Shown: positions 1 through 12,985 of the stretch, piece after piece
Layout of the letters: the number at the start of each line of letters is the position of its first letter
How positions within the stretch are numbered: position 1 is the stretch's first letter
Origin: a virus
Taxonomy: Duplodnaviria > Heunggongvirae > Uroviricota > Caudoviricetes
DNA length: 12,985 nt
Reading direction: 5' to 3' (one strand)
Virus record (IMG/VR): IMGVR_UViG_2645727562_000001
Coordinates: 1 to 12,985 of that record
Position numbers and translations under genes: made by a program
The notes under the pieces: model-generated
Database searches by the model: none
Told to the model about the DNA's origin: nothing
Seen by the model: only the letters and a program-made list of their open reading frames with translations

Positions 1-50
1 CGCTCGACGCTTTCTTTCTGGTATTGAAGGGATTGGGATGGGCTAAGCAT
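1..50 (-). CDS. Start of a further minus-strand nin-region ORF that runs off the left edge
   Basis: ATG (reverse complement of 48-50) overlaps the stop of the upstream ORF at 50-52, continuing the chain of overlapping minus-strand genes. Only about 16 codons are visible. Confidence 0.2.
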   Translation of the reverse strand, partial: MLSPSQSLQYQKESVE

Positions 51-415
51 TATTGGATTCTCTGCATCATGAGAAAGACAATCATGGCGGCGCGGAGGGG
101 ATTTTCATGTATAGCTCGCTTAGATTTACAGTAGGCCACACCGCGTGCACCCCACTCGTCTTCATCGAGATTGATAATGCTAATCCTGTATTTTTCAATA
201 ATCGGCCATGAGTCTGCTGGGTTTGCGCATGGGTTAAAGGATCCGCGCTCAACTTCTACTTCAACTGCGTCTCCGTTTACAATGTCTCCCTCAAATGAGA
301 CAAACACCATATCGCCATTCTCACCTTCTTTGTAATCCGGTGATCCGTTATGAATGGCTTCGAATACCGCCACGTTAATTTCAAAATCACTTAACTGTGA
401 ATAATCCATTGTCAT
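50..415 (-). CDS. Hypothetical nin-region protein, about 121 aa
   Basis: Six-frame ORF 50..451. The internal ATG at 413-415 overlaps the NinE-like stop in an ATGA arrangement, so the likely start is Met13 of the listed ORF (MTMDYSQ...). No family recognised. Confidence 0.5.
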
Positions 416-588
416 TTCCTCGCACGATGTCTTAGCCACCGGATATCCCACAGGTGAGCCGTGTAGTTGAAGGTTTTTACGTCAGATTCTTTTGGGATTG
501 GCTTGCGTTTATTTCTGGAGCGTTTCGTTGGAAGGTATTTGCAGTTTTCGCAGATGATGTCGGTGAAACTTCGTCGCTGTCGCCTCAT
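412..588 (-). CDS. ninE: NinE-like small basic protein, 58 aa
   Basis: Internal Met of ORF 412..678 ([23 protein letters not shown]...[12 protein letters not shown]). Its ATG overlaps the methyltransferase stop (ATGA at 585-588). Position downstream of ninB and the Arg-rich, Cys-containing composition fit a NinE-family protein; assignment is from memory. Confidence 0.45.
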
Positions 589-1112
589 GCCGCCCTCCTG
601 ACGCCCTGCCCGATCGCCATCAATGCCGCTTTGGATACGGTAGTAAACATCCGTCGAGGACTGATGAACGGTCGCCAAATCAGCAGCATGGAGCCTTTGC
701 TGTTTCCCTTCTTCTCCAGCCCTGTCGATGGTTCGATAAAATTAATCCGTCCATCAGTGATAATGCGAACTTCGTCGACACTCTCCAGAGCCTTGCTGAA
801 CCATCCGACTGACATATCCTCTGGCACAAGCATAACTACCGTCTGTCGCTGTTGTATGCACTGCTCAGCGGCTTTTTCCACCCACGGCCTGATATTGCTG
901 TACGGTGGGTTATTCCAGATTGCACCGTGGCTTACCCACTCAGAATTGAGCGCGTCGTCGGCCTCAGTTAGCCAGTGAGCACACAGAGCATTTTTGTCGC
1001 TCGCTGCCGAATCCAGCCAGAATCCAAACTCAATATCCAGTGCATCAAAAAGCCAAAGCGGCGTTTGCCAGCAGTCCTTGTCGTGTGCCGGCGTATTTGA
1101 TTTGATAGTCAT
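585..1112 (-). CDS. Phage orphan DNA N6-adenine methyltransferase (Dam-like)
   Basis: ORF 585..1139 contains the NPPY catalytic motif (..[10 protein letters not shown]..) and a DCWQTP N-terminal motif typical of phage Dam-type N6-adenine methyltransferases. Likely start is ATG 1110-1112 (MTIKSN...), overlapping the ninB stop as ATGA. No restriction enzyme partner is adjacent. Confidence 0.7.
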
Positions 1113-1555
1113 GCAGCCTTCCCTTTTCGTTGTGACCATTCATACTCTCGCCGGGAGTCATCACTCCACCGCACGTTGCGCTCTGAGCCGAACCAAAACA
1201 TGATTTCGATAAGCTCAGTCATGCTGGCCTTTCGCATTTTGCTGGTACGCACGCCAAGCATGACAACGCCACCGTCGATACCAGGAACACTTCGTTGCTC
1301 CAGTTTTTTGGTCTTAAGCCACAGGGCAGTGAACAGGTCTTTCCAGTCTTCCGGTGCCAGCCGTTGACCATGCCATAGCACCTGACGCGAAACATCGTTC
1401 AGCATCGGCCACATACGGTCATTCTGCGCTTTGCTGCGTTTGGGTTCTTTAAGGTGGACTTCGTGGGGTGACTTGTCGTCGATGGGAAGTGAGAGTATTG
1501 CGTCTATGGCGTTATTTCTGATTGCTTCGTTGCGAAGCATGTATATTTGCTTCAT
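1109..1555 (-). CDS. ninB: NinB recombination protein
   Basis: 148-aa product aligns with recalled lambda NinB over the whole length, e.g. DVSRQVLWHGQRLAPEDWK against DVSRQVEWHGRWLDAESWK, and a matching C-terminus [19 protein letters not shown]. Confidence 0.75.
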   Translation of the reverse strand: MKQIYMLRNEAIRNNAIDAILSLPIDDKSPHEVHLKEPKRSKAQNDRMWPMLNDVSRQVLWHGQRLAPEDWKDLFTALWLKTKKLEQRSVPGIDGGVVMLGVRTSKMRKASMTELIEIMFWFGSERNVRWSDDSRREYEWSQRKGKAA

Positions 1556-1841
1556 CGAAATTCTTCTCTTTAATTCCAGCGGATCTGATAGCTTTCATTA
1601 CTGCAATTACCGTTTTGTCTCTCCCATCCTCATAACCCATCGCATAAGCACCTTCTTCACCATCTTTCCAAAAGTCGTCATTCGATTCGGGCCAGTCGAT
1701 ATCCAGTTCAATAGCTGCTCGCGATGCCTGCCATGCCTCCCATGCAATCTCGACCTTGATGTGCATAATCTTCATCACGTCACTTGAAACGTGATATTTG
1801 TTTTTAAACCATTCTTCAAACTGCTTTCTTGATTCGTCCAT
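1512..1841 (-). CDS. Hypothetical acidic protein, 109 aa
   Basis: Intact ORF with a GAGGG Shine-Dalgarno-like motif upstream of the ATG. Its 3' end overlaps the ninB start. No family recognised. Confidence 0.5.
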   Translation of the reverse strand: MDESRKQFEEWFKNKYHVSSDVMKIMHIKVEIAWEAWQASRAAIELDIDWPESNDDFWKDGEEGAYAMGYEDGRDKTVIAVMKAIRSAGIKEKNFDEANIHASQRSNQK

Positions 1842-1858
1842 CGATACTTACCCTCAGT

Positions 1859-2065
1859 TCAACTCACAAAACGCCACGCCATTTTTGCTACAGCGACAGG
1901 CATAACACCGATAATCACCCAGACAAATGCAGCGCCAAACAACGTATACCATGGGTCTTTACCGTCATTCACAAGACGAATGTAGCTATTCAGAACAATA
2001 AAAAACGTCAGAAGAATCCATCCAACGCCAACGCATTTGAATGCGACGAGCATAAACTCAGCCAC
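1859..2065 (-). CDS. Small hydrophobic protein with two predicted transmembrane helices, 64-68 aa
   Basis: ORF 1859..2065 has two long hydrophobic stretches (GVGWILLTFFIVL and FGAAFVWVIIGVMPVAV). GGGGGAGAG lies just upstream of a GTG at 2065; an in-frame ATG is at 2053. It begins immediately after the replication-operon terminator. Confidence 0.4.
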   Translation of the reverse strand: MAEFMLVAFKCVGVGWILLTFFIVLNSYIRLVNDGKDPWYTLFGAAFVWVIIGVMPVAVAKMAWRFVS

Positions 2066-2074
2066 GATTTACTC

Positions 2075-2113
2075 TCCCCCAAATAAAAAGGCCTGCGATT
2101 ACCAGCAGGCCTG
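2075..2113 (-). terminator. Rho-independent terminator ending the O-helicase operon
   Basis: Perfect 8-bp inverted repeat AGGCCTGC...GCAGGCCT (2089-2112). On the minus-strand transcript it is followed by UUUUUAUUU (reverse complement of 2080-2088), about 30 nt after the helicase stop. Confidence 0.5.
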
Positions 2114-2140
2114 TTATTAGCTCAGTGATGTAGATGGTCA

Positions 2141-3577
2141 TCAGAATCCTCCTTTCTTCTTGGACTGCGGTTCCTCGCGTTCACGGCGGCGCATTTCAGC
2201 AGACTGTTGGTCTGTGTCATAAATAGCGCCATTTGCCTGAATGCAATACACCGTGCCGGTATTGCCATGACGATTGAGGCGAAGGATTAGTTCGGTTTCA
2301 CCAGGAGGAACGCTGTCATCAAAAGCGCCTTCACGATGGATCCCCACCCAATAATCGCAATCCTGTTCAATCTGCCCTGTATCTCGTGAGTCACTTGGTA
2401 ATGGGCGTTTATTGGTTCGGCTTTCCAGTGCGCGGTTAAGCTGTGTCAGAAGCACAACAACGCAATCAAGCTCTTTGGCAAGGTTCTTCAGTCCTTTGGT
2501 GATCATGCCGTAAGCAAGGTCGTTGCGATCGGCCTTCTCAGCGGTCATTAGTGTCAGGTAATCGACCAGAATCATGCCAACACATCCTTTTTCTCGCTTG
2601 ATTCGACGGCTTTCGCTGACGATTTGAGCCAGAGATAATCCCGGCGTGTCGTCGATGTAAAGCAGGTCGATTTCACTCAAGCGATTGGCTGTTTCGATCG
2701 CCCTGTTGAAGTCACCATCGTAATCACCCTGATAGCCGTCATCAGCGTCATTTGTCGCCAGAAGGTAAAAAATATTGGGGTTAACACCTGACTTTTGCCC
2801 TACCAGTTTTTCCAGTATCTGGTCACCTGGCATTTCAAGGCTGAACATCAGAGCGGGCTTTTTCTCATGCACTGCGCAGTTGATTGCCATCTGGCTGTAT
2901 AGCGTCGTTTTCCCCATCTTAGGGCGAGCGCCAATGACAAACAAAGAGCCTTTCACCAGACCTTTCGGTGACAGCATCCTGTCCAGCGATGGGATCCCTG
3001 TGCTCATTCCTCGTTGTTCGCCTGACGGGTCAAATCGCTTCTCAAGGTCGCTAACCCAGTCTTCCATGACCTCACCAAATGAGCGAAGGCCGCGACGCGA
3101 TCCGGTTTTTGCATGGTCTGTCAGTTGCGTGAAAATCGCCTGAATAGCTTCGTACTTCTGCGTTGCAGTCATTCCGTTGCGGGAATAGAGCAATTCCGTC
3201 GCTTCAGTCATGCGGTTGATGGCGTAGCGTTCCATTGCGGTTTCACGAACCTGCATTGCATAGGCAACGATGTTTGCTGCGCTTGGCGTGTTCTTTGCGA
3301 TCTCAGCGATATAAGCAAAACCGCCAACAGACTCCGTTAACGATTTACGCTCCAGTTCATCGAAAAGCGTCAGGCCATCTACTGGCTTTTGCTCCCGGTG
3401 CATTATGGTTATTTCTTCGAAAAGGATTTTGTGTGGCCGGCTGTAAAATGAATCAGGCTTCAGCATCGCCAGAACTTTCTGGACGCGCTCACTGCTGTCA
3501 TCATCCAGAAGCAATCCACCAATCACCGCCTGCTCTGCCTCGATGCTATGGGGCGGCGCATAAAAATTATCGGTCAT
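2141..3577 (-). CDS. DnaB-family replicative DNA helicase
   Basis: Product of about 479 aa with an N-terminal DnaB-like domain (IEAEQAVIGGLLLD), Walker A (GARPKMGKTT) and a Walker B-like motif (ILVDYLTLM). ATG at 3575-3577 with GAGGGTG upstream overlaps the O-like gene 3' end; the six-frame track extends to a GTG at 3592. Confidence 0.85.
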   Translation of the reverse strand: MTDNFYAPPHSIEAEQAVIGGLLLDDDSSERVQKVLAMLKPDSFYSRPHKILFEEITIMHREQKPVDGLTLFDELERKSLTESVGGFAYIAEIAKNTPSAANIVAYAMQVRETAMERYAINRMTEATELLYSRNGMTATQKYEAIQAIFTQLTDHAKTGSRRGLRSFGEVMEDWVSDLEKRFDPSGEQRGMSTGIPSLDRMLSPKGLVKGSLFVIGARPKMGKTTLYSQMAINCAVHEKKPALMFSLEMPGDQILEKLVGQKSGVNPNIFYLLATNDADDGYQGDYDGDFNRAIETANRLSEIDLLYIDDTPGLSLAQIVSESRRIKREKGCVGMILVDYLTLMTAEKADRNDLAYGMITKGLKNLAKELDCVVVLLTQLNRALESRTNKRPLPSDSRDTGQIEQDCDYWVGIHREGAFDDSVPPGETELILRLNRHGNTGTVYCIQANGAIYDTDQQSAEMRRREREEPQSKKKGGF

Positions 3578-4532
3578 CGTGTTCACCCTCACGAACTTTC
3601 AGGTAGGTATTATCGTTAAGCAGGAAATCAAATCCCTTTTTGTGCCAGACGGTTCCGCGTTGATGGTTTGGGCGCTCTTCGAACATCCATCGGCAATTTT
3701 CGCCTACGTAGCTCAAATAATTTCTCCAGTCCTGCATCGTGAACCCATGCCCGTCAAGCTGGCGGGTTATCACTCCGGCTTTGCGCCAGAACGTTCGGAT
3801 CTGGTTTTTACGCTTGTCATTCAGTGCGCGGATTCTTGGCGCTTCAGGAAGGATTTCGTGGTAAGCATCGACAACATCCTGACAGCTAACGGAAGGTTTT
3901 TTCTTGTCAGACTTTTTGTCTGCTGCGGTACTCTCTAATACGTCAGTATTAGAGATAATATTATTATATTCTTTATCTGTGGTAATTTGCTGGTAATCTG
4001 CTGGTACAGTATTGCTTGCAGGCATTGGTATTGCTGGCTTTGAGGTGGTAATTTGCTGGTAATCTGCTGGTACAGTATTGCTTGCAGGCATTGGTATTGC
4101 TGGCTTTGAGGTGGTAATTTGCTGGTAATCTGCTGGTACAAAATTTGACTGATAATCGTCATATTTCTCTACCGAGAAAACTGAGAATTTACCGTGTGAA
4201 ACCCAGTCAATCATGCCGAGTTTTTTGAACTTTCTAAGCAGGTACTGAACGCGATCTGGTTTGAGTCCTGTTTCAAACGCCAGAGAGTTTCTACCGCCAA
4301 GTAGCTTCCCTCTGCCTACCAGAATTTCTCCTGCGTCAGTCATTACATACTCAGGCGTATGCTTTGCTTTGAGGATTAAGTGAACCCACAGATGCGCAGC
4401 TTCTGCGTCCTTGTAAAACGGCACATCCATAATTTTACGGTGCAGCAAGGCATACCCCTTACCGCTGCTTTGATGCGGTTGTTGTAGCCTTCTGGCCTCT
4501 CTGGCTTCGGCTAGATTAGATATGTTACTCAT
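3567..4532 (-). CDS. Replication initiator, lambda O-like, with internal tandem 22-aa repeats
   Basis: 321-aa ORF in the O position, immediately upstream of and overlapping the helicase gene. The central region has three copies of [22 protein letters not shown] encoded by the 66-bp DNA repeats. The conserved-looking C-terminal domain fits phage replication initiators. Confidence 0.7.
3979..4139. repeat. About 2.4 tandem copies of a 66-bp unit containing TGCTGGTA-type sub-repeats; putative replication origin iterons
   Basis: Exact 66-bp periodicity (copies begin at 3979, 4045 and 4111). Each unit holds several TGCTGGTA-like short repeats. A strongly AT-rich stretch lies next to it at 3935-3978. 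Iterons followed by an AT-rich region inside the initiator gene is the lambda ori architecture. Confidence 0.6.
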
Positions 4533-4671
4533 GACCTTTCTCCTTCTGCATCAGCTTCACTTTTTCCAACTCAGCCCGGAATCGACCAGGCTGCTTGAAG
4601 CTGGACAGGAAGCGATCACGTAGTATGTGTTTGTGAATTTTGTCCTGGTAAGGACTGAGTTGTTTTGTCAT
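4525..4671 (-). CDS. Unlisted small ORF between cII and the O-like gene, 48 aa, basic
   Basis: Reverse-complement reading gives AGGAG, six nt, then ATG (4669-4671): [48 protein letters not shown]. Its stop overlaps the O-like start codon. Below the length cutoff of the supplied track. Confidence 0.3.
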
Positions 4672-4703
4672 AATTACTCCTGTGGATTGATCCAGTAATT
4701 CCC

Positions 4704-5000
4704 TCAGAATTGCATATCAATTTGCTTAAAATCCTCGGTGGCGGCCGGGGATTTTTTCTTTGTGATTTCATCAAGCGCATACTTAAAAGCCCTGCTAATC
4801 GGACTGATGTCTGATGCCATTCCGAAAGCACACAAGACCGAAGCAATAAATCTCCAGTCCGTTCTGCTTATCTTCGATTCATGACAGCCAATCATCTTTG
4901 CCAGACCGCGCTGGGTAAGTGTTGATAGGTTGATGAGTAAATCTGTTTCTGCGCGATCAACGTCACGCTGTGATAGTTTGCTGTAACTTGTTCGTTCCAT
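4704..5000 (-). CDS. cII: CII-like transcriptional activator (divergent from lambda CII)
   Basis: 98 aa in the position downstream of cro and nutR. C-terminus [18 protein letters not shown] resembles lambda CII NKKRPAATERSEQIQMEF, and a central HTH-like segment is present. Confidence 0.7.
4741..4770 (+). ncRNA. 3' terminator hairpin of a putative OOP-like antisense RNA overlapping the cII 3' end
   Basis: Plus-strand hairpin ATCCTCGGTGGCGGCCGGGGAT (4741-4762) followed by TTTTTTCTTT, antisense to the last roughly 20 codons of cII. This is the position and form of the lambda OOP RNA terminator. The 5' end and promoter are not confidently placed. Confidence 0.4.
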
Positions 5001-5085
5001 TTCTTAAGATTTCCAATAGTGAATAGTTAGTTGAAAGGTATGCGTGGAAACGCATATGGCCTTAGTTGGTCAGATATCTTGGGAC

Positions 5086-5131
5086 TCGCTTTGTCAGCGA
5101 CGTAGGACGAATGTCCATTGTGAAAATAGCG
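5086..5131 (-). promoter_or_regulatory. nutR: boxA-like CGCTATTTT and boxB hairpin with GACAA loop
   Basis: On the minus-strand transcript just after the cro stop: CGCTATTTT (reverse complement of 5123-5131) lies where lambda has boxA CGCTCTTAC, then UCGCU-GACAA-AGCGA (reverse complement of 5086-5100). The same hairpin recurs at nutL. The loop matches the P22-type boxB as recalled. Confidence 0.5.
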
Positions 5132-5138
5132 GTGTTAC

Positions 5139-5348
<210 letters not shown>

Positions 5349-5363
5349 TTAGTACATGCAACC

Positions 5364-5392
5364 ATTATCACCGCTAGAGGTAAAATAGTCAA
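5364..5392 (-). promoter_or_regulatory. pR promoter driving cro
   Basis: Minus-strand -35 TTGACT (reverse complement of 5387-5392) and -10 GATAAT (reverse complement of 5364-5369), overlapping OR1/OR2 exactly as in lambda. Confidence 0.85.
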
Positions 5393-5404
5393 CACGCACG
5401 GTGT

Positions 5405-5429
<25 letters not shown>
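5366..5429. promoter_or_regulatory. Right operator OR1-OR2-OR3, lambda type
   Basis: Three 17-bp operator half-palindromes: OR1 5366-5382 (TATCACCGCTAGAGGTA), OR2 5390-5406 (CAACACGCACGGTGTTA), OR3 5413-5429 (TATCCCTTGCGGTGATA). OR2 and OR3 match lambda; OR1 differs at one position from the canonical sequence as recalled. Confidence 0.9.
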
Positions 5430-6153
<724 letters not shown>

Positions 6154-6160
6154 CACGTAA

Positions 6161-6598
6161 ATGATTAAAGAACGTATTTCTTATATCATTCCGATTGCGA
6201 TGGATGAAGGCAACCCAGTAACTCCAGTTCTTATCTATGAAATGGATAAAGACTCCCATGAAGTGGATCTATCATTTGGCGCTTTTTTTATCGGCCTTAA
6301 GGCTACAAAAAAATATTCCATAGGCATTGAGGTTTTCAATGCTCAAGAAATACCGATACCAATTGACACAAAACTGTACTCCAACCATAAGTTTTTTACG
6401 GTAGCAGAAGCCAACGATGGAGAAACCATCGTATCAACTTCTATGAGAATTAACTTCCCAAGGGTGAAAATTATCAAGCCTGGGATATTCGAAGTTAGAG
6501 CATCACTGGTTAATCCTGATAAAGGCGAAGTAATTGATGTAAAAAGTTCGTTTTTTGACGTGAAGATAACAGGATCAGTTCGCGATGAGTTTAGATAA
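6161..6598 (+). CDS. Unknown soluble protein, 145 aa; first gene of the cargo cassette in the rexA position
   Basis: ORF starts 8 nt after the cI stop codon. Markedly AT-rich compared with cI. No transmembrane segment or recognisable catalytic motif; alternating hydrophobic pattern suggests a beta-rich fold. The downstream gene overlaps it by 14 nt. Confidence 0.6.
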   Translation: MIKERISYIIPIAMDEGNPVTPVLIYEMDKDSHEVDLSFGAFFIGLKATKKYSIGIEVFNAQEIPIPIDTKLYSNHKFFTVAEANDGETIVSTSMRINFPRVKIIKPGIFEVRASLVNPDKGEVIDVKSSFFDVKITGSVRDEFR

Positions 6599-6956
6599 CA
6601 AGGTTGCTCAGCTTCGTCCAAATCAAAACATATCTCGCCCAATTGGACACTATTCCACTGATGATGCATACTCACGGCATGGTGGAGGAAACGGCGGAGG
6701 TAACATGCTTGAGGCTAGAGTTGCAAAGCTAGAGTCTGATGTTGAATACATCAAGCGCGATCTCGCTGAAGTAAAGTCAGATATAAAATCTGTAGATTCT
6801 CGTCTGTCAGGTATTGAGACAAGCATTAGCTCAGCAAAAATCACCATCAAGGCATCTGCGGTCGTTGTCAGTTTCGTGTTCGCATTTTGCGCCTACATTT
6901 TTGGAAGTTATGTTTCCAAAATCCTTGATGCCTTAAACGGACTCGTTCTTAAGTAA
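6585..6956 (+). CDS. Coiled-coil protein with a single C-terminal transmembrane helix (XhlA-like architecture); second cargo gene in the rexB position
   Basis: The 123-aa ORF overlaps the upstream gene. An alternative ATG at 6705 is preceded by GGAGG at a 4-nt spacing and would give an 83-aa product starting MLEARVAKLESD. Features: Gly-rich low-complexity N-terminus (HGGGNGGGN), heptad-like coiled coil (LEARVAKLESDVEYIKRDLAEVKSDIKSVDSRLSGIE), then a hydrophobic anchor (ASAVVVSFVFAFCAYIFGSYV). Confidence 0.6.
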   Translation: MSLDNKVAQLRPNQNISRPIGHYSTDDAYSRHGGGNGGGNMLEARVAKLESDVEYIKRDLAEVKSDIKSVDSRLSGIETSISSAKITIKASAVVVSFVFAFCAYIFGSYVSKILDALNGLVLK

Positions 6957-6962
6957 CACACA

Positions 6963-6990
6963 ACCCGGCCTCAGCGCCGGGTTTTCTTTG
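6963..6990 (+). terminator. Rho-independent terminator of the cI-cargo operon (tImm-like)
   Basis: Stem ACCCGGC / GCCGGGT with a 6-nt loop, followed by TTTCTTTG, 7 nt after the cargo stop codon. The flanking sequence resembles the lambda region between rexB and OL as recalled. Confidence 0.6.
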
Positions 6991-7146
6991 CCTCACGATC
7001 CCCTTCACCCAATAACACATAACCAATTGTATTTATTTGAAAATTAATAGATACAACTCACTAAACATCGCAATTCAGATCTCTCGATCACCTCCCAAGC
7101 CACACACCCCTGCAAAAAAATAAATCTATATAAAAAACATACAGAT

Positions 7147-7209
7147 AACCATCTGCGGTGATAAATTATCTCTGGCGGTGTTGACATAAATACCACTGGC
7201 GGTGATACT
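7147..7209 (+). promoter_or_regulatory. Left operator OL3-OL2-OL1 with pL promoter, lambda type
   Basis: OL3 7147-7163 (AACCATCTGCGGTGATA), OL2 7167-7183 (TATCTCTGGCGGTGTTG), OL1 7191-7207 (TACCACTGGCGGTGATA). pL -35 TTGACA 7181-7186 and -10 GATACT 7204-7209. Matches the canonical lambda pL/OL sequence; pL reads rightward in this window. Confidence 0.92.
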
Positions 7210-7277
7210 AAACACATCAGCAGGACGCACTACTCACCAGGGCGGTGAATATACAACGATTCGAATATGAATCTACG

Positions 7278-7292
7278 GCGCTGACAAAGCGC
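7278..7292 (+). promoter_or_regulatory. nutL boxB hairpin (GCGCU-GACAA-AGCGC)
   Basis: Perfect 5-bp stem with 5-nt GACAA loop about 60 nt downstream of the pL start, matching the hairpin at nutR and the P22-type boxB as recalled. No convincing boxA is seen upstream. Confidence 0.55.
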
Positions 7293-7302
7293 AATAACCA
7301 AA

Positions 7303-7445
7303 GTGAACTTTGGGGTGTGGTGAAGGGTTCATGGACGGGAATATGTCGCACGTAAAGCGGCGAGGCCTGCGGGACTATTGCCGAATTGAAGTAGGCCGAA
7401 ACAGGTCGAAATGGGTCTCCCACCTACCACACCACCAAAGTTCAT
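7303..7445 (+). promoter_or_regulatory. Long-range stem in the N leader, adjacent to the N ribosome-binding site (RNase III-site analogue)
   Basis: TGAACTTTGGGGTGTGGTG (7303-7322) is complementary to CACCACACCACCAAAGTTCA (about 7425-7444) with one bulge, enclosing about 100 nt. The N Shine-Dalgarno GGAGG (7448-7452) lies directly 3' of the stem. Lambda has an analogous GGGGTGTGTG / CACACACCACC leader stem. Confidence 0.5.
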
Positions 7446-7457
7446 CAGGAGGTCTAT

Positions 7458-7841
7458 ATGACACGCAGAACTCAGTTCAAAGGCAATTCACGTTCTCGTC
7501 GTCGTGAGCGTTTAAAGGCAAAGGCATTAGCTAACGGCGTACTGGCCCGCGAAGAAGCAATAAGTTCAGAAGTATTACACCGCCCTACTCTAAGCAGAGC
7601 GCAGATTCAGGCTAAAGGTACTCACGAAACGCCTGAGCGCATAGAAGACGCTAAGCCAATTAAGTTCATGGCACAGGACGTGATCTGGCAACAGAAAGAA
7701 TACAGACGCAATCTGGAGAGAGCGGCCATTGTGTACGCGAATGAGTTTGGGCATAGGCAACCAGAAACTGGTGTATGTCTTCCAAATGTAGCTCTTTACG
7801 CGGCAGGCTACAGGAAATCAAAACAACTGACGGCGAGGTAA
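7458..7841 (+). CDS. N: N-family transcription antiterminator, non-lambda type
   Basis: 127-aa protein directly downstream of pL and nutL with GGAGG Shine-Dalgarno. N-terminal arginine-rich motif (GNSRSRRRERLKAKALA). C-terminus LPNVALYAAGYRKSKQLTAR resembles the P22 N-like (gp24) C-terminus as recalled. Not similar to lambda N. Confidence 0.85.
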   Translation: MTRRTQFKGNSRSRRRERLKAKALANGVLAREEAISSEVLHRPTLSRAQIQAKGTHETPERIEDAKPIKFMAQDVIWQQKEYRRNLERAAIVYANEFGHRQPETGVCLPNVALYAAGYRKSKQLTAR

Positions 7842-7843
7842 TT

Positions 7844-8236
7844 ATGGGTCAGGAAGAAAAATATGAGCTTAAAAAGCTCATTGAAGAAGACGCCATAGAA
7901 GAAATTGCAGCATTAACAACAGCTATAAATAATATTAGGTATGCGCTAAATACGCTTATCTCCTCATGCGACAAAAATAGCAGGGAATTTTTGATACTTG
8001 GCGCAGCTCTAGGAATAGTTGATGCGGCAACGCTTCACCTAATTACTCATGACGATATTCTTATTGAGCCGTATGAAACATTACTGCTTGTCAGGCAAAA
8101 AATGGCTGATGCCGCAGCAAATGGAGACCTTCAACTTTACATCGACTTAAGGAAAGTATTAAGGCGAATGGTCAGAACTGAAGGAGATATCCCACTGAGC
8201 GATGCTAAACAAGGCATACAAGCAAAGCTGGAATGA
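7844..8236 (+). CDS. Hypothetical helical protein, 130 aa, AT-rich, immediately downstream of N
   Basis: ATG at 7844, 2 nt after the N stop, preceded by GAGG (MGQEEKYELKKLIEE...). The supplied ORF 7775..8236 overlaps N in another frame, so the shorter start is preferred. AT-rich codon usage. No family recognised. Confidence 0.55.
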   Translation: MGQEEKYELKKLIEEDAIEEIAALTTAINNIRYALNTLISSCDKNSREFLILGAALGIVDAATLHLITHDDILIEPYETLLLVRQKMADAAANGDLQLYIDLRKVLRRMVRTEGDIPLSDAKQGIQAKLE

Positions 8237-8296
8237 CCATTATCCTGATGAAGTATCGAAAGCACAGTCAGCAATTAGCAAAGCTCTTGGGGAAGA

Positions 8297-8457
8297 ATGA
8301 TGAATAAGAAATACATTGTTGAAGTTATAGAGCGAGAAACGAAAGAAGTAATCAAACATTTCGAATTTGATAATTATAGAAAACCTGACCGCGTAGAAGA
8401 AGGATTGTTGCGACAAAGTAATCTCGAAAAATTTGATGTTGTCATGCGATGCGAATA
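8297..8457 (+). CDS. Unlisted small ORF, 53 aa
   Basis: GGGGAAGA then ATGATG at 8297: MMNKKYIVEVIERETKEVIKHFEFDNYRKPDRVEEGLLRQSNLEKFDVVMRCE. AT-rich. Below the track length cutoff. Confidence 0.35.
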
Positions 8458-8551
8458 AGCGCCTATAGCAGATTTACGAGTCTGCTATGTGAGCAATGTC
8501 GCTCGTAACTAAACAGGAGCCGACTTGTTCTGATTATTGGAAATCTTCTTT

Positions 8552-8578
8552 GCCCTCCAGTGTGAGGGCCTTTTTATA
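8552..8578 (+). terminator. Rho-independent terminator within the pL operon (tL1-like)
   Basis: Stem GCCCTC / GAGGGC with a 6-nt loop (8552-8569) followed by CTTTTTAT, lying between the small post-N genes and the cIII-like gene. Presumably read through by N-modified polymerase. Confidence 0.55.
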
Positions 8579-8641
8579 TGCATACCAATAACGCTTCACT
8601 CGAGGCGTTTTCGTTATGCAATCAAACAGAAGGAGCATCCT

Positions 8642-8812
8642 ATGCAACAGTTCGCTATTGCAGGGGCGGCATCGGTTCGCCCTTTCAACCCGATTTTATC
8701 GGTGCAGCATTCACGAAAAAATATTTTAACCGGAGCAGACTTTAAACAACCTCGCGTTAAGAGCTTGCTGGATCGTCTTGTTGAGTTTCTGAATCAAAAG
8801 GTACAGCCATGA
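8642..8812 (+). CDS. cIII: CIII-like protein (putative FtsH inhibitor), 56 aa
   Basis: Internal start of ORF 8537..8812 with AGGAG 7 nt upstream; the listed N-terminal extension spans the terminator. N-terminus MQQFAIAG resembles lambda CIII MQYAIAG, and there is an amphipathic segment (KSLLDRLVEFLNQ). Similarity beyond the N-terminus is weak. Confidence 0.5.
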   Translation: MQQFAIAGAASVRPFNPILSVQHSRKNILTGADFKQPRVKSLLDRLVEFLNQKVQP

Positions 8813-8973
8813 AAAAACCAACTTACGAGGAACTGGAAGAAGCCCTGAAAGAGCTTAGAAGAATGGCTTTCGCCAGACGCACTAACTCTCACAACTGCGG
8901 CCCATTTCAGTACTCTGATTTATGCGAGGACATCATTGAGGTAACTCAACTGATTAAGGTCGTTAAGCAATGA
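8809..8973 (+). CDS. Unlisted small ORF, 54 aa, in the kil position
   Basis: ATGA overlap with the cIII-like stop. Product MKKPTYEELEEALKELRRMAFARRTNSHNCGPFQYSDLCEDIIEVTQLIKVVKQ. No similarity to lambda Kil as recalled. Confidence 0.35.
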   Translation: MKKPTYEELEEALKELRRMAFARRTNSHNCGPFQYSDLCEDIIEVTQLIKVVKQ

Positions 8974-9077
8974 GCATTGCGGATACATGGTCAGACGAAG
9001 AATTCATTCGTCAGATGAAAGAAATGCTCAATCAGCACAAAGAACAGGAGAAAGATGATGATTCTGACTCTGAATGA
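8970..9077 (+). CDS. Unlisted very small acidic ORF, 35 aa
   Basis: ATGA overlap with the previous ORF (MSIADTWSDEEFIRQMKEMLNQHKEQEKDDDSDSE). Its 3' end overlaps the next gene's start region. Weak support. Confidence 0.2.
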   Translation: MSIADTWSDEEFIRQMKEMLNQHKEQEKDDDSDSE

Positions 9078-9366
9078 TAAGCGTGAAATATCGCAAATCA
9101 TCGCAAGTTTTACCGATGAAGATTACGAACGAATCAACAGTGAAGTTGATCGTCTCTGCAAACGTTGCGACCCAATAAGCGAAATGCTTCGCTCATATAA
9201 ACCAGATGAACACACTAAGGACGCTATCGACTGGCTGGAAGATGATGACTGTAACTATCAGGAAAAAGCCGCTGAATGGTTCTGGGATGCAATAACCGAA
9301 AGAGTTAAGGCTGAATATGCCTTCGCAATATTCAAACGCAGACATATTTATGGAGAAGCTGCATGA
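9055..9366 (+). CDS. Hypothetical protein, 103 aa
   Basis: AGGAG 5 nt upstream of ATGATG at 9055. Its stop overlaps the RecT start as ATGA. No family recognised. Confidence 0.5.
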   Translation: MMILTLNDKREISQIIASFTDEDYERINSEVDRLCKRCDPISEMLRSYKPDEHTKDAIDWLEDDDCNYQEKAAEWFWDAITERVKAEYAFAIFKRRHIYGEAA

Positions 9367-10265
9367 GCAATATCGTTGAATTCGTTAAACAGCAAGAGCA
9401 GTTATTCTGCGGAGCATTGACTGAACAGACGGTGACATGGGCTAAGGAAAGCCAGTTTGCAATTCAGTATTTCCAGAAAAACGATTACCTGGCTAAAACA
9501 GCACTGGCAAATCCAACCAGCGCACAGAACGCCATCATCAATGTTGCGGCGATCGGCATCACCTTAAACCCGGCCAGCAAACTGGCTTATCTGGTTCCTC
9601 GCGACGGCATGGTGTGCCTTGATATCAGTTACATGGGATTACTTCATCTTGCGCAATCGACAGGATCAATTAAGTGGGGGCAATGCAAACTGGTGTACTC
9701 AAACGACACCTATGAATCAAATGGCCTTGATTCAGCACCAACCCACAAATACAACGCATTTGGTGAGCGAGGCTCTATTGTTGGAGGTTATTGCACGGTT
9801 AAAACAGCAGATGGTGACTACCTGACTGAAGAAATGAGTCTGGCAGAAATTAAAGCTGTGGAAGCAACGAGCAAGGCAAAGAATGGACCGTGGAAAACAT
9901 TCTGGGAAGAGATGGCGCGTAAAACAATAGTTAAACGCGCCAGCAAATACTGGCCTAAAGCCCAGCGACTGGATAATGCCATTCACCTTCTTAACGAAGA
10001 TGAAGGTATGCATCAGGAACCAGTTATGCCGCACAAATCAGAGGAAGATATCCGCGAAGATGAACGGAAACGCCAGCAGGAAATAATGGATAAAGCACAA
10101 CTTCTTTGCGATGAAATGGCTCAGGCAGAAAACATGGATGATTTGAAGCGATATTTTGCAGAAGCATATCGCCTGACATCTGGAATGAAATTGCAGCAGA
10201 ACGTACAAGCCATTTACATAGAATGCAAAGCGAAGCTGGAGGTTGCCAGTGAGCAAACTGTATGA
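9363..10265 (+). CDS. recT: RecT-family single-strand annealing recombinase
   Basis: 300-aa product. C-terminal segment NGPWKTFWEEMARKTIVKRASKYWP aligns with Rac RecT NGPWVTHWEEMAKKTAIRRLFKYLP as recalled. Occupies the bet position of the pL operon. Confidence 0.8.
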   Translation: MSNIVEFVKQQEQLFCGALTEQTVTWAKESQFAIQYFQKNDYLAKTALANPTSAQNAIINVAAIGITLNPASKLAYLVPRDGMVCLDISYMGLLHLAQSTGSIKWGQCKLVYSNDTYESNGLDSAPTHKYNAFGERGSIVGGYCTVKTADGDYLTEEMSLAEIKAVEATSKAKNGPWKTFWEEMARKTIVKRASKYWPKAQRLDNAIHLLNEDEGMHQEPVMPHKSEEDIREDERKRQQEIMDKAQLLCDEMAQAENMDDLKRYFAEAYRLTSGMKLQQNVQAIYIECKAKLEVASEQTV

Positions 10266-10731
10266 AATTGCCAATGAATACGCAAAATTGATGGATTCAG
10301 ATTTAGAGCCAGAGATGATTGCTGACACAATAGAAGGCATGGAAGGAGAATTTACCGATAAAATAGAGCAACTTCTTGCCATTATTAAAAATGAATCTGG
10401 TTATGCTGAACGCCTCAAGGACGAGGCAAAGTCACTGAATGAACGAGCAGCAGTAATTCAAAATAAGATTGATAGCATTATGGCATATATAGCGTCATCG
10501 CTTGAAATGGTTGGCAAGAAAAAGATTCGAGCAGGTATTCACCAGGTAACAATCCGCAAACCGTCAGAAACTGTAGAAATCATCGACTCAAGCGCCATTC
10601 CTCCTGAATACGTTGAGTTTGAAACGACAATTAAAGCCGACAAGTTGGCAATCAAACACCAACTAAAAGCAGGAATAAATATCCCCGGCGCTCAACTCAA
10701 AGTTGGGAAACCTTCACTTCTTATCAAATAA
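10249..10731 (+). CDS. Coiled-coil protein, possibly siphovirus Gp157-like, about 160 aa
   Basis: ORF 10243..10731. GGAGG (10237-10241) precedes a GTG at 10249, which is the preferred start; the first in-frame ATG is at 10291. Family assignment is tentative and from memory. Confidence 0.45.
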   Translation: MSKLYEIANEYAKLMDSDLEPEMIADTIEGMEGEFTDKIEQLLAIIKNESGYAERLKDEAKSLNERAAVIQNKIDSIMAYIASSLEMVGKKKIRAGIHQVTIRKPSETVEIIDSSAIPPEYVEFETTIKADKLAIKHQLKAGINIPGAQLKVGKPSLLIK

Positions 10732-10742
10732 CGGTATCGCCT

Positions 10743-11057
10743 ATGAAAAAGACTCCATGGGAGAAATGGGAAGTCGATTTCTTGCGCGAAGTAGCGGCGA
10801 CAATGCCAGTTGAAGTTATCGCTGAAAAACTGGAAAGGACTGAAAAAGCAGTTATGGCGAAAGCAACAAGGATTGGCGCTGACATTGTTAGCCGACTTCG
10901 TGGAAGACGCTGGACAAGAGCCGAAGTATCACTTTTCGGTAAGTTCTCCGCAGAAGAAATAGCAATTGCAACCTGCCGCTCAATTTATTCAGTAAGAGCT
11001 ATGCGATACAAGCTAAAAAAACTCGATGAAGAAAGAGCAGGCATACAAATAAATTAA
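10743..11057 (+). CDS. Hypothetical basic protein, 104 aa, with two similar helical half-repeats
   Basis: Intact ORF. Internal duplication-like pattern (W..W/E..L......E.IA......RT/S..A.......) suggests a tandem helix-turn-helix-like fold. Inference only. Confidence 0.45.
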   Translation: MKKTPWEKWEVDFLREVAATMPVEVIAEKLERTEKAVMAKATRIGADIVSRLRGRRWTRAEVSLFGKFSAEEIAIATCRSIYSVRAMRYKLKKLDEERAGIQIN

Positions 11058-11073
11058 CATGGAGTAATTAACA

Positions 11074-11355
11074 ATGAAGCTAAACATCGACCTCGGCAAA
11101 TACGTTATTACCGGAACCAAATACGATCTGATTCTTAGCGAAAGAGGAATTATCAAAGAAGGCGAGAATGCAGGGAAAGAAACACTAAGCCGTATCGGTT
11201 ATTACAGCAAGTTTGAGCATCTGGTTAAAGAGTTATGCAACCGTGAAATCCTGTTATCTCAGGCGCAGACGCTACAGGATATTCAGCAGCATATCGAGAC
11301 TTTAGGTGTGTCACTTAGCATGGCTATTGACCAGTTCGTGGAGAGTAAATCATGA
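11074..11355 (+). CDS. Hypothetical protein, 93 aa
   Basis: Intact ORF with GGAG-like motif upstream. Its stop overlaps the next small ORF as ATGA. Confidence 0.5.
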
Positions 11356-11516
11356 GAGGTCTTGCATACAATCCCGGCATTCTTCCGGCAGAAATGATTA
11401 TTCGCCAACGCGTAAAGCCAATGCCATCGAGAGAGGAATTGCTTAAGAGAAATTCTTTTCCATCAGTGAATCAAAACAAATATCTGAATGCGATGTGGCG
11501 GAGTGGGAAGAAATGA
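11352..11516 (+). CDS. Unlisted small ORF, 54 aa
   Basis: ATGA overlap at both ends (start 11352, stop 11514-11516 overlapping the ATG at 11513): [54 protein letters not shown]. Confidence 0.3.
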
Positions 11517-11989
11517 AACAAATGTCACTAATTGAGATGGATGGATTTCTGAAAGGTAAATGCATCCCAAGTGATTTAAAGGTTAACGAAACAAACGCTG
11601 AATATCTGGTGCGTAAGTTCGGTGAACTTGAATCAAAACTAGAAACAGCGTTGCGTGAGTGTCGTTCTGCTGGAATCACGATTGATAACCTTGAGGCTAA
11701 ATGCGCGAAGATGGCTGCTGAAAATACCTCACTTAAGCAATCTGAGAAGGAATTTAATGACTTTTGTCGTGAGGAGTTTAGCGAATGGGAAGATGATGTT
11801 ACTGAAACCCCAGCCACCGATGCTTTTCTGGCTGAAGTACGGGCGCAGGCGTTTAATGACCTTTGCTCGGCGTTCGTTAAACACGCGAATCTCGCGGGAA
11901 TGGATGATGGTGAGCTAGTGAGGCTTAAATATGCGACGGACGCCCTGCTGCATTGTGCGGAACAGCTTCGCAAAGGAGTTCAGTCATGA
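11513..11989 (+). CDS. Hypothetical acidic helical protein, about 158 aa
   Basis: ORF 11495..11989. Preferred start is ATG 11513 ([12 protein letters not shown]...), overlapping the upstream stop. Its stop overlaps the next ATG. Confidence 0.5.
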
Positions 11990-12219
11990 GCATCCGAACT
12001 GAACATGGATTTGGTCCTTCAACGGTCGAAGTCGAATGGCTTGATGATTGCCCTAAGTGCCAGCACGGCAAAGCCAAGGTAACAGGATGGTCGGTAACCA
12101 AAGATTCTTTGTGGGCGGGTGATGAGGCCGTTTGTTCCAAATGCGGTCACAAAGGTGAAATCGATGCTGATGGAGAGAATGCCTGGGTGGAATGGGACGA
12201 AATCGAGGAGGCACAATGA
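11986..12219 (+). CDS. Small zinc-ribbon protein, 77 aa (two CxxC pairs)
   Basis: Internal ATG of ORF 11953..12219 overlapping the upstream stop (ATGA). Contains CPKC and CSKC motifs about 30 residues apart. Confidence 0.5.
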   Translation: MSIRTEHGFGPSTVEVEWLDDCPKCQHGKAKVTGWSVTKDSLWAGDEAVCSKCGHKGEIDADGENAWVEWDEIEEAQ

Positions 12220-12971
12220 GCAACATCGACATCGACACACTGGCGCTGCGTGAGGCGGCAGAACGTGCAATTCCGGCAATGGAACGCCTGTTAATGTTGC
12301 CAGCTGATGATGATTTGTTAACTGAACAGGAACTTAAGGATTACGGTGTGGATATTGATGCGCTCAACGCCTTCAAATTTCTGACCGGACCAGAAACCGT
12401 GTTGGCACTACTGGATGAACGGGAAAGAAACCAGCAATACATCAAACGCCGCGACCAGGAGAACGAGGATATTGCGCTAACGGTAGGGAAGCTGAGAGTT
12501 GAGCTTGAGGAAGTAAAACAACACGCTGAAGAATTATCCGAAACCAAGGCTGTTCGTAACCAATGGCGGCCAGATCTTTGCCCAATAACCGGACGTGCAT
12601 TTTTCATGTGGATTGAGCATCCAACATTGGGAAATGTGCCGACATATGGTGGCCCATTAGATAGTTACACCATTCCAACAAAGGACGGTGACGGTGAGTT
12701 TTCATGTGAGCGTTACGATCATGATTTTGGCGGTTGGGTAGAAAGCGAATGTCTTGGGTTATATCTGATTGATGATAGAGAACAATGCAGGGTCTACGAA
12801 CTGGAGGAACGCGTTAAGGAACTGGATGCTCGGGAAATATCGCTCCCGGAACGTAGCAGCATGCTTCATCGAACAGATTTTCACGATGATTACCAAACGG
12901 TAATGGCATACAAAGTTTCTGAAGTCATCGATGCAATCCGCGCTACTGGCATTCGCATCAAAGGAGAGTGA
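12216..12971 (+). CDS. Ead/Ea22-like family protein, about 251 aa
   Basis: GAGGAGG precedes the ATG at 12216 (MSNIDIDTLALREAAE...), which overlaps the upstream stop. N-terminal coiled-coil and acidic composition fit the Ead/Ea22-like proteins common in enterobacterial lambdoid prophages; assignment is from memory. Confidence 0.5.
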   Translation: MSNIDIDTLALREAAERAIPAMERLLMLPADDDLLTEQELKDYGVDIDALNAFKFLTGPETVLALLDERERNQQYIKRRDQENEDIALTVGKLRVELEEVKQHAEELSETKAVRNQWRPDLCPITGRAFFMWIEHPTLGNVPTYGGPLDSYTIPTKDGDGEFSCERYDHDFGGWVESECLGLYLIDDREQCRVYELEERVKELDAREISLPERSSMLHRTDFHDDYQTVMAYKVSEVIDAIRATGIRIKGE

Positions 12972-12985
12972 TATGAGCGCTATAA

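Follow-up and report, generated by a model that had tools for sequence, protein, structure and literature searches.

M.EcoVT2Dam of prophage VT2-Sa is recorded as an orphan methyltransferase with the target 5′-GATC-3′ (PMC6602927, citing Radlinska & Bujnicki 2001), an assignment that, in the portion of the literature used here, consists of secondary citations and REBASE-based statements in PMC6602927, a methylome study of O111 STEC. VT-2 is also named among the phages with Dam-like genes (PMC7556043), and the role of phage Dam enzymes is described there as 'still not well understood'. Two distant members of its family that share the target in cloned form are M.Btr190III, a relative of the G(m6A)TC-modifying M.EcoT1Dam, which methylates GATC together with some off-target sites (PMC4996451), and PamA from an S. 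aureus prophage, which has an NPPY site, makes DNA sensitive to DpnI and methylates GATC in cloned form (PMC12435837). Hia5 (alpha class; PMC3299994) and M.EcoGII (beta class; PMC5778455) are likewise phage or prophage orphan m6A enzymes, thought to serve in anti-restriction and to be silent in lysogens, but they have other motif orders with DPPY, comprise ~290–350 residues and methylate nearly any adenine. As for genomic surroundings, ATGA-linked nin genes are general to lambdoid phages (PMC8022706), and the interlinked nin-gene chain of lambda has been on record since 1982 (Kroger & Hobom 1982; Cheng et al. 1995).

Two general questions attend these enzymes: why many temperate phages of dam+ hosts carry a GATC methyltransferase of their own, and how a 175-residue enzyme without a recognition domain, from a family without an experimental structure, reads GATC. 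Neither is made newly testable by the locus described here (positions 412–1555), which adds one more copy of an already catalogued enzyme at its customary location, with sequence, context and junctions as described before.

Gene arrangement and junctions

The window, by which we mean the whole 12,985-nucleotide stretch of phage DNA that was analysed, spans a lambdoid prophage's early region, with the rightward (pR) operon on the minus strand. The operon reads cro, cII, a DUF2740 gene, an O-like gene, the helicase gene, a terminator, orf68, orf109, ninB, dam, ninE, ninX and ninF; Q, which follows the nin genes in relatives, lies beyond the window. The genes relevant to the locus are as follows.

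5139–5339, minus strand: cro
4704–5000, minus strand: cII
3567–4532, minus strand: O-like initiator
2141–3592, minus strand: DnaB-like helicase
1512–1841, minus strand: orf109, PHROG 343 (function unknown), the upstream link of the chain, with a 44-nt overlap with the ninB start
1109–1555, minus strand: ninB, Orf-family recombination mediator, 148 aa (Pfam NinB PF05772, E 4e-48; PHROG 72 NinB/Orf)
585–1112, minus strand: dam, phage N6-adenine DNA methyltransferase, 175 aa (PF05869, TIGR01712, PHROG 111)
900–911, minus strand: codons for catalytic motif IV, N68-P69-P70-Y71, as read from the sequence
412–588, minus strand: ninE, 58 aa (Pfam NinE PF05322, E 4e-43, full length, 1–58 of 58)
50–415, minus strand: ninX-family gene (Pfam PF10765, E 8e-19; PHROG 444)
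1–50, minus strand: 5′ end of ninF, the rest lying beyond the window edge (read from the sequence, and from the position of NinF after NinX in a P22-like relative)

The family assignments of ninB, the methyltransferase and ninE are far above chance, and the minus-strand coordinates together with the Pfam matches bear out the original prediction, made from the DNA letters, that the methyltransferase gene sits between ninB and a NinE-like gene. For the latter the position stands but the qualifier '-like' does not, since the match to PF05322 is full-length and the gene is therefore a true ninE. The chain lies past the replication genes in the early-right operon and contains ATGA overlaps, as befits a lambdoid nin region, and, like that of lambda, it is a tight run of non-essential genes placed after the replication genes and ahead of Q (PMC8022706), with a terminator at the tR2 position upstream. 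The mechanical ORF list extends the methyltransferase to 184 aa with a start at 1139; this start was rejected, as the ATGA start at 1112 is favoured by the alignments to the profiles and by annotation in VT2-Sakai and RefSeq. A plus-strand ORF of 174 aa antisense to dam (454–978) was set aside as an unsupported mechanical shadow ORF. With gathering thresholds, Rfam gave no match anywhere in the window.

The junctions on either side of dam, and the putative translation signals preceding them, are listed below.

1109–1112, minus strand: ATGA overlap of the ninB stop and the methyltransferase start, in the minus-strand context GCTGCATGACTATC
1117–1123, minus strand: putative Shine–Dalgarno-like site GGGAAGG, 4 nt 5′ of the methyltransferase ATG, within the ninB coding sequence
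585–588, minus strand: ATGA overlap of the methyltransferase stop and the ninE start, in the minus-strand context GGCGGCATGAGGCGA
593–598, minus strand: putative Shine–Dalgarno site AGGAGG, 4 nt 5′ of the ninE ATG, within the methyltransferase coding sequence

Both junctions are exact 4-nt ATGA overlaps (1112–1109 and 588–585), as had been proposed. A third ATGA occurs at 415–412 between ninE and ninX if ninX starts at the ATG at 415; the alternative start, the ATG at 409, lies 6 nt further on, leaves a 2-nt gap and is the RefSeq choice in a relative. The ninX stop in turn overlaps the ninF start as TAATG at position 50. A –4 overlap is found at six of the 27 tabulated gene junctions of the window, three of them in the leftward operon; the ATGA overlaps at dam are real but not special. 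Through these overlaps and the internal Shine–Dalgarno sites, translation of dam is probably coupled to that of its neighbours, ninB upstream and ninE downstream.

Identity of the methyltransferase

The product of dam matches the Pfam family PF05869 'Dam' over residues 4–169 of 175 (E 6.4e-65; 218.4 bits against a cutoff of 28.1) and the NCBIfam equivalog TIGR01712 phage_N6A_met (265.9 bits against a cutoff of 97.05). Over all 175 residues it is 100% identical to Dam of phage VT2-Sakai (dam/H0105, BAA94133.1), which is M.EcoVT2Dam, and the two genes differ at six nucleotides, all of them synonymous. Among 38 homologues of 60–86% identity, 44 positions including NPPYS are invariant. The motif order DxWxTP, LDxxA, NPPY that characterizes PF05869/TIGR01712 is present, and at 175 aa the protein falls within the small single-domain size of these families (about 170–240 aa). 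From these comparisons, the gene is judged to be under purifying selection with intact motifs.

More distant members retain the same framework. HP1 orf13 (the cloned HP1 Dam) and T1 Dam both belong to the same Pfam family, PF05869, with 35% and 32% identity; both share with the window protein DxWxTP, LDxxA, NPPYS and a conserved R-F-I..TG..N-K loop. Residues D13, W15, T17, P18, L33, D34, A37 and N68-P69-P70-Y71-S72 are identical in all three proteins, and the corresponding positions (D13/W15/T17/P18, L33/D34/A37 and NPPYS) are invariant or nearly so across the 38 homologues. T1 Dam is longer by 48 residues at its N terminus and carries an insertion of 14 residues. The genomic settings differ, dam being the last gene of the early operon in HP1 and lying among the replication genes in T1.

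The relation to Dam of E. coli and T4 (alpha class, PF02086) is of another kind. The enzymes are alike in their reported product, G(m6A)TC, in being orphans and in having a Rossmann-type AdoMet fold, whereas E. coli/T4 Dam has DPPY and an inserted target-recognition domain, and the window enzyme has NPPY, is ~100 residues shorter and has no such domain. PF02086 was not matched, PF05869 being the sole Pfam match at E ≤ 0.01, and instead of the order FxGxG, recognition domain, DPPY, the protein has its NPPY ~30 residues past the LDSAA strand. The GATC specificity common to E. coli/T4 Dam and the window enzyme is best read as convergent. Kinship with the non-specific enzymes Hia5/Hin1523 and M.EcoGII was likewise rejected, only PF05869 having been matched here; because those enzymes are larger, carry DPPY and belong to different classes, they are analogies and not relatives.

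These results uphold the original prediction of an N6-adenine methyltransferase with an NPPY motif, both family models being matched above their cutoffs with NPPY at residues 68–71. The label 'Dam-type' suits its function and its Pfam name; as a statement of homology it fails, given the missing PF02086 match, NPPY in place of DPPY and the lack of a separate recognition domain; the enzyme is a 'Dam' by reported activity and Pfam name, outside the E. coli/T4 Dam family. The statement that its target specificity is unknown proved wrong, because the protein is M.EcoVT2Dam, for which GATC specificity is reported (PMC6602927). The dam product would thus methylate the adenine of GATC to N6-methyladenine, as reported for the identical protein. 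The phage of PamA matches the window methyltransferase at 33.8% identity (H90), and, judged from the characterized members, GATC specificity appears to be a trait of the PF05869 family. Given the off-target methylation by M.Btr190III, the enzyme may not keep strictly to GATC when highly expressed.

Predicted fold and target recognition

An AF2 model (pLDDT 85, pTM 0.85) shows one compact Rossmann-type core followed by a C-terminal helix, and it lacks a separate target-recognition domain. Ahead of the first strand, which carries LDSAA (motif I), come the N-terminal DxWQTP segment and a helix; NPPY (motif IV) follows strand 4, and a short coil-rich stretch takes the place of the usual strands 2 and 3. 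The best fold match in the PDB is the methyltransferase core of PCIF1/CAPAM (TM ~0.56, probability 1.0), whereas the resemblance to E. coli Dam is slight (TM 0.34, E 0.012); this fold search is informative on class, not on function. At the sequence level, a search of the PDB gave no relative of the protein, the best match being SdiA at E 0.24, which is noise. The modeled fold of the window methyltransferase fits the class that Iyer et al. call 'group 2, M.EcoKI/M.TaqI-like', which includes PCIF1 and is marked by an N-terminal helix and a degenerate strand-3 region (PMC4738411).

AdoMet-dependent catalysis would take place on the compact Rossmann-type core that bears LDxAA (motif I) and NPPY (motif IV). 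The best candidate for GATC recognition is the sole long conserved loop in the model, which lies between the final strands of the core at residues ~120–140 (GRIxFI..TG....GNxKG).

Operon position and expected expression

Two elements of the pR operon bear on the expression of dam.

5364–5392, minus strand: pR-like promoter TTGACT-17-GATAAT, predicted to drive cro, cII, O, the helicase gene and the nin chain
2089–2112, minus strand: intrinsic terminator, an 8-bp GC-rich stem and then TTTTTATTT, downstream of the helicase gene and ahead of the nin genes, at the position of lambda tR2

The promoter is the only sigma-70-like match in positions 1–5500. Because dam is located in the cI-repressed pR operon, it is expected to be silent in the lysogen, cI repressing pR. 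By analogy with lambda the terminator would be suppressed by N, and because dam lies behind this tR2-position terminator in the pR operon, it is expected to be delayed-early and N-dependent, made once N permits read-through. From gene order we infer that dam is a lytic function of this kind.

Orphan status and biological role

Of ~30 ORFs of the 13-kb window that were searched with Pfam, PHROGs and PADLOC, none matched a restriction-endonuclease or defence model, and the best PADLOC match of the methyltransferase itself was 'oMTase' (orphan methyltransferase). Nuclease annotations were likewise absent near dam across 13 kb of VT2-Sakai and inside the P22-like prophage of E. coli strain STK78-E, so that the proposed lack of a partner restriction enzyme holds in the window and in two related prophages. 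No gene for a cognate restriction endonuclease adjoins dam, and on this annotation evidence it is an orphan enzyme without a cognate nuclease. A type ISP enzyme, a self-contained fusion, lies past the integrase of the STK78-E prophage and hence outside the phage. A partner could in principle be hidden, the methyltransferase then forming part of a restriction–modification or defence system whose nuclease is unrecognised among orf109, orf68, ninE and ninX, several of these neighbours having no known function. This we consider extremely improbable, as the neighbours are conserved nin-region genes that are also present in phages without the methyltransferase (a close relative has ninB-ninD-ninE), none of them matches PADLOC or a nuclease model, and in HP1 and T1 the methyltransferase stands in very different contexts. 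That the gene is inactive is very unlikely in view of the purifying selection, the intact motifs and the identity to an enzyme reported to be active.

The window gene is very probably the dam of Stx and lambdoid phages (M.EcoVT2Dam), encoding an orphan GATC methyltransferase that would be made as a delayed-early product and would top up the methylation of phage DNA. Host Dam would leave fast-replicating phage DNA under-methylated, and the phage enzyme would complete its GATC methylation; in lambda and P22, Dam leaves virion DNA under-methylated, 'possibly because replication outstrips modification' (PMC8022706). Genomes would then enter the capsid in a fully methylated state and be protected, in the next host, from methylation-sensitive nucleases that cut GATC, and replication and recombination intermediates would be spared from MutH, its targets having been removed. 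Anti-restriction is a plausible purpose of dam, and for a GATC enzyme in a dam+ host the value would lie mainly in completing methylation, or in dam-negative hosts. The topping-up role is nevertheless the least certain part of the explanation, being one that we infer. The window shows a mild shortage of GATC (35 sites observed against 50–63 expected), the lowest of the 16 palindromic tetramers, which would be unexpected had phage methylation lifted all selection on GATC and which counts against the explanation.

Other accounts of the gene start from activity in the lysogen or from relaxed specificity. PamA, a distant member of the family, rewires transcription and virulence in S. aureus through GATC methylation (PMC12435837), a putative Dam encoded by Phi24B has been proposed to add to the host enzyme's activity in lysogens, and stable lysogeny of 933W needs host Dam (both PMC3342100); by extension, the window enzyme might be expressed in lysogens or in a leaky subpopulation, where it would act as an epigenetic regulator that alters host or prophage expression or lysogen stability via GATC. 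Such a role is unlikely here. A terminator precedes the gene, which belongs to the pR operon that cI represses, and because ~99.9% of chromosomal GATC in E. coli is already methylated (PMC6602927), there is little room for a regulatory effect, whereas S. aureus has no Dam. RT-PCR further suggested that a prophage methyltransferase of another strain, a predicted Dam homologue though maybe a different gene, is inactive under the laboratory conditions used (PMC4659465). With relaxed specificity, lytic levels of the enzyme would methylate many adenine contexts beyond GATC and so counter several restriction systems; the lack of a separate recognition domain in the model may be consistent with this, the off-target methylation by M.Btr190III makes relaxed specificity conceivable at high expression (PMC4996451), and non-specific phage adenine methyltransferases exist in other classes, namely Hia5 (PMC3299994) and M.EcoGII (PMC5778455). 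We regard this as highly doubtful, since the identical protein is catalogued as GATC-specific, and Hia5 and M.EcoGII are of different classes and offer analogies only. Unlikely, too, is a reading in which the enzyme does more than duplicate host Dam, its specificity being relaxed at lytic levels as in M.Btr190III or its substrates including single-stranded DNA or recombination intermediates, with the conserved linkage to ninB (Orf) then marking a tie between methylation and phage recombination or an evasion of mismatch repair.

Distribution and comparison with related phages

The 528-nt dam gene is present at ≥95% identity in 1566 of 5426 complete E. coli genomes (~29%), with up to five copies per genome. 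Block 412–1555 is matched by 418 phage records, a tblastn search retrieved 2134 phage records with a family member, and at most 46% of the window is covered by any one phage record. The finding is an ordinary one because of the identity to M.EcoVT2Dam, the presence of the gene in ~29% of complete E. coli genomes and the textbook lambda-like stop/start overlaps; the gene, its product, its reported target and the gene arrangement are all already catalogued.

In Stx1/Stx2 phages of the VT2-Sakai and 933W type, ninB, dam and ninE follow one another as they do here and are joined by the same 4-nt overlaps, and the Stx-converting phages VT2-Sakai and AU5Stx1, in which the gene is annotated dam, share ~98% DNA identity with the window over 412–1555. 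Compared with VT2-Sakai, ninE of the window is two codons shorter and ninB has five amino-acid differences; the surrounding phage is a different mosaic, with lambda-type cI/cro and no stx genes inside the window. The P22-like E. coli prophage of strain STK78-E (L005) has a ninB-dam-ninE-ninX-ninF chain like that of the window, whereas the closest E. coli relative of the window (L004) has ninD instead of dam between ninB and ninE. In lambda, this slot is filled by ninC-ninD. Judged from these alignments, the slot between ninB and ninE is a point of mosaic exchange.

Gene exchange between ninB and ninE

The interval between ninB and ninE holds dam in the window (412-1555) and in a related P22-like E. 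coli prophage (L005, 18408-19545), whereas it holds ninD in the E. coli genome that is the nearest match to the window apart from this slot (L004, 18003-18762). The ninB-ninE position is a mosaic exchange point. Public-database ORFs bearing two Pfam families combine Dam with NinE (proteins P0002 and P0022) or NinB with Dam (P0013 and P0117), and one cluster of such double-family Dam/Nin ORFs comprises 41 member sequences; these ORFs presumably arise where a frameshift or a gene-calling artefact falls on or close to a gene junction. The ATGA stop/start overlaps are not peculiar to the nin chain, because three more, all exact, occur in the leftward operon:

8809-8812 (+), ATGA overlap of orf91 and orf54
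9363-9366 (+), ATGA overlap of orf103 and recT
11352-11355 (+), ATGA overlap of the DUF5405 and DUF2737 genes

Predicted fold of the methyltransferase and GATC content

A search by sequence for a PDB relative of the PF05869 family found none. For the predicted model of the methyltransferase encoded at 585-1112 (-) (m5c1831643242), the best structural neighbours are PCIF1/CAPAM structures (TM about 0.56), which outrank every bacterial DNA methyltransferase. PCIF1/CAPAM is a eukaryotic cap-specific m6A methyltransferase. Across the whole window, none of the 16 palindromic tetramers is more strongly depleted than GATC: it occurs 35 times, where trinucleotide frequencies predict 62.7 (O/E 0.56) and base composition predicts 49.8, in what is a small 13-kb sample. 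Prophage regions poor in GATC have been reported earlier (PMC6602927).

Other features of the early region

A strong intrinsic terminator, which occupies the position of lambda tR2, separates the helicase gene from the nin genes and is followed by two conserved phage ORFs ahead of ninB:

2089-2112 (-), terminator, AGGCCTGC...GCAGGCCT then TTTTTATTT
1859-2065 (-), orf68, function unknown (PHROG 1165)
1512-1841 (-), orf109, function unknown (PHROG 343)

The overlap of orf109 with ninB is 44 nt. The orf68 gene probably encodes a membrane protein, its product appearing hydrophobic.

The immunity region is of the lambda type (cI, cro and pR). In lambda and L004 the slot downstream of cI is occupied by rexA/rexB; in the window it instead contains:

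6161-6956 (+), orf145 and orf123, overlapping ORFs of unknown function

The former matches PHROG 5893 and the latter PHROG 6136, with additional weak XhlA/hemolysin-like matches. The pair may constitute an exclusion or moron cassette expressed in the lysogen.

The O-like gene (3567-4532) contains a tandem repeat:

3979-4145 (-), 66-bp repeat, two exact copies and a partial third

Its units hold 11-bp sub-repeats, GGTAAT(T/C)TGCT, and the repeat is coding, giving a repeated peptide. It probably represents replication-origin iterons; in the Stx phage VT2-Sakai, ori iterons are annotated at the equivalent position.

Follow-up and report, generated by a model that had tools for sequence, protein, structure and literature searches.

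The initiator gene and the repeat that it carries

The window, by which we mean the whole 12,985-nucleotide stretch of phage DNA analyzed here, carries a typical lambdoid early-right operon on its minus strand, and one ORF of that operon contains a tandem repeat (Table 1). The ORF was recognized as an O-like replication initiator gene by its match to PHROGs family phrog_345, "replication initiation O-like" (E value, 9e-89). The product of the phage helicase gene matched NCBIfam TIGR03600 (phage_DnaB) at 1e-174, above the cut-off, and the gene call is present in L178; this helicase is presumed to be the partner of the initiator C-terminal domain. No separate loader gene was seen between the initiator and helicase genes. 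An Rfam scan of the whole window gave no family at gathering score, a search for DnaA boxes (TTWTNCACA) found none in or near the putative origin, and a scan of positions 3500 to 4700 found no sigma-70 promoter.

Table 1. Genes of the early-right operon and elements of the putative origin, with positions in the window
Feature	Position	Strand	Basis and remarks
cI-type repressor	5440-6153	+	Operon context
cro		-	Minus-strand operon, between cI-type repressor and cII
cII	4704-5000	-	Operon context
DUF2740 ORF, 48 aa	4525-4671	-	Operon context; before initiator ORF
Replication initiator gene, "O-like," HK022/HK620 type, 321 aa	3567-4532	-	ORF and translation; phrog_345 match
Block 1 (first in gene sense)	4111-4140	-	Presumed initiator-binding site; exact 30-mer; TGTACCAGCAG ATTACCAGCAA ATTACCAC
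Spacer 1, 36 bp, encodes 12 aa	4075-4110	-	Duplicated spacer copy; extra 66-bp unit in alignment with HK620, mEp235, and VT2-Sakai
Block 2	4045-4074	-	30-mer identical to block 1; exact match and alignment
Spacer 2, 36 bp	4009-4044	-	Identical to spacer 1; Tandem Repeats Finder and alignment
Block 3	3979-4008	-	Same 30-mer; adjoins AT-rich stretch; exact match and alignment
AT-rich stretch, 23 bp	3956-3978	-	Sense strand AGATAAAGAATATAATAATATTA; 9% GC; presumed DNA-unwinding element; composition
Perfect palindrome, 10-bp stem, 4-nt center	3932-3955	.	TCTCTAATAC-gtca-GTATTAGAGA; inverted-repeat search; far end of putative origin
DnaB-family replicative helicase, phage encoded, 478 aa	2141-3577	-	Pfam DnaB and DnaB_C; overlaps initiator 3′ end

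Tandem Repeats Finder reported a 66-bp period at 3979-4140 with 2.5 copies (2.45), 100% matches, and a score of 324; with perfect copies and such a score, the repeat is far beyond chance. The initial annotation had described about 2.4 copies of a 66-bp tandem repeat in an O-like gene and had called it rich in sub-repeats, and both observations held. The three 30-bp blocks are exactly the same 30-mer at 66-bp spacing, and each is made up of three 11-bp direct sub-repeats. A search for an internal dyad within the window's 30-bp blocks found none. The sub-repeat TTACCAGCA, with up to one mismatch allowed, occurs 10 times in the window, and 6 of these occurrences lie within the repeat; the shuffle mean was 2.7, and none of 200 shuffles reached 10. 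While the 66-bp unit first described is repeated exactly, comparison of homologous sequences indicates that the conserved unit is the 30-bp block and not the 66-mer, since the spacer varies between phages. The 36-bp spacer is repeated in the window because block and spacer were duplicated together.

The 66-bp block spacing corresponds to six 11-bp steps and to 22 codons. Translation of the minus-strand ORF at 3567-4532 gave a 22-aa unit twice, followed by 10 further residues of the unit. This in-frame repeat had been placed in the initiator linker from the outset, and both the translation and the predicted disorder of the linker (see below) agree with that placement. Each sub-repeat of a block is read in a different codon phase (2, 1, and 0), and the 11-bp sub-repeats encode no amino-acid repeat. 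Since the sub-repeats occupy three codon phases, the constraint is on the DNA and not on the protein.

The AT-rich stretch next to the blocks encodes the peptide DKEYNNII, which is rich in Asn and Ile, and 40-bp windows over the AT-rich part contain 22 to 25% GC. An AT-rich segment had previously been marked at 3935-3978. AT-rich DNA does lie beside the repeats, but its boundaries required correction: the core is 3956-3978, and the palindrome at 3932-3955 had been folded into the segment. As single-stranded DNA, the palindrome has a calculated fold of -8.6 kcal/mol (z = -4.2). This conserved element beyond the AT-rich stretch was absent from the initial annotation.

An AlphaFold2 model of the initiator, built from a 43-sequence alignment, has an N-terminal domain at approximately residues 30 to 128 and a C-terminal domain at approximately residues 210 to 321, both with pLDDT values above 90. 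The linker between them (residues 131 to 204) has pLDDT values below 50 and is predicted to be disordered. Blocks, AT-rich stretch, and palindrome together encode residues 131 to 201, so the whole putative cis-acting origin would lie within the predicted disordered linker. The initiator matched no family in Pfam or NCBIfam, and a sequence search of the PDB gave nothing meaningful (best E value, 0.2). Foldseek searches against the PDB gave weak matches only (best E value, 4.9e-3; none at or below 1e-3), mostly to winged helix-turn-helix DNA-binding proteins of the MarR, ArsR, CRP, and TubR types, together with a few ribosomal proteins. The N-terminal domain is predicted from these matches to be a winged-helix domain. 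PHROG families labeled "DnaD-like helicase loader" matched residues 25 to 214 (1.7e-20).

Conservation of the layout in related phages

In VT2-Sakai (AP000422), two identical 30-mers carry the annotations "ori iteron 1" and "ori iteron 2," with O protein named as the binding protein, and the same two 30-mers are joined as a rep_origin in HK620. The two annotated iterons map to blocks 3 and 2 of the window, with block 1 as the third copy; the window has three copies of the exact 30-mer, against two in L001-L003, whose coordinates are the annotated ones. Homologous repeats in Sf6 and phage L are annotated as putative ori. For phage L, six 11-bp repeats have been described as "likely the origin," and genetic evidence cited in the same paper indicates that the replication region of L functions as one unit (PMC8022706). 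The database annotations of this origin type are analogies with lambda, and the type appears to be known from annotation only; a literature search for experiments on the HK022/HK620/VT2-Sakai-type origin returned lambda-type work only.

A megablast search of 50,697 phage records gave 46 full-length matches, and the 40 listed were all at least 98.9% identical. Each of these 40 listed records has two blocks, compared with three in the window, and the gene spans 900 bp (899 in two records) rather than 966 bp. Alignment with HK620, mEp235, and VT2-Sakai revealed a clean 66-bp insertion in the window, the rest being 98.9 to 99.9% identical at the DNA level. HK022, HK620, VT2-Sakai (Sp5), Stx2-86, and mEp235 have the same blocks, 66-bp spacing, AT-rich stretch, palindrome, and downstream DnaB-type helicase. 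Apart from the extra unit, the initiator gene of these HK022-type relatives is 99% identical to that of the window, which differs by a linker that is 22 aa longer (321-aa versus 299-aa proteins). Judged by initiator homology, blocks, AT-rich stretch, and palindrome, the feature in the window is a putative origin of the HK022/HK620/VT2-Sakai type. The arrangement recurs in the more divergent Sf6 and Salmonella phage L (ST64T), where the blocks themselves are of another sequence.

To describe more distant relatives, 166 homologous loci with protein identities down to about 35 to 45% were collected from the annotated phages L, Sf6, and CobraSix, a Klebsiella phage, and a Yersinia phage (42 to 61% protein identity) and from two IMG/VR scans (160 loci). 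The same layout was found in 163 of the 166: blocks exactly 66 bp apart, then an AT-rich part, then a perfect palindrome. The remaining three were L070 and L071, which are 831-nt matches that fit one-block alleles, and one locus that fell out of the analysis. Among 80 divergent loci (35 to 44% identical to a relative that is itself 39% identical), the best self-match spacing between 20 and 120 was 66 bp in all 80, and the runners-up were mostly 55 and 77 (66 ± 11). The homologues have two blocks (three in the window and in L014), each of three 11-bp sub-repeats with the core CCA(A/G)C. The AT-rich part measures 21 to 26 bp with 5 to 24% GC, apart from one locus with 29 bp where the repeat register slipped, and the palindrome has a 9- to 11-bp stem and a 4-nt center.

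Within this fixed layout, block sequences vary between phages (TTACCAGCA, TACCAGCA, TGTCCAACG, TGTCCAGCC, GTGCCAACA, TTCCCAACA, GTGCCATCA, and others), while the blocks within one phage are nearly identical, a pattern of concerted evolution. Neither the spacer sequence nor the spacer peptide is conserved between divergent phages. Phage L and Sf6 have a C-terminal domain nearly identical to that of the window initiator, whereas their N-terminal domains and blocks differ. The same N-terminal domain and repeat module is also found fused to a lambda-O-like C terminus with the motif WANDIRLMR (P0141, P0144, and P0146). Across 89 distinct N/C combinations, the distance between block cores correlated with N-domain identity (Spearman rho, -0.61) more strongly than with C-domain identity (-0.19), although the pairs are not phylogenetically independent and the co-variation could partly reflect physical linkage. 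This co-variation and the domain swaps are the pattern expected if the N-terminal domain reads the blocks and the C-terminal domain engages the helicase or loader. We infer from the co-variation that the blocks are specific for their cognate initiator.

A perfect palindrome of at least 9 bp occurs at the same offset in every block-bearing locus; the chance of this was estimated at about 0.1% per locus. Approximately 15 distinct, perfectly self-complementary versions of the stem were found at the same position. Among 37 distinct sequences, stem changes were double (compensatory) in 9 of 10 pairs and one-sided (e.g., G-C to G-T) in none, and every change was double Watson-Crick, with no G-U. The accompanying value of 97.8% pairing arises partly by construction, since the stem segments were anchored by the palindrome search. 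Because the stem changes are all double Watson-Crick and none is G-U, the palindrome appears to be an element of duplex DNA rather than an RNA hairpin.

Block number and the reading of the repeat

Copy-number variation between strains, suggested earlier, was confirmed by comparison across homologues, in which alleles with one, two, three, and four blocks were found. The one-block allele encodes a 277-aa protein (E. coli O111:H8 strain 9662), and the two-block allele, which is the common form and dominant everywhere, encodes 299 aa. Three blocks (321 aa) are present in the window, in L014, and in 25 of the best 120 protein clusters, and four blocks (343 aa) are present in E. coli JMK_KBN3987 and in protein cluster P0001, which has 35 members. 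The one-block and four-block alleles were seen in complete, closed genomes. L070 and L071 also look like one-block alleles, with no repeat detected in either.

At least nine spacer backgrounds carry three-block alleles. In every such allele but one, both spacers have the same sequence, and several three-block spacers match a known two-block variant. Identical spacers on many backgrounds indicate that the duplications were recurrent, recent, and independent. On this comparison the ancestral state is taken to be block, 36-bp spacer, block, and the window state to be block, spacer, block, spacer, block. The identical 321-aa protein was found on 8 contigs, and the 7 places shown represent 7 assemblies with three different immunity regions; the three-block allele is therefore real, and it persists and spreads.

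The allele is nevertheless rare in the collections surveyed. It was found in 1 of 80 IMG/VR loci, in none of the approximately 94 complete-genome rows inspected, and in none of the 40 listed phage records. The region is matched in 374 of 5,426 complete E. coli genomes. In these, only the span of a listed row reveals block number; coverage does not discriminate, because two-block targets are matched as two overlapping pieces that the search then merges. The approximately 94 distinct full-coverage rows were all two-block, and the other rows included one four-block and one one-block allele. This rarity suggests that the third block may be neutral or mildly deleterious rather than useful.

We consider it very probable that the 66-bp repeat is the initiator-binding part of a prophage theta-replication origin that has expanded from two blocks to three. 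This reading is based on the identity of the blocks to annotated origins, the conserved layout, the DNA-level constraint, the co-variation of the module, and the adjacent helicase gene. Candidate origin iterons within the initiator gene had already been proposed for this DNA, and the proposal is strengthened by the annotation of the same 30-mers in VT2-Sakai and HK620 and by the layout common to nearly all of the loci. By analogy with lambda and other iteron origins, the predicted N-terminal winged-helix domain of the initiator would contact the sub-repeats from one helix face and oligomerize, strain from the bound initiator would open the adjacent AT-rich stretch, and the C-terminal domain would bring in the DnaB-type helicase that the phage itself encodes in the next gene downstream. 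Slippage or an unequal exchange involving two identical 30-bp blocks probably gave rise to the extra unit, with block and spacer duplicated in frame to give a linker 22 aa longer. Any effect of the third block on these steps is equally conditional.

It is quite plausible, although we lean slightly away from this view, that the blocks are origin elements but that slippage or unequal crossing-over produced the third copy as a neutral and passing addition, without effect on origin strength or initiator function. The copies are 100% identical, spacer included, which indicates a recent duplication, and duplications have recurred on many backgrounds while the two-block form remains dominant. Further, two iterons and an AT-rich region suffice for unwinding and in vitro replication at ori-lambda (PMC7466680). 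Against a purely transient state, the exact protein is present in at least seven assemblies with three immunity regions, as expected of an allele that persists and spreads. Extra sites can also matter, since Stx-phage ori-lambda variants need two extra iterons for efficient replication (PMC7466680).

A more novel reading, in two separate parts, seems unlikely. In the first, block number, from one to four, would be a fast-mutating, in-frame "dial." Recurrent gain or loss of 66 bp would then alter site number and linker length together and could tune replication strength or help the phage escape origin-directed exclusion or defense. In the second, the initiator would read the 11-bp direct repeats head to tail on one helix face, with the covarying palindrome as a distinct loading or cruciform element, a mode of recognition unlike the binding of lambda O dimers to dyad-symmetric iterons.

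Selection at the protein level, in which the 22-aa units would have a function as a repeated peptide or would serve to adjust linker length, with the DNA repetition as a by-product, is very improbable. The period is a multiple of three, the frame stays open, an exact 22-aa repeat is encoded, and a 9-aa peptide recurs at exact 22-aa spacing in 15 of 150 family representatives, all as this explanation would predict. However, the 11-bp sub-repeats lie in three frames with no amino-acid periodicity, the repeat peptide falls within a predicted disordered region, and the spacer peptide is not conserved while the DNA spacing stays fixed at 66 bp. The adjacent AT-rich stretch is likewise a feature of DNA, as is a palindrome with strictly Watson-Crick changes.

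There is similarly little reason to read the palindrome and the plus-strand T-rich run (3932-3978) as an intrinsic terminator antisense to the initiator gene. A simple scan does flag 3932-3955 with the tail TAATATTATT on the plus strand, and phage L has an automated "terminator" annotation at the equivalent place, but the stem has only three G-C pairs, and A and T are mixed in the tail. The neighborhood yielded no promoter-like site, and a terminator would leave the phased blocks unexplained. As the main explanation of the palindrome, it was rejected because every stem change among the 37 distinct sequences is double Watson-Crick, with no G-U.

Least probable is an assembly error, for although the window appears to be a 12,985-bp draft contig (L178) and a perfect repeat of 162 bp is about as long as a short read, the identical 321-aa product occurs on 8 contigs, with 7 different assemblies among the 7 places shown, about 25 further three-block protein clusters exist, and four- and one-block alleles are present in closed genomes.

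Comparison with known replication origins

Read as an expanded initiator-binding part of a replication origin, the repeat belongs to a replication module that is widespread, occurring in Stx-converting prophages of E. coli O157 and O111, in HK022, HK620, and Sf6, and in P22-like Salmonella phages. Stx-phage replication has been reported to be necessary for effective toxin production (PMC7466680). The finding is real, yet it is an ordinary one for the most part, since related phages already carry annotations of this origin type; the new results are refinements on a known kind of origin, and the three-block allele is a minor variant. Three results may each go beyond the published account of this origin type: distant relatives keep strictly to the 66-bp spacing and its 11-bp phasing, the palindrome has changed by compensatory substitutions, and block number varies recurrently from one to four. 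The resulting comparative map of spacing, phased sub-repeats, AT-rich stretch, palindrome, and linker is precise enough to guide experiments, and the natural one-, two-, three-, and four-block alleles are a ready series for relating site number to origin firing.

The general features of an iteron origin are present as candidate sites in the window: phased direct repeats, an AT-rich element, a nearby initiator, and a specificity that the co-variation suggests. In Bacillus phage SPP1, the G38P/oriL system has an origin within its own initiator gene, direct repeats adjoining an AT-rich region, and a phage DnaB-type helicase. The window initiator differs in that its match to Phage_rep_org_N (PF09681) is far below threshold (E value, 0.17; 12.3 bits against a cut-off of 23.3) and that no loader gene was seen between initiator and helicase. 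On this N-terminal domain, assignment as a SPP1 G38P-type replisome organizer was rejected. Among distant family representatives, Phage_rep_org_N reaches 1.4e-5 in 2 of 43, and a remote relationship of the initiator to the G38P type is possible on these sequence matches.

The initial annotation had likened the locus to the lambda ori architecture, and as to layout the likeness is close. Lambda also has repeats, then an AT-rich part, then a palindrome with a 4-nt center, in the middle of its initiator gene and in the region between domains (in L010, repeats at 535-621, AT-rich DNA at about 622-662, and the palindrome at 663-690), and its initiator likewise has two domains. The likeness does not extend to the sites or to the initiator family. 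Lambda and P22 have four sites of approximately 19 to 20 bp, each internally dyad symmetric, at 20-, 24-, and 23-bp spacing, whereas the blocks of the window are 30 bp long, lie at 66-bp spacing, and consist of three 11-bp direct repeats each. Phage_rep_O (PF04492) did not match the window protein even at E values up to 10, while the same run gave 5.7e-36 for lambda O and 6.9e-38 for P22 gp18, and BLASTP found no match between the window initiator and lambda O. P22 gene 18, unlike the window initiator, shares the lambda N-terminal domain. Membership in the lambda O/Phage_rep_O family was rejected on the absence of this domain and of dyad-symmetric, approximately 19-bp iterons at 20- to 24-bp spacing. 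With no detectable relationship to lambda O, the analogy rests on layout and not on homology.

The helicase partners divide these systems differently. Lambda O recruits the lambda P loader and host DnaB, whereas the presumed partner of the window initiator is the phage DnaB homologue; P22, like the window, has its own DnaB-type helicase. Only the C-terminal domain of the window initiator weakly resembles P22 gp18 (E value, 2e-4), which fits a shared DnaB-type helicase partner.

The closest precedent for variation in block number is the six-iteron ori-lambda of the Stx phages 933W and P27. There, the origin and the initiator family are different ones, and binding and the need for extra iterons were tested experimentally, whereas the sites of the window are putative. 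In both, natural variation in repeat number within the initiator gene also changes the length of the initiator, and the extra sites of 933W and P27 lie distal to the AT-rich region, as the extra block does in the window (PMC7466680).

Palindrome and spacer sequences in the putative origin

The putative origin inside the initiator gene includes a perfect palindrome next to its AT-rich stretch (see the table). A palindrome lies at the equivalent position in the homologous loci L004 to L008 and L014 to L173. Across these, the stem occurs in about 15 different versions, and the changes are strictly Watson-Crick double changes despite the location within coding sequence. The palindrome is not annotated as part of an origin in the phage records inspected; in phage L, its sole label is an automated "terminator." In the 36-bp spacers between blocks, the first in-phase 11-mer, AAAGCCAGCAA, shares the core of the block sub-repeats and may act as a weak fourth site in each unit. 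Phage L, Sf6, and the other divergent homologues do not preserve this 11-mer.

The number of 30-bp blocks is as low as one in L013 (E. coli O111:H8 strain 9662), which encodes a 277-aa initiator. L070 and L071 likewise appear to be single-block loci, since they gave 831-nt matches with no detectable repeat. Such one-block prophages would serve as a natural test of the minimum site number.

Features of the window in and near the initiator gene
Feature	Position	Strand	Remarks
Perfect palindrome	3932-3955		4-nt centre; just past the AT-rich stretch
Spacer 11-mer AAAGCCAGCAA	4033-4043, 4099-4109	-	in phase with block sub-repeats; core CCAGCA
DUF2740 ORF	4525-4671	-	48 aa; between cII and initiator gene
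33-bp oop-promoter/5′-end sequence	4664-4696	-	zero mismatches to sequence of PMC3349717
Strong hairpin, then U-run (AAAAUCCUCGG...CCGGGGAUUUUUU)	about 4728-4757	+	within cII 3′ end

Early operon features near cII

The DUF2740 ORF is called "tail protein" by PHROGs (phrog_1913) and by several RefSeq phage records. Because the ORF is positioned in the early operon, this label looks like a propagated misannotation. According to PMC3349717, lambdoid phages share a conserved 33-bp sequence at the oop promoter and 5′ end. The exact copy of this sequence in the window, together with the plus-strand hairpin and U-run, looks like an oop-type antisense RNA; an Rfam scan of the whole window gave no match.

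Repeats and possible domain exchange in the initiator family

Three more distant representatives of the initiator family (P0163, P0233, and P0252) carry peptide repeats with a period of 11 aa, corresponding to 33 nt or 3 × 11 nt, at the equivalent place in the protein. These repeats hint that the 11-bp phasing of sites may reach beyond the enterobacterial group. In one allele, P0114 (302 aa), three residues are duplicated close to the initiator N terminus (AREAREARR), making this a second small in-frame tandem duplication within the initiator gene.

P0141, P0144, and P0146 combine the window-type N-terminal domain and repeats spaced by 22 aa with another C-terminal domain, which bears the lambda O-like motif WANDIRLMR. 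The existence of such natural hybrids suggests that recognition of the origin and the choice of helicase or loader are exchanged independently.

Follow-up and report, generated by a model that had tools for sequence, protein, structure and literature searches.

The window analysed here, a stretch of DNA of 12,985 nucleotides, is the immunity and replication region of a lambdoid prophage. An ORF listing combined with family searches gave the gene order cI, cro, cII, oop, orf48, an O-like initiator and a DnaB-like helicase (Table 1). The window is mosaic, with a Cro protein 98% identical to lambda Cro and a CII protein sharing just 35% identity with lambda CII. The part of CII closest to its lambda counterpart is the C-terminal tail, which lies under oop. 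This closeness fits a double constraint on the tail, imposed by cII coding and by oop. Positions 4400-5100 share 98.4% identity with Shiga-toxin phages, for example VT2-Sakai, Stx2 II and the Stx1 phage, and DNA related to this segment was matched in 2007 of 5426 complete E. coli genomes.

Table 1. Genes, signals and predicted RNA elements of the immunity and replication region, with positions in the window.
Feature	Position	Strand	Details
DnaB-like helicase	2141-3592	-	
O-like replication initiator, 321 aa, with ori iterons	3567-4532	-	PHROG 345, E = 9e-89; VT2-Sakai annotation; tandem repeats
ATGAGTAA, overlap of orf48 stop and O start	4525-4532	-	stop TAA 4525-4527; O ATG 4530-4532
orf48, 48 aa plus stop	4525-4671	-	DUF2740 member
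AGGAG within the orf48 3' end	4540-4544	-	7 nt upstream of the O start; read directly
pO -35-like hexamer TGGTAA	4646-4651	+	17 nt upstream of the -10; 3/6 of consensus
pO extended -10	TG 4666-4667, one base, CATAAT 4669-4674	+	aligns with the lambda pO -10
orf48 Shine-Dalgarno AGGAG	4677-4681	-	5 nt upstream of the ATG; homologous to the lambda O Shine-Dalgarno
Predicted oop RNA, ~77 nt	4682-~4758	+	position-by-position alignment with lambda oop
Predicted oop 5' stem-loop domain	4682-4725	+	MFE and centroid fold
cII, 98 aa	4704-5000	-	Pfam Phage_CII, E = 6e-32
tO intrinsic terminator	4728-4762	+	stem 4728-4739/4744-4755, loop GGCG, T-run and tail
cro	5139-5339	-	
cI	5440-6153	+	

The small gene between cII and the initiator encodes a basic protein with 12 K/R against 6 D/E residues. 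Orf48 matches the complete Pfam profile DUF2740 (PF10872, positions 1-43 of 43) with a score of 99.4 bits (cutoff 27; E = 9e-29), as well as PHROG 1913 at E = 3e-28. The label "tail protein" carried by PHROG 1913 was rejected, as the 48-aa gene is always located in the replication module. Orf48 is 100% identical to HK022 Orf48 and HK620 HkaW and 85% identical to P22 Orf48. Identity falls to 58% for gp62 of Erwinia phage Midgardsormr38, where cII, small ORF, initiator and helicase follow in the same order. HK022, HK620 and VT2-Sakai (H0097) encode the identical 48-aa protein at the same position, and VT2-Sakai and HK022 have the same type of O-like initiator as the window. The window differs from these three phages by an extra 66-bp iteron unit in its O gene, with no substantive difference in orf48 itself. 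The original prediction had placed a basic 48-aa ORF on the minus strand, preceded by AGGAG and overlapping the O start, and this corresponds exactly to 4525-4671. The ORF was also described as unannotated, which is correct for the annotation track then shown but not for relatives. The gene is annotated in VT2-Sakai as H0097 ("bacteriophage HK022 Orf48"), in P22 as orf48, in HK620 as hkaW and by RefSeq PGAP as "DUF2740 family protein".

Sequence variation at orf48 follows the pattern of a coding gene. In 175 loci representing 32 distinct nucleotide sequences, the frame is uninterrupted and does not vary in length. Codon positions 1, 2 and 3 contain 25, 19 and 33 variable columns, respectively, and the median dN/dS is 0.24 across 431 pairs. 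The P22-type protein is constant while dS relative to the window spans 0.05-0.45. The orf48 frame is the only one of six to be open in 39 of 39 distinct sequences, with the other five interrupted. Across Escherichia, Salmonella, Klebsiella, Citrobacter and Pluralibacter, 21 of the 48 protein columns are invariant, and the core motifs are retained in the Erwinia phage homologue. Two candidate relatives were excluded. The record of phage PSP2-22, marked unverified, is chimeric with orf48 fused to other sequence, and a match from Opitutales consists of a chance GRFRAELEK similarity within a 754-aa protein. Judged by these coding tests, orf48 encodes a real protein that is subject to purifying selection. 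The earlier suggestion that the ORF might be a real small protein was therefore well founded.

The gene is closely tied to the initiator. By alignment, the Shine-Dalgarno and ATG of orf48 are the homologues of the Shine-Dalgarno and ATG of lambda O. The overlap of the orf48 stop with the initiator start reads ATGAGTAA in 175 of 176 loci and ATGGATAA in the remaining one. This junction points to translational coupling of orf48 and the O initiator. Coupling may add to direct initiation at O rather than replace it, because an AGGAG lies 7 nt before the O start. The invariance of the stop/start overlap could also be explained if orf48 were a leader ORF only, with translation delivering ribosomes or covering the mRNA and the peptide having no function. 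Consistent with such a role, other phages have an unrelated 53-aa ORF in this slot that also overlaps the initiator start, and position rather than sequence could be what counts. However, the low dN/dS and the invariant columns across five genera, together with the core motifs kept in the Erwinia homologue, argue against a mere leader. The protein is also kept while dS reaches 0.45, and a pure leader would not constrain amino acids to such a degree. A leader without a functional product is thus improbable, and we favor a real protein whose translation is probably coupled to that of the initiator.

Positions 4664-4765 of the plus strand are homologous to the pO promoter, oop RNA and tO terminator of lambda. 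The plus strand of the window was aligned to lambda 38569-38739 (reverse strand), and the match, with 109 invariant columns, takes in the pO -10, the entire oop body and the terminator. On the strength of this alignment, the plus-strand element is oop by homology, which goes beyond mere resemblance. The 33-bp block by which Hayes et al. defined the oop loci of lambdoid phages (PMC3349717) is present as TTTGTCATAATTACTCCTGTGGATTGATCCAGT at 4664-4696. A phage collection, IMG/VR and representative genomes were mined for the oop 5' block, yielding 262 loci (the window and 261 others recovered with the same pattern). Among these, the CATAAT of the -10 and its upstream TG are invariant in 22 of 22 distinct upstream types. 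Read on the minus strand, the CAT at 4669-4671 is the ATG start of orf48, and CATAAT hence comprises the complement of that codon plus three bases. The P22 counterpart of the -35 hexamer, TGGTCA, matches the consensus at 4/6 positions. The form TGG(T/A)(A/C)(A/T) recurs at the same distance in three unrelated coding contexts, namely orf48, the 53-aa ORF and a third ORF. A simple promoter scan of the window did not call pO, which is explained by a -35 matching only 3/6 consensus positions. We infer that pO is active in this phage, and reasonably so because the pO region of P22 differs by a few bases only.

The start of the RNA was placed at G4682 by analogy with the lambda +1, which lies 7 nt past the -10, and the 3' end is predicted to fall in or just past the T-run at 4752-4757. 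The predicted RNA overlaps the last 55 nt of cII including the stop codon (4704-4758, minus strand). The mRNA base that pairs with the oop 5' end adjoins the orf48 Shine-Dalgarno (AGGAG, complement of 4677-4681). The 5' domain is predicted to fold into an outer stem (4682-4691/4716-4725) and an inner stem (4695-4701/4707-4713). This domain is less certain, with the lambda pairing register shifted in the modelled fold. The tO stem has 12 pairs with a GC-rich core at 4732-4751, and its run of six T at 4752-4757 continues into CTTTGTGA. The 86 nt from 4680 to 4765 fold at -30.4 kcal/mol, compared with a shuffle mean of -19.2 (z = -3.3; 1 of 200 shuffles as stable). Terminator-like sites in the region number 3 against 0.9 expected. 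Rfam returned no relevant family at the gathering threshold or in a permissive E-value scan. The low-scoring matches (Ref55, BSnc120 and His_leader) lay far below threshold, included no oop model and were disregarded. The GC-rich plus-strand hairpin with a T6 tail that had been predicted is real, but the interval proposed for it, 4741-4770, covers the 3' arm and tail only, as the stem spans 4728-4755. The claim that the hairpin lies antisense to the end of cII in the manner of lambda OOP is upheld by a base-for-base alignment with lambda pO-oop-tO.

The terminator is conserved as a structure. In the set of 33 distinct RNAs belonging to the lambda/Stx length class, the tO stem is paired in 99.2% of cells, compared with 35-61% in controls with partner columns slid. 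At two stem pairs both bases have changed (CG to UA in one, GC to CG in the other), and none of 500 shuffles equals the observed score for pairing or covariation, with the two swaps dividing two sequence families and possibly reflecting few events. P22-like, Erwinia, Klebsiella-type and Atlantibacter phages or prophages contain another GC-rich stem followed by a T-run, placed identically with respect to cII and the -10. These other stems show further compensatory changes, for example GCCTCGAAGAA/TTCTTCGGGGC versus GCCTCTAAGAA/TTCTTAGGGGC. The hairpin might still be considered a by-product of cII C-terminal coding or the terminator of some other transcript, given that the stem lies wholly within cII codons and that the simple scan found no upstream promoter. 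Yet the compensatory swaps that distinguish the window from lambda alter cII residues on both stem arms (R...ER in lambda, S...ED in the window). The tO stem is very unlikely to be a by-product of the cII protein because such changes need amino-acid changes on both arms. Furthermore, unrelated cII/c1 tails in P22-like phages have a different stem and T-run at the same spot, and the -10 and 5' body are conserved at lambda spacing. On the minus strand, the stem is followed by no usable T-run. RNAs with such ends were also sequenced in P22 and seen in BTP1. An origin of the hairpin outside an oop unit is consequently very hard to sustain.

Even less credible is a chance open frame at orf48, with the DNA kept for pO or another non-coding reason: the first ~9 codons are indeed the least conserved as protein, overlap the pO -35 and spacer (codons 2-9) and keep the DNA motif CCTGGT even in unrelated ORFs, but promoter overlap involves only ~26 of 147 nt, the ORF belongs to a curated Pfam family, and the coding-selection tests (third-position-biased variation, low dN/dS and the only frame open in all homologues) already refute it.

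The predicted RNA shares with lambda OOP its antisense orientation, a start by the RBS of the first gene after cII and an end inside the cII 3' end. The -10 CATAAT with upstream TG, the length of ~77 nt and the 55-nt overlap with cII are shared as well, with the length and overlap figures reported for lambda being the same as those of the window (Hayes et al., PMC3349717). Differences concern the gene that hosts the promoter and details of the RNA. CATAAT overlaps the O start codon in lambda and the orf48 start codon in the window, and the -35 and spacer accordingly fall in the first codons of O or of orf48, respectively. The predicted 5' stem of the window adopts another pairing register than in lambda, two terminator base pairs are swapped in a compensatory manner, and the target cII itself has only 35% identity to lambda cII.

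P22 (BK000583) shares the arrangement of the window. Its genome has c1/cII, an oop terminator, an oop promoter over the orf48 start, orf48 and an initiator joined via ATGAGTAA, with a pO region only few bases off that of the window and an Orf48 sharing 85% identity. In its curated record, P22 has an annotated "oop promoter", "oop terminator" and "orf48" at these places. In contrast to the window, the oop body and terminator stem of P22 are of another sequence type and shorter (63 nt), and the initiator gp18 and helicase gp12 belong to other mosaic types. Sequencing of RNA from infected cells gave a 63-nt P22 oop RNA that begins with GAUUGAUCCAG and ends in a U-run (PMC13397905). These ends are equivalent to the ends predicted for the window. 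An OOP transcript is also annotated in the BTP1 prophage transcriptome (PMC7067206), and oop transcripts have been detected experimentally in lambda, P22 and BTP1. OOP-like sequences were reported in the cII-O region of Stx phages (PMC5488031), and the layout cII-oop-orf-O-P was published for Stx2 II, Stx1, VT2-Sakai, HK022 and P22 (PMC3349717). Both the oop unit and Orf48 are hence already described or annotated in close relatives.

An oop antisense unit combined with a real and coupled orf48 gene is very probably the correct joint explanation of the region. The promoter pO would direct transcription away from the replication genes, opposite to that from pR, and produce an RNA of ~77 nt ending at the terminator inside the end of cII. 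The perfect complementarity of this RNA to the pR transcript would begin one base before the orf48 RBS and reach 52 nt into cII. In lambda, OOP is described as pairing with the cII-O transcript, with RNase III cutting the duplex, cII expression dropping and lysis being favored (Krinke and Wulff 1987, 1990, as cited in PMC3349717 and PMC5488031). By analogy, the oop-cII duplex of this phage would be cut by RNase III, the cII message would decay and CII levels would fall, tipping the phage toward lytic growth. All sequence features for a lambda-like oop mechanism are present in the window. On the opposite strand, orf48 would be translated from the conserved RBS and start codon that lambda uses for O. 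Ribosomes ending Orf48 could then be delivered to the initiator start via ATGAGTAA, and both proteins would be made together.

The AlphaFold2 model of Orf48 is a two-helix hairpin with helices at residues 7-23 and 28-44 (mean pLDDT 80). A fold of this kind is too simple to inform. A sequence profile search of the PDB with Orf48 produced chance hits only (E above 0.5), and Foldseek of the model against the PDB gave no hits. A profile search of 1.8 billion representatives found no remote family and no true domain fusion of Orf48. The family formed only a few clusters at 50% identity in that search, and every member was a standalone protein of 46-48 aa. The long profile matches were rejected as a repeat protein and a frameshift fusion. 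The literature searched does not mention DUF2740, and mentions of orf48 are descriptive only, without an assigned function. Taken together, the sequence, fold and literature searches provided no pointer to a binding partner of Orf48.

One clue to function comes from the genomic context. The slot after oop is occupied by a 53-aa ORF in HK97 (gp43), ES18 (gp58), ST104 (ORF27) and phage Nil2. This ORF resembles orf48 in having the same conserved RBS and ATG, in overlapping the initiator start and in being associated with the same three helicase-encoding modules. It differs by an initiator-start overlap of 14 nt, compared with 8 for orf48, and is not assigned to a Pfam family. Homology between Orf48 and the 53-aa ORF was rejected (hhalign probability 0.6%), and the YQ(D/E)K motif common to both is explained by the pO -35 DNA on the other strand. 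Each of the two small ORFs occurs with three replication modules, two encoding a DnaB-like helicase and one a primase-helicase, and all six combinations were seen. Among loci picked by oop sequence only, a small ORF was present in 46 of 46 helicase-encoding modules and in 0 of 27 lambda O-P modules, in a sample that is mosaic and non-independent. The correlation suggests that the role of Orf48 is tied to phage-encoded helicases, and our best guess is that Orf48 may serve as an accessory in replication modules equipped with a helicase of their own. A more specific model is tentative and unlikely in its full form. The slot after oop, filled by either Orf48 or the 53-aa ORF, would be a required, translationally coupled accessory of helicase-encoding modules, and Orf48 would help the O-like initiator to recruit or load the phage helicase, as P does for host DnaB in lambda.

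As an antisense regulator of the choice between lysis and lysogeny, oop RNA is textbook knowledge, and P22-like and Shiga-toxin phages are known to have homologues of it. The value for annotation lies in marking a plus-strand RNA gene and a small ORF in this prophage. Based on the region match, Orf48 is present in over a third of complete E. coli genomes, and it is found in Shiga-toxin phages. The strict co-occurrence of Orf48 with helicase-encoding modules provides a cheap and testable lead on the function of this small protein.

Among the lambdoid loci counted here, each one in which the predicted antisense RNA oop is followed by a replication module with its own helicase carries a small ORF in the slot after oop. 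In the window, this slot holds orf48, which encodes a 48-aa protein of PHROG 1913. In many other lambdoids (homologous loci L183, L195, L202, L212 and others), it is filled by an unrelated 53-aa ORF (MTKRRKKYQEKEE...). One or the other ORF is present in 46 of 46 own-helicase modules vs none of 27 lambda O-P modules, counted among oop-selected loci that form a mosaic, non-independent sample. The PHROG label for the Orf48 family is "tail protein", which has spread to RefSeq phage annotations including NC_002371 (P22 orf48), NC_008464 and NC_019706. For a protein of only 48 aa whose gene always sits in the replication module, this label is almost certainly wrong.

Features of the window discussed here
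Feature	Position	Strand	Remark
O-like gene	3567-4532	minus	contains the 66-bp tandem repeat
66-bp tandem repeat	3979-4140		2.5 copies, 100% matches; origin iteron region
Small-ORF slot (orf48)	4525-4671	minus	
pO -35 hexamer	4646-4651		
oop 5' stem	4682-4725	plus	predicted fold
cro-cII region with mosaic junction	4704-5339		compared with lambda
145-aa ORF	6161-6598	plus	directly 3' of cI, same strand

Between cro and cII the window has a mosaic junction relative to lambda, with 98% identity to the lambda counterpart for Cro but only 35% for CII. The most lambda-like part of CII is the C-terminal 18 residues, which correspond to the oop overlap. The 5' stem of oop differs as well, judging from the predicted fold and a reading of the alignment. 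In the window, GUGGAUUGAU is predicted to pair with AUCAAUUUGC, whereas lambda oop cannot form this stem and may instead pair AGAUCCAG with CUGGAUUU, a register shift of 4 nt. Either register is possible because of a short direct repeat, GATTGATCC, in the 5' arm.

The tandem repeat within the O-like gene accounts for an initiator of 321 aa, compared to 299 aa in most relatives. Of the 109 distinct downstream proteins, just one other was 321 aa long. VT2-Sakai has two iterons annotated at the site of the repeat. The extra unit in the window appears to have arisen when a unit that bears iterons was recently duplicated. The 145-aa ORF had no match in a Pfam search. Lambda carries rexA and rexB at the corresponding position downstream of cI, and the ORF could be a prophage-expressed accessory or exclusion gene.

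The hexamer at the -35 position of pO, the predicted oop promoter, reads TGGTAA, TGGTCA, TGGTAT or TGGAAT in the window and at equivalent positions in lambda (L003), L004, L183 and L223, across three unrelated ORFs. On the opposite strand, the hexamer provides Y/D/F-Q codons in all three. The hexamer is thus a DNA-level constraint visible through different proteins.

Follow-up and report, generated by a model that had tools for sequence, protein, structure and literature searches.

Does a one-base departure from phage lambda in OR1, accompanied by amino-acid changes in CI and Cro, mark a newly mutated genetic switch or an allele inherited with the immunity region? The question is raised by a 12,985-nucleotide stretch of DNA from a virus of the Caudoviricetes (positions 1 to 12,985 of IMG/VR record IMGVR_UViG_2645727562_000001; hereafter the window). 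An earlier note, which compared the sequence with a remembered lambda, had reported these differences and had allowed that they might reflect ordinary variation within the lambda family.

Organization of the immunity region

The immunity region of the window is oriented opposite to the lambda map, with cro (66 residues, positions 5139 to 5339) on the minus strand, cI (237 residues, 5440 to 6153) on the plus strand, and 100 bp between them. The positions of operators and promoters follow the annotation of mEp234 (EF120460), which is identical to the window over the OR stretch. OR1 (5366 to 5382), OR2 (5390 to 5406) and OR3 (5413 to 5429) are all placed on the minus strand, and this annotation shows that the segment 5366 to 5382 singled out in the earlier note is exactly OR1. 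The pR promoter (minus strand, 5357 to 5392) comprises a -35 hexamer at 5387 to 5392, a 17-bp spacer, a -10 hexamer at 5364 to 5369 and a start at 5357. The pRM promoter (plus strand, 5405 to 5440) has its -35 hexamer at 5405 to 5410 and its -10 hexamer at 5428 to 5433, as in lambda, and its transcript is leaderless, with the start at the cI ATG (5440). The second operator cluster, on the plus strand at 7147 to 7207, consists of OL3 (7147 to 7163), OL2 (7167 to 7183) and OL1 (7191 to 7207), the same as in mEp234, and the mEp234 annotation puts the pL hexamers at 7181 to 7186 (-35) and 7204 to 7209 (-10). With a CI, a Cro and six operators of lambda type and spacing, the window is assigned by sequence to the lambda immunity group.

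Homology to lambda is confined to 5125 to 6149 (cro to cI), 6962 to 7239 (terminator, OL and pL) and a 71-bp match outside the immunity region, at 2072 to 2142. At the rex slot, in cII and N and in the replication genes, the window has types other than those of lambda, and the same mosaic structure is seen in wild imm-lambda records. In a search with the whole window, no phage record exceeded 46% coverage and no complete E. coli genome exceeded 70%; taken as a whole (1 to 12985), the window is a novel mosaic.

Several features of this mosaic can be described alongside the switch. The lambda immunity module is combined with a DnaB-like helicase, RecT, Gp157-like and Ea22-like proteins and an N of HK97/Stx type. 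Two plus-strand open reading frames at 6161 to 6956 replace rexA and rexB, between the cI stop codon and the Timm/OL segment. The first (145 residues, phrog_5893, function unknown) had no Pfam or PADLOC hit, and the second (123 residues, phrog_6136, likewise of unknown function) has a weak XhlA-like coiled coil at residues 42 to 88 and a hydrophobic C-terminus. Since both are placed for co-transcription with cI from pRM in a lysogen, they are a candidate lysogen-expressed exclusion or moron pair. In an O-like replication initiator (321 residues, 3567 to 4532, minus strand), a block of 22 residues is perfectly duplicated in tandem and is followed by a third, partial copy; by analogy with lambda O, these repeats may reflect origin iterons inside the gene.

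OR1 differs from lambda at one base

Positions 5330 to 5450 were aligned exactly with lambda (NC_001416), and also with HK97 and mEp234. The window differs from lambda at 2 of these 121 bases. At 5375 it has T and lambda has C, so that on the pR strand OR1 reads TACCTCTAGCGGTGATA in the window and TACCTCTGGCGGTGATA in lambda, a match at 16 of 17 positions. At 5446 it has G for the A of lambda, which changes cI codon 3 from ACA to GCA. The spacing of the OR sites and all promoter hexamers are the same as in lambda. The alignment thus confirms the single-base difference in OR1 that the earlier note had claimed, together with the identity of OR2, OR3 and OL1 to OL3 to their lambda counterparts: five of the six operators are unchanged and OR1 is the sole exception.

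Read on the pR strand, the change is G to A at position 8 of the non-consensus half-site, which is proximal to the -35 hexamer of pR, and it adjoins the dyad centre of the operator. The same base is position -18 of pR, inside the spacer. Direct reading of the twelve half-sites of lambda itself shows G, T or C at position 8, which is therefore one of the least constrained positions. By direct reading, too, lambda OR1 (TACCTCTGG...) and OR3 (TATCCCTTG...) differ solely at half-site positions 3, 5 and 8, so that position 8 is one of the three that let CI and Cro distinguish the two sites. By way of the N-terminal arm of CI, this position probably has a part in determining which site the repressor prefers.

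CI and Cro carry three substitutions

The CI of the window is identical to lambda CI at 235 of 237 residues. The only substitutions are T3A and K71N (base 5652), or T2A and K70N in the numbering of the mature protein, and they correspond to the MSA and ILNVSV motifs picked out before the alignment was made; the gene has 15 synonymous changes besides, one of them in the stop codon. Lambda CI has the same helix-turn-helix and, over its full length, the same LexA-like C-terminal domain of self-cleavage and dimerisation. T2A lies in the flexible N-terminal DNA-binding arm, over the operator centre, and K70N falls between helices 4 and 5, outside the helix-turn-helix.

Cro matches lambda Cro at 65 of 66 residues, with three synonymous changes in the gene and K39N as the only substitution (codon AAG to AAT, base 5223), which accounts for the AGRN noted in place of AGRK. 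The recognition-helix residues are as in lambda and residues 26 to 38 are unaltered; K39N falls just past this helix. Lys39 probably makes a backbone contact; no mention of its role was found in two open papers on Cro. The solved structures of CI and Cro all have the lambda-reference residues.

An error in sequencing or assembling the window, or a wrong reference in the earlier note, has virtually no chance of being the explanation, since the alignment with NC_001416 bears out the reference as given there and the same bases occur in many independent records. Every difference listed in the earlier note is real.

The same alleles occur together in wild phages

HK97, mEp234 and HK106 match the window at all four variant sites (OR1-A, CI Ala3, CI Asn71 and Cro Asn39). 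Over cro-OR-cI, the nucleotide identity of the window to these three phages is 99.6 to 99.7%, versus 97.8% to lambda. The variant OR1 is found in seven of eight named wild lambda-immunity phages (HK97, mEp234, HK106, CL707, HK244, HK542 and mEp332). Only HK544 among the eight has the lambda G, which is also present in lambda itself and in Shigella phage SfI. CI Ala3 occurs in 7/8 and CI Asn71 in 5/8 of these phages, and Cro Asn39 is restricted among the named isolates to HK97, mEp234 and HK106. The GenBank records of wild phages annotate the same OR1 sequence as operator oR1 for Cro and CI. Detailed annotation of the immunity region is held in records EF120455 to EF120461, which, judging by accession series and content, we infer to belong to Degnan et al. 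2007.

The OR1 change and the CI and Cro changes are thus an already known natural allele set, the HK97-type imm-lambda haplotype, and the suggestion of natural variation within the lambda family is borne out. With high confidence, we interpret the locus as an imm-lambda module of HK97/mEp234/HK106 haplotype in an otherwise non-lambda mosaic lambdoid prophage, its four changes being inherited natural polymorphisms and not new mutations.

OR1-A is common in prophages

We scanned IMG/VR for the OR1-OR2 41-mer with either base and obtained 118 loci, 102 of them with intact cro, OR and cI. As counts conditioned on an otherwise exact OR1-OR2, and hence not unbiased frequencies, 72/102 loci have OR1-A and 30/102 have OR1-G. 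The exact four-site haplotype of the window was found in 28/102 loci and the full lambda combination (OR1-G, Cro Lys39, CI Thr3 and CI Lys71) in 15/102. A lambda-type OR is present in 608 of 5426 complete E. coli genomes. Under the same conditioning, and with the same reservation about frequencies, the exact 41-mer occurs with A in 175 of these genomes and with the lambda G in 166. A further 39 complete genomes have the OR of mEp332 type, also with A, so that OR1-A is found in at least 214 genomes versus 166 with the lambda allele. A prophage in E. coli NCCP 13717 matches the cro-OR-cI sequence of the window at 100% identity, and one in EPEC E2348/69 matches it at 99.7%. Sequenced prophages have OR1-A no less often than the reference form, and among isolated wild phages and in IMG/VR it is the commoner of the two. 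These counts, too, speak for natural variation.

As a natural allele already catalogued for the best-studied of genetic switches, the variant has little discovery value in itself. The OR1, CI and Cro of the lambda reference are not the commonest natural forms, so that a departure from them in a prophage scan is not to be taken for a mutation.

The distribution also bears on a different explanation, in which OR1 carries an operator-constitutive or virulence-type lesion, like the OR1 mutations of lambda vir, that weakens repression of pR. Such a lesion would fit an altered base in the highest-affinity CI site, overlapping pR. However, the base lies at the least conserved half-site position and not at the strongly contacted positions 2, 4, 5 and 6. 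Moreover, OR1-A is carried by hundreds of resident prophages of complete E. coli genomes, and also by temperate phages that form lysogens and share the immunity of lambda, which in practice excludes a lesion of this type; we regard it as extremely improbable. An operator-constitutive mutant is recognized by a loss of repression that prevents stable lysogeny or permits growth on a lysogen, and the presence of OR1-A in those E. coli genomes and IMG/VR loci argues against such a loss.

Two further groups of loci were seen in the IMG/VR scan. Three loci (L037, L092 and L103) have divergent CI and Cro beside an OR1-OR2 41-mer that is the same as that of lambda. Their CI departs from lambda CI at about 50 residues, several of which lie in or around the helix-turn-helix, and their Cro has about 10 substitutions; they may represent a sister lineage in which the lambda operators were retained although the repressors changed greatly. 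An intact lambda-type OR is also found next to a frameshifted or truncated cro (L082 and L121) or cI (L106), presumably in decaying prophages or through assembly errors.

Divergence and linkage across cro-OR-cI

Between the cro stop and the cI stop, the window and lambda differ at 22 of 1015 bases. Of these differences, 18 are synonymous and three non-synonymous, with the remaining one in the 100-bp operator region, a distribution that points to long-standing natural divergence of a working switch kept under strong purifying selection. A recent regulatory mutation is not signalled by this pattern.

The changes could alternatively be a matched set, in which OR1-A, CI T2A (with K70N) and Cro K39N were retuned together, and a shift in OR1 occupancy or pR strength gave an induction threshold other than that of laboratory lambda. 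Co-adaptation of this kind would predict the associations observed in IMG/VR, where CI Ala3 accompanies OR1-A in 71/72 loci and OR1-G in 15/30 (Fisher p = 6e-9), and Cro Asn39 is on OR1-A in 28/29 (p = 2e-4). The involvement of a base that both discriminates OR1 from OR3 and stands at -18 of pR favors it as well, as does the textbook location of T2A in the arm over the operator centre. Against this, the sites are physically close. The OR1 base is 71 bp from CI codon 3 and 152 bp from the Cro39 codon, the amino-acid sites spanning 71 to 277 bp, and all four gametes are present among the IMG/VR loci for OR1 with Cro39 and for OR1 with CI71. Linkage disequilibrium, computed over 58 unique haplotypes, gave r2 values with the OR1 base of 0.35 for CI3, 0.21 for CI71 and 0.09 for Cro39, versus approximately 0.1 to 0.25 for synonymous positions of these genes. 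The only value above the synonymous range is that of CI codon 3, the site nearest to the OR1 base. We therefore rejected linkage disequilibrium as positive evidence of co-adaptation, the values for Cro39 and CI71 being no larger than those of their synonymous neighbors.

The supposed set is also broken up in nature, since the lambda-immunity phages HK244 and HK542 combine OR1-A with both Cro Lys39 and CI Lys71, and CL707 and mEp332 combine it with Cro Lys39. Only one of the six operators is altered, and a saturation mutagenesis of the CI arm by Clarke et al. 1991 is reported to have found any residue acceptable at positions 1 and 2. Because linkage to the OR1 base is mostly no stronger than that to nearby synonymous sites, co-adapted retuning is left without specific support and is decidedly unlikely. 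Haplotype linkage is a sufficient explanation for the association of the OR1, CI and Cro alleles, in agreement with their inheritance as natural polymorphisms of a single module.

Expected effect on the switch

In a natural module of this kind, CI dimers would bind cooperatively to OR1 and OR2, repressing pR and activating pRM as in lambda, and Cro would act on the same OR sites with the order of preference reversed. Both proteins would also act at the unchanged OL. The variant base falls in the less tightly read half of OR1 and the amino-acid changes fall outside both recognition helices, so that specificity should be kept. On these grounds of sequence, we expect immunity specificity to be unchanged and any shift in the occupancy of OR1 or the strength of pR to be small at most. 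A large defect of OR1-A is ruled out, since the allele is carried by stable prophages and by phages that were collected as homoimmune with lambda, and any functional effect is probably small. The altered repression and induction set-point that the earlier note envisaged would accordingly be minor, if present.

A modest quantitative effect is nevertheless plausible, as the base combines position -18 of pR with a position that discriminates OR1 from OR3. A small shift in the affinity of CI or Cro, or in the strength of pR, is possible. The discrimination of OR1 from OR3 by CI and Cro is the stated subject of Hochschild, Douhan & Ptashne 1986. Concerning the promoter, residue R451 of sigma70 was shown by Singh et al. 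2011 to lie close to position -18 of the non-template strand. In the same study, the sigma70-dependent activity of the cbpA promoter rose when its -18 base was replaced by A, T or C, with an increase from 95 to 221 units (approximately 2.3-fold) for -18A. Since the derivatives are A, T and C, the wild-type cbpA base must be G. By analogy, the strength of pR, already high, might be raised slightly by OR1-A.

The OR1 G to A change is absent from the pR mutant library of Lagator et al. 2017 (PMC5481185), which does include G to T at residue 32. The source-data table of that study was not used, its numbering being mismatched with the mutant list; in this table, one single-mutant value repeats under mutants with no mutation in common. 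The lambda CI measurements of Sedhom & Solomon 2023 (PMC10742460) were made on VT2-Sa and Stx2-I operators, which differ in sequence from those of the window and are uninformative for its OR1.

A more far-reaching reading is that the haplotype of laboratory lambda (OR1-G, CI T2/K70, Cro K39) is itself derived and atypical. The form prevalent in the wild, with OR1-A at pR -18 and with or without Cro N39, would then differ measurably in pR strength or OR1 occupancy, and hence in its spontaneous-induction rate or SOS set-point. We think this rather unlikely. If the effect of the base at -18 and half-site position 8 proved measurable, it would provide a natural handle on the quantitative drift that the lambda switch tolerates.

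Comparison with known systems

The closest known systems are HK97 (NC_002167), mEp234 (EF120460) and HK106 (EF120461). All three have the OR1 of the window, TACCTCTAGCGGTGATA, together with the same Cro and CI proteins and the same OR2, OR3 and OL1 to OL3, and both their nutR side and their N/nutL side are of the window's type. They differ from it in the replication and recombination modules and in the slot between cI and OL, which is occupied by hicAB and one open reading frame in mEp234 and HK106, by Gp48 and Gp49 in HK97, and by the phrog_5893 and phrog_6136 reading frames in the window.

The other lambda-immunity phages resemble the window in part. CL707, HK244, HK542 and mEp332 have OR1-A and CI Ala3 as in the window, and CL707 and mEp332 have CI Asn71 as well, whereas HK244 and HK542 keep CI Lys71. 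HK544 and SfI have the lambda OR1, and these six phages, unlike the window, all have Cro Lys39.

Lambda (NC_001416/J02459) has a common architecture with the window, consisting of cro, pR with OR1 to OR3 and pRM, a leaderless cI, and Timm-OL-pL. It departs from the window at OR1 position 8, Cro residue 39, CI residues 3 and 71 and 18 synonymous sites. Its rexA and rexB are replaced in the window, and its cII, O, P and N are of other types. The classical virulence mutations of lambda OR1 are likewise one-base substitutions within OR1/pR. Those alleles were selected for escape from the repressor, whereas the allele of the window lies at the least conserved half-site position and is common in resident prophages.

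Follow-up and report, generated by a model that had tools for sequence, protein, structure and literature searches.

Directly behind a lambda-type cI gene, the 12,985-nucleotide stretch of Caudoviricetes DNA analyzed here (the window) carries two overlapping genes, A and B, which exactly replace rexAB, and the position of such pairs behind prophage repressors is recurrent. Both open reading frames are real, conserved genes, and together they form a discrete accessory ('moron') cargo of the lambdoid cI-N hotspot with conserved flanks. The hotspot status of this interval and the Rex-like placement of the homologous epsilon34 genes 44/45 were already known; what is new here is that the A-B pair, judging from sequence comparisons, belongs to a widespread module in which partners are swapped and recombination joints fall at a hinge within B. 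The best-supported reading of its function, to which we assign a probability of roughly 0.4, is a lysogen-expressed phage-exclusion system in which a sensor would be paired with a membrane effector. The features on which this reading rests are listed in Table 1.

Table 1. Features of the cI-N interval and its flanks, in window coordinates.
Feature	Position	Strand	Remarks
OR/PR/PRM control region, between cro and cI	5340-5439		lambda sequence; operators and PRM as annotated in the lambda and CL707 records aligned here
cI repressor, lambda immunity type, 237 aa	5440-6153	+	HTH_3 and Peptidase_S24; first gene of the operon
Gene A, 145 aa, soluble Ig-like beta-sandwich (phrog_5893)	6161-6598	+	proposed partner/sensor binding the B N-tail
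Gene B, 123 aa, tail-anchored coiled-coil membrane protein (phrog_6136)	6585-6956	+	proposed membrane effector
B residues 1-32, disordered, fast-evolving N-tail	6585-6680	+	AF2 pLDDT about 50, no secondary structure; variable in alignments
B residues 33-39, GGGNGGG hinge	6681-6701	+	recurrent recombination joint
B residues 40-91, coiled coil	6702-6857	+	highly conserved start EARVAKLESDVEYIKRD
B residues 92-110, single TM helix AVVVSFVFAFCAYIFGSYV	6858-6914	+	KD19 2.11; only span at or above 1.6; helical in AF2
B residues 111-123, 13-residue C-terminal tail SKILDALNGLVLK	6915-6953	+	predicted periplasmic; nearly invariant in the window-type subfamily
tImm intrinsic terminator	6962-6992	+	right edge of the swapped segment; hairpin 6962-6983 plus T-run
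OL3 7147-7163, OL2 7167-7183, OL1 7191-7207, PL 7181-7209	7147-7209	+	PL = TTGACA...GATACT
N antiterminator, HK97 type, 127 aa	7458-7841	+	first PL gene; outside the cassette

Nucleotide identity to lambda, HK97 and CL707 is 98-99.9% over positions 5300-6149, the cI product is identical to lambda cI at 235 of 237 residues (Pfam matches to HTH_3, 2.6e-11, and Peptidase_S24, 6.8e-29), and a promoter scan found a PR-like promoter at 5392-5364 of the minus strand. OR, OL1-3 and PL have lambda sequence at lambda spacing, with intervals of 20 and 24 nt between the OL operators as annotated in lambda and a PL score of 10/12, in agreement with the first-pass annotation, which had called cI, OR and OL lambda-type. 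On the far side of the cassette, positions 6966-7839 are 98% identical to HK97, and the N protein matches N_peptide (Pfam, 1.7e-15). Homology to lambda, HK97 and CL707 is lost at 6149-6153, where cI ends (TAA, 6151-6153), and returns at 6959-6966, with the right-hand lambda homology restarting exactly where the tImm hairpin begins (6962). This hairpin, AACCCGGCCTCAGCGCCGGGTT plus a T-run, has the same sequence as lambda tImm; the terminator scan gave an 8-bp stem with six GC pairs, and the element is labelled Timm in the aligned CL707 record. The bounds proposed earlier, the cI stop codon on the left and a lambda-like terminator on the right, are thus those at which homology breaks. The gap between these breakpoints means that about 812 bp stands in for the roughly 1.4 kb of lambda rexA-rexB, and no nucleotide homology to lambda rexAB was found between 6150 and 6961. 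GC content is 45.5% in cI and in the window as a whole, 37.2% in A, 42.7% in B and 40.1% over the cassette, so that the earlier description of the cassette as much more AT-rich than cI is fair for A but, for B, the difference is modest only. A search of the window against Rfam returned no RNA family.

Gene A begins with an ATG at 6161, 7 nt after the cI stop codon, and ends with a TAA at 6596-6598; gene B begins with an ATG at 6585, overlapping A by 14 nt, and ends with a stop codon at 6954-6956. Sequence scans found no promoter or terminator inside the cassette before tImm, in keeping with its original placement within the cI operon. In lambda, the cI transcript includes rexAB in lysogens (PMC7067206). 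Given the 7-nt spacing between cI and A and the lack of a terminator before tImm, A and B are likely expressed from PRM in the lysogen as a translationally coupled two-gene accessory module of the cI operon, and a lysogen would consequently make both proteins continuously.

The cI-N interval is already recognized as a hotspot of mosaicism (PMC7067206, PMC8585504), and at least seven alternative cargoes were found behind the same cI. Between this cI and the same tImm flank lie, in different phages, rexAB, HK97 gp49/48, hicAB, the CL707 301-aa ORF, the ORFs of HK244/HK542, the NYN gene of ev099 and A-B. The toxin-antitoxin pair hicAB occupies the slot in mEp234 and HK106, and the phage backbone closest to the window carries rexAB there. 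Furthermore, epsilon34 genes 44/45 were described as placed 'like rexA and rexB' as early as 2008 by Villafane et al. (PMC2629481). The replacement of rexAB reported in the first-pass annotation is real, but it is less singular than was implied. RexAB and BstA, both of them validated abortive-infection systems, are encoded at this site downstream of a repressor (PMC8585504).

Protein A has no hydrophobic span (maximum KD19 0.81) and is, as first described, soluble, but the accompanying statement that it belongs to no recognizable family did not survive: A falls in phrog_5893 (E 8.5e-65), its wider family comprises over 100 clusters, and its structure model is a confident all-beta Ig-like sandwich with significant structural matches to Ig-like domains. 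The fold search returned the generic Ig-like/E-set fold only from the PDB and uncharacterized phage proteins from BFVD. Pfam and NCBIfam gave no match for A or for five distant relatives, and a PDB sequence search with the A profile gave one insignificant match. From the model, A is most probably a non-enzymatic binding fold, and it bears no enzymatic signature. The protein evolves fast, with a mean pairwise identity of 0.25 compared to 0.48 for the start of the B coil; the A family being too divergent, the genome pattern scan was based on the B alignment.

Protein B (phrog_6136, E 3.6e-46; 73 homologous clusters) has the architecture originally proposed, a coiled coil followed by one membrane span, the latter scoring 2.11 on the scale on which A reaches 0.81. 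AlphaFold modeled residues 1-39 as disordered and residues 40-121 as one helix. The heptad register is unbroken over residues 39-92, giving a coiled coil of 7.5 heptads, and L, I, V or M occupies 13 of the 16 a/d positions, compared to 6.4 +/- 0.9 (maximum 10) in shuffled sequences. Three glycines of the hinge (G35, G37 and G38) show little or no variation in the B alignments, a conserved aromatic residue precedes the hinge, and the coil-start motif is kept in Enterobacterales, Pseudomonas, Shewanella, Pseudoalteromonas and alpha- and betaproteobacteria. At the other end of the protein, the TM and C-tail of B-like proteins comprise at least four unrelated sequence types, a diversity no harder to reconcile with a simple membrane anchor than with a specific pore. 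Because B has no signal peptide and its TM lies at the extreme C-terminus, the C-tail is presumably periplasmic and the N-terminus cytoplasmic. A PDB sequence search with the B profile returned generic coiled coils only (Lpp, sigma-1, GCN4).

A B-like gene lies directly behind the A-like gene at all 12 of the A-like genes examined, and the pair is usually found directly 3' of a prophage repressor, the type of which varies. The order repressor, A-like, B-like occurs in epsilon34, in Enterobacter (behind S24-type and short HTH repressors), in Klebsiella (behind two further S24 repressors), and in Kluyvera, Serratia, Symbiopectobacterium, Phaseolibacter and one Enterobacteriaceae metagenome-assembled genome. 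The A/B gene overlap is conserved among homologous loci, and the pair is kept across genera at identities down to 20-30%, with length, fold and architecture preserved. The cassette was detected in 16 of 5426 complete E. coli genomes, a rarity that neither supports nor refutes a role in defense, and was found in the pathogen EPEC E2348/69, where cI through B correspond to NC_011601.1 2619618-2621134. B-like pairs also occupy other accessory sites, including the P22-type ant/immI moron of UPF_BP1, together with Arc/Ant and Mnt-like genes, and a position adjoining a predicted lipoprotein moron in phage 29485. P22 itself carries sieA in its ant/immI moron region.

Comparison of these loci points to the hinge of B as a joint for module exchange. 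Genes 45/44 of epsilon34 (also 40/39 of g341c, and NM-3) are true homologues of the window pair: identity is 74% for A and about 75% for the N-tail and hinge of B, the genes overlap by the same 14 nt, and they lie directly behind the repressor and ahead of OL/PL. They differ in the specificity of the repressor and in the effector half of B past the hinge (coil, TM and tail), which is an unrelated one. At the nucleotide level, the 74% homology to epsilon34 is unbroken from the cI C-terminal domain into the cassette and stops at 6701; two E. coli genomes likewise match only positions 1-541 of the query (window 6161-6701). In phage ENT1 the window-type effector half of B stands behind a zinc-ribbon-like partner, and in Pseudomonas phage PS-1, Shewanella, Pseudoalteromonas and Salmonella phage 29485 B-like genes follow genes for CxxC proteins. 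The N-tail follows the type of partner in ENT1 and phage 29485, and its identity tracks that of A (Spearman 0.37, Mantel p about 0.002, a correlation confounded by DNA adjacency), unlike the coil and TM of B, which show no co-variation with the partner. We also considered phrog_3556, whose profile length of 276 had suggested a natural A-B fusion, but found no fused protein in phage genomes.

The closest positional counterpart of A-B is lambda RexAB, with which it shares the slot between the same cI and the same tImm, the orientation of cI (the PRM/PRE transcript), and a two-gene arrangement with one soluble and one inner-membrane product. The proteins themselves are different: RexA has 279 aa whereas A is a 145-aa Ig-like sandwich, RexB (144 aa) is polytopic with four TM whereas in B a long coiled coil leads to one C-terminal TM, and the segments measure about 1.4 kb and 0.8 kb, respectively. 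As previously stated, the interval encodes neither RexA nor RexB. BLASTP against a five-sequence database gave E 38 for A as a RexA homologue, with no PADLOC match, and a match of B to RexB of 26% over 49 aa with an E of 0.03 that is not significant in a database of this size; B also has one hydrophobic span compared to several in RexB. RexAB excludes T4 rII and other phages through a loss of membrane potential. As proposed for A-B, both systems would have a cytoplasmic sensor that activates a membrane effector.

The first-pass annotation also likened B to XhlA, a membrane protein that the Bacillus subtilis prophage PBSX requires for lysis, along with the holin XhlB and the endolysin XlyA (PMC5589764), a role that suggests a possible membrane action for B-like proteins. 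The likeness in architecture stood, since both are small proteins with an N-terminal coiled coil and a single C-terminal TM, but membership in the XhlA family (PF10779) did not: B scores 19.3 bits (E 0.0013) against a Pfam gathering threshold of 34.7, and weak XhlA matches in 25 of 32 B-family members (best E about 8e-6) are paralleled by matches to the unrelated coiled-coil family FlaC_arch in 27 of 32. B differs further in having an additional N-tail and glycine hinge and in being encoded with a soluble partner in a lysogenic repressor operon rather than a late holin-endolysin cassette; no holin or endolysin gene adjoined a B-like gene in any locus examined, all of which were repressor or accessory operons. 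Because of the sub-threshold score and the lack of a lysis-gene context, XhlA is kept as an architectural analogy only. Many B homologues are named 'hemolysin XhlA' at NCBI, a label that rests on a sub-threshold coiled-coil match.

BstA of the Salmonella prophage BTP1, a validated abortive-infection defense whose synteny is conserved in diverse prophages (PMC8585504, PMC7067206), likewise lies directly 3' of the prophage repressor and has a promoter in common with it. In contrast to A-B, it is one large protein that acts at sites of phage DNA replication; it has no likeness to A or B in sequence, architecture or membrane association, and neither protein gave a BstA match in PADLOC. A nearer parallel in organization is HK97 gp49/gp48, which lies behind the same cI with flanks 98-99.9% identical to the window and consists of a gene for a small soluble protein (88 aa) followed by an overlapping gene whose product has a coiled-coil-like stretch and one TM. 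However, gp48 has a long Ser/Thr/Gln/Pro-rich extension past the TM, and homology to B is not supported (10.7 bits against the B profile). Actinobacteriophages also carry two-gene Rex-like defenses, such as 43/44 of Gordonia phage CarolAnn and 30/31 of Mycobacterium phage Sbash, in which genes near the repressor, expressed from the prophage, specify one cytoplasmic and one membrane protein. These pairs reportedly exclude heterotypic phages and have been compared with RexAB despite being unrelated to it in sequence; they differ from A-B in their hosts and in the architectures of their membrane proteins, and no relationship to A-B in sequence is expected.

A-B matches no described defense system in PADLOC, NCBIfam or Pfam, in agreement with the earlier failure to match it to one. 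In PADLOC-DB v2.0.0, A had no match and B had weak coiled-coil matches only (CorA-like, E 0.004; LmuB, JetC and DndD), ten variants and partners gave only generic coiled-coil noise, and NCBIfam returned nothing for either protein. WP_000588958 and WP_000050903 are both absent from the DefensePredictor supplements, and our literature search found no paper citing these accessions or the PHROG identifiers, and no report of a phenotype for the A/B pair or of the function of HK97 gp48. HepS (PMC13043305) was considered as a match and is unrelated.

Exclusion of other phages is supported by the position in the repressor operon, the precedent of RexAB and BstA at this site, synteny across immunity types, swappable partners, the occurrence at other accessory sites, and the combination of an XhlA-like B with a fast-evolving binding fold in A. 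Against it stand the absence of any match to a defense-system HMM, the several unrelated types of TM and C-tail, the confounding of the N-tail co-variation by adjacency, and a resemblance to XhlA that is sub-threshold and on a par with generic coiled coils. Taken together, an abortive-infection or exclusion function is plausible and, in our analysis, appears strengthened by the comparative context. A-B would then act like RexAB without being related to it. We propose that B is a tail-anchored inner-membrane protein with a cytoplasmic N-tail, a glycine hinge and an oligomerizing coiled coil, the C-terminal helix lying in the membrane, and that the Ig-like A, in the cytoplasm, acts as a binding domain for the N-tail of B, which it holds so as either to keep B inactive or to provide specificity. 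An infecting phage would supply a trigger recognized by A or by the complex of A and the N-tail, whereupon the coiled coils of B would reorganize and the membrane helices, much like a holin or XhlA, would compromise the inner membrane, aborting the infection. More broadly, and just as tentatively, A-B could be the founding example of an undescribed, widespread family of modular exclusion systems, in which a conserved tail-anchored coiled-coil effector, a glycine hinge and an adaptor tail would be combined with interchangeable sensors (Ig-like, zinc-ribbon-like and others) through recombination at the hinge, expressed from repressor operons across Proteobacteria and functionally replacing RexAB in lambda-immunity phages.

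No part of a prophage is expressed more reliably than the repressor operon, and both systems validated at this slot are abortive-infection defenses. Since the cassette naturally replaces rexAB in an isogenic setting, behind the cI of lambda itself, the proposal is directly testable in the best-understood phage genetic background. If A-B is a defense system, it would represent a new type of effector, a tail-anchored coiled coil, it would show with unusual clarity how sensor modules are swapped at a defined hinge, and it would provide a function for many enterobacterial proteins now named 'hemolysin XhlA' or 'hypothetical'. Were A-B to act instead on the switch of its own prophage or on the envelope of the host, this too would be new biology, for a conserved pair that is present in pathogens such as EPEC E2348/69 and Salmonella.

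The alternative that survives best, though we consider it unlikely, is superinfection exclusion at the step of DNA entry, with B serving as a tether or scaffold that concentrates a variable binder at the inner membrane and with survival of the infected cell; that this binder, A or a zinc-ribbon partner, would block phage ejection or tape-measure proteins or a host channel is equally unlikely. The anchor-like lack of conservation of the TM and C-tail between B-like subfamilies fits such a tether, a pure binding fold in A and a fast-evolving, swappable partner fit a specificity element, and the B-like pairs in the P22-type ant/immI region and beside the predicted lipoprotein of phage 29485 lie in suggestive company. 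Nevertheless, the conservation of the coil start across proteobacterial classes suggests more than passive tethering, and PHROG and PADLOC searches found no similarity of A or B to known exclusion proteins. Entry exclusion is as putative as the sensor-effector reading.

Somewhat less likely again is that A-B serves lysogenic conversion or addiction, either as a membrane toxin with its antidote that stabilizes the prophage or as an envelope factor that aids the host during stress or virulence. The pairing of a small membrane protein with a soluble one is reminiscent of a toxin and its antidote, and the presence of hicAB at the same site, the cassette in EPEC E2348/69 and the 'hemolysin' name of many B homologues could be read in the same way; however, that name derives from the sub-threshold match discussed above, and neither A nor B matched a toxin-antitoxin or virulence family in Pfam or NCBIfam. 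The order of the genes, soluble first, their strict coupling and the swapping of partners fit sensor/effector evolution better. Moreover, because toxin-antitoxin and abortive-infection functions overlap, conversion or addiction is only partly a rival to exclusion.

We regard as more doubtful still a role in the prophage's own cycle, in which A-B would affect the lysis-lysogeny switch, induction or the timing of lysis and other phages would not be targeted. Such a role is consistent with the tight linkage to many types of repressor and, in UPF_BP1, to Arc/Ant and Mnt-like immI genes, with the continuity of the epsilon34 homology from cI into the cassette, with the XhlA-like architecture of B, given the part of XhlA in PBSX lysis, and with the precedent of RexA, which is reported to bias the lambda switch (PMC11077077). 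On the other hand, close relatives with the same cI are functional with entirely different cargo, or with rexAB, at the site, so that A-B is dispensable for the switch, and the pair belongs to the lysogenic transcript rather than to a late lysis cassette, with no adjoining holin or endolysin. Finally, the notion that the two ORFs have no function, being filler or remnants in decay at a recombination hotspot, to which their rarity in E. coli and a GC content below that of the flanks might point, is effectively refuted by the pattern of conservation, both ORFs being intact and paired across genera, with a confident model for A and a conserved gene overlap.

The early region of the lambdoid prophage lies in the window in reversed orientation relative to lambda, and two genes, here termed A and B, follow a cI that is identical to lambda cI at 235 of 237 positions, as befits the lambda-type repressor proposed in the first-pass annotation. 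In BLASTN comparisons with lambda, HK97 and CL707, homology is lost at the cI stop codon (left breakpoint, 6149-6153) and returns at the opening base of the tImm hairpin (right breakpoint, 6959-6966), whose sequence is identical to that of lambda, indicating that ~812 bp stands in exactly for lambda's ~1.4 kb rexA-rexB segment. These breakpoints bear out the edges that the annotation had placed at the cI stop and a lambda-like terminator, and protein comparison found no resemblance of A or B to RexA or RexB, whose absence it had likewise claimed. Both genes are real; the gap from the cI stop to gene A is 7 nt, the B ATG lies 14 nt inside A, a sequence scan found no promoter-like or terminator-like sites between cI, A and B, and the cassette would be expressed from PRM. 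The GC content is 45.5% in cI, 37.2% in A and 42.7% in B. The minus strand of the cassette also holds a 110-aa antisense ORF (6343-6675) and a weak promoter-like site (6339-6310), both of which probably arose by chance in AT-rich DNA.

Features of the window and of protein B
Feature	Position	Strand	Remark
Replication and nin genes	left part of window	−	
cII	4704-5000	−	
cro	5139-5339	−	
cI	5440-6153	+	
Gene A	6161-6598	+	145 aa
Gene B	6585-6956	+	123 aa
Intrinsic terminator	6962-6983	+	tImm hairpin
OL3, OL2, OL1 and PL	7147-7209	+	
N	7458-7841	+	HK97 type
B disordered N-tail	residues 1-32		
B hinge	residues 33-39		GGGNGGG
B coiled coil	residues 40-91		
B single TM helix	residues 92-110		KD 2.11
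B tail	after TM		13 residues

Of 5426 complete E. coli genomes, no more than 16 carried the cassette, among them EPEC E2348/69, where it is 100% identical and both genes are annotated as hypothetical; none of the 5426 carried the whole window intact (best coverage, 70%). The E. coli backbones closest to the window have rexA-rexB in the cassette position, which points to a recent swap on a common background. The window is a mosaic: E2348/69 is identical on the cassette and cI side and differs in the PL-side genes, and the window's N and tImm-N interval are 98% HK97-like. Separately, the minus-strand replication gene at 3567-4532 contains a perfect 66-bp tandem repeat (3979-4140, 2.5 copies) in which periods of 11 and 33 bp are nested; it encodes a repeated peptide in the O-like replication protein and is probably an origin iteron array within O, as in lambda.

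Protein A has no hydrophobic span by hydropathy and no match in Pfam, NCBIfam, PADLOC or PDB sequences. The description of A as belonging to no recognisable family needs correcting, as A is assigned to phrog_5893, a family that grew from 20 close clusters to 87 by profile and to 121 representatives by exhaustive search, ~105 of them single-domain proteins of 130-155 aa. The AlphaFold model of A, built from an alignment of 45 sequences, is a confident eight-stranded, all-beta fold (pLDDT 90.7, pTM 0.85) whose nearest viral structures in BFVD come from uncharacterised phage proteins of about its length. Anoxybacillus phage A403, whose host is Gram-positive, supplies one of the best of these neighbours, an uncharacterised protein of 134 aa (TM-score 0.63-0.68).

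B is assigned to phrog_6136; it has homologues in 73 clusters, and NCBI names many of them 'hemolysin XhlA'. The coiled coil and sole C-terminal anchor foreseen for B were recovered, with L/I/V/M at 13 of 16 a/d positions (6.4 ± 0.9 in shuffles) and a single modelled helix over residues 40-121; its topology is presumably N-in. The proposed likeness to XhlA survives for architecture and fails for family membership: B scores 19.3 bits against the Pfam cut-off of 34.7, and of 32 B-family members, 25 are hit by XhlA (best E 8e-6) and 27 by FlaC_arch, an unrelated coiled-coil family. We therefore retain XhlA as an architectural analogue.

The A-B pair is a conserved module downstream of many kinds of repressor. 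Genes 45 and 44 of Salmonella phage epsilon34 are homologues of A and B (A 74% identical, 14-nt overlap kept) and lie directly after a repressor of other specificity, before OL/PL. At loci of Enterobacter, Klebsiella, Kluyvera, Serratia, Symbiopectobacterium, Phaseolibacter and others, every B homologue has an A-like protein of 139-160 aa encoded before it, usually immediately downstream of an S24-type or short HTH repressor; these partners are strongly diverged (20-31% identical), tied together by BLASTP and profile matches, and a B-like gene followed all 12 A-like genes examined. Nucleotide homology to epsilon34 (74%; window 5745-6153 against positions 3560-3968 of the epsilon34 piece, L002) is unbroken from the cI C-terminal (S24 peptidase) half through A into B, so that the cassette may have travelled together with the C-terminal domain of the repressor; the DNA-binding halves of the two repressors differ.

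B is modular around its hinge, where partners are swapped. The epsilon34 homology ends at window 6701, directly after the hinge, and two E. coli genomes match 6161-6701 only. Across 12 pairs, A identity correlated with B N-tail identity (Spearman 0.37, Mantel p ≈ 0.002), a comparison confounded by adjacency on the DNA, and not with the coil (0.04) or TM/tail (−0.05). The effector half of B is common to different partners: in phage ENT1 an S24 repressor and a 127-aa CxxC…CxxC protein precede a B with window-type coil, TM and tail, and zinc-ribbon-like partners lie upstream of B-like genes in Pseudomonas phage PS-1, Salmonella phage 29485, Pseudoalteromonas, Shewanella and Thorsellia. ENT1 and 29485 share the partner type and have similar N-tails and different effector halves. 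The partners in ENT1, PS-1, 29485, UPF_BP1 and the other loci had no match to known families. The coil start EARVAKLESDV.YIK is kept across proteobacterial classes.

The best-supported reading, to which we assign a probability of roughly 40%, is that A-B is a lysogen-expressed exclusion module, proposed to work in a manner similar to RexAB and unrelated to it; the exclusion module suggested by the first-pass annotation was a reasonable proposal. A would be a cytoplasmic binding domain that engages the adaptor N-tail of B, a tail-anchored coiled-coil protein, and on a phage-derived trigger B would rearrange and damage the inner membrane; binding of A to B, membrane activity and any anti-phage effect are all putative. 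B-like TM/tail regions fall into at least four unrelated sequence types, and this lack of TM conservation favours a less likely alternative, in which B tethers a variable binder and phages are excluded as their DNA enters. A toxin-antidote or host-fitness conversion function is unlikely, and more improbable still is that the pair serves the switch or lysis of the prophage itself, against which the dispensability of cargo in this slot speaks; that the pair is junk is hardly credible.

In lambdoid phages the stretch from the repressor to N is known as a mosaic site that holds accessory genes (Degnan et al. 2007, as cited in PMC7067206 and PMC8585504), and two abortive-infection systems, RexAB and BstA, sit there (PMC8585504). 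A-B belongs to the accessory cargo of this cI-N hotspot and is probably defensive. The replacement is not unique, contrary to the framing of the first-pass annotation: phages with the same cI carry rexAB, HK97 gp49/48, hicAB, an NYN-domain gene or further ORFs, and the locus type is already known, the homologous epsilon34 pair having been remarked on in 2008 (PMC2629481). Our literature search found no published function for either family and no paper citing the accessions or PHROG ids. What seems not to have been described before, and can be tested, is the architecture at family level: an effector of conserved hinge, coil and anchor whose partners are interchangeable, carried in repressor operons across Proteobacteria. 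HK97 gp49 (88 aa, soluble) and gp48 (216 aa) occupy the same slot (1680-2584 of the HK97 piece, L028) in an analogous layout, their genes overlapping as A and B do; gp48 combines a coiled-coil-like stretch with one TM (152-170) and a tail rich in Ser/Thr/Gln/Pro, and at 10.7 bits its homology to B was not demonstrable.

B-like genes also occur elsewhere. The P22-like Salmonella phage UPF_BP1 carries a B-like pair (2313-3285 of L038) in the P22-type ant/immI moron, with gene 16 on one side and arc/ant on the other; there, the B-like gp48 (149 aa) is preceded by an unrelated 94-aa protein and a Mnt-like gene mis-annotated as 'partition protein ATPase'. In phage 29485 (2553-3733 of L037), the zinc-ribbon-like partner and B-like gene are followed by a predicted lipoprotein (MKKVVALALGALMLSGC...), and these three genes lie a short way upstream of those for tail assembly and the tape measure and resemble a moron that has entered the structural gene region. 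Finally, a Deferribacteraceae metagenome-assembled genome (L025, 2858-3226) encodes a 122-aa protein that has the coil motif of B (ARIAKLESDVGYIK; profile E 4e-12) and a TM at its C terminus; its gene is flanked by ATP-synthase b-like and delta-like genes, prophage genes are absent from the surroundings, and the protein is either a non-phage member of the B family or a chance coiled-coil match.

What the first reader, a model, noticed from the sequence alone, without database searches (positions are those of the whole stretch)
6643..6704. Possible internal promoter and strong ribosome-binding site ahead of the membrane-anchored cargo protein
Within the start of the second cargo gene there is a sigma70-like TTGGAC, 18 nt, CATACT (6643-6672), followed by GGAGG four nt before an in-frame ATG at 6705. 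That would allow an 83-aa membrane protein to be made independently of the upstream gene, analogous to lambda pLit driving rexB. This is also a start-site ambiguity for the second gene (6585 or 6705), and changes in stoichiometry between the two proteins could be functionally important.
Basis: inference. Interest (0 to 1): 0.4.

Follow-up and report, generated by a model that had tools for sequence, protein, structure and literature searches.

The report
Nested short gene inside prophage cargo gene
The second gene after the phage repressor seems to make two proteins, a full-length one and a shorter membrane-anchored one with its own conserved ribosome-binding site and probably its own promoter, and the same layout recurs in dozens of related prophage genes, though no one has yet measured it.

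Summary
The promoter reads better as TGGACA (6644-6649), 17 nt, CATACT (6667-6672). GGAGG (6696-6700) lies 4 nt before the in-frame ATG at 6705.

Within this window alone the promoter match is no better than chance (6 sites against 5.3 expected). Comparison with relatives changes the picture. Gene 2 belongs to a large uncharacterised family built as variable disordered head, Gly-rich linker, conserved coiled coil, C-terminal membrane anchor.

Across 51 independent head lineages:
- The residue at the ATG 6705 position is always a start codon (ATG 45, GTG 5, TTG 1).
- GGAGG lies 3-11 nt upstream in 39 of 51, against 15.4 expected from synonymous recoding (p about 1e-11), with a spacing mode of 7 nt.

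A promoter-like element with a 17-nt spacer, about 36 nt upstream of that start, occurs in 17 of 23 lineages that have a gene 1-type partner. It exceeds synonymous-recoding and positional controls, and it is kept in two different reading frames.

The head is also coding: the frame is open in 49 of 51 lineages and its start abuts the partner gene's stop. The best reading is a nested gene giving a long (123 aa) and a short (83 aa) isoform, resembling sieB/esc and lambda pLit-rexB. All of this is comparative inference. No transcript or protein data were found, and the biological function is unknown.

The parts
5440..6153 (+). cI-type repressor (237 aa); first gene of the operon that carries the two cargo genes
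   Evidence: Peptidase_S24 (E 7e-29) and HTH_3. Annotated as a LexA family protein in identical E. coli prophages. Lambda-type operator half-sites flank the region at 5366-5429 and 7154-7207.
6161..6598 (+). Gene 1 (145 aa): cytoplasmic all-beta partner protein, function unknown
6585..6956 (+). Gene 2, long isoform (123 aa): disordered head (aa 1-32), Gly linker (aa 33-39), coiled coil and C-terminal TM
   Evidence: The ATG at 6585 overlaps the gene 1 stop (TAA 6596-6598) by 14 nt. phrog_6136, E 3.6e-46 over the full length; the head alone scores E 1.3e-8. All RefSeq records annotate this start. The frame is open for at least 25 codons upstream of the internal start in 49 of 51 lineages.
6644..6649 (+). 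Candidate -35 hexamer, TGGACA
   Evidence: Scan tool parse. Identical in all 12 distinct sequences of this head cluster, including L101-L104 where the flanking residues differ (aTT GGA CAc = I-G-H against taT GGA CAg = Y-G-Q).
6667..6672 (+). Candidate -10 hexamer, CATACT, 17 nt after the -35
   Evidence: The same hexamer sits at a similar distance from the internal start in unrelated heads, where it reads His-Thr in frame (L010, L075, L109, L114, L091), whereas here it reads across Ala-Tyr-Ser.
6679..6679 (+). Predicted transcription start (inference only): A, 7 nt after the -10, giving a 26-nt leader
   Evidence: Inferred from standard sigma-70 geometry; not measured. An RNA starting here has no significant structure (z -0.17), and the SD is unpaired in the centroid fold.
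6681..6701 (+). Gly-rich linker GGGNGGG (codons 33-39), which also encodes the internal SD
   Evidence: G38 and G39 are at least 90% conserved in the family. Gly-Gly dipeptides here begin with GGA in 39% of cases against 11.8% elsewhere in the same loci, p 6e-12.
6696..6701 (+). Internal Shine-Dalgarno sequence GGAGGT, 4 nt (from GGAGG) before the ATG
   Evidence: GGAGG lies 3-11 nt before the internal start in 39 of 51 lineages against 15.4 expected from synonymous recoding, p about 1e-11, with a spacing mode of 7 nt. It is retained where the amino acids differ: GPEDPM = CCG GAG GAT CCG ATG; QGGRSM = CAG GGA GGG CGA AGT ATG.
6705..6956 (+). Short isoform (83 aa): coiled coil and TM only, starting at Met41
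   Evidence: Start-codon position: ATG 45, GTG 5, TTG 1 among 51 lineages. Every Val there is GTG, against 8-11% GTG at control Val positions in the same gene. The AF2 helix begins exactly at residue 41. The weak Pfam XhlA match covers aa 42-88. Gene callers start P0053 and P0073 here. L100 keeps the SD, ATG and tail with a frameshifted head.
6852..6914 (+). C-terminal transmembrane segment (about aa 90-110, SAVVVSFVFAFCAYIFGSYV)
   Evidence: Hydrophobic stretch in the translation, helical in the AF2 model. The family keeps a C-terminal hydrophobic segment in all 28 tail types.
6962..6993 (+). Intrinsic terminator after gene 2 (the tImm-like end of the immunity operon)
   Evidence: 8-bp stem with 6 GC pairs, followed by a T run. 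The sequence is conserved downstream of three different tail types.

Best explanation
Gene 2 is a nested gene that yields two proteins.

Long isoform (123 aa, from ATG 6585). It is translated from the repressor-operon mRNA (cI, gene 1, gene 2) by coupling to the end of gene 1. It carries a disordered, fast-evolving N-terminal head joined by a GGGNGGG linker to a coiled coil with a C-terminal membrane anchor.

Short isoform (83 aa, from ATG 6705). It is the coiled-coil and anchor module alone. Its ribosome-binding site, GGAGGT, is written into the glycine codons of the linker.

Internal promoter. In phages with a gene 1-type partner, including this one, a sigma-70-like promoter (TGGACA, 17 nt, CATACT; 6644-6672) lies inside the head codons. 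An RNA starting near 6679 could encode only the short isoform, so short and long forms could be supplied from different promoters and their ratio varied.

What is shown and what is inferred. The sequence features and their conservation are shown. That both isoforms are made is inferred from conservation. That the head docks the long form to gene 1 (or to a trigger), and that the short form co-assembles through the coiled coil to set or damp activity, is speculation by analogy with Esc/SieB and with RexB/RexA stoichiometry.

My estimates: internal start used, about 0.8; internal promoter active, about 0.6.
For: Internal start:
- The aligned position is ATG, GTG or TTG in every head-bearing sequence.
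- Every Val at that position is GTG, although GTG is only 4 of 49 and 5 of 47 codons at conserved Val positions in the same gene and 26% in the background. The one Leu is TTG.

SD:
- GGAGG 3-11 nt upstream in 39 of 51 lineages against 15.4 expected, p 1e-11; spacing peaks at 7 nt while the null is spread.
- GGA-GGN encodes 39% of linker Gly-Gly pairs against 11.8% elsewhere, p 6e-12.
- The SD is kept where the peptide is not Gly-rich.

Module boundary:
- The AF2 helix starts at residue 41 and residues 1-40 have pLDDT below 50.
- Recombination breakpoints with epsilon34 and E. coli variants fall at about 6701-6709.
- This tail type is joined to 14 head clusters, and this head type to 5 tail types.
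- Headless natural variants and gene calls begin at this Met.

Promoter:
- Tool-rule sites occur at 2.87 per kb upstream of the internal start against 0.58 per kb in the background.
- 21 of 50 lineages score at least 8 bits with the -10 ending 24-48 nt upstream, against 1-7 of 50 in shifted windows.
- Observed mean 5.67 bits against 3.38 bits after recoding; Wilcoxon p 9e-6.
- 17 of 23 gene 1-type lineages against 2 of 15 and 2 of 13 for the others; the spacer is 17 nt in 19 of the 21 lineages scoring at least 8 bits.
- The hexamers are invariant in 12 of 12 sequences of this head cluster while the spacer varies, and CATACT occurs in two reading frames.

Head is coding:
- Frame 0 is open for at least 25 codons in 49 of 51 lineages, against 25 and 5 for the other frames.
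- The head ATG abuts or overlaps the partner's stop.
- PHROG profiles match the head alone.
Against: - There is no direct evidence: no TSS, ribosome-profiling or proteomic data were found. All public annotations call only the long form.
- In this window the SD-to-ATG spacing is 4 nt, shorter than the family mode of 7.
- The -10 has C rather than T at its first position, and within the window alone the promoter match is at chance level.
- Lineages are not fully independent, so the p-values are optimistic.
- In many gene 1-type heads the hexamers coincide with a recurring peptide pattern, (I/V/L)-(D/E)...H-T, so part of the promoter signal could be protein-level.
- Promoter-like sites are mostly absent from lineages with the CxxC-type partner (2 of 15), so the promoter is not a family-wide feature.
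- One homolog (P0051) has Lys rather than Met at the aligned position.
- A Gly-rich linker produces fairly strong SD-like sequence by itself: the null mean is -9.6 kcal/mol against -11.1 observed.
Confidence: 0.6

Rival explanations
1. The internal start is real but there is no internal promoter. The short isoform is translated only from the long polycistronic cI, gene 1, gene 2 mRNA. The conserved hexamers reflect a peptide motif in gene 1-type heads, shared ancestry, or a conserved stretch that serves as a recombination linker.
For: - The promoter match in the window is at chance level.
- The -10 begins with C.
- The hexamers often coincide with an in-frame (I/V/L)-(D/E) and H-T pattern.
- The promoter-like element is absent from most CxxC-partner lineages, which still keep the SD and ATG.
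- The conserved 30 nt lie beside a mosaic breakpoint.
Against: - Synonymous recoding lowers the promoter score (5.67 to 3.38 bits, p 9e-6).
- The spacer is fixed at 17 nt and the position at about 36 nt.
- The hexamers are kept in two different reading frames, and where flanking residues change.
- Shifted windows in the same genes give 1-7 hits of 50, against 21 of 50.
Confidence: 0.22
2. Only the 123-aa protein is made. GGAGG and Met41 are by-products of protein needs: a flexible Gly linker and a hydrophobic residue at the start of the coiled coil. The promoter-like hexamers are coincidence.
For: - All annotations use 6585.
- Gly runs generate SD-like sequence by themselves (null -9.6 kcal/mol).
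- Replacing Met by Val or Leu is conservative at the protein level.
- The window's SD spacing is only 4 nt.
Against: - Every Val at that position is GTG, against 8-11% GTG at control Val positions, and the Leu is TTG.
- GGA-GGN is enriched about 3-fold over other Gly-Gly pairs.
- The GGAGG spacing peaks at 7 nt.
- The SD is kept in non-Gly linkers.
- A headless or frameshifted member keeps the SD, ATG and tail.
Confidence: 0.1
3. Only the 83-aa protein is real. The 'head' is an untranslated leader that happens to be open, and 6585 is a mis-annotated start.
For: - Residues 1-40 are predicted disordered.
- Heads are hypervariable, with about 54 clusters.
- Between this window and epsilon34, the first 24 codons show mostly non-synonymous changes.
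- Gene callers sometimes choose the internal start.
Against: - The frame is open for at least 25 codons in 49 of 51 lineages, against 5 of 51 and 25 of 51 in the other frames.
- A head ATG abuts or overlaps the partner's stop in nearly all lineages.
- The in-frame Gly run of about 7 residues is far longer than an SD requires.
- PHROG profiles match the head alone.
Confidence: 0.05

Closest known systems
sieB / esc of phages P22 and lambda (Ranade and Poteete 1993, as cited in PMC3224144)
   Same: A prophage-expressed membrane-associated exclusion gene with a second, in-frame internal start. The result is an N-terminally truncated protein made from the same reading frame. Esc is 'encoded in frame in sieB' and inhibits SieB.
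   Different: - No sequence relationship: the Pfam scan gave no SieB family hit.
- Different genomic position (downstream of cI rather than in the pL operon).
- No evidence here for an antisense RNA switch.
- Antagonism between the short and long forms is untested here.
- Here a dedicated promoter may also be embedded in the gene.
Lambda pLit promoter driving rexB (cI-rexA-rexB operon)
   Same: Same genomic slot: two cargo genes between cI and the immunity terminator. The second gene encodes a membrane protein. In lambda a second promoter embedded in upstream coding sequence transcribes the membrane component alone and stays on after induction (10.1101/2021.04.19.439022).
   Different: - pLit lies in the distal end of the upstream gene, rexA, and gives full-length RexB. 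Here the candidate promoter lies inside gene 2 itself and would give a truncated isoform.
- No homology to RexA or RexB.
- RexB is polytopic (the lambda paper refers to its third transmembrane domain), whereas this protein has a single C-terminal anchor.
Holin/antiholin dual-start motifs (lambda S105/S107)
   Same: Two in-frame starts in a small phage membrane protein give two isoforms that interact, and their ratio sets activity. S' inhibits S (table entry).
   Different: - The starts are 2 codons apart in S and 40 codons apart here.
- This gene is in the lysogenic immunity operon, not in the lysis cassette.
- In S there is no separate promoter for the shorter form.
XhlA family (Pfam PF10779; B. 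subtilis PBSX xhlA-xhlB-xlyA lysis module)
   Same: A short protein with an N-terminal coiled coil and a single C-terminal TM. The weak Pfam match covers aa 42-88, which is the short isoform. Some RefSeq records name homologs 'hemolysin XhlA family protein'. An XhlA-domain single-TM gene also sits next to cI in Mannheimia lambda-like phages.
   Different: - The score is 19.3 bits, below the Pfam cutoff of 34.7.
- No NCBIfam model matches.
- There is no neighbouring holin or amidase.
- This family has an added head and Gly linker.
- The 'hemolysin' label is probably a mix-up: the Mannheimia paper justifies it by citing the Xenorhabdus haemolysin, whereas from my own recollection PF10779 also covers the small B. 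subtilis PBSX membrane protein, so the label would not apply here.

Membership tests
phrog_6136 (phage protein family of unknown function) | Full-length match to the family profile | tested here: met
   E 3.6e-46, aa 1-123 against profile positions 1-120 of 120. The short isoform alone scores E 1e-30 and the head alone E 1.3e-8.
XhlA (Pfam PF10779) | Score at or above the Pfam gathering threshold | tested here: not met
   19.3 bits against a cutoff of 34.7, E 0.0013, aa 42-88. No NCBIfam hit above cutoff.
XhlA (Pfam PF10779) | Small protein with an N-terminal coiled coil and one C-terminal TM | tested here: met
   Single AF2 helix, residues 41-121, with a hydrophobic segment at about aa 90-110.
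XhlA (Pfam PF10779) | Encoded in a lysis cassette with a holin and an endolysin (the xhlB and xlyA context) | tested here: not met
   The gene lies between cI/gene 1 and the immunity terminator, OL and PL, with N downstream.
SieB/Esc-type nested exclusion gene | In-frame internal start with its own SD, giving an N-terminally truncated product | tested here: met
   Met in silico only. The start codon and SD are conserved at synonymous sites across 51 lineages. The product itself has not been observed.
SieB/Esc-type nested exclusion gene | Sequence homology to SieB | tested here: not met
   No SieB family among the Pfam hits at E up to 1. The PHROG hits are to families of unknown function.
SieB/Esc-type nested exclusion gene | The short product antagonises the long product; exclusion phenotype | not testable with these tools
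   Needs genetics and a phage challenge.
Lambda Rex (rexA-rexB with pLit) | Homology to RexA or RexB | tested here: not met
   No Rex family in the Pfam or PADLOC scans of either protein. Gene 1 is an Ig-like beta-sandwich.
Lambda Rex (rexA-rexB with pLit) | A second promoter embedded in coding sequence that transcribes only the membrane component, ending at the immunity terminator | tested here: inconclusive
   The promoter-like element is conserved in 17 of 23 gene 1-type lineages and exceeds the recoding and positional nulls. A terminator lies at 6962-6983. No transcript data.
Known anti-phage defence systems (PADLOC-DB v2.0.0) | Significant match of either protein to a defence-system model | tested here: not met
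   Gene 1: no hits. Gene 2: only weak coiled-coil-level hits (CorA-like candidate E 0.004; LmuB E 0.03).

The most novel reading that the evidence does not exclude
This is one member of a widespread, undescribed two-gene prophage module. It consists of a small cytoplasmic partner (Ig-like beta-sandwich or CxxC type) and a tail-anchored coiled-coil membrane protein. The membrane gene is built as a gene within a gene:
- The hypervariable disordered head acts as a swappable specificity or docking element.
- The linker doubles as the ribosome-binding site.
- A separately transcribed headless isoform acts as a built-in modulator or antidote of a membrane-acting exclusion (abortive-infection) or lysogeny-control switch.

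The conserved linker and promoter stretch would also serve as the recombination joint that shuffles heads and tails between phages.
Probability: 0.3. Interest if true: 0.75.

Novelty: new variant of a known kind. Interest (0 to 1): 0.55.

Why it matters
The slot after the repressor gene is where temperate phages keep genes that are expressed in the lysogen, such as rexAB, bstA and toxin-antitoxin pairs. This pair is uncharacterised, yet relatives occur in Enterobacterales, Photorhabdus/Xenorhabdus, Vibrio, Pseudomonas and more distant proteobacteria.

If the short isoform is real, current annotations miss a protein in every member of the family. Any genetic dissection would also be misread unless the two products are separated, because a knock-out, a tag or an overexpression construct would affect both.

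The design is an SD written into the glycine codons of a linker, plus a promoter written into a disordered head. It is a compact example of overlapping codes, and it makes a directly testable prediction about how the ratio of isoforms is set from two promoters during lysogeny and after induction.

Tried and rejected
- Searching one genome per species with gene 1 as a single sequence found nothing. The gene 2 alignment worked instead.
- Rfam at permissive thresholds found no RNA family on either strand of 5300-7500.
- RNA folding of 6679-6760 and 6560-6760 gave z-scores of -0.17 and +0.78. There is no evidence that structure hides or exposes the SD differently in the long and short transcripts.
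- A CI operator half-site search found nothing credible near the internal promoter, so repressor control is not indicated.
- Small repeats and palindromes at 6500-6800 were short and unremarkable.
- Re-anchoring the gene 1-type lineages on the start of the Gly run, to obtain an unbiased conservation profile, was blurred by 1-3 nt offsets and added nothing.
- Literature searches for a primary transcriptome of E2348/69, and for any description of this gene pair, found nothing usable. One search term was rejected, and one search was swamped by prefix matches.
- The AlphaFold database fold library was unavailable.
- PADLOC and NCBIfam gave no family for either protein.
- I considered that the internal Met is merely a hydrophobic coiled-coil residue, and rejected this because of the GTG/TTG codon result.

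Full report
**Setting.** The window is a lambdoid prophage immunity region read in the direction of lambda's leftward transcription. The order on the plus strand is:
- a cI-type repressor (5440-6153; Peptidase_S24 and HTH)
- two cargo genes (6161-6598 and 6585-6956)
- an intrinsic terminator (6962-6983)
- lambda-type OL/PL operators (about 7150-7210)
- an N antiterminator (7458-7841)

The 6100-7000 stretch is 100% or 99.9% identical to prophages in several E. coli genomes, including EPEC E2348/69. There both cargo genes are annotated as hypothetical, and gene 2 is annotated from the upstream start. In other E. coli prophages the same slot holds unrelated cargo, such as a P63C-domain protein or HicA with a DUF1902 protein.

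**Observation check.**
- The scan tool aligns the promoter better, as TGGACA (6644-6649), 17 nt, CATACT, scoring 9 of 12.
- Within the window the promoter match means little: 6 such sites in 2.6 kb against 5.3 +/- 2.3 in shuffles.
- GGAGG-N3-10-ATG occurs 7 times in the window against 2.5 expected. Two of the other occurrences are the cro and N starts.

**What gene 2 is.** PHROGs places gene 1 in phrog_5893 and gene 2 in phrog_6136, both of unknown function. The 40-residue head alone also matches. Pfam gives only a sub-threshold XhlA hit (19.3 bits against a cutoff of 34.7) over residues 42-88. PADLOC and NCBIfam give nothing.

A database search and two collection scans recovered 73 homologous proteins and about 130 loci. 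They come from Enterobacterales, Photorhabdus/Xenorhabdus, Vibrio, Pseudomonas and more distant proteobacterial MAGs. All share one plan:
- a highly variable head of about 25-60 residues
- a Gly-rich linker, often GGGNGGG
- M-(L/E/Q)-x-x-RVA(K/R)LESDVEYIKRD
- a coiled coil of variable length
- a C-terminal hydrophobic segment

AlphaFold predicts residues 1-40 as disordered (pLDDT below 50) and one continuous helix from residue 41 to 121. The folded module therefore begins exactly at the internal Met.

**Modularity.**
- Similarity to Salmonella phage epsilon34 (78% nt identity) and to two E. coli variants runs through gene 1 and the head and stops at about 6701-6709.
- Heads fall into about 54 clusters and tails into 28 types.
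- This window's tail type is joined to 14 head clusters, and its head type to 5 tail types.
- The junction of the two modules is therefore the internal start.

**Internal start codon.** Every head-bearing sequence has ATG, GTG or TTG at the aligned position. Among 51 lineage representatives the counts are ATG 45, GTG 5 and TTG 1.
- The picker dropped four gene copies in three loci for lacking such a codon. L040 (two adjacent copies) begins eight residues upstream and has no head. L048 and L050 are not family members.
- Where Met is replaced by Val, the codon is always GTG. At two conserved Val positions in the same coiled coil, GTG is only 4 of 49 and 5 of 47 codons. The background is 26%.
- The single Leu is TTG, against 1 of 50 at the control Leu position.
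- A hydrophobic-residue explanation does not predict this. A start-codon explanation does.
- One protein without DNA in hand (P0051) has Lys there, which is an exception.

**Internal Shine-Dalgarno.**
- GGAGG lies 3-11 nt before the start in 39 of 51 lineages. Synonymous recoding of the same peptides with locus codon usage predicts 15.4 (p about 1e-11).
- Spacing peaks sharply at 7 nt (30 of 53 occurrences), whereas the null is spread from 4 to 19 nt.
- Mean anti-SD duplex energy is -11.1 kcal/mol against -9.6 (Wilcoxon p 1.6e-5).
- Linker Gly-Gly pairs start with GGA in 39% of cases, against 11.8% for 723 Gly-Gly pairs elsewhere in the same loci (p 6e-12).
- The SD persists where the peptide is different: GPEDPM is encoded as CCG GAG GAT CCG ATG, and QGGRSM as CAG GGA GGG CGA AGT ATG.
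- In this window the spacing is 4 nt, which is on the short side.
- The RNA around the start has no significant structure, and the SD is unpaired in the centroid fold.

**Natural variants.** Gene callers start P0053 and P0073 at this Met. In L100 the head-like sequence is out of frame with the tail, yet GGTGGAGGTGGCGAT-ATG and the tail are intact.

**Internal promoter.**
- With a position-weight score, 21 of 50 lineages have a site of at least 8 bits whose -10 ends 24-48 nt upstream of the start. Shifted windows in the same genes give 1-7 of 50.
- The spacer is 17 nt in nearly all of them, and the distance to the start is mostly about 36 nt.
- Synonymous recoding of each head lowers the mean best score from 5.67 to 3.38 bits (Wilcoxon p 9e-6; Fisher combined p 8e-7).
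- The element tracks the partner gene: 17 of 23 gene 1-type lineages, 2 of 15 with the CxxC-type partner, and 2 of 13 others (Mann-Whitney p 4e-4).
- In this window's own head cluster both hexamers are identical in all 12 distinct sequences, while the spacer varies. In L101-L104 the residues flanking the -35 change (I-G-H to Y-G-Q) but TGGACA is kept.
- CATACT reads across Ala-Tyr-Ser here and in L074, and as His-Thr in frame in L010, L075, L091, L109 and L114. The nucleotide pattern is thus kept in two reading frames with the same 17-nt spacing.

Caveats on the promoter:
- Lineages are related, so the p-values are optimistic.
- Many gene 1-type heads share an (I/V/L)-(D/E)...H-T pattern that explains part of the signal.
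- The -10 starts with C.
- No CI operator lies nearby, so nothing points to repressor control.

**The head is translated too.**
- The frame is open for at least 25 codons upstream of the internal start in 49 of 51 lineages, against 25 and 5 for the other two frames.
- The head ATG abuts or overlaps the stop of the upstream partner, with gaps of -1, -4, -8, -11 and -14 nt; here the overlap is 14 nt.
- The in-frame Gly run is much longer than an SD requires.

**Mechanism proposed.**
- The repressor-operon mRNA gives gene 1 and, by coupling, the long isoform.
- Ribosomes binding the linker-encoded SD give the short isoform from the same mRNA.
- In gene 1-type phages a short transcript from the embedded promoter can encode only the short isoform.
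- The conservation of these features is shown. Expression of both products is inferred.
- By analogy, I propose that the head links the membrane module to gene 1 or to a trigger, and that the headless form co-assembles through the coiled coil to tune or block it. The analogies are Esc, which is encoded in frame within sieB and inhibits it, and rexB, which is also transcribed from pLit and continues after induction. This last step is speculation.
- The only structural similarities of the tail are to trimeric coiled coils such as Lpp and P22 gp26.

**Comparison with known systems.**
- The logic is closest to sieB/esc (nested in-frame product) and to pLit-rexB (second promoter for the membrane component, same genomic slot).
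- It is more distant from the S105/S107 dual start.
- There is no homology to any of these.
- XhlA membership fails the curated threshold and the context criterion, although the architecture of the short isoform is XhlA-like.
- An XhlA-domain single-TM gene next to cI has been noted in Mannheimia lambda-like phages, without functional work.
- I found no description of this gene pair or of its internal start.

**Verdict.**
- Corrections: the -35 and spacer parse, the either/or framing of the start site, and the choice of closest analogue.
- It is a new variant of a known kind of arrangement, in an uncharacterised and widespread prophage gene family. Function is unknown and nothing has been verified experimentally.

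Noticed in passing
window 6585-6680; L006-L133 heads: Many otherwise unalignable heads begin with a loose motif: polar residues, N, V/I, V, x, L/F, R/x, P. Examples are DNKVAQLRP, SNVVQLRAG, NKVVKLFPG, NVFQLPNG and LNVVYLP. It could be a short docking peptide, and it occurs with both partner types.
   Followed up: partly
window 6585-6656 against L001 2927-2998: Between this window and epsilon34, the first 24 head codons carry about 8 non-synonymous changes and 1 synonymous change, while codons 25-33 (TDDAYSRHG) show no change of any kind. This suggests a fast-evolving head next to a nucleotide-frozen stretch that contains the -10.
   Followed up: partly
L007, L008, L011, L019, L027, L031, L035, L038, L041, L043, L046, L077, L093, L124, L132 (ORF ending at the head ATG): A second, unrelated partner family of about 105-135 aa with a CxxC motif (for example ...ERGVP..C..CGS...) replaces gene 1 upstream of gene 2 homologs in 15 lineages. 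These lineages keep the internal SD and ATG but mostly lack the promoter-like element.
   Followed up: partly
L100 2905-3003: This member has a gene 1 homolog, a 95-nt gap and a tail starting at the internal Met. A head-like peptide (VDNNAKQYGNFSVIDGG...) is readable in another frame, so the head seems to be frameshifted while the SD, ATG and tail are intact. A sequencing error was not excluded.
   Followed up: partly
window 6962-6993; alignment A2 columns about 420-455: The terminator hairpin after gene 2 (AACCCGGCCTCAG(C/T)GCCGGGTTTTCTTTGCC) is conserved downstream of three different tail types. It looks like the right-hand mosaic boundary of the cargo slot, with the end of cI as the left one.
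   Followed up: no
window 6100-7000 against E. coli genomes: The slot between cI and the terminator is a cargo hotspot. Other E. coli prophages with about 96-98% identical flanks carry a P63C-domain protein, a HicA toxin with a DUF1902 protein, or other pairs of hypothetical genes.
   Followed up: no
window 12192-12971 (+): GGAGGCACAATG at 12207-12218 places a strong SD before an in-frame ATG at 12216, 8 codons downstream of the first ATG of this 259-aa ORF. The true start of that gene may be 12216.
   Followed up: no
window 6310-6339 (-) and 6636-6649 (-): The scan lists minus-strand promoter-like sites inside gene 1 (TTGAAA, 16 or 18 nt, AATATT or TATTTT). It also lists a weak terminator-like hairpin on the minus strand that overlaps the CCAATTGG palindrome at the candidate -35. 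Possible antisense transcription, as with sas RNA at sieB, was not examined.
   Followed up: no
L017, L029, L051, L053 and other Photorhabdus/Xenorhabdus and MAG loci: Some tails contain long internal tandem repeats within the coiled coil, such as SKFDARLTKSENRFDSKLTEVE or NSSLSERIEAV units. Tail length therefore varies from about 60 to more than 250 residues between the conserved N-terminal coiled-coil motif and the TM.
   Followed up: no
annotation of homologs: The name 'hemolysin XhlA (family protein)' attached to homologs is probably misleading: the Mannheimia paper justifies it by citing the Xenorhabdus haemolysin. Here the Pfam score is below threshold and no NCBIfam model matches.
   Followed up: partly

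Follow-up and report, generated by a model that had tools for sequence, protein, structure and literature searches.

In the window (the whole 12,985-nt stretch of DNA that was analysed), the leader of the N message contains a long-range helix, which is the HK97/933W-type member of the known family of lambda N-leader hairpins and, as such, a largely expected feature. By analogy with lambda, this helix is probably (we would put the probability at roughly 0.75) the present phage type's version of the RNase III-sensitive N-leader hairpin, at which nutL would be parted from the N ribosome-binding site. Three properties went beyond the first-pass annotation of the same DNA: the core of the helix is nearly invariant, its 5' arm can instead pair locally with another partner, and the 100 nt that it encloses are exchangeable.

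The window corresponds to the early-left control region of a phage or prophage of the lambdoid group, given here in the direction of pL transcription, and contains the following features:

5440-6153: cI, lambda-type (Pfam Peptidase_S24 and HTH_3)
6962-6983: Timm-like terminator (terminator prediction)
7181-7209, plus strand: pL promoter, TTGACA-17-GATACT, within lambda-type OL operators (promoter scan; position in agreement with the annotated mEp234 record, which gives pL, oL1-3 and +1)
7278-7292, plus strand: nutL boxB hairpin GCGCUGACAAAGCGC of the P22/HK97 type (predicted hairpin; annotated as boxB in mEp234; identical to the P22 nutL boxB)
7298-7313, plus strand: predicted local hairpin CCAAAG-UGAA-CUUUGG, sharing the core of the 5' arm and ending at the presumed cleavage site
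7303-7322, plus strand: 5' arm of the helix, comprising outer stem 7303-7308, core UUUGG 7309-7313 and inner stem 7314-7322 (folding and covariation)
7323-7424, plus strand: apical interior, cassette 'class 0', with a multi-branched fold (BLAST and interior classification)
7425-7445, plus strand: 3' arm of the helix, comprising inner stem 7425-7433, unpaired A7434, core CCAAA 7435-7439 and outer stem 7440-7445
7447-7452, plus strand: N Shine-Dalgarno sequence (SD) AGGAGG (sequence), 5 nt upstream of ATG 7458
7458-7841, plus strand: N antiterminator gene of the HK97/933W type, 127 aa (ORF list; Pfam N_peptide PF25694, E = 1.7e-15)

The pL transcript starts at about 7216. By BLAST, the leader and the start of N were 99-100% identical to those of HK97, HK106, mEp234, phage 86, 933W-like phages and many Stx1a and Stx2a phages; the leader was found in 610 of 5426 complete E. 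coli genomes (~11%), and copies of the window N that were 98-100% identical were present in 80 viral contigs. The mEp234 record, which has the same leader, annotates pL, a putative boxA (corresponding to 7226-7234) and boxB (7278-7292), and leaves the interval from boxB to N blank. No feature was annotated under the leader match in the five genome records listed, and the N-leader helix was absent from the genome annotations examined and from Rfam, in which searches at gathering and permissive thresholds gave no family for the element and left the window without a match at E ≤ 10 beyond noise. Two reading frames that overlap the leader were rejected as genes: a minus-strand ORF at 7217-7423, which had no Pfam match, and a plus-strand ORF at 7310-7507, both of which cross cassette boundaries that differ between phages. 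Further upstream, the interval from cI to the Timm-like terminator, where lambda has rexA-rexB, is occupied by ORFs of 145 aa (6161-6598) and 123 aa (6585-6956) with no Pfam family above threshold; this pair (6161-6956) may form another type of accessory or exclusion module encoded by the prophage.

In the helix, 5'-GUGAACUUUGGGGUGUGGUG-3' (7303-7322) pairs with 5'-UACCACACC-A-CCAAAGUUCAU-3' (7425-7445), such that 7303-7313 pair with 7435-7445, 7314-7322 pair with 7425-7433 and A7434 is bulged. The first-pass annotation had described an imperfect duplex of 18 bp between 7303-7322 and about 7425-7444, enclosing about 100 nt and ending 3 nt before the SD. The duplex itself and its position next to the SD were borne out, and the enclosed length was counted as 102 nt; the helix, however, consists of 20 pairs (18 Watson-Crick and two terminal G.U), its 3' arm extends to 7445, and its 3' end lies 1-2 nt upstream of the SD. 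The folding it had proposed as a check returned the same stable long-range pairing, with the helix present in both the minimum free energy (MFE) and the centroid structure from RNAfold, whether the whole leader or the hairpin alone was folded. The whole leader (7216-7475) gave z = -3.28, with 1 of 200 shuffled sequences folding as well, and the hairpin (7295-7452) gave z = -4.28, with none of 200. An inverted-repeat finder listed the two halves of the helix separately. The stem finder identified the helix as the longest long-range stem of the leader, and in 1000 dinucleotide-preserving shuffles the longest stem had 8-16 pairs, a length of 20 being reached in none. The long-range N-leader helix therefore exists in the window and is stable and non-random. 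A reading of the stem as a terminator was rejected, as no U-run follows it.

For comparison with other phages, N loci were gathered by protein and not by stem, thereby avoiding preselection of the stem. Viral contigs were scanned with queries from five N-protein families (HK97-type N, lambda N, P22 gp24, a Klebsiella N and phi80 N), to which a genome-contig scan (4 loci) and reference phages were added; start codons were set by local tblastn, resulting in 345 leaders, of which 201 were unique. Each leader was searched for its longest stem with at most one interruption and ending no more than 80 nt from the start codon. This maximal-stem finder was preferred because MFE folds of 340-nt upstream pieces gave spurious outer pairs and RNAduplex was too permissive. 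Among the 201 unique leaders, the same helix was found in nearly all of the HK97, lambda and P22 types and in part of the phi80 and Klebsiella types. The longest stem lacked the TTTG/CAAA motif in 33 unique leaders, mostly from distant phi80 relatives but including four of the P22 type; in three leaders of this kind (L005 and the Klebsiella leaders L092 and L093), the helix could nevertheless be seen by eye. In leaders of the phi80 type (L002, 830-871; L323-L338), the 3' arm and the SD are separated by an additional small hairpin, CCCGC-AUCA-GCGGG, so that the helix ends about 35 nt from the start codon. Abutment on the SD is therefore not universal.

The helix is made up of three zones. Its outer stem differs by N family (GUGA(A/G)C/GUUCAU, GGC/GCU, GAGAUGG(G)/(G)CCAUUUC or GGAAUGU/ACAUUUC). 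In the core, in which 5'-UUUGG pairs with CCAAA-3', four of the five pairs were invariant in 56 haplotypes and the fifth was G-C in 53 of them; the unpaired purine 5' of the CC is A or, sometimes, G. The inner stem, of 7-11 bp, occurs in at least 14 different sequences, each of them complementary, for example GGUGUGGUG/CACCACACC, GAUGCGAUG/CAUCGCAUC, GAAAGCGU/GCGCUUUC and, in P22, ACUGGCG/CGCCAGU. One lambda-type subtype (L105) has UUUGA/UCAAA and no bulge. The length of the interior ranged from 40 to 200 nt across leaders.

Covariation was scored on a gapless alignment (A3) of 56 distinct arm haplotypes with the 20-pair structure. Of the alignment cells, 88.8% were paired, compared with 39-46% when the partner was slid by 1-3 columns; changes on both sides of a pair were seen at 15 of the 20 pairs (203 cells, against 30-66 for slid partners), and the covariation score was 0.487, against 0.06-0.145. 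Neither the score nor the percentage of paired cells was matched in any of 500 shuffles. As the haplotypes had been located by a stem search anchored on TTTG/CAAA, these values are biased towards pairing near the core; the covariation signal comes from the inner and outer positions, for which fixed offsets were used. Selection for pairing in the N-leader helix is therefore well supported. This agrees with the first-pass annotation, which had argued for selection on RNA structure and suggested looking for compensatory change in related phages: the changes in the stem were compensatory, extensively so across N families, and not disruptive. Apical interiors were unrelated in sequence while the base was kept, and the base is thus the selected part. 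The comparative set shows constraint on the helix base only, and as a natural series of covarying pairs in a long-range mRNA helix it is unusually clean.

The closest known counterpart of this structure is the hairpin of the lambda N leader that RNase III cuts, reportedly described by Steege et al. in 1987, Kameyama et al. in 1991 and Wilson et al. in 2002. The order of elements is the same in both (pL, nutL, hairpin, N ribosome-binding site), and the lambda leader has GGCUUUGGGGUGUGUG / CACACACC-A-CCAAAGC at the place where the window has GAACUUUGGGGUGUGGUG / CACCACACC-A-CCAAAGUUC, the bulged A being shared and the enclosed stretch being similar in length (about 90-100 nt). Judging by this match of the arms, the window helix is homologous to the lambda hairpin, which the earlier description had called an analogous stem, kept in position and partly in sequence; CUUUGGGGUGUG and CACACC-A-CCAAAG are common to both phages. 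The two differ in that the outer stem of the window has 6 bp, compared with 3 in lambda, and ends closer to the SD, while the apical interior is unrelated in sequence, and N and the nutL boxB are, as also claimed before, of another type: the window N is 22-27% identical to phi80- and lambda-type N in forced alignments, and its boxB is GCGCUGACAAAGCGC where lambda has GCCCUGAAGAAGGGC. Cleavage of the lambda leader by RNase III we take to occur at +88/89 and +197/198. In lambda numbering these cuts fall at UUUGG|GG and CC|AAA, within the invariant core, and would have the staggered geometry expected of RNase III. The length of the window helix, about 20 bp, likewise fits an RNase III substrate. 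The lambda N leader is named among the targets of RNase III, with Steege 1987 cited as the source (PMC5371410), and cleavage of the hairpin is said, in secondary accounts, to uncouple N translation from repression by N/Nus at nutL (PMC5725501; PMC5371410).

In the mechanism proposed for the window leader, lambda is the model for cleavage itself, for where the cuts would fall and for how N translation would be affected. A pL transcript starting at about 7216 would carry nutL first (boxB, 7278-7292); the 3' arm would emerge some 120 nt later and close the 20-bp helix, equal to about two turns of double-stranded RNA, which would bring nutL near the N ribosome-binding site. As long as the leader was intact, the N/Nus complex at nutL would repress N translation in cis, with the helix adjoining the SD. 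RNase III would then cut both strands within the conserved core, by homology with lambda after G7313 and C7436, severing nutL from the N message and leaving the latter with a leader of about 21 nt, such that N synthesis would follow host RNase III activity. No report of RNase III cleavage of HK97/933W-type leaders was found in the literature searched, and the sRNA paper of Tree et al. (2014) does not contain the N leader. N is the first gene to be expressed once a phage infects or is induced, and all delayed-early expression is gated by it; in Stx-converting phages with this leader, the route to toxin production is therefore under the same gate. Should RNase III set N translation as in lambda, development of HK97/933W-type phages would be coupled to the growth state of the host through this helix.

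As to how cleavage might act on N, the predicted probability of the SD being unpaired rose from 0.014 in the full leader to 0.23 in the processed leader of lambda, compared with a change from 0.001 to 0.004 in the window. With predicted accessibility barely altered by processing, relief of direct SD occlusion finds no clear support in the window leader. Taken together with the distance between helix and SD in phi80-type leaders, this makes separation of nutL from the message the more general reading.

An improbable alternative is that the helix is structural and not a nuclease site, compacting the 220-nt leader so that N/Nus at nutL comes to lie beside the ribosome-binding site, or masking the region adjacent to the SD, with RNase III irrelevant in this phage type. 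The geometry would suit such a role: boxB (7278-7292) lies about 10 nt from the 5' end of the helix and the SD 1-2 nt from its 3' end, C7298-C7299 are paired with G7448-G7449 of the SD in the MFE fold, and a structured leader has been suggested to make the loop from nutL to the SD compact (PMC5725501). Compaction is, however, compatible with cleavage, lambda having both, and masking is difficult to reconcile with a predicted SD accessibility that is already very low without the helix and with the remoteness of the helix from the SD in phi80-type leaders. Moreover, a 20-bp helix in E. coli would be an expected RNase III substrate in any case.

While cleavage by RNase III would account for the helix, it does not explain why UUUGG/CCAAA should be nearly invariant, as the sequence preferences of the enzyme are weak (PMC5371410). 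A possible second pairing may offer a better reason: just upstream, CCAAAG (7298-7303) can pair with the 5'-arm core CUUUGG (7308-7313) across a UGAA loop. Corresponding local hairpins were found in lambda-type leaders (CAAAGC-AGAAG-GCUUUG), in the UUUGA subtype (UCAAAGC/GCUUUGA, in which the changed base meets an upstream U) and in P22-type leaders (CCAAAC/GUUUGG, in which the G before UUUGG is paired locally but forms a G.G mismatch in the long-range helix), the chance probability of each being about 0.01-0.02 by shuffling; no clean local helix was found in phi80- and Klebsiella-type leaders. A three-way pairing constraint of this kind may explain the frozen core. As the long-range fold was better by 11 kcal/mol (-61.7 vs -50.4), the local hairpin would either form transiently during transcription or make up the 3' end of the cleaved nutL fragment, and on these predicted folds it could guide folding or protect the 3' end of that fragment after cleavage.

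The 5' arm also coincides with an element known by another name. Its GGGGUGUGG sits at the place of the classical nut 'boxC', which in lambda nutL we take to be GGTGTGTG; the element equated here with the 5' arm reportedly goes back to Olson, Flamm and Friedman in 1982. A comparable arrangement is found in the leader-trailer helix of E. coli rrn operons, which serves pre-16S rRNA excision. In both cases a nut-like site is followed by a G/U-rich 5' strand (boxC, UCUGUGUGGG, in rrn; GGGGUGUGG in the window) that pairs with a distant complement around a structured RNA to form a substrate for RNase III (in the window, by analogy); the G/U-rich strand of the window, GGGGUGUGGUG, pairs with CACCACACC-CC 100 nt downstream. 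In rrn, boxC provides the 5' side of the helix that RNase III cleaves, and the antitermination complex has been proposed to keep it ready for its distant partner (PMC10250234; PMC6614801); by the same analogy, an antitermination complex holding the 5' strand near the RNA exit could help long-range pairing in the N leader. Unlike in rrn, the window helix encloses 100 nt and not 1.5 kb, and the product that matters is the mRNA. The N leader can thus be likened to a miniature of the rrn arrangement; it is not counted as a member of the rrn boxC type, because no canonical boxA precedes the helix, and no homology with rrn boxC is claimed. A search of 7216-7302 gave no GCTCTT(T)A, and the only candidate was a weak 'putative boxA', CGCACTACT, at 7226-7234 (mEp234 record), about 80 nt upstream, the boxA-boxC spacing in rrn being about 18-19 nt. 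Other hairpins of phage mRNA, in T7 early mRNA and in lambda cIII and int (sib), are cleaved by RNase III, with altered translation or stability of the neighbouring gene (PMC5371410). Those hairpins are local, however, and often cut on one strand, whereas the window helix is long-range, closes a branched domain and is tied to a nut site.

The enclosed sequence behaves as an apical cassette. Among the 84 unique interiors, 18 mutually unrelated classes were distinguished, reshuffled between N families: class 0, that of the window, occurs with HK97-, lambda- (CL707, L145, L172) and phi80-type N and also in PA2/ArgO145, and class 7 occurs with HK97- and lambda-type N. Between the window and phi80, PA2/ArgO145 and CL707, in which nutL and N are different, the class 0 interior shows 91-97% identity, and the BLAST matches end precisely at the arms (query 93-225 or 1-102). 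The positions of this mosaic unit, delimited by BLAST, are:

7323-7424 of the window: class 0 interior
701-830 of leader L002: class 0 interior
701-832 of leader L003: class 0 interior
701-833 of leader L004: class 0 interior

In most classes the fold is branched, the 5' strand being followed by a linker of 2 nt and the last hairpin stacking on the 3' strand. The window-type interior had too little variation for a test of its sub-helices, double changes being seen at two pairs only.

In one class the cassette is derived from a tRNA. Class 6, from 12 P22-type leaders, was recognised as a tRNA by both ARAGORN and Rfam (RF00005, 38.1 bits, the gathering score being 29). Its D and T arms are canonical, its anticodon loop of 15 nt is aberrant, and its acceptor stem doubles as the hairpin's inner stem. 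The register is shifted, such that the bulged A is nt 72 and CAA, not CCA, follows nt 73. Its location is:

492-572 of leader L194 (also in L185 and L234; P22-like viral contigs): tRNA-derived element, tRNA-Pro/Ala by ARAGORN, also detected by Rfam

In class 8 (L296), a perfect canonical T arm, GAUGG-UUCGACU-CCAUC, is stacked on the inner stem. ARAGORN found no tRNA in the window or in 81 of the 84 cassettes, and Rfam gave no match for any cassette class other than class 6. In the window, A-CCA (7434-7437) follows the inner stem, but this stem has 9 bp, where a tRNA would be expected to have 7, and the CCA is paired with UGG of the 5' arm. Separately, the cassette of a metagenomic leader (L337, class 17) contains AGCTAGTTGGTGAGGTAATGGCTCACCAAGGCGACGA, which resembles a segment of 16S rRNA.

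Two further readings start from these cassettes. According to the first, which we consider rather unlikely, the helix would be a modular lambdoid processing element, the core of which switches between local and long-range pairing and marks the cut, and the processing of which frees the exchanged 40-200-nt cassette as a separate structured RNA; this cassette, of tRNA origin in some P22-like phages and resembling an acceptor end (helix + R + CCA) in most, could act in its own right or be acted on by RNase P or other tRNA enzymes. A simpler view is that, with selection acting on the base only, the helix can be capped by any RNA with pairing ends.

The second, to which we give still less weight, holds that the helix serves to hold a processed small RNA, with the inner stem, unpaired purine and CCA mimicking the acceptor end of a tRNA and a functional cassette RNA being freed through cleavage at the UUUGG|G junction by RNase III, RNase P or both. 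A purine-CCA does follow a helix of at least 7 bp in 53-56 of the 56 haplotypes, and E. coli RNase P cuts hairpin-like phage RNAs with RCCA, including a phi80-induced RNA (PMC5499578; PMC10731613), although strong pairing of the RCCA by the leader, as here, would disfavour that enzyme (PMC10731613). The tRNA of class 6 and the T arm of class 8, both built on the inner stem, would also be expected of such a holder, as would the near-identity of the class 0 cassette across phages with unrelated flanks; the shifted register of class 6, and the scarcity of ARAGORN and Rfam matches in the window and the remaining cassettes, would not. Furthermore, inner stems of 7-11 bp provide no constant 12-bp acceptor/T ruler, and UUU/AAA, which a tRNA mimic does not need, is invariant as well. 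The evidence against a general tRNA mimic is stronger than the evidence for it.

That the arms are mere short homologies at mosaic junctions, linking recombining modules and having no function as RNA, is very improbable: such linkers would fit the reshuffling of cassettes and flanks among N families and the breaks in the BLAST matches, but predict no complementarity between the arms, let alone at least 14 different inner stems that are all complementary, and are contradicted by the covariation.

Two observations were made in passing on related phages. The Stx2 phages PA2 and ArgO145 have an rrn-type boxA (TGCTCTTTAACAA) together with a phi80-like copy of the hairpin (in PA2, 515-535 and 690-836 of leader L003), and no N-like gene is annotated or obvious downstream. 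In BP-4795 (L005, position 841) and in the lambda RefSeq record (L001, position 539; 35438), the annotated starts of N fall within the leader hairpin, resulting in proteins of 149 and 133 aa, respectively; as the conserved start lies after the hairpin, these N-terminal extensions are probably annotation artefacts.

What the first reader, a model, noticed from the sequence alone, without database searches (positions are those of the whole stretch)
7844..8457. AT-rich accessory genes between N and the tL1-like terminator
Two AT-rich ORFs of no recognisable family (130 aa and an unlisted 53 aa) sit immediately after N and before the first terminator, so they would be expressed very early from pL. 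In lambda this position carries ral and sieB, which deal with host restriction and superinfecting phage. These are plausible anti-restriction, anti-defence or exclusion factors.
Basis: inference. Interest (0 to 1): 0.5.

Follow-up and report, generated by a model that had tools for sequence, protein, structure and literature searches.

The report
Two cargo genes after phage N
Two small, real but functionally uncharacterised accessory genes sit between the antiterminator gene N and a conserved small-RNA terminator in a lambda-like phage. This slot is known to swap cargo (often anti-restriction or exclusion genes), so the finding is fairly ordinary and leaves two testable candidates.

Summary
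ORF1 (7844-8236, 130 aa, 40% GC) and ORF2 (8297/8300-8458, 53/52 aa, 33% GC) lie between N (7458-7841) and the first intrinsic terminator on the pL strand (8552-8569). Both are conserved and under purifying selection (dN/dS 0.16 and 0.10).

ORF1 is the HkaQ protein of phage HK620 (phrog_7374). Its last 12 residues come from a recombination. ORF2 is phrog_6949 and is normally the second gene of a translationally coupled pair. Only 33 codons of its usual partner survive here (8199-8300).

The "tL1-like" terminator is in fact lambda tL2a, the 3' end of the conserved Hfq-dependent sRNA PreS/LPR1 (8491-8579).

The N-to-PreS interval is a cassette-exchange hot spot with about 40 architectures in 87 loci. 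Ral occupies 40% of loci and SieB-type genes about 20%. HkaQ always lies directly after N (95 of 95 E. coli copies).

The parts
7181..7209 (+). pL promoter (TTGACA-17-GATACT) that drives the whole unit
   Evidence: Promoter scan, 10 of 12 matches. Window 6962-7248 is 89% identical to the lambda tIMM/oL/pL region.
7226..7292 (+). nutL (boxA/boxB) of the HK97/933W-type N
   Evidence: 99.6% identity of 7217-7460 to phage 933W, whose record annotates nutL at the corresponding bases.
7458..7841 (+). N antiterminator (127 aa, HK97/933W/H-19B type). Its last 66 nt (7776-7841) are shared with the otherwise different 90-aa N of HK620 and form the left recombination anchor of the cargo slot.
   Evidence: Pfam N_peptide 1.7e-15. 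99.5% nucleotide identity to HK97 N. HK620 homology starts at 7776.
7844..8236 (+). ORF1, an HkaQ-family protein (phrog_7374): 130 aa, pI 4.9, predicted all-helical. The core is 7844-8197. The last 12 codons (from about 8198) are read out of frame from a fragment of another gene.
8199..8300 (+). Remnant: the last 33 codons, ending at TGA 8298-8300, of a PF27050-type gene (mEp043_046/Sf101_0034 family) that normally precedes ORF2 with a TGATG overlap. It retains ORF2's native ribosome-binding region and contains a 32-codon mini-ORF (8202-8300).
   Evidence: 91% nucleotide identity to the 3' end of Sf101_0034. Translation gives AMLNKAYKQSWNDHYPDEVSKAQSAISKALGEE*.
8297..8458 (+). ORF2, phrog_6949 protein (52 aa from ATG 8300), with a predicted beta-beta-alpha-beta fold. 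It is always the last gene before PreS.
8464..8486 (+). Hairpin (TAGCAGA-loop-TCTGCTA) directly 5' of PreS. Other phages carry a different hairpin at the same position.
   Evidence: Alignment A4. RNA fold of 8459-8582: -40.9 kcal/mol, z = -3.55.
8491..8579 (+). Homologue of the lambda Hfq-dependent sRNA PreS/LPR1, ending in terminator tL2a (stem 8552-8569 plus a T run).
   Evidence: 96.6% identity to lambda 33,923-34,011. About 85 nt are invariant in six phages. Identified as LPR1/PreS with tL2a in bioRxiv 10.1101/2024.10.31.621285. The homologous hairpin is annotated tL2A in HK620.
8590..8609 (+). Second intrinsic terminator (tL2B of the HK620 annotation)

Best explanation
Shown. The interval is the cargo of the hypervariable 'Ral' accessory region of lambdoid phages. 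Two conserved anchors bound it: the last 66 nt of N and the PreS sRNA with its tL2a terminator. Gene cassettes are exchanged between these anchors by recombination. In this phage the cargo is a recombinant of two cassettes. The first is hkaQ, which is always the first gene after N and starts 2 nt after the N stop codon. The second is the distal half of a 'partner + phrog_6949' pair, with the junction at about 8198. Both intact genes are under purifying selection, are dispensable (each is in about 1.7% of complete E. coli genomes), and lie upstream of the first good intrinsic terminator.

Inferred. Both genes are therefore made together with N as immediate-early products, without needing antitermination.

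Inferred mechanism. They are small soluble binding proteins that neutralise a host or resident-prophage factor in the first minutes after infection or induction. For HkaQ (acidic, four to five helices, invariant IVDAATLHLI-(T/P)-HDD-x-L-(I/V)-EP motif) I consider a counter-defence or counter-exclusion role the single most likely function (about 0.35). For ORF2 a counter-defence role is less likely (about 0.15-0.2), and a role tied to its usual partner gene is about as likely. The confidence given here refers to the structural and evolutionary description plus 'early-expressed accessory binder', not to a specific target.
For: Anchors and mosaicism: HK97 and 933W share N (99.5% and 98.4%) and the terminator block (98% and 95.5%) with the window but carry gp45/L0079 in between. 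HK620 shares 7776-8198, Sf101 shares 8198-8302 and mEp043 shares 8269-8575.

Census: 87 loci gave about 40 architectures and at least 15 gene families. ral was in 35 loci, orf28 in 40, gp45 in 13, the partner gene in 12, ORF2 in 9 and HkaQ in 5. The 'Ral' region is the second-ranked accessory region in Silas et al..

HkaQ is always adjacent to N. In complete E. coli genomes, 95 of 95 full copies retain the N 3' end. The 63%-identical P0003 follows N with the same 2-nt gap. The most distant homologue, P0020, follows an N-like protein with an arginine-rich motif.

Real genes: dN/dS 0.16 and 0.10. Rarity: HkaQ is in 96 and ORF2 in 90 of 5,426 genomes, and both together in 10.

Expression logic: pL at 7181-7209, and the first good + strand terminators at 8552 and 8590.

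Protein features: pI 4.86, helices 3-40, 47-68, 76-93 and 96-110. ORF2 is beta-beta-alpha-beta with pLDDT 77.

Against: The ORF2 homologue orf149 gave no reported phenotype in the Silas et al. screens.

HkaQ is only moderately acidic (net -7), unlike DNA mimics. Its AlphaFold2 model is of modest confidence (pLDDT 69, four-sequence alignment).

Guilt by location is weak, because most families in the slot are themselves uncharacterised. At least one slot resident (orf184) is known only as a trigger of an abortive-infection system.

In this window ORF2 has lost its usual upstream partner and HkaQ has a foreign tail, so either could be impaired.
Confidence: 0.55

Rival explanations
1. HkaQ is functionally tied to N. 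It would be an accessory factor that modulates antitermination or N stability (for example by shielding N from Lon), or otherwise tunes the early lysis-lysogeny decision, as cIII and Kil do further down the operon. Its fixed place as the first, translationally coupled gene after N would then reflect stoichiometric co-production.
For: HkaQ lies directly after N in 95 of 95 E. coli copies and in both distant homologues, across three N types. This includes a case (L014) where the N 3' end is not homologous, so the position is kept beyond the recombination anchor. The 2-nt TAAttATG junction has its Shine-Dalgarno inside N. PGAP names the protein 'antitermination N domain protein'.
Against: The same N works without HkaQ in HK97, 933W and many prophages. 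HkaQ has no arginine-rich motif, is acidic, and has no Pfam N_peptide or NCBIfam hit, so the PGAP name has no support that I could reproduce. The positional constancy can be explained by the N 3' end acting as the left recombination anchor.
Confidence: 0.15
2. One or both genes act for the lysogen. They would be superinfection-exclusion or abortive-infection factors, as SieB is, expressed from the prophage.
For: SieB-type genes occupy the same slot in about 20% of loci. In 66 of 96 E. coli genomes hkaQ is followed by the SieB-like hkaP, and that hkaP allele was never seen without hkaQ at megablast level. ORF1 has a hydrophobic stretch at residues 49-67 (Kyte-Doolittle 2.03). The authors' notes on the Silas screen mention unnamed superinfection-exclusion hits 'among others'.
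Against: Both ORFs point the same way as pL, which the repressor shuts off in a lysogen. Known SieB genes are on the opposite strand. Promoter-like sites in the region do not exceed chance (2 found, 4.0 expected). The hydrophobic helix carries the invariant D60 and H65, is less hydrophobic in P0020, and is modelled as a core helix. ORF2 is hydrophilic (GRAVY -0.84). There are no PADLOC hits. HkaP-like proteins occur without HkaQ next to lambda-type N (L085 and L087).
Confidence: 0.12
3. HkaQ is an antidote that lets the phage escape HkaP/SieB-type abortive infection, analogous to lambda and P22 Esc. The copy in this window would be an orphan antidote, useful against resident prophages.
For: There is an asymmetric association in complete E. 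coli genomes. The hkaP allele always comes with hkaQ (66 of 66), while hkaQ occurs without hkaP in 30 of 96. Immediate-early timing fits an antidote. The distant homologue P0020 is also followed by a convergent SieB-family gene (L015).
Against: Adjacent genes are co-inherited anyway, so the association may be plain linkage. HkaP-like proteins stand alone after lambda-type N in L085 and L087. Lambda and P22 encode Esc inside sieB itself (my own knowledge, not tested here).
Confidence: 0.1
4. In this particular genome the pair is recombination debris that no longer functions: HkaQ with a scrambled C-terminus, and ORF2 orphaned from its coupled partner.
For: The junction at about 8198 is out of frame. 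A 33-codon remnant survives, and ORF2 has lost translational coupling. PGAP does not call ORF2 in one near-identical prophage.
Against: The same recombinant is kept intact in 10 complete E. coli genomes and 9 further contigs, behind both the 90-aa and the 127-aa N. The HkaQ tail is variable in the family anyway. The remnant preserves ORF2's native ribosome-binding region. Neither ORF carries a stop codon or frameshift.
Confidence: 0.08

Closest known systems
HkaQ of Escherichia phage HK620 (AAK28865.1; also HK629_043 and the HK630 'HkaQ protein'); phrog_7374
   Same: The first 355-357 nt are 98.9-99.2% identical. The position is the same, 2 nt after N. It is the same protein family (E 1e-78).
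   Different: The HK620 protein is 120 aa and ends ...DIPLTK. The window protein is 130 aa with a foreign 12-residue tail (SDAKQGIQAKLE). HK620 has the convergent SieB-like hkaP downstream, whereas the window has ORF2. The function is unknown in both.
mEp043_045, the mEp213 homologue, and ATN92755.1 of phage APC_JM3.2 (UDP0149/orf149 of Silas et al.); phrog_6949
   Same: 51 of 52 residues are identical. It is likewise the last gene before the PreS/tL2a block.
   Different: In those phages it is translationally coupled (TGATG) to an intact 76-98-aa upstream gene. Here that gene is reduced to 33 codons.
Lambda orf28-ral (restriction alleviation) and lambda sieB
   Same: They occupy the same slot between N and PreS/tL2a in the same pL transcription unit, and are the most frequent occupants (ral in 35 of 87 loci).
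   Different: No sequence or predicted-fold similarity to either ORF. sieB is on the opposite strand and encodes a membrane protein. The window has no ral or sieB homologue.
HK97 gp45 / 933W L0079 (156 aa, unknown function)
   Same: A positional alternative between a nearly identical N and a nearly identical PreS terminator.
   Different: Unrelated sequence. It can also occur together with HkaQ (L141).
Lambda PreS/LPR1 sRNA with terminator tL2a (Silverman et al., bioRxiv 10.1101/2024.10.31.621285)
   Same: Window 8491-8579 is 96.6% identical over the whole roughly 88-nt RNA, including the GC hairpin and U tail.
   Different: This is not part of the two ORFs. Its expression and dnaN targeting were not tested here.
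T7 Ocr and ArdA (immediate-early DNA-mimic anti-restriction proteins)
   Same: Only the logic is shared: a small acidic protein made first after DNA entry.

Membership tests
HkaQ family (phrog_7374) | Full-length sequence match to the family profile and to HK620 HkaQ | tested here: met
   E 1e-78 over profile positions 1-120 of 120. 96-97% protein identity to the 120-aa forms, and 97.6% nucleotide identity over 7776-8198.
HkaQ family (phrog_7374) | Location directly 3' of an N-type antiterminator gene | tested here: met
   2-nt gap after N in the window. 95 of 95 E. coli copies. Also true of P0003 and P0020.
phrog_6949 (mEp043_045-like) | Full-length sequence match | tested here: met
   E 9.6e-40 over profile positions 1-52 of 52. 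81-98% identity to 8 homologues.
phrog_6949 (mEp043_045-like) | Second gene of a translationally coupled pair behind a PF27050-type gene | tested here: not met
   Only the last 33 codons of the partner remain (8199-8300), and upstream of them there is a stop codon in that frame. This is a feature of context, not of the protein.
Ral (restriction alleviation) | Sequence similarity to lambda Ral (66 aa) | tested here: not met
   No Pfam hit. tblastn with lambda and Sf101 Ral found nothing in the window slot.
Ral (restriction alleviation) | Relief of type I restriction in vivo | not testable with these tools
   Indirect evidence only. In the authors' notes for the MG1655/lambda experiment the named anti-restriction hits are ardA, ral and ocr, and the ORF2 homologue orf149 is not mentioned. 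HkaQ was not in that library.
SieB / superinfection exclusion | Pfam SieB domain, membrane segments, and expression in the lysogen | tested here: not met
   No Pfam or PADLOC hit. Same orientation as pL. No promoter signal above chance. The hydrophobic helix of ORF1 carries invariant charged residues. Expression in the lysogen was not testable.
N antitermination protein (the PGAP label 'antitermination N domain protein') | Arginine-rich RNA-binding motif and a Pfam N_peptide match | tested here: not met
   0 Pfam families at E <= 1 for ORF1. At E <= 10 the 148-aa form P0002 gave only a non-significant Exo70_N hit. 0 NCBIfam families. pI 4.86.
DNA-mimic anti-restriction proteins (Ocr, ArdA) | Very acidic surface (pI about 4) and a DNA-like charge pattern or fold | tested here: not met
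Known anti-phage defence systems (PADLOC) | Match to any defence-system component model | tested here: not met
   0 families for both ORFs at E <= 1.
Toxin-antitoxin-like two-gene cassette (partner gene + ORF2) | Two small coupled genes that always occur together, one of them toxic | tested here: inconclusive
PreS/LPR1 sRNA with tL2a (the flanking terminator) | Near-identity to the lambda 88-nt RNA, with a GC hairpin and U tail | tested here: met
   96.6% over 89 nt. About 85 invariant columns in six phages. Hairpin 8552-8569 followed by a T run.

The most novel reading that the evidence does not exclude
HkaQ founds a new family of immediate-early effectors that must be made together with N and before any terminator. 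It would either be a counter-defence or counter-exclusion protein against a system for which no inhibitor is known (HkaP/SieB-type abortive infection is one concrete candidate), or a previously unrecognised modulator of N-dependent antitermination. Its fixed first-after-N position across three N types would then be functional rather than a by-product of recombination anchors.
Probability: 0.3. Interest if true: 0.55.

Novelty: new member of a known kind. Interest (0 to 1): 0.3.

Why it matters
If HkaQ or ORF2 proved to be inhibitors of host or prophage immunity, they would add to the short list of counter-defence proteins of temperate coliphages. They would also be easy to study, because HK620, HK629 and HK630 are laboratory phages that carry hkaQ.

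The more solid outcome is a clean definition of a cassette-exchange locus. Its fixed anchors are the N 3' end and the PreS sRNA with tL2a. About 40 cargo architectures are seen between them. This gives a defined list of at least 15 uncharacterised early gene families to screen. It also corrects the terminator assignment: the cargo lies upstream of a functional sRNA, not of tL1.

Tried and rejected
1. Longer start for ORF1 (ATG 7775, 153 aa; database form P0002, 148 aa), or a -1 frameshift fusion of N to HkaQ at the A-run in tcAAAAc. Rejected. The extension is simply the alternative reading frame of the N 3' end and differs between N types. There is a GAGG Shine-Dalgarno before ATG 7844. The PHROG profile and the HK620 annotation start at MGQ. 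No N-HkaQ fusion protein appears among homologues.

2. ORF1 as a membrane protein. Kyte-Doolittle reaches 2.03 for residues 49-67, but D60 and H65 are invariant, P0020 is less hydrophobic there, and AlphaFold2 models the segment as its most confident helix. Left as unlikely. No transmembrane predictor was available.

3. Remote hits P0019 (1,082 aa) and P0022 (776 aa) in the exhaustive search. These are repetitive proteins (a eukaryote-like repeat and a Calx-beta-like repeat) matched on short motifs six times each, so I treat them as chance amplified by repetition.

5. An internal promoter for lysogenic expression: one 9-of-12 match at 7991-8019, not above the shuffle expectation.

6. Rfam found nothing in 6900-9100. 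PreS was identified from the literature instead.

7. hkaQ and hkaP as an obligate pair. Weakened by HkaP-like genes without HkaQ (L085 and L087) and by HkaQ paired with gp45, ORF2 or another small gene.

8. Literature. 'hkaQ' occurs only as a landmark for engineering HK620. No paper cites the protein accessions. Per-gene fitness values for orf149 were not in the supplements held.

9. The ORF at 8642-8812, which I thought looked like cIII, has no Pfam hit.

Full report
**Setting**

The window is the early region of a mosaic lambdoid phage or prophage, read so that pL transcription runs along the + strand.
- A lambda-type cI (5440-6153) is 98% identical to lambda over 5180-6149.
- Two genes unrelated to rex follow it (6161-6598 and 6585-6956), then tIMM (6962-6983).
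- pL is at 7181-7209 (TTGACA-17-GATACT).
- nutL is at about 7226-7292, by 99.6% identity to the annotated 933W site.
- N is at 7458-7841 (127 aa, Pfam N_peptide 1.7e-15, 99.5% nucleotide identity to HK97 N).

**Check of the observation**

ORF1 runs from ATG 7844 to TGA 8236 (130 aa). Its ATG is 2 nt after the N stop codon (TAAttATG), and a GAGG sits inside the end of N.

ORF2 is 8297-8458 (53 aa). Annotated homologues and the PHROG profile use the second ATG at 8300 (52 aa).

GC content is 40.2% and 32.7%, against 48.7% for N and 45.5% for the window.

On the + strand the first good intrinsic terminators after pL are 8552-8569 and 8590-8609. The scan also lists a weak 5-bp hairpin at 7760-7772 inside N, which I did not count. 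The description therefore holds.

Both ORFs are real genes:
- They match phrog_7374 (1e-78) and phrog_6949 (9.6e-40).
- Nei-Gojobori dN/dS is 0.16 for ORF1 against the 63%-identical P0003 (dS 1.65).
- dN/dS is 0.10 for ORF2 against the 81%-identical P0011 (dS 1.59).
- The ORFs on the - strand of the interval are antisense shadows of these two.

**What ORF1 is**

Its first 355-357 nt are 98.9-99.2% identical to hkaQ of HK620, HK629 and HK630. In those phages hkaQ also starts 2 nt after N. HK620 has a different, 90-aa N, and the homology block starts at 7776, inside the shared last 22 codons of N.

The family is very small:
- Five clusters were found among 5.8 billion proteins.
- In an exhaustive profile search of 1.84 billion representatives, the only additional full-length relative was a 93-aa protein, P0020. 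The other new hits were two short fragments (P0018, P0021) and two repetitive proteins matched on short motifs, which I discount.
- Across the family the motif IVDAATLHLI(T/P)HDDxL(I/V)EP is invariant, while the C-terminal tail is free to vary.

PGAP labels the protein 'antitermination N domain protein' in some genomes. I could not reproduce any basis for that name. The protein has no arginine-rich motif, its pI is 4.86, and it has no N_peptide hit, even in the 148-aa database form.

**The recombinant tail and the spacer**

Homology to hkaQ stops at 8198. From 8198 to 8302 the window is 91% identical to the 3' end of Sf101_0034. From 8269 onward it is 97% identical to mEp043.

In the frame that ends at TGA 8298-8300, the window encodes AMLNKAYKQSWNDHYPDEVSKAQSAISKALGEE*. 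This is the C-terminus of the Sf101_0034/mEp043_046 family and is preceded by a stop codon.

Two consequences follow. The last 12 residues of ORF1 are this fragment read in another frame. The 60-nt 'spacer' is a gene remnant that still carries ORF2's native ribosome-binding region.

The same recombinant is present in 10 complete E. coli genomes and in further contigs, behind both the 90-aa and the 127-aa N.

**What ORF2 is**

It is 51/52 identical to mEp043_045. The family is narrow, covering Escherichia, Atlantibacter and Cronobacter, with the most distant hit at 52% identity.

In every other context it is the second gene of a pair joined by a TGATG overlap. The first gene of the pair is 76-98 aa and carries Pfam PF27050 in the precomputed table. 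ORF2 is also always the last gene before the conserved terminator block.

A protein with one residue difference (ATN92755.1 of phage APC_JM3.2) was UDP0149 among the 200 accessory genes screened by Silas et al. (bioRxiv 10.1101/2023.04.06.535777, Supplementary File 3).
- It appears in none of the lists of counter-defence or conditional-lethal genes in that preprint or in the follow-up paper PMC12373910.
- The authors' notes for the MG1655/lambda experiment name only ardA, ral and ocr as anti-restriction hits.
- HkaQ was not in that library.

**The terminator**

Window 8491-8579 is 96.6% identical to lambda 33,923-34,011, which lies between ral and ea10. About 85 nt are invariant in lambda, HK620, HK97, mEp043, Sf101 and the window.

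Silverman et al. (bioRxiv 10.1101/2024.10.31.621285) describe exactly this element as LPR1/PreS. It is an Hfq-dependent sRNA of about 88 nt whose 3' end is terminator tL2a, and it raises translation of host dnaN. The HK620 record annotates the two homologous hairpins as tL2A and tL2B.

The window has no counterpart of the HK620 tL1, which lies inside hkaP.

Just 5' of PreS there is a hairpin (8464-8486). In the other phages it is replaced by a different hairpin at the same place. The whole 8459-8582 stretch folds with z = -3.55.

**The slot as a whole**

The exact 50-nt PreS core picked up 119 IMG/VR stretches. Together with loci fetched earlier, 87 loci had an N gene within reach. The N-to-PreS interval in these ranges from about 250 to 1,900 nt and shows about 40 different architectures built from at least 15 gene families.

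| Occupant | Loci (of 87) |
|---|---|
| orf28 | 40 |
| ral | 35 |
| HK97 gp45 | 13 |
| PF27050-type partner gene | 12 |
| ORF2 | 9 |
| HkaQ | 5 |
| Three SieB-type families on the opposite strand | about 18 in all |

Two further genes from the Silas library also occur in the slot. One is orf184, the trigger of gop-beta-cII. The other is orf47.

The partner gene is followed by one of three alternative small genes.

In complete E. coli genomes:
- HkaQ occurs in 96 of 5,426, and 95 of 95 full copies keep the N 3' end directly upstream.
- ORF2 occurs in 90.
- Downstream of HkaQ one finds hkaP (66 genomes), gp45, ORF2 or another small gene.
- The distant homologues P0003 and P0020 also lie directly after an N or N-like gene.

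Silas et al. independently ranked a 'Ral' region second among the accessory regions they inspected.

**Interpretation**

Shown: the interval is exchangeable cargo between two conserved anchors. It holds two intact, selected and dispensable genes plus a remnant. It is transcribed from pL ahead of any good intrinsic terminator.

Inferred: both proteins are immediate-early and N-independent. Rho-dependent termination cannot be assessed here, but ORF1 is coupled to N and the untranslated gaps are only about 60 and 30 nt.

Inferred with much less support: they are small binding proteins that neutralise a host or prophage factor.
- For HkaQ I put counter-defence or counter-exclusion at about 0.35, an N-linked regulatory role at about 0.15, and an exclusion role for the lysogen at about 0.1.
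- For ORF2 the screen result and its normal dependence on a partner gene lower counter-defence to about 0.15-0.2.
- The association of hkaQ with the SieB-like hkaP is suggestive of an antidote. At megablast level hkaP is never seen without hkaQ, while hkaQ occurs alone in 30 of 96 genomes. Simple linkage explains this equally well, and HkaP-like genes without HkaQ (L085 and L087) weaken the idea.

**Verdict**

Both gene families and the variability of the region were already on record: hkaQ since the HK620 genome annotation, both families in PHROGs, and the region in the Silas et al. screen.

What is added here:
- the recombinant anatomy of the interval;
- the strict adjacency of HkaQ to N;
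- the identification of the terminator as PreS/tL2a;
- a census of the slot.

Interest is modest.

Noticed in passing
window 8491-8579: Homologue of the lambda Hfq-dependent sRNA PreS/LPR1, which ends in terminator tL2a. It is 96.6% identical to lambda, and about 85 nt are invariant in six lambdoid phages. Rfam has no family for it.
   Followed up: yes
window 8464-8486: Hairpin directly 5' of PreS (TAGCAGA...TCTGCTA). Lambda, HK97, HK620 and Sf101 carry a different hairpin (GTGTATTCA...TGAATACAC) at the same position, with a shared ACGAG in the loop region. It may be a processing or stabilising element for PreS or for the upstream mRNA.
   Followed up: partly
window 8199-8300: A 33-codon 3' remnant of a PF27050-type gene (Sf101_0034/mEp043_046 family), fused out of frame to hkaQ. 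It contains a 32-codon mini-ORF (8202-8300) that ends at the TGATG overlap with ORF2.
   Followed up: yes
window 6161-6598 and 6585-6956: Two genes of unknown function (phrog_5893, and phrog_6136 with a coiled coil plus a C-terminal hydrophobic segment) replace rexA and rexB between a lambda-type cI and tIMM. They would be expressed in the lysogen and are candidates for a prophage defence module. There are only weak PADLOC hits (CorA-like 0.0039).
   Followed up: partly
window 7776-7841: The last 22 codons of N are shared at the nucleotide level between the 127-aa HK97-type N and the otherwise different 90-aa HK620-type N. This stretch acts as the left boundary for cargo exchange.
   Followed up: partly
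L005 3003-3395; L142 1803-2195 (E. coli RefSeq genomes): PGAP names HkaQ (WP_072658121.1) 'antitermination N domain protein', while the true N next to it is called 'hypothetical protein'. No Pfam or NCBIfam evidence for the name could be reproduced.
   Followed up: partly
L001 2503-3390 (HK620) searched against complete E. coli genomes: The SieB-like hkaP allele was never found without hkaQ (66 of 66 genomes), whereas hkaQ occurs without hkaP in 30 of 96. At the protein-family level, HkaP-like genes do occur alone (L085 and L087).
   Followed up: partly
L010 5369-5665; L011 2652-2948: Contigs carrying the 63%-identical HkaQ homologue have a second ORF further down the pL operon. The precomputed table assigns it to PF26859 (Phage_N_antitermin). 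The local Pfam copy does not reproduce the hit.
   Followed up: no
window 3935-4162 (inside the replication gene 3567-4532, - strand): Three tandem copies of a 22-residue unit ([22 protein letters not shown]) in the O-like replication protein. These are probably origin iterons inside the gene, as in lambda O.
   Followed up: no
window 7863-7881: Perfect 8-bp palindrome (ATGAGCTTaaaAAGCTCAT) seven codons into ORF1, flagged as a terminator-like site on the - strand. It is not conserved at the protein level in P0003, so it is probably chance.
   Followed up: no
window 8642-8812 and 8809-8973: Two small ORFs just after tL2a/tL2b, in the positions of cIII and kil. Neither has a Pfam hit. The second is phrog_32687 (unknown function).
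   Followed up: partly

Follow-up and report, generated by a model that had tools for sequence, protein, structure and literature searches.

Recombination Modules of Lambdoid Phages

A catalogue covering 325 lambdoid phages sorts their Rec modules into classes (Zheng, Casjens, Davidson, Amundsen, and Smith; Genome Res 2025; PMC12315714). In this catalogue, 84 of 246 modules are devoid of a nuclease, and 46 phages form the P22 class, which combines an annealase with an anti-RecBCD gene and has no nuclease. Phage HK140 is entered there as SAP-4 plus MuGam, with neither nuclease nor SSB. In lambda Red (gam-bet-exo) and in phage phi80 (gamL-rec-exo), three slots of the pL operon are filled successively by a small acidic helical protein, a RecT/Red-beta annealase, and a partner whose gene overlaps the end of the annealase gene or begins shortly after it. 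This partner is a 5'-3' exonuclease of the YqaJ/Exo type. Phage P22 (arf-erf-abc1-abc2; PMC12315714, Table 1) uses Erf as its annealase and relies on anti-RecBCD functions without a phage nuclease. Phage Mu has no annealase; its Gam protein (PF07352) is a Ku-like nuclease inhibitor of 174 residues that binds dsDNA ends. In Firmicutes phages, gp157, Mu gam-like, DUF1351, and DUF2483 genes are interchangeable beside erf and sak4, the Gp157-family gene being located upstream of the single-strand annealing protein gene, often without an exonuclease (Steczkiewicz et al. 2021; PMC8093625).

The stretch of DNA analysed here (the window, 12,985 nucleotides of a Caudoviricetes virus, IMG/VR record IMGVR_UViG_2645727562_000001) harbors a module that, judged by its sequence, is an HK140-type Rec module: the annealase is of the RecT type, a Gp157 gene follows it directly, and nuclease and SSB are absent, as in HK140. 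The two modules occupy the same position in the pL operon and share about 94% DNA identity over their common stretch. The proteins p103 and p104 are 100% identical to their HK140 counterparts and RecT is 87.8% identical over its full length, and nothing essential differs. In the window, however, the block is joined to a lambda immunity region and to different ea genes, and the published HK140 entry does not list the 102-residue gene preceding recT among the module's members (PMC12315714). The original prediction had described the coiled-coil protein following the annealase as unknown; the arrangement is already catalogued as the HK140 type.

The module retains the operon and the three-slot layout of lambda Red and phi80, and its RecT core is 57% identical to that of phi80. 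In contrast to both, its third slot is occupied by Gp157 instead of the exonuclease, its RecT tail is of another class, and its first-slot protein is not recognisable as Gam or GamL by standard searches. It shares with P22 the combination of an annealase and putative anti-RecBCD functions without a phage nuclease, although the annealase is RecT instead of Erf and no sequence similarity to Abc1 or Abc2 is found. Gp157 is close to Mu Gam in length (160 versus 174 residues) and has a gp9-like neighbor, but its gene is tied to that of an annealase, a protein that Mu does not possess. Finally, and unlike the arrangement of Firmicutes phages, the Gp157 gene lies downstream of recT, in the place held by the exonuclease in sister modules.

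Genomic Setting and Gene Order

The window covers the early and immunity region of a lambdoid phage with lambda immunity, in an orientation that places pR transcription leftward. Its landmarks are the following:

Minus strand: O-like gene, DnaB-like helicase, ninB, and Dam-like methylase (ORF list)
4704-5000, minus strand: cII (ORF list)
5139-5339, minus strand: cro (ORF list)
5366-5429: two matches to lambda-type oR operators (operator pattern search)
5440-6153, plus strand: cI-like LexA-family repressor ORF (ORF list)
7147-7207: two matches to lambda-type oL operators, marking pL, which drives the plus-strand operon (operator pattern search)
7458-7841, plus strand: N-like antiterminator, which opens the pL operon (phrog_271, E 3.8e-38)

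The oL1 site (7191-7207) displays zero mismatches to the searched pattern, and four operator matches occur in the window for 0.08 expected by chance. The repressor ORF, the oR and oL matches, and the N-like gene thus identify the region rightward of ~7200 as the pL operon. The window breaks off at 12985, still within the ea region, and the int-proximal part of this genome lies beyond it. No Chi site occurs in the window, a count that is uninformative, as only 0.18 sites are expected by chance. This count agrees with the rule given by Zheng et al. for phages bearing anti-RecBCD genes (PMC12315714).

The genes p103, recT, and the Gp157 gene are three translationally coupled genes of the pL operon, with ORFs where the original prediction had placed them, and they are followed by p104:

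9055/9058-9366, plus strand: p103, 102/103 residues (ORF 9055-9366, second ATG at 9058)
9363-10265, plus strand: recT, whose start codon overlaps the p103 stop codon in ATGA
9363-10007, plus strand: RecT core, residues 1-215, predicted single-strand annealing domain (PF03837)
10008-10265, plus strand: RecT C-terminal tail, residues 216-300, "G-type" (alignment and tail HMM class)
10249-10731, plus strand: Gp157 gene, 160 residues (GTG start)
10743-11057, plus strand: p104, 104 residues (phrog_11492, phrog_323)

The start of p103 is probably the second ATG (9058), as its homologues are 102 residues long. The ORF list starts the Gp157 gene at a TTG (10243). The alternative GTG (10249) is preceded at a distance of 6 nt by GGAGG and yields a protein of 160 residues, like its homologues; with this start, the last 17 nt of recT, stop included, belong to both genes.

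The p103-RecT-Gp157-p104 block is found at 93-97% DNA identity in the complete, plaque-forming phages HK140, mEpX1, Gally, Kapi1, Louie, and Dewey, as well as in many E. coli prophages. This conservation bears on the view that the block is a decayed remnant, in which RecT has lost its exonuclease and Gp157 and p103 are unrelated cargo, involved for example in superinfection exclusion. Gp157 indeed carries a "resistance protein" label in Pfam and in nr, although this label presumably stems from a DNA origin element of phage Sfi21 and not from the protein. Zheng et al. also call one- or two-gene modules "somewhat suspect" (PMC12315714). The block is, however, intact and coupled in phages that form plaques (HK140, mEpX1, Kapi1, and Gally), it is conserved across Enterobacterales, Aeromonas, and Vibrio, and the Gp157 family, of which an exhaustive HMMER search retrieved 12,503 representatives at 50% identity, is typically encoded beside annealases. 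Decay is the least probable of the explanations considered here.

The RecT Core, Its Tail, and the Downstream Partner

RecT matches PF03837 with an E-value of 2.5e-33 (115.7 bits for a cut-off of 24) and TIGR00616 with 76.8 bits (cut-off 52.65), and its core is 49-88% identical to the RecTs of HK140, phi80, Stx, Aeromonas, and Vibrio phages. By profile, it is a member of the RecT/Red-beta annealase family, for which annealing of ssDNA is predicted. The original prediction of a RecT-family annealase in the position of Bet is borne out, together with its pL setting.

Alignment of RecTs from 11 phages reveals a common core (residues 1-215) followed by ~85 residues that fall into two unalignable classes. 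Tails and partners were surveyed at 78 species-level loci scanned with HMMs built for this analysis, and the downstream partners of the reference phages were confirmed by Pfam. Downstream of recT, 18 loci encode Gp157 and 62 encode a YqaJ exonuclease, and no locus harbors both. A G-type tail is accompanied by a downstream Gp157 in 18/18 loci, two further G-type tails being located at contig ends, and an E-type tail by a downstream YqaJ exonuclease in 34/34 loci. The other tail types belong to 28 more distant exonuclease-linked RecTs.

Taken as independent observations, these counts would be strong evidence of a tail-partner association. This reading has to be tempered, as a neighbor-joining tree of the RecT core requires only two partner switches. 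In the first, the main Gp157-linked clade is nested among exonuclease-linked RecTs. The second is found in Vibrio phage 1.247.B, the core of which is only 49% identical and which nonetheless possesses a G tail and Gp157. With about two independent events, shared ancestry could explain much of the correlation. The RecT tail class co-switches with the downstream partner, Gp157 or exonuclease, with thin independent support.

By analogy, the G-type tail is proposed to be a partner-interaction domain specific for Gp157, which it may contact. The model for this proposal is the C-terminal domain of lambda Red-beta, which Caldwell et al. are said to have found in 2019 to bind Exo. Shuffling of partner domains is considered likely by Zheng et al., who place it "beyond the scope" of their paper (PMC12315714). 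The exclusivity of Gp157 and exonuclease, the co-switching of the RecT tail, and the hypothesis of p103 as a gam-slot protein (see below) are modest, testable additions to the published catalogue.

Absence of a Recognisable Phage Nuclease

The gene following recT belongs to the Gp157 family, as the original prediction had suspected, and not to RecE or Exo. The 160-residue protein matches Sipho_Gp157 (PF05565) with an E-value of 8.4e-37 (127 bits for a cut-off of 28.6) over profile positions 1-162 of 162 and the family HMM built here with an E-value of 1.9e-55, and no nuclease domain is detected in it. The adjacent 5'-3' exonuclease (YqaJ/Exo or RecE/DUF3799) by which a two-component SynExo recombinase (RecET, Red-alpha/beta) is recognised is not present, its place being taken by the PF05565 gene. 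Scanning of the pL-operon ORFs with Pfam and PHROGs, covering most coding sequence between 7775 and 12971, reveals no nuclease domain, and the HMM searches return no SSB or exonuclease match in the window.

A canonical exonuclease of the RecE or YqaJ/lambda Exo type might also be encoded beyond the window, in a later part of the pL operon or in another region of the phage, and the original prediction had kept this option. The window does stop within the ea region, some relatives possess HNH endonucleases (Louie; HK140 gp60 and gp70) or RusA, and in Klebsiella phage KO-TP1 a PDDEXK_5 protein is encoded ~1.3 kb downstream of the Gp157 gene. However, when every gene from N to int was listed in HK140, in Gally, and in the prophage of E. 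coli SCU-109, no annotated or Pfam-detectable nuclease was found among them, and a Pfam scan of the HK140 ea genes was equally negative for nucleases. Elsewhere in HK140, only HNH and RusA genes occur, in the nin and late regions, and HK140 is scored without nuclease in the published catalogue (PMC12315714). Furthermore, in 62/62 exonuclease-type loci only a short distance at most separates the exonuclease gene from recT, the two mostly overlapping or directly abutting at the recT stop, and a distant exonuclease partner would thus be atypical. An exonuclease outside the window is very improbable.

Gp157 and Its Relationship to Mu Gam

The original prediction recognised no Gam-like gene upstream of recT, a statement that now appears misleading, given that p103 occupies the gam slot and that Gp157 itself bears a "Mu Gam-like end protection" label (phrog_253, E 2.8e-53) and a remote, collinear similarity to Mu Gam. 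Direct searches do not detect this similarity: BLASTP of Gp157 against Mu Gam finds none, and the match to PF07352 remains below threshold (15.6 bits for a cut-off of 28.3 bits, E 0.015). A shallow profile comparison yields a weak match (E 0.064). With a deep profile of 129 family members, hhalign aligns Gp157 to the Mu Gam alignment with an E-value of 2.8e-4, at a probability of only 41%; the match is collinear over 99 columns (50-159 versus 51-160) and best over the C-terminal part. Individually, 17/129 diverse members of the family match PF07352 (best E 6e-7), which makes it the second commonest family among them, after PF05565.

The AF2 model of Gp157 (pLDDT 79) displays a helix from residue 21 to residue 88 and, after it, a small β domain of low confidence, and thus agrees with the coiled coil originally foreseen for the 160-residue protein. 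Mu Gam-type proteins combine a long helix with a small β domain behind it. Fold searches with Gp157 returned no Ku or Gam match, and the protein is acidic (pI 5.4), compared with a pI of 7.8 for Mu Gam. From these sequence comparisons, the "Mu Gam-like" label denotes a remote relative and is plausible but not proven. A literature search found no experiment on any Gp157 protein. At seven diverse contigs, the neighbors of Gp157 are Rad52-like, RecT, or SSB genes and no YqaJ exonuclease is present, three of these contigs (P0290, P0272, and P0280) being shorter than 2 kb with at most one informative neighboring gene each.

The function proposed for Gp157 is that of a dsDNA-end binder and protector that would stand in place of the exonuclease. 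It may instead assist RecT in another way: by loading it or mediating its action, by serving as an SSB-like factor, or by acting as a scaffold for a host nuclease or helicase, leaving p103 as the sole anti-RecBCD element. As a scaffold, it would bring in RecJ/RecQ or, in the manner of P22 Abc2, a modified RecBCD. Its location in the exonuclease position and its covariation with the RecT tail are compatible with such a role, as are the fold searches without Ku or Gam match. Moreover, bona fide lambda Gam or GamL is present in 10/18 Gp157 modules, so that Gp157 is either redundant as an anti-RecBCD factor or otherwise employed. Counting p103 as well, 15/18 modules carry p103, Gam, or GamL, which speaks against Gp157 being no more than a superfluous inhibitor of RecBCD. 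In contrast, the similarity to Mu Gam is collinear over ~100 columns and recurs within the family, the modelled layout would be that of Mu Gam-type proteins, and no similarity to P22 Abc1 or Abc2 is found. An accessory role of this kind is considered unlikely.

p103 and the Gam Slot

The p103 protein is 102 residues long, acidic (net charge -9), and all-helical. The slot that it occupies, immediately upstream of recT (gap of -4 to +23 nt), is filled at other loci by a phi80-type GamL or by the 98-residue lambda Gam. These three families pair with either downstream partner, as seen from the number of loci in each combination:

Gp157 downstream: p103 5, GamL 6, lambda Gam 4, none 3
YqaJ exonuclease downstream: p103 6, GamL 9, lambda Gam 4, none 43

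Distant p103 homologues precede RecT-Exo pairs in Cronobacter phage ENT47670 and Erwinia phage Midgardsormr38, and in Salmonella phage SEN22 p103 is followed by a DUF3799 nuclease.

The three slot families share a length of 92-104 residues and a net charge of -6 to -11. The p103 profile has a weak match to the lambda Gam family (E 1.2e-3, probability 20%) over 32 columns, in register, with the common motif K-x-A-I-x2-[FL]-x-D-D-[VC]-x-[FY]-Q-[ED]-[KR]-x-A-E. When ranked among 1263 control ORFs, all eight Gam sequences are found at ranks 2-11, and the best-ranked "control" is itself the gene upstream of recT at another locus. No Pfam, NCBIfam, or PADLOC-independent family matches p103, and its PHROG family is phrog_3486, distinct from the Gam family phrog_1050. 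A relationship with phi80 GamL was rejected, as neither BLAST nor hhalign detects any similarity. None of these lines is strong by itself, but in combination they allow p103 to be regarded as a reasonable candidate for a Gam-type RecBCD inhibitor.

The p104 protein (104 residues) possesses a duplicated helix-turn-helix-like motif and matches Mu gp9 by BLASTP (E 5e-5). In Mu, gp9 adjoins gam, and here the gp9-like p104 adjoins the Gp157 gene. It follows Gp157 in several loci and is also found after exonuclease-type modules, being a frequent and not an obligate neighbor. Its homologue in phage Gally is labelled "Anti-RecBCD protein 1 (Abc1)", an annotation that is unsupported, as no similarity to P22 Abc1/Abc2 exists. 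BLASTP of p103, p104, and a 93-residue protein against P22 Abc1/Abc2 gave either no alignment or an E-value of 2.9.

A Possible Mechanism without a Phage Exonuclease

The original prediction envisaged a nuclease beyond the window, the use of a host nuclease, or a non-canonical recombination or anti-nuclease module formed by the flanking proteins, and the last of these is favored. The module is probably an HK140-type module in which RecT acts with an end-protecting Gp157 and with p103 in the gam slot, the phage exonuclease being absent. A Gp157 dimer would bind the double-strand ends of replicating phage DNA, namely rolling-circle tails, cos or pac ends, and breaks, and would shield them from RecBCD and other exonucleases. 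It may be tethered to RecT through the G-type tail, in a manner comparable to lambda Exo on the C-terminal domain of Red-beta. The p103 protein would probably be a second anti-RecBCD factor, of the Gam or DNA-mimic type. The ssDNA to be annealed by RecT would originate from replication forks or from the action of host nucleases or helicases, and not from a phage exonuclease. We infer the end binding by Gp157, its contact with RecT, the inhibition of RecBCD by p103, and the source of ssDNA. One difficulty counts against this scheme: if ends are blocked in the manner of Ku or Mu Gam, resection should be hindered, which is hard to reconcile with a supply of ssDNA for RecT at capped ends.

A more far-reaching proposal combines both flanking proteins and is put forward tentatively, as it is rather doubtful in its entirety. 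Gp157 would be more than a RecBCD blocker, namely a dedicated exonuclease replacement bound to the RecT tail; the two would form a two-component recombinase ("Syn-Gam") in which an end-binding protein, and not a nuclease, hands the DNA ends to the annealase. The p103 protein (phrog_3486), which may distantly resemble the C-terminal half of lambda Gam, would represent a third, hitherto unlisted family of RecBCD inhibitors of the Gam slot.

Significance

As first stated, the finding adds little, given that nuclease-free Rec modules are common among lambdoid phages and that this exact type is catalogued. The either-or relationship of Gp157 and exonuclease, together with the switch of the RecT tail, suggests an interface between the two proteins that is open to testing. 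It also prompts one to ask in what way an annealase can cooperate with an end-binding protein in place of a resecting nuclease. As a candidate new anti-RecBCD family, p103 may be tested by a simple plating assay. The either-or relationship also has a bearing on the design of recombineering tools (RecT + Gp157 + p103 cassettes) and on the formation of concatemers by phages in RecBCD+ hosts.

Genes at the borders of the Rec module

The RecT and Gp157 genes of the pL operon are flanked by p103, an acidic protein encoded upstream of recT, and by p104. Two features lie at the borders:

8970-9077 (+), acidic 35-aa ORF matching phrog_17766
10743-11057 (+), p104 (104 aa), after Gp157; entry paired with positions 1983-2282 of the comparison DNA L005

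The 35-aa ORF is joined by ATGA coupling to a 54-aa ORF at 8809-8973 and overlaps the start of p103 by ~20 nt. In PHROGs, this ORF hits phrog_17766 (E 3e-13) as well as the N-terminus of phrog_2123, labelled "recombinase" (E 8e-9). DNA similarity to HK140, mEpX1 and Kapi1 starts at most ~20 nt from the start of this ORF, which may be a small accessory gene of the Rec module, comparable to Arf in P22.

p104 harbors an internal duplication of the motif W-x2-E...EE[IM]A...L and is similar to Mu gp9/E8 (BLASTP E 5e-5), both carrying the PHROGs label "transcriptional regulator, D5-like". The gp9/E8 gene of Mu adjoins gam, and that of p104 comes after Gp157, a putative remote relative of Mu Gam. p104 is also found downstream in some exonuclease-type modules. 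Its homologue in phage Gally (OV696608, 9765-10079) is annotated in the deposited record as "Anti-RecBCD protein 1, similar to P22 Abc1", a label left unsupported by BLASTP against P22 Abc1, which returned no alignment.

Variants of the module

In Salmonella phage SEN22 (positions 4001-5699 of the comparison DNA), p103 and p104 are both kept, and a DUF3799 (RecE-like) nuclease and a 189-aa protein stand between them, replacing RecT and Gp157. The genes on either side of the module are thus retained when its two central genes are exchanged. A metagenomic prophage (L101, 851-3561) encodes a divergent Gp157 protein of 186 aa coupled to a 716-aa protein carrying a YdfE_N domain, which takes the place of the annealase beside Gp157; this arrangement may be connected with the "RecE-2" proteins, which lack a nuclease and which Zheng et al. 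(PMC12315714) mention. Two contigs of 1.9-2.0 kb in actinomycete assemblies, titled Micromonospora sp. and Streptomyces sp. (L025, L026), bear a p103-RecT(-Gp157) block 79% identical to the enterobacterial one, and are most likely contamination of these assemblies.

Replication and immunity regions

Two further features lie outside the module:

about 3940-4130 (-), tandem repeats in the O-like gene (3567-4532), seen in translation
6161-6956 (+), two overlapping genes on the same strand as cI, directly 3' of it and before oL

In the O-like replication protein, a 23-aa unit (22 protein letters not shown) is repeated in tandem, with ~2.5 copies present, probably reflecting the iteron region of ori embedded within the gene. 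The overlapping genes encode proteins of 145 aa (phrog_5893) and 123 aa (phrog_6136), the latter with a hydrophobic C-terminus, a coiled coil and a glycine-rich stretch. In lambda, this position is occupied by rexA and rexB; the pair may form an exclusion or defence cassette expressed from the prophage.
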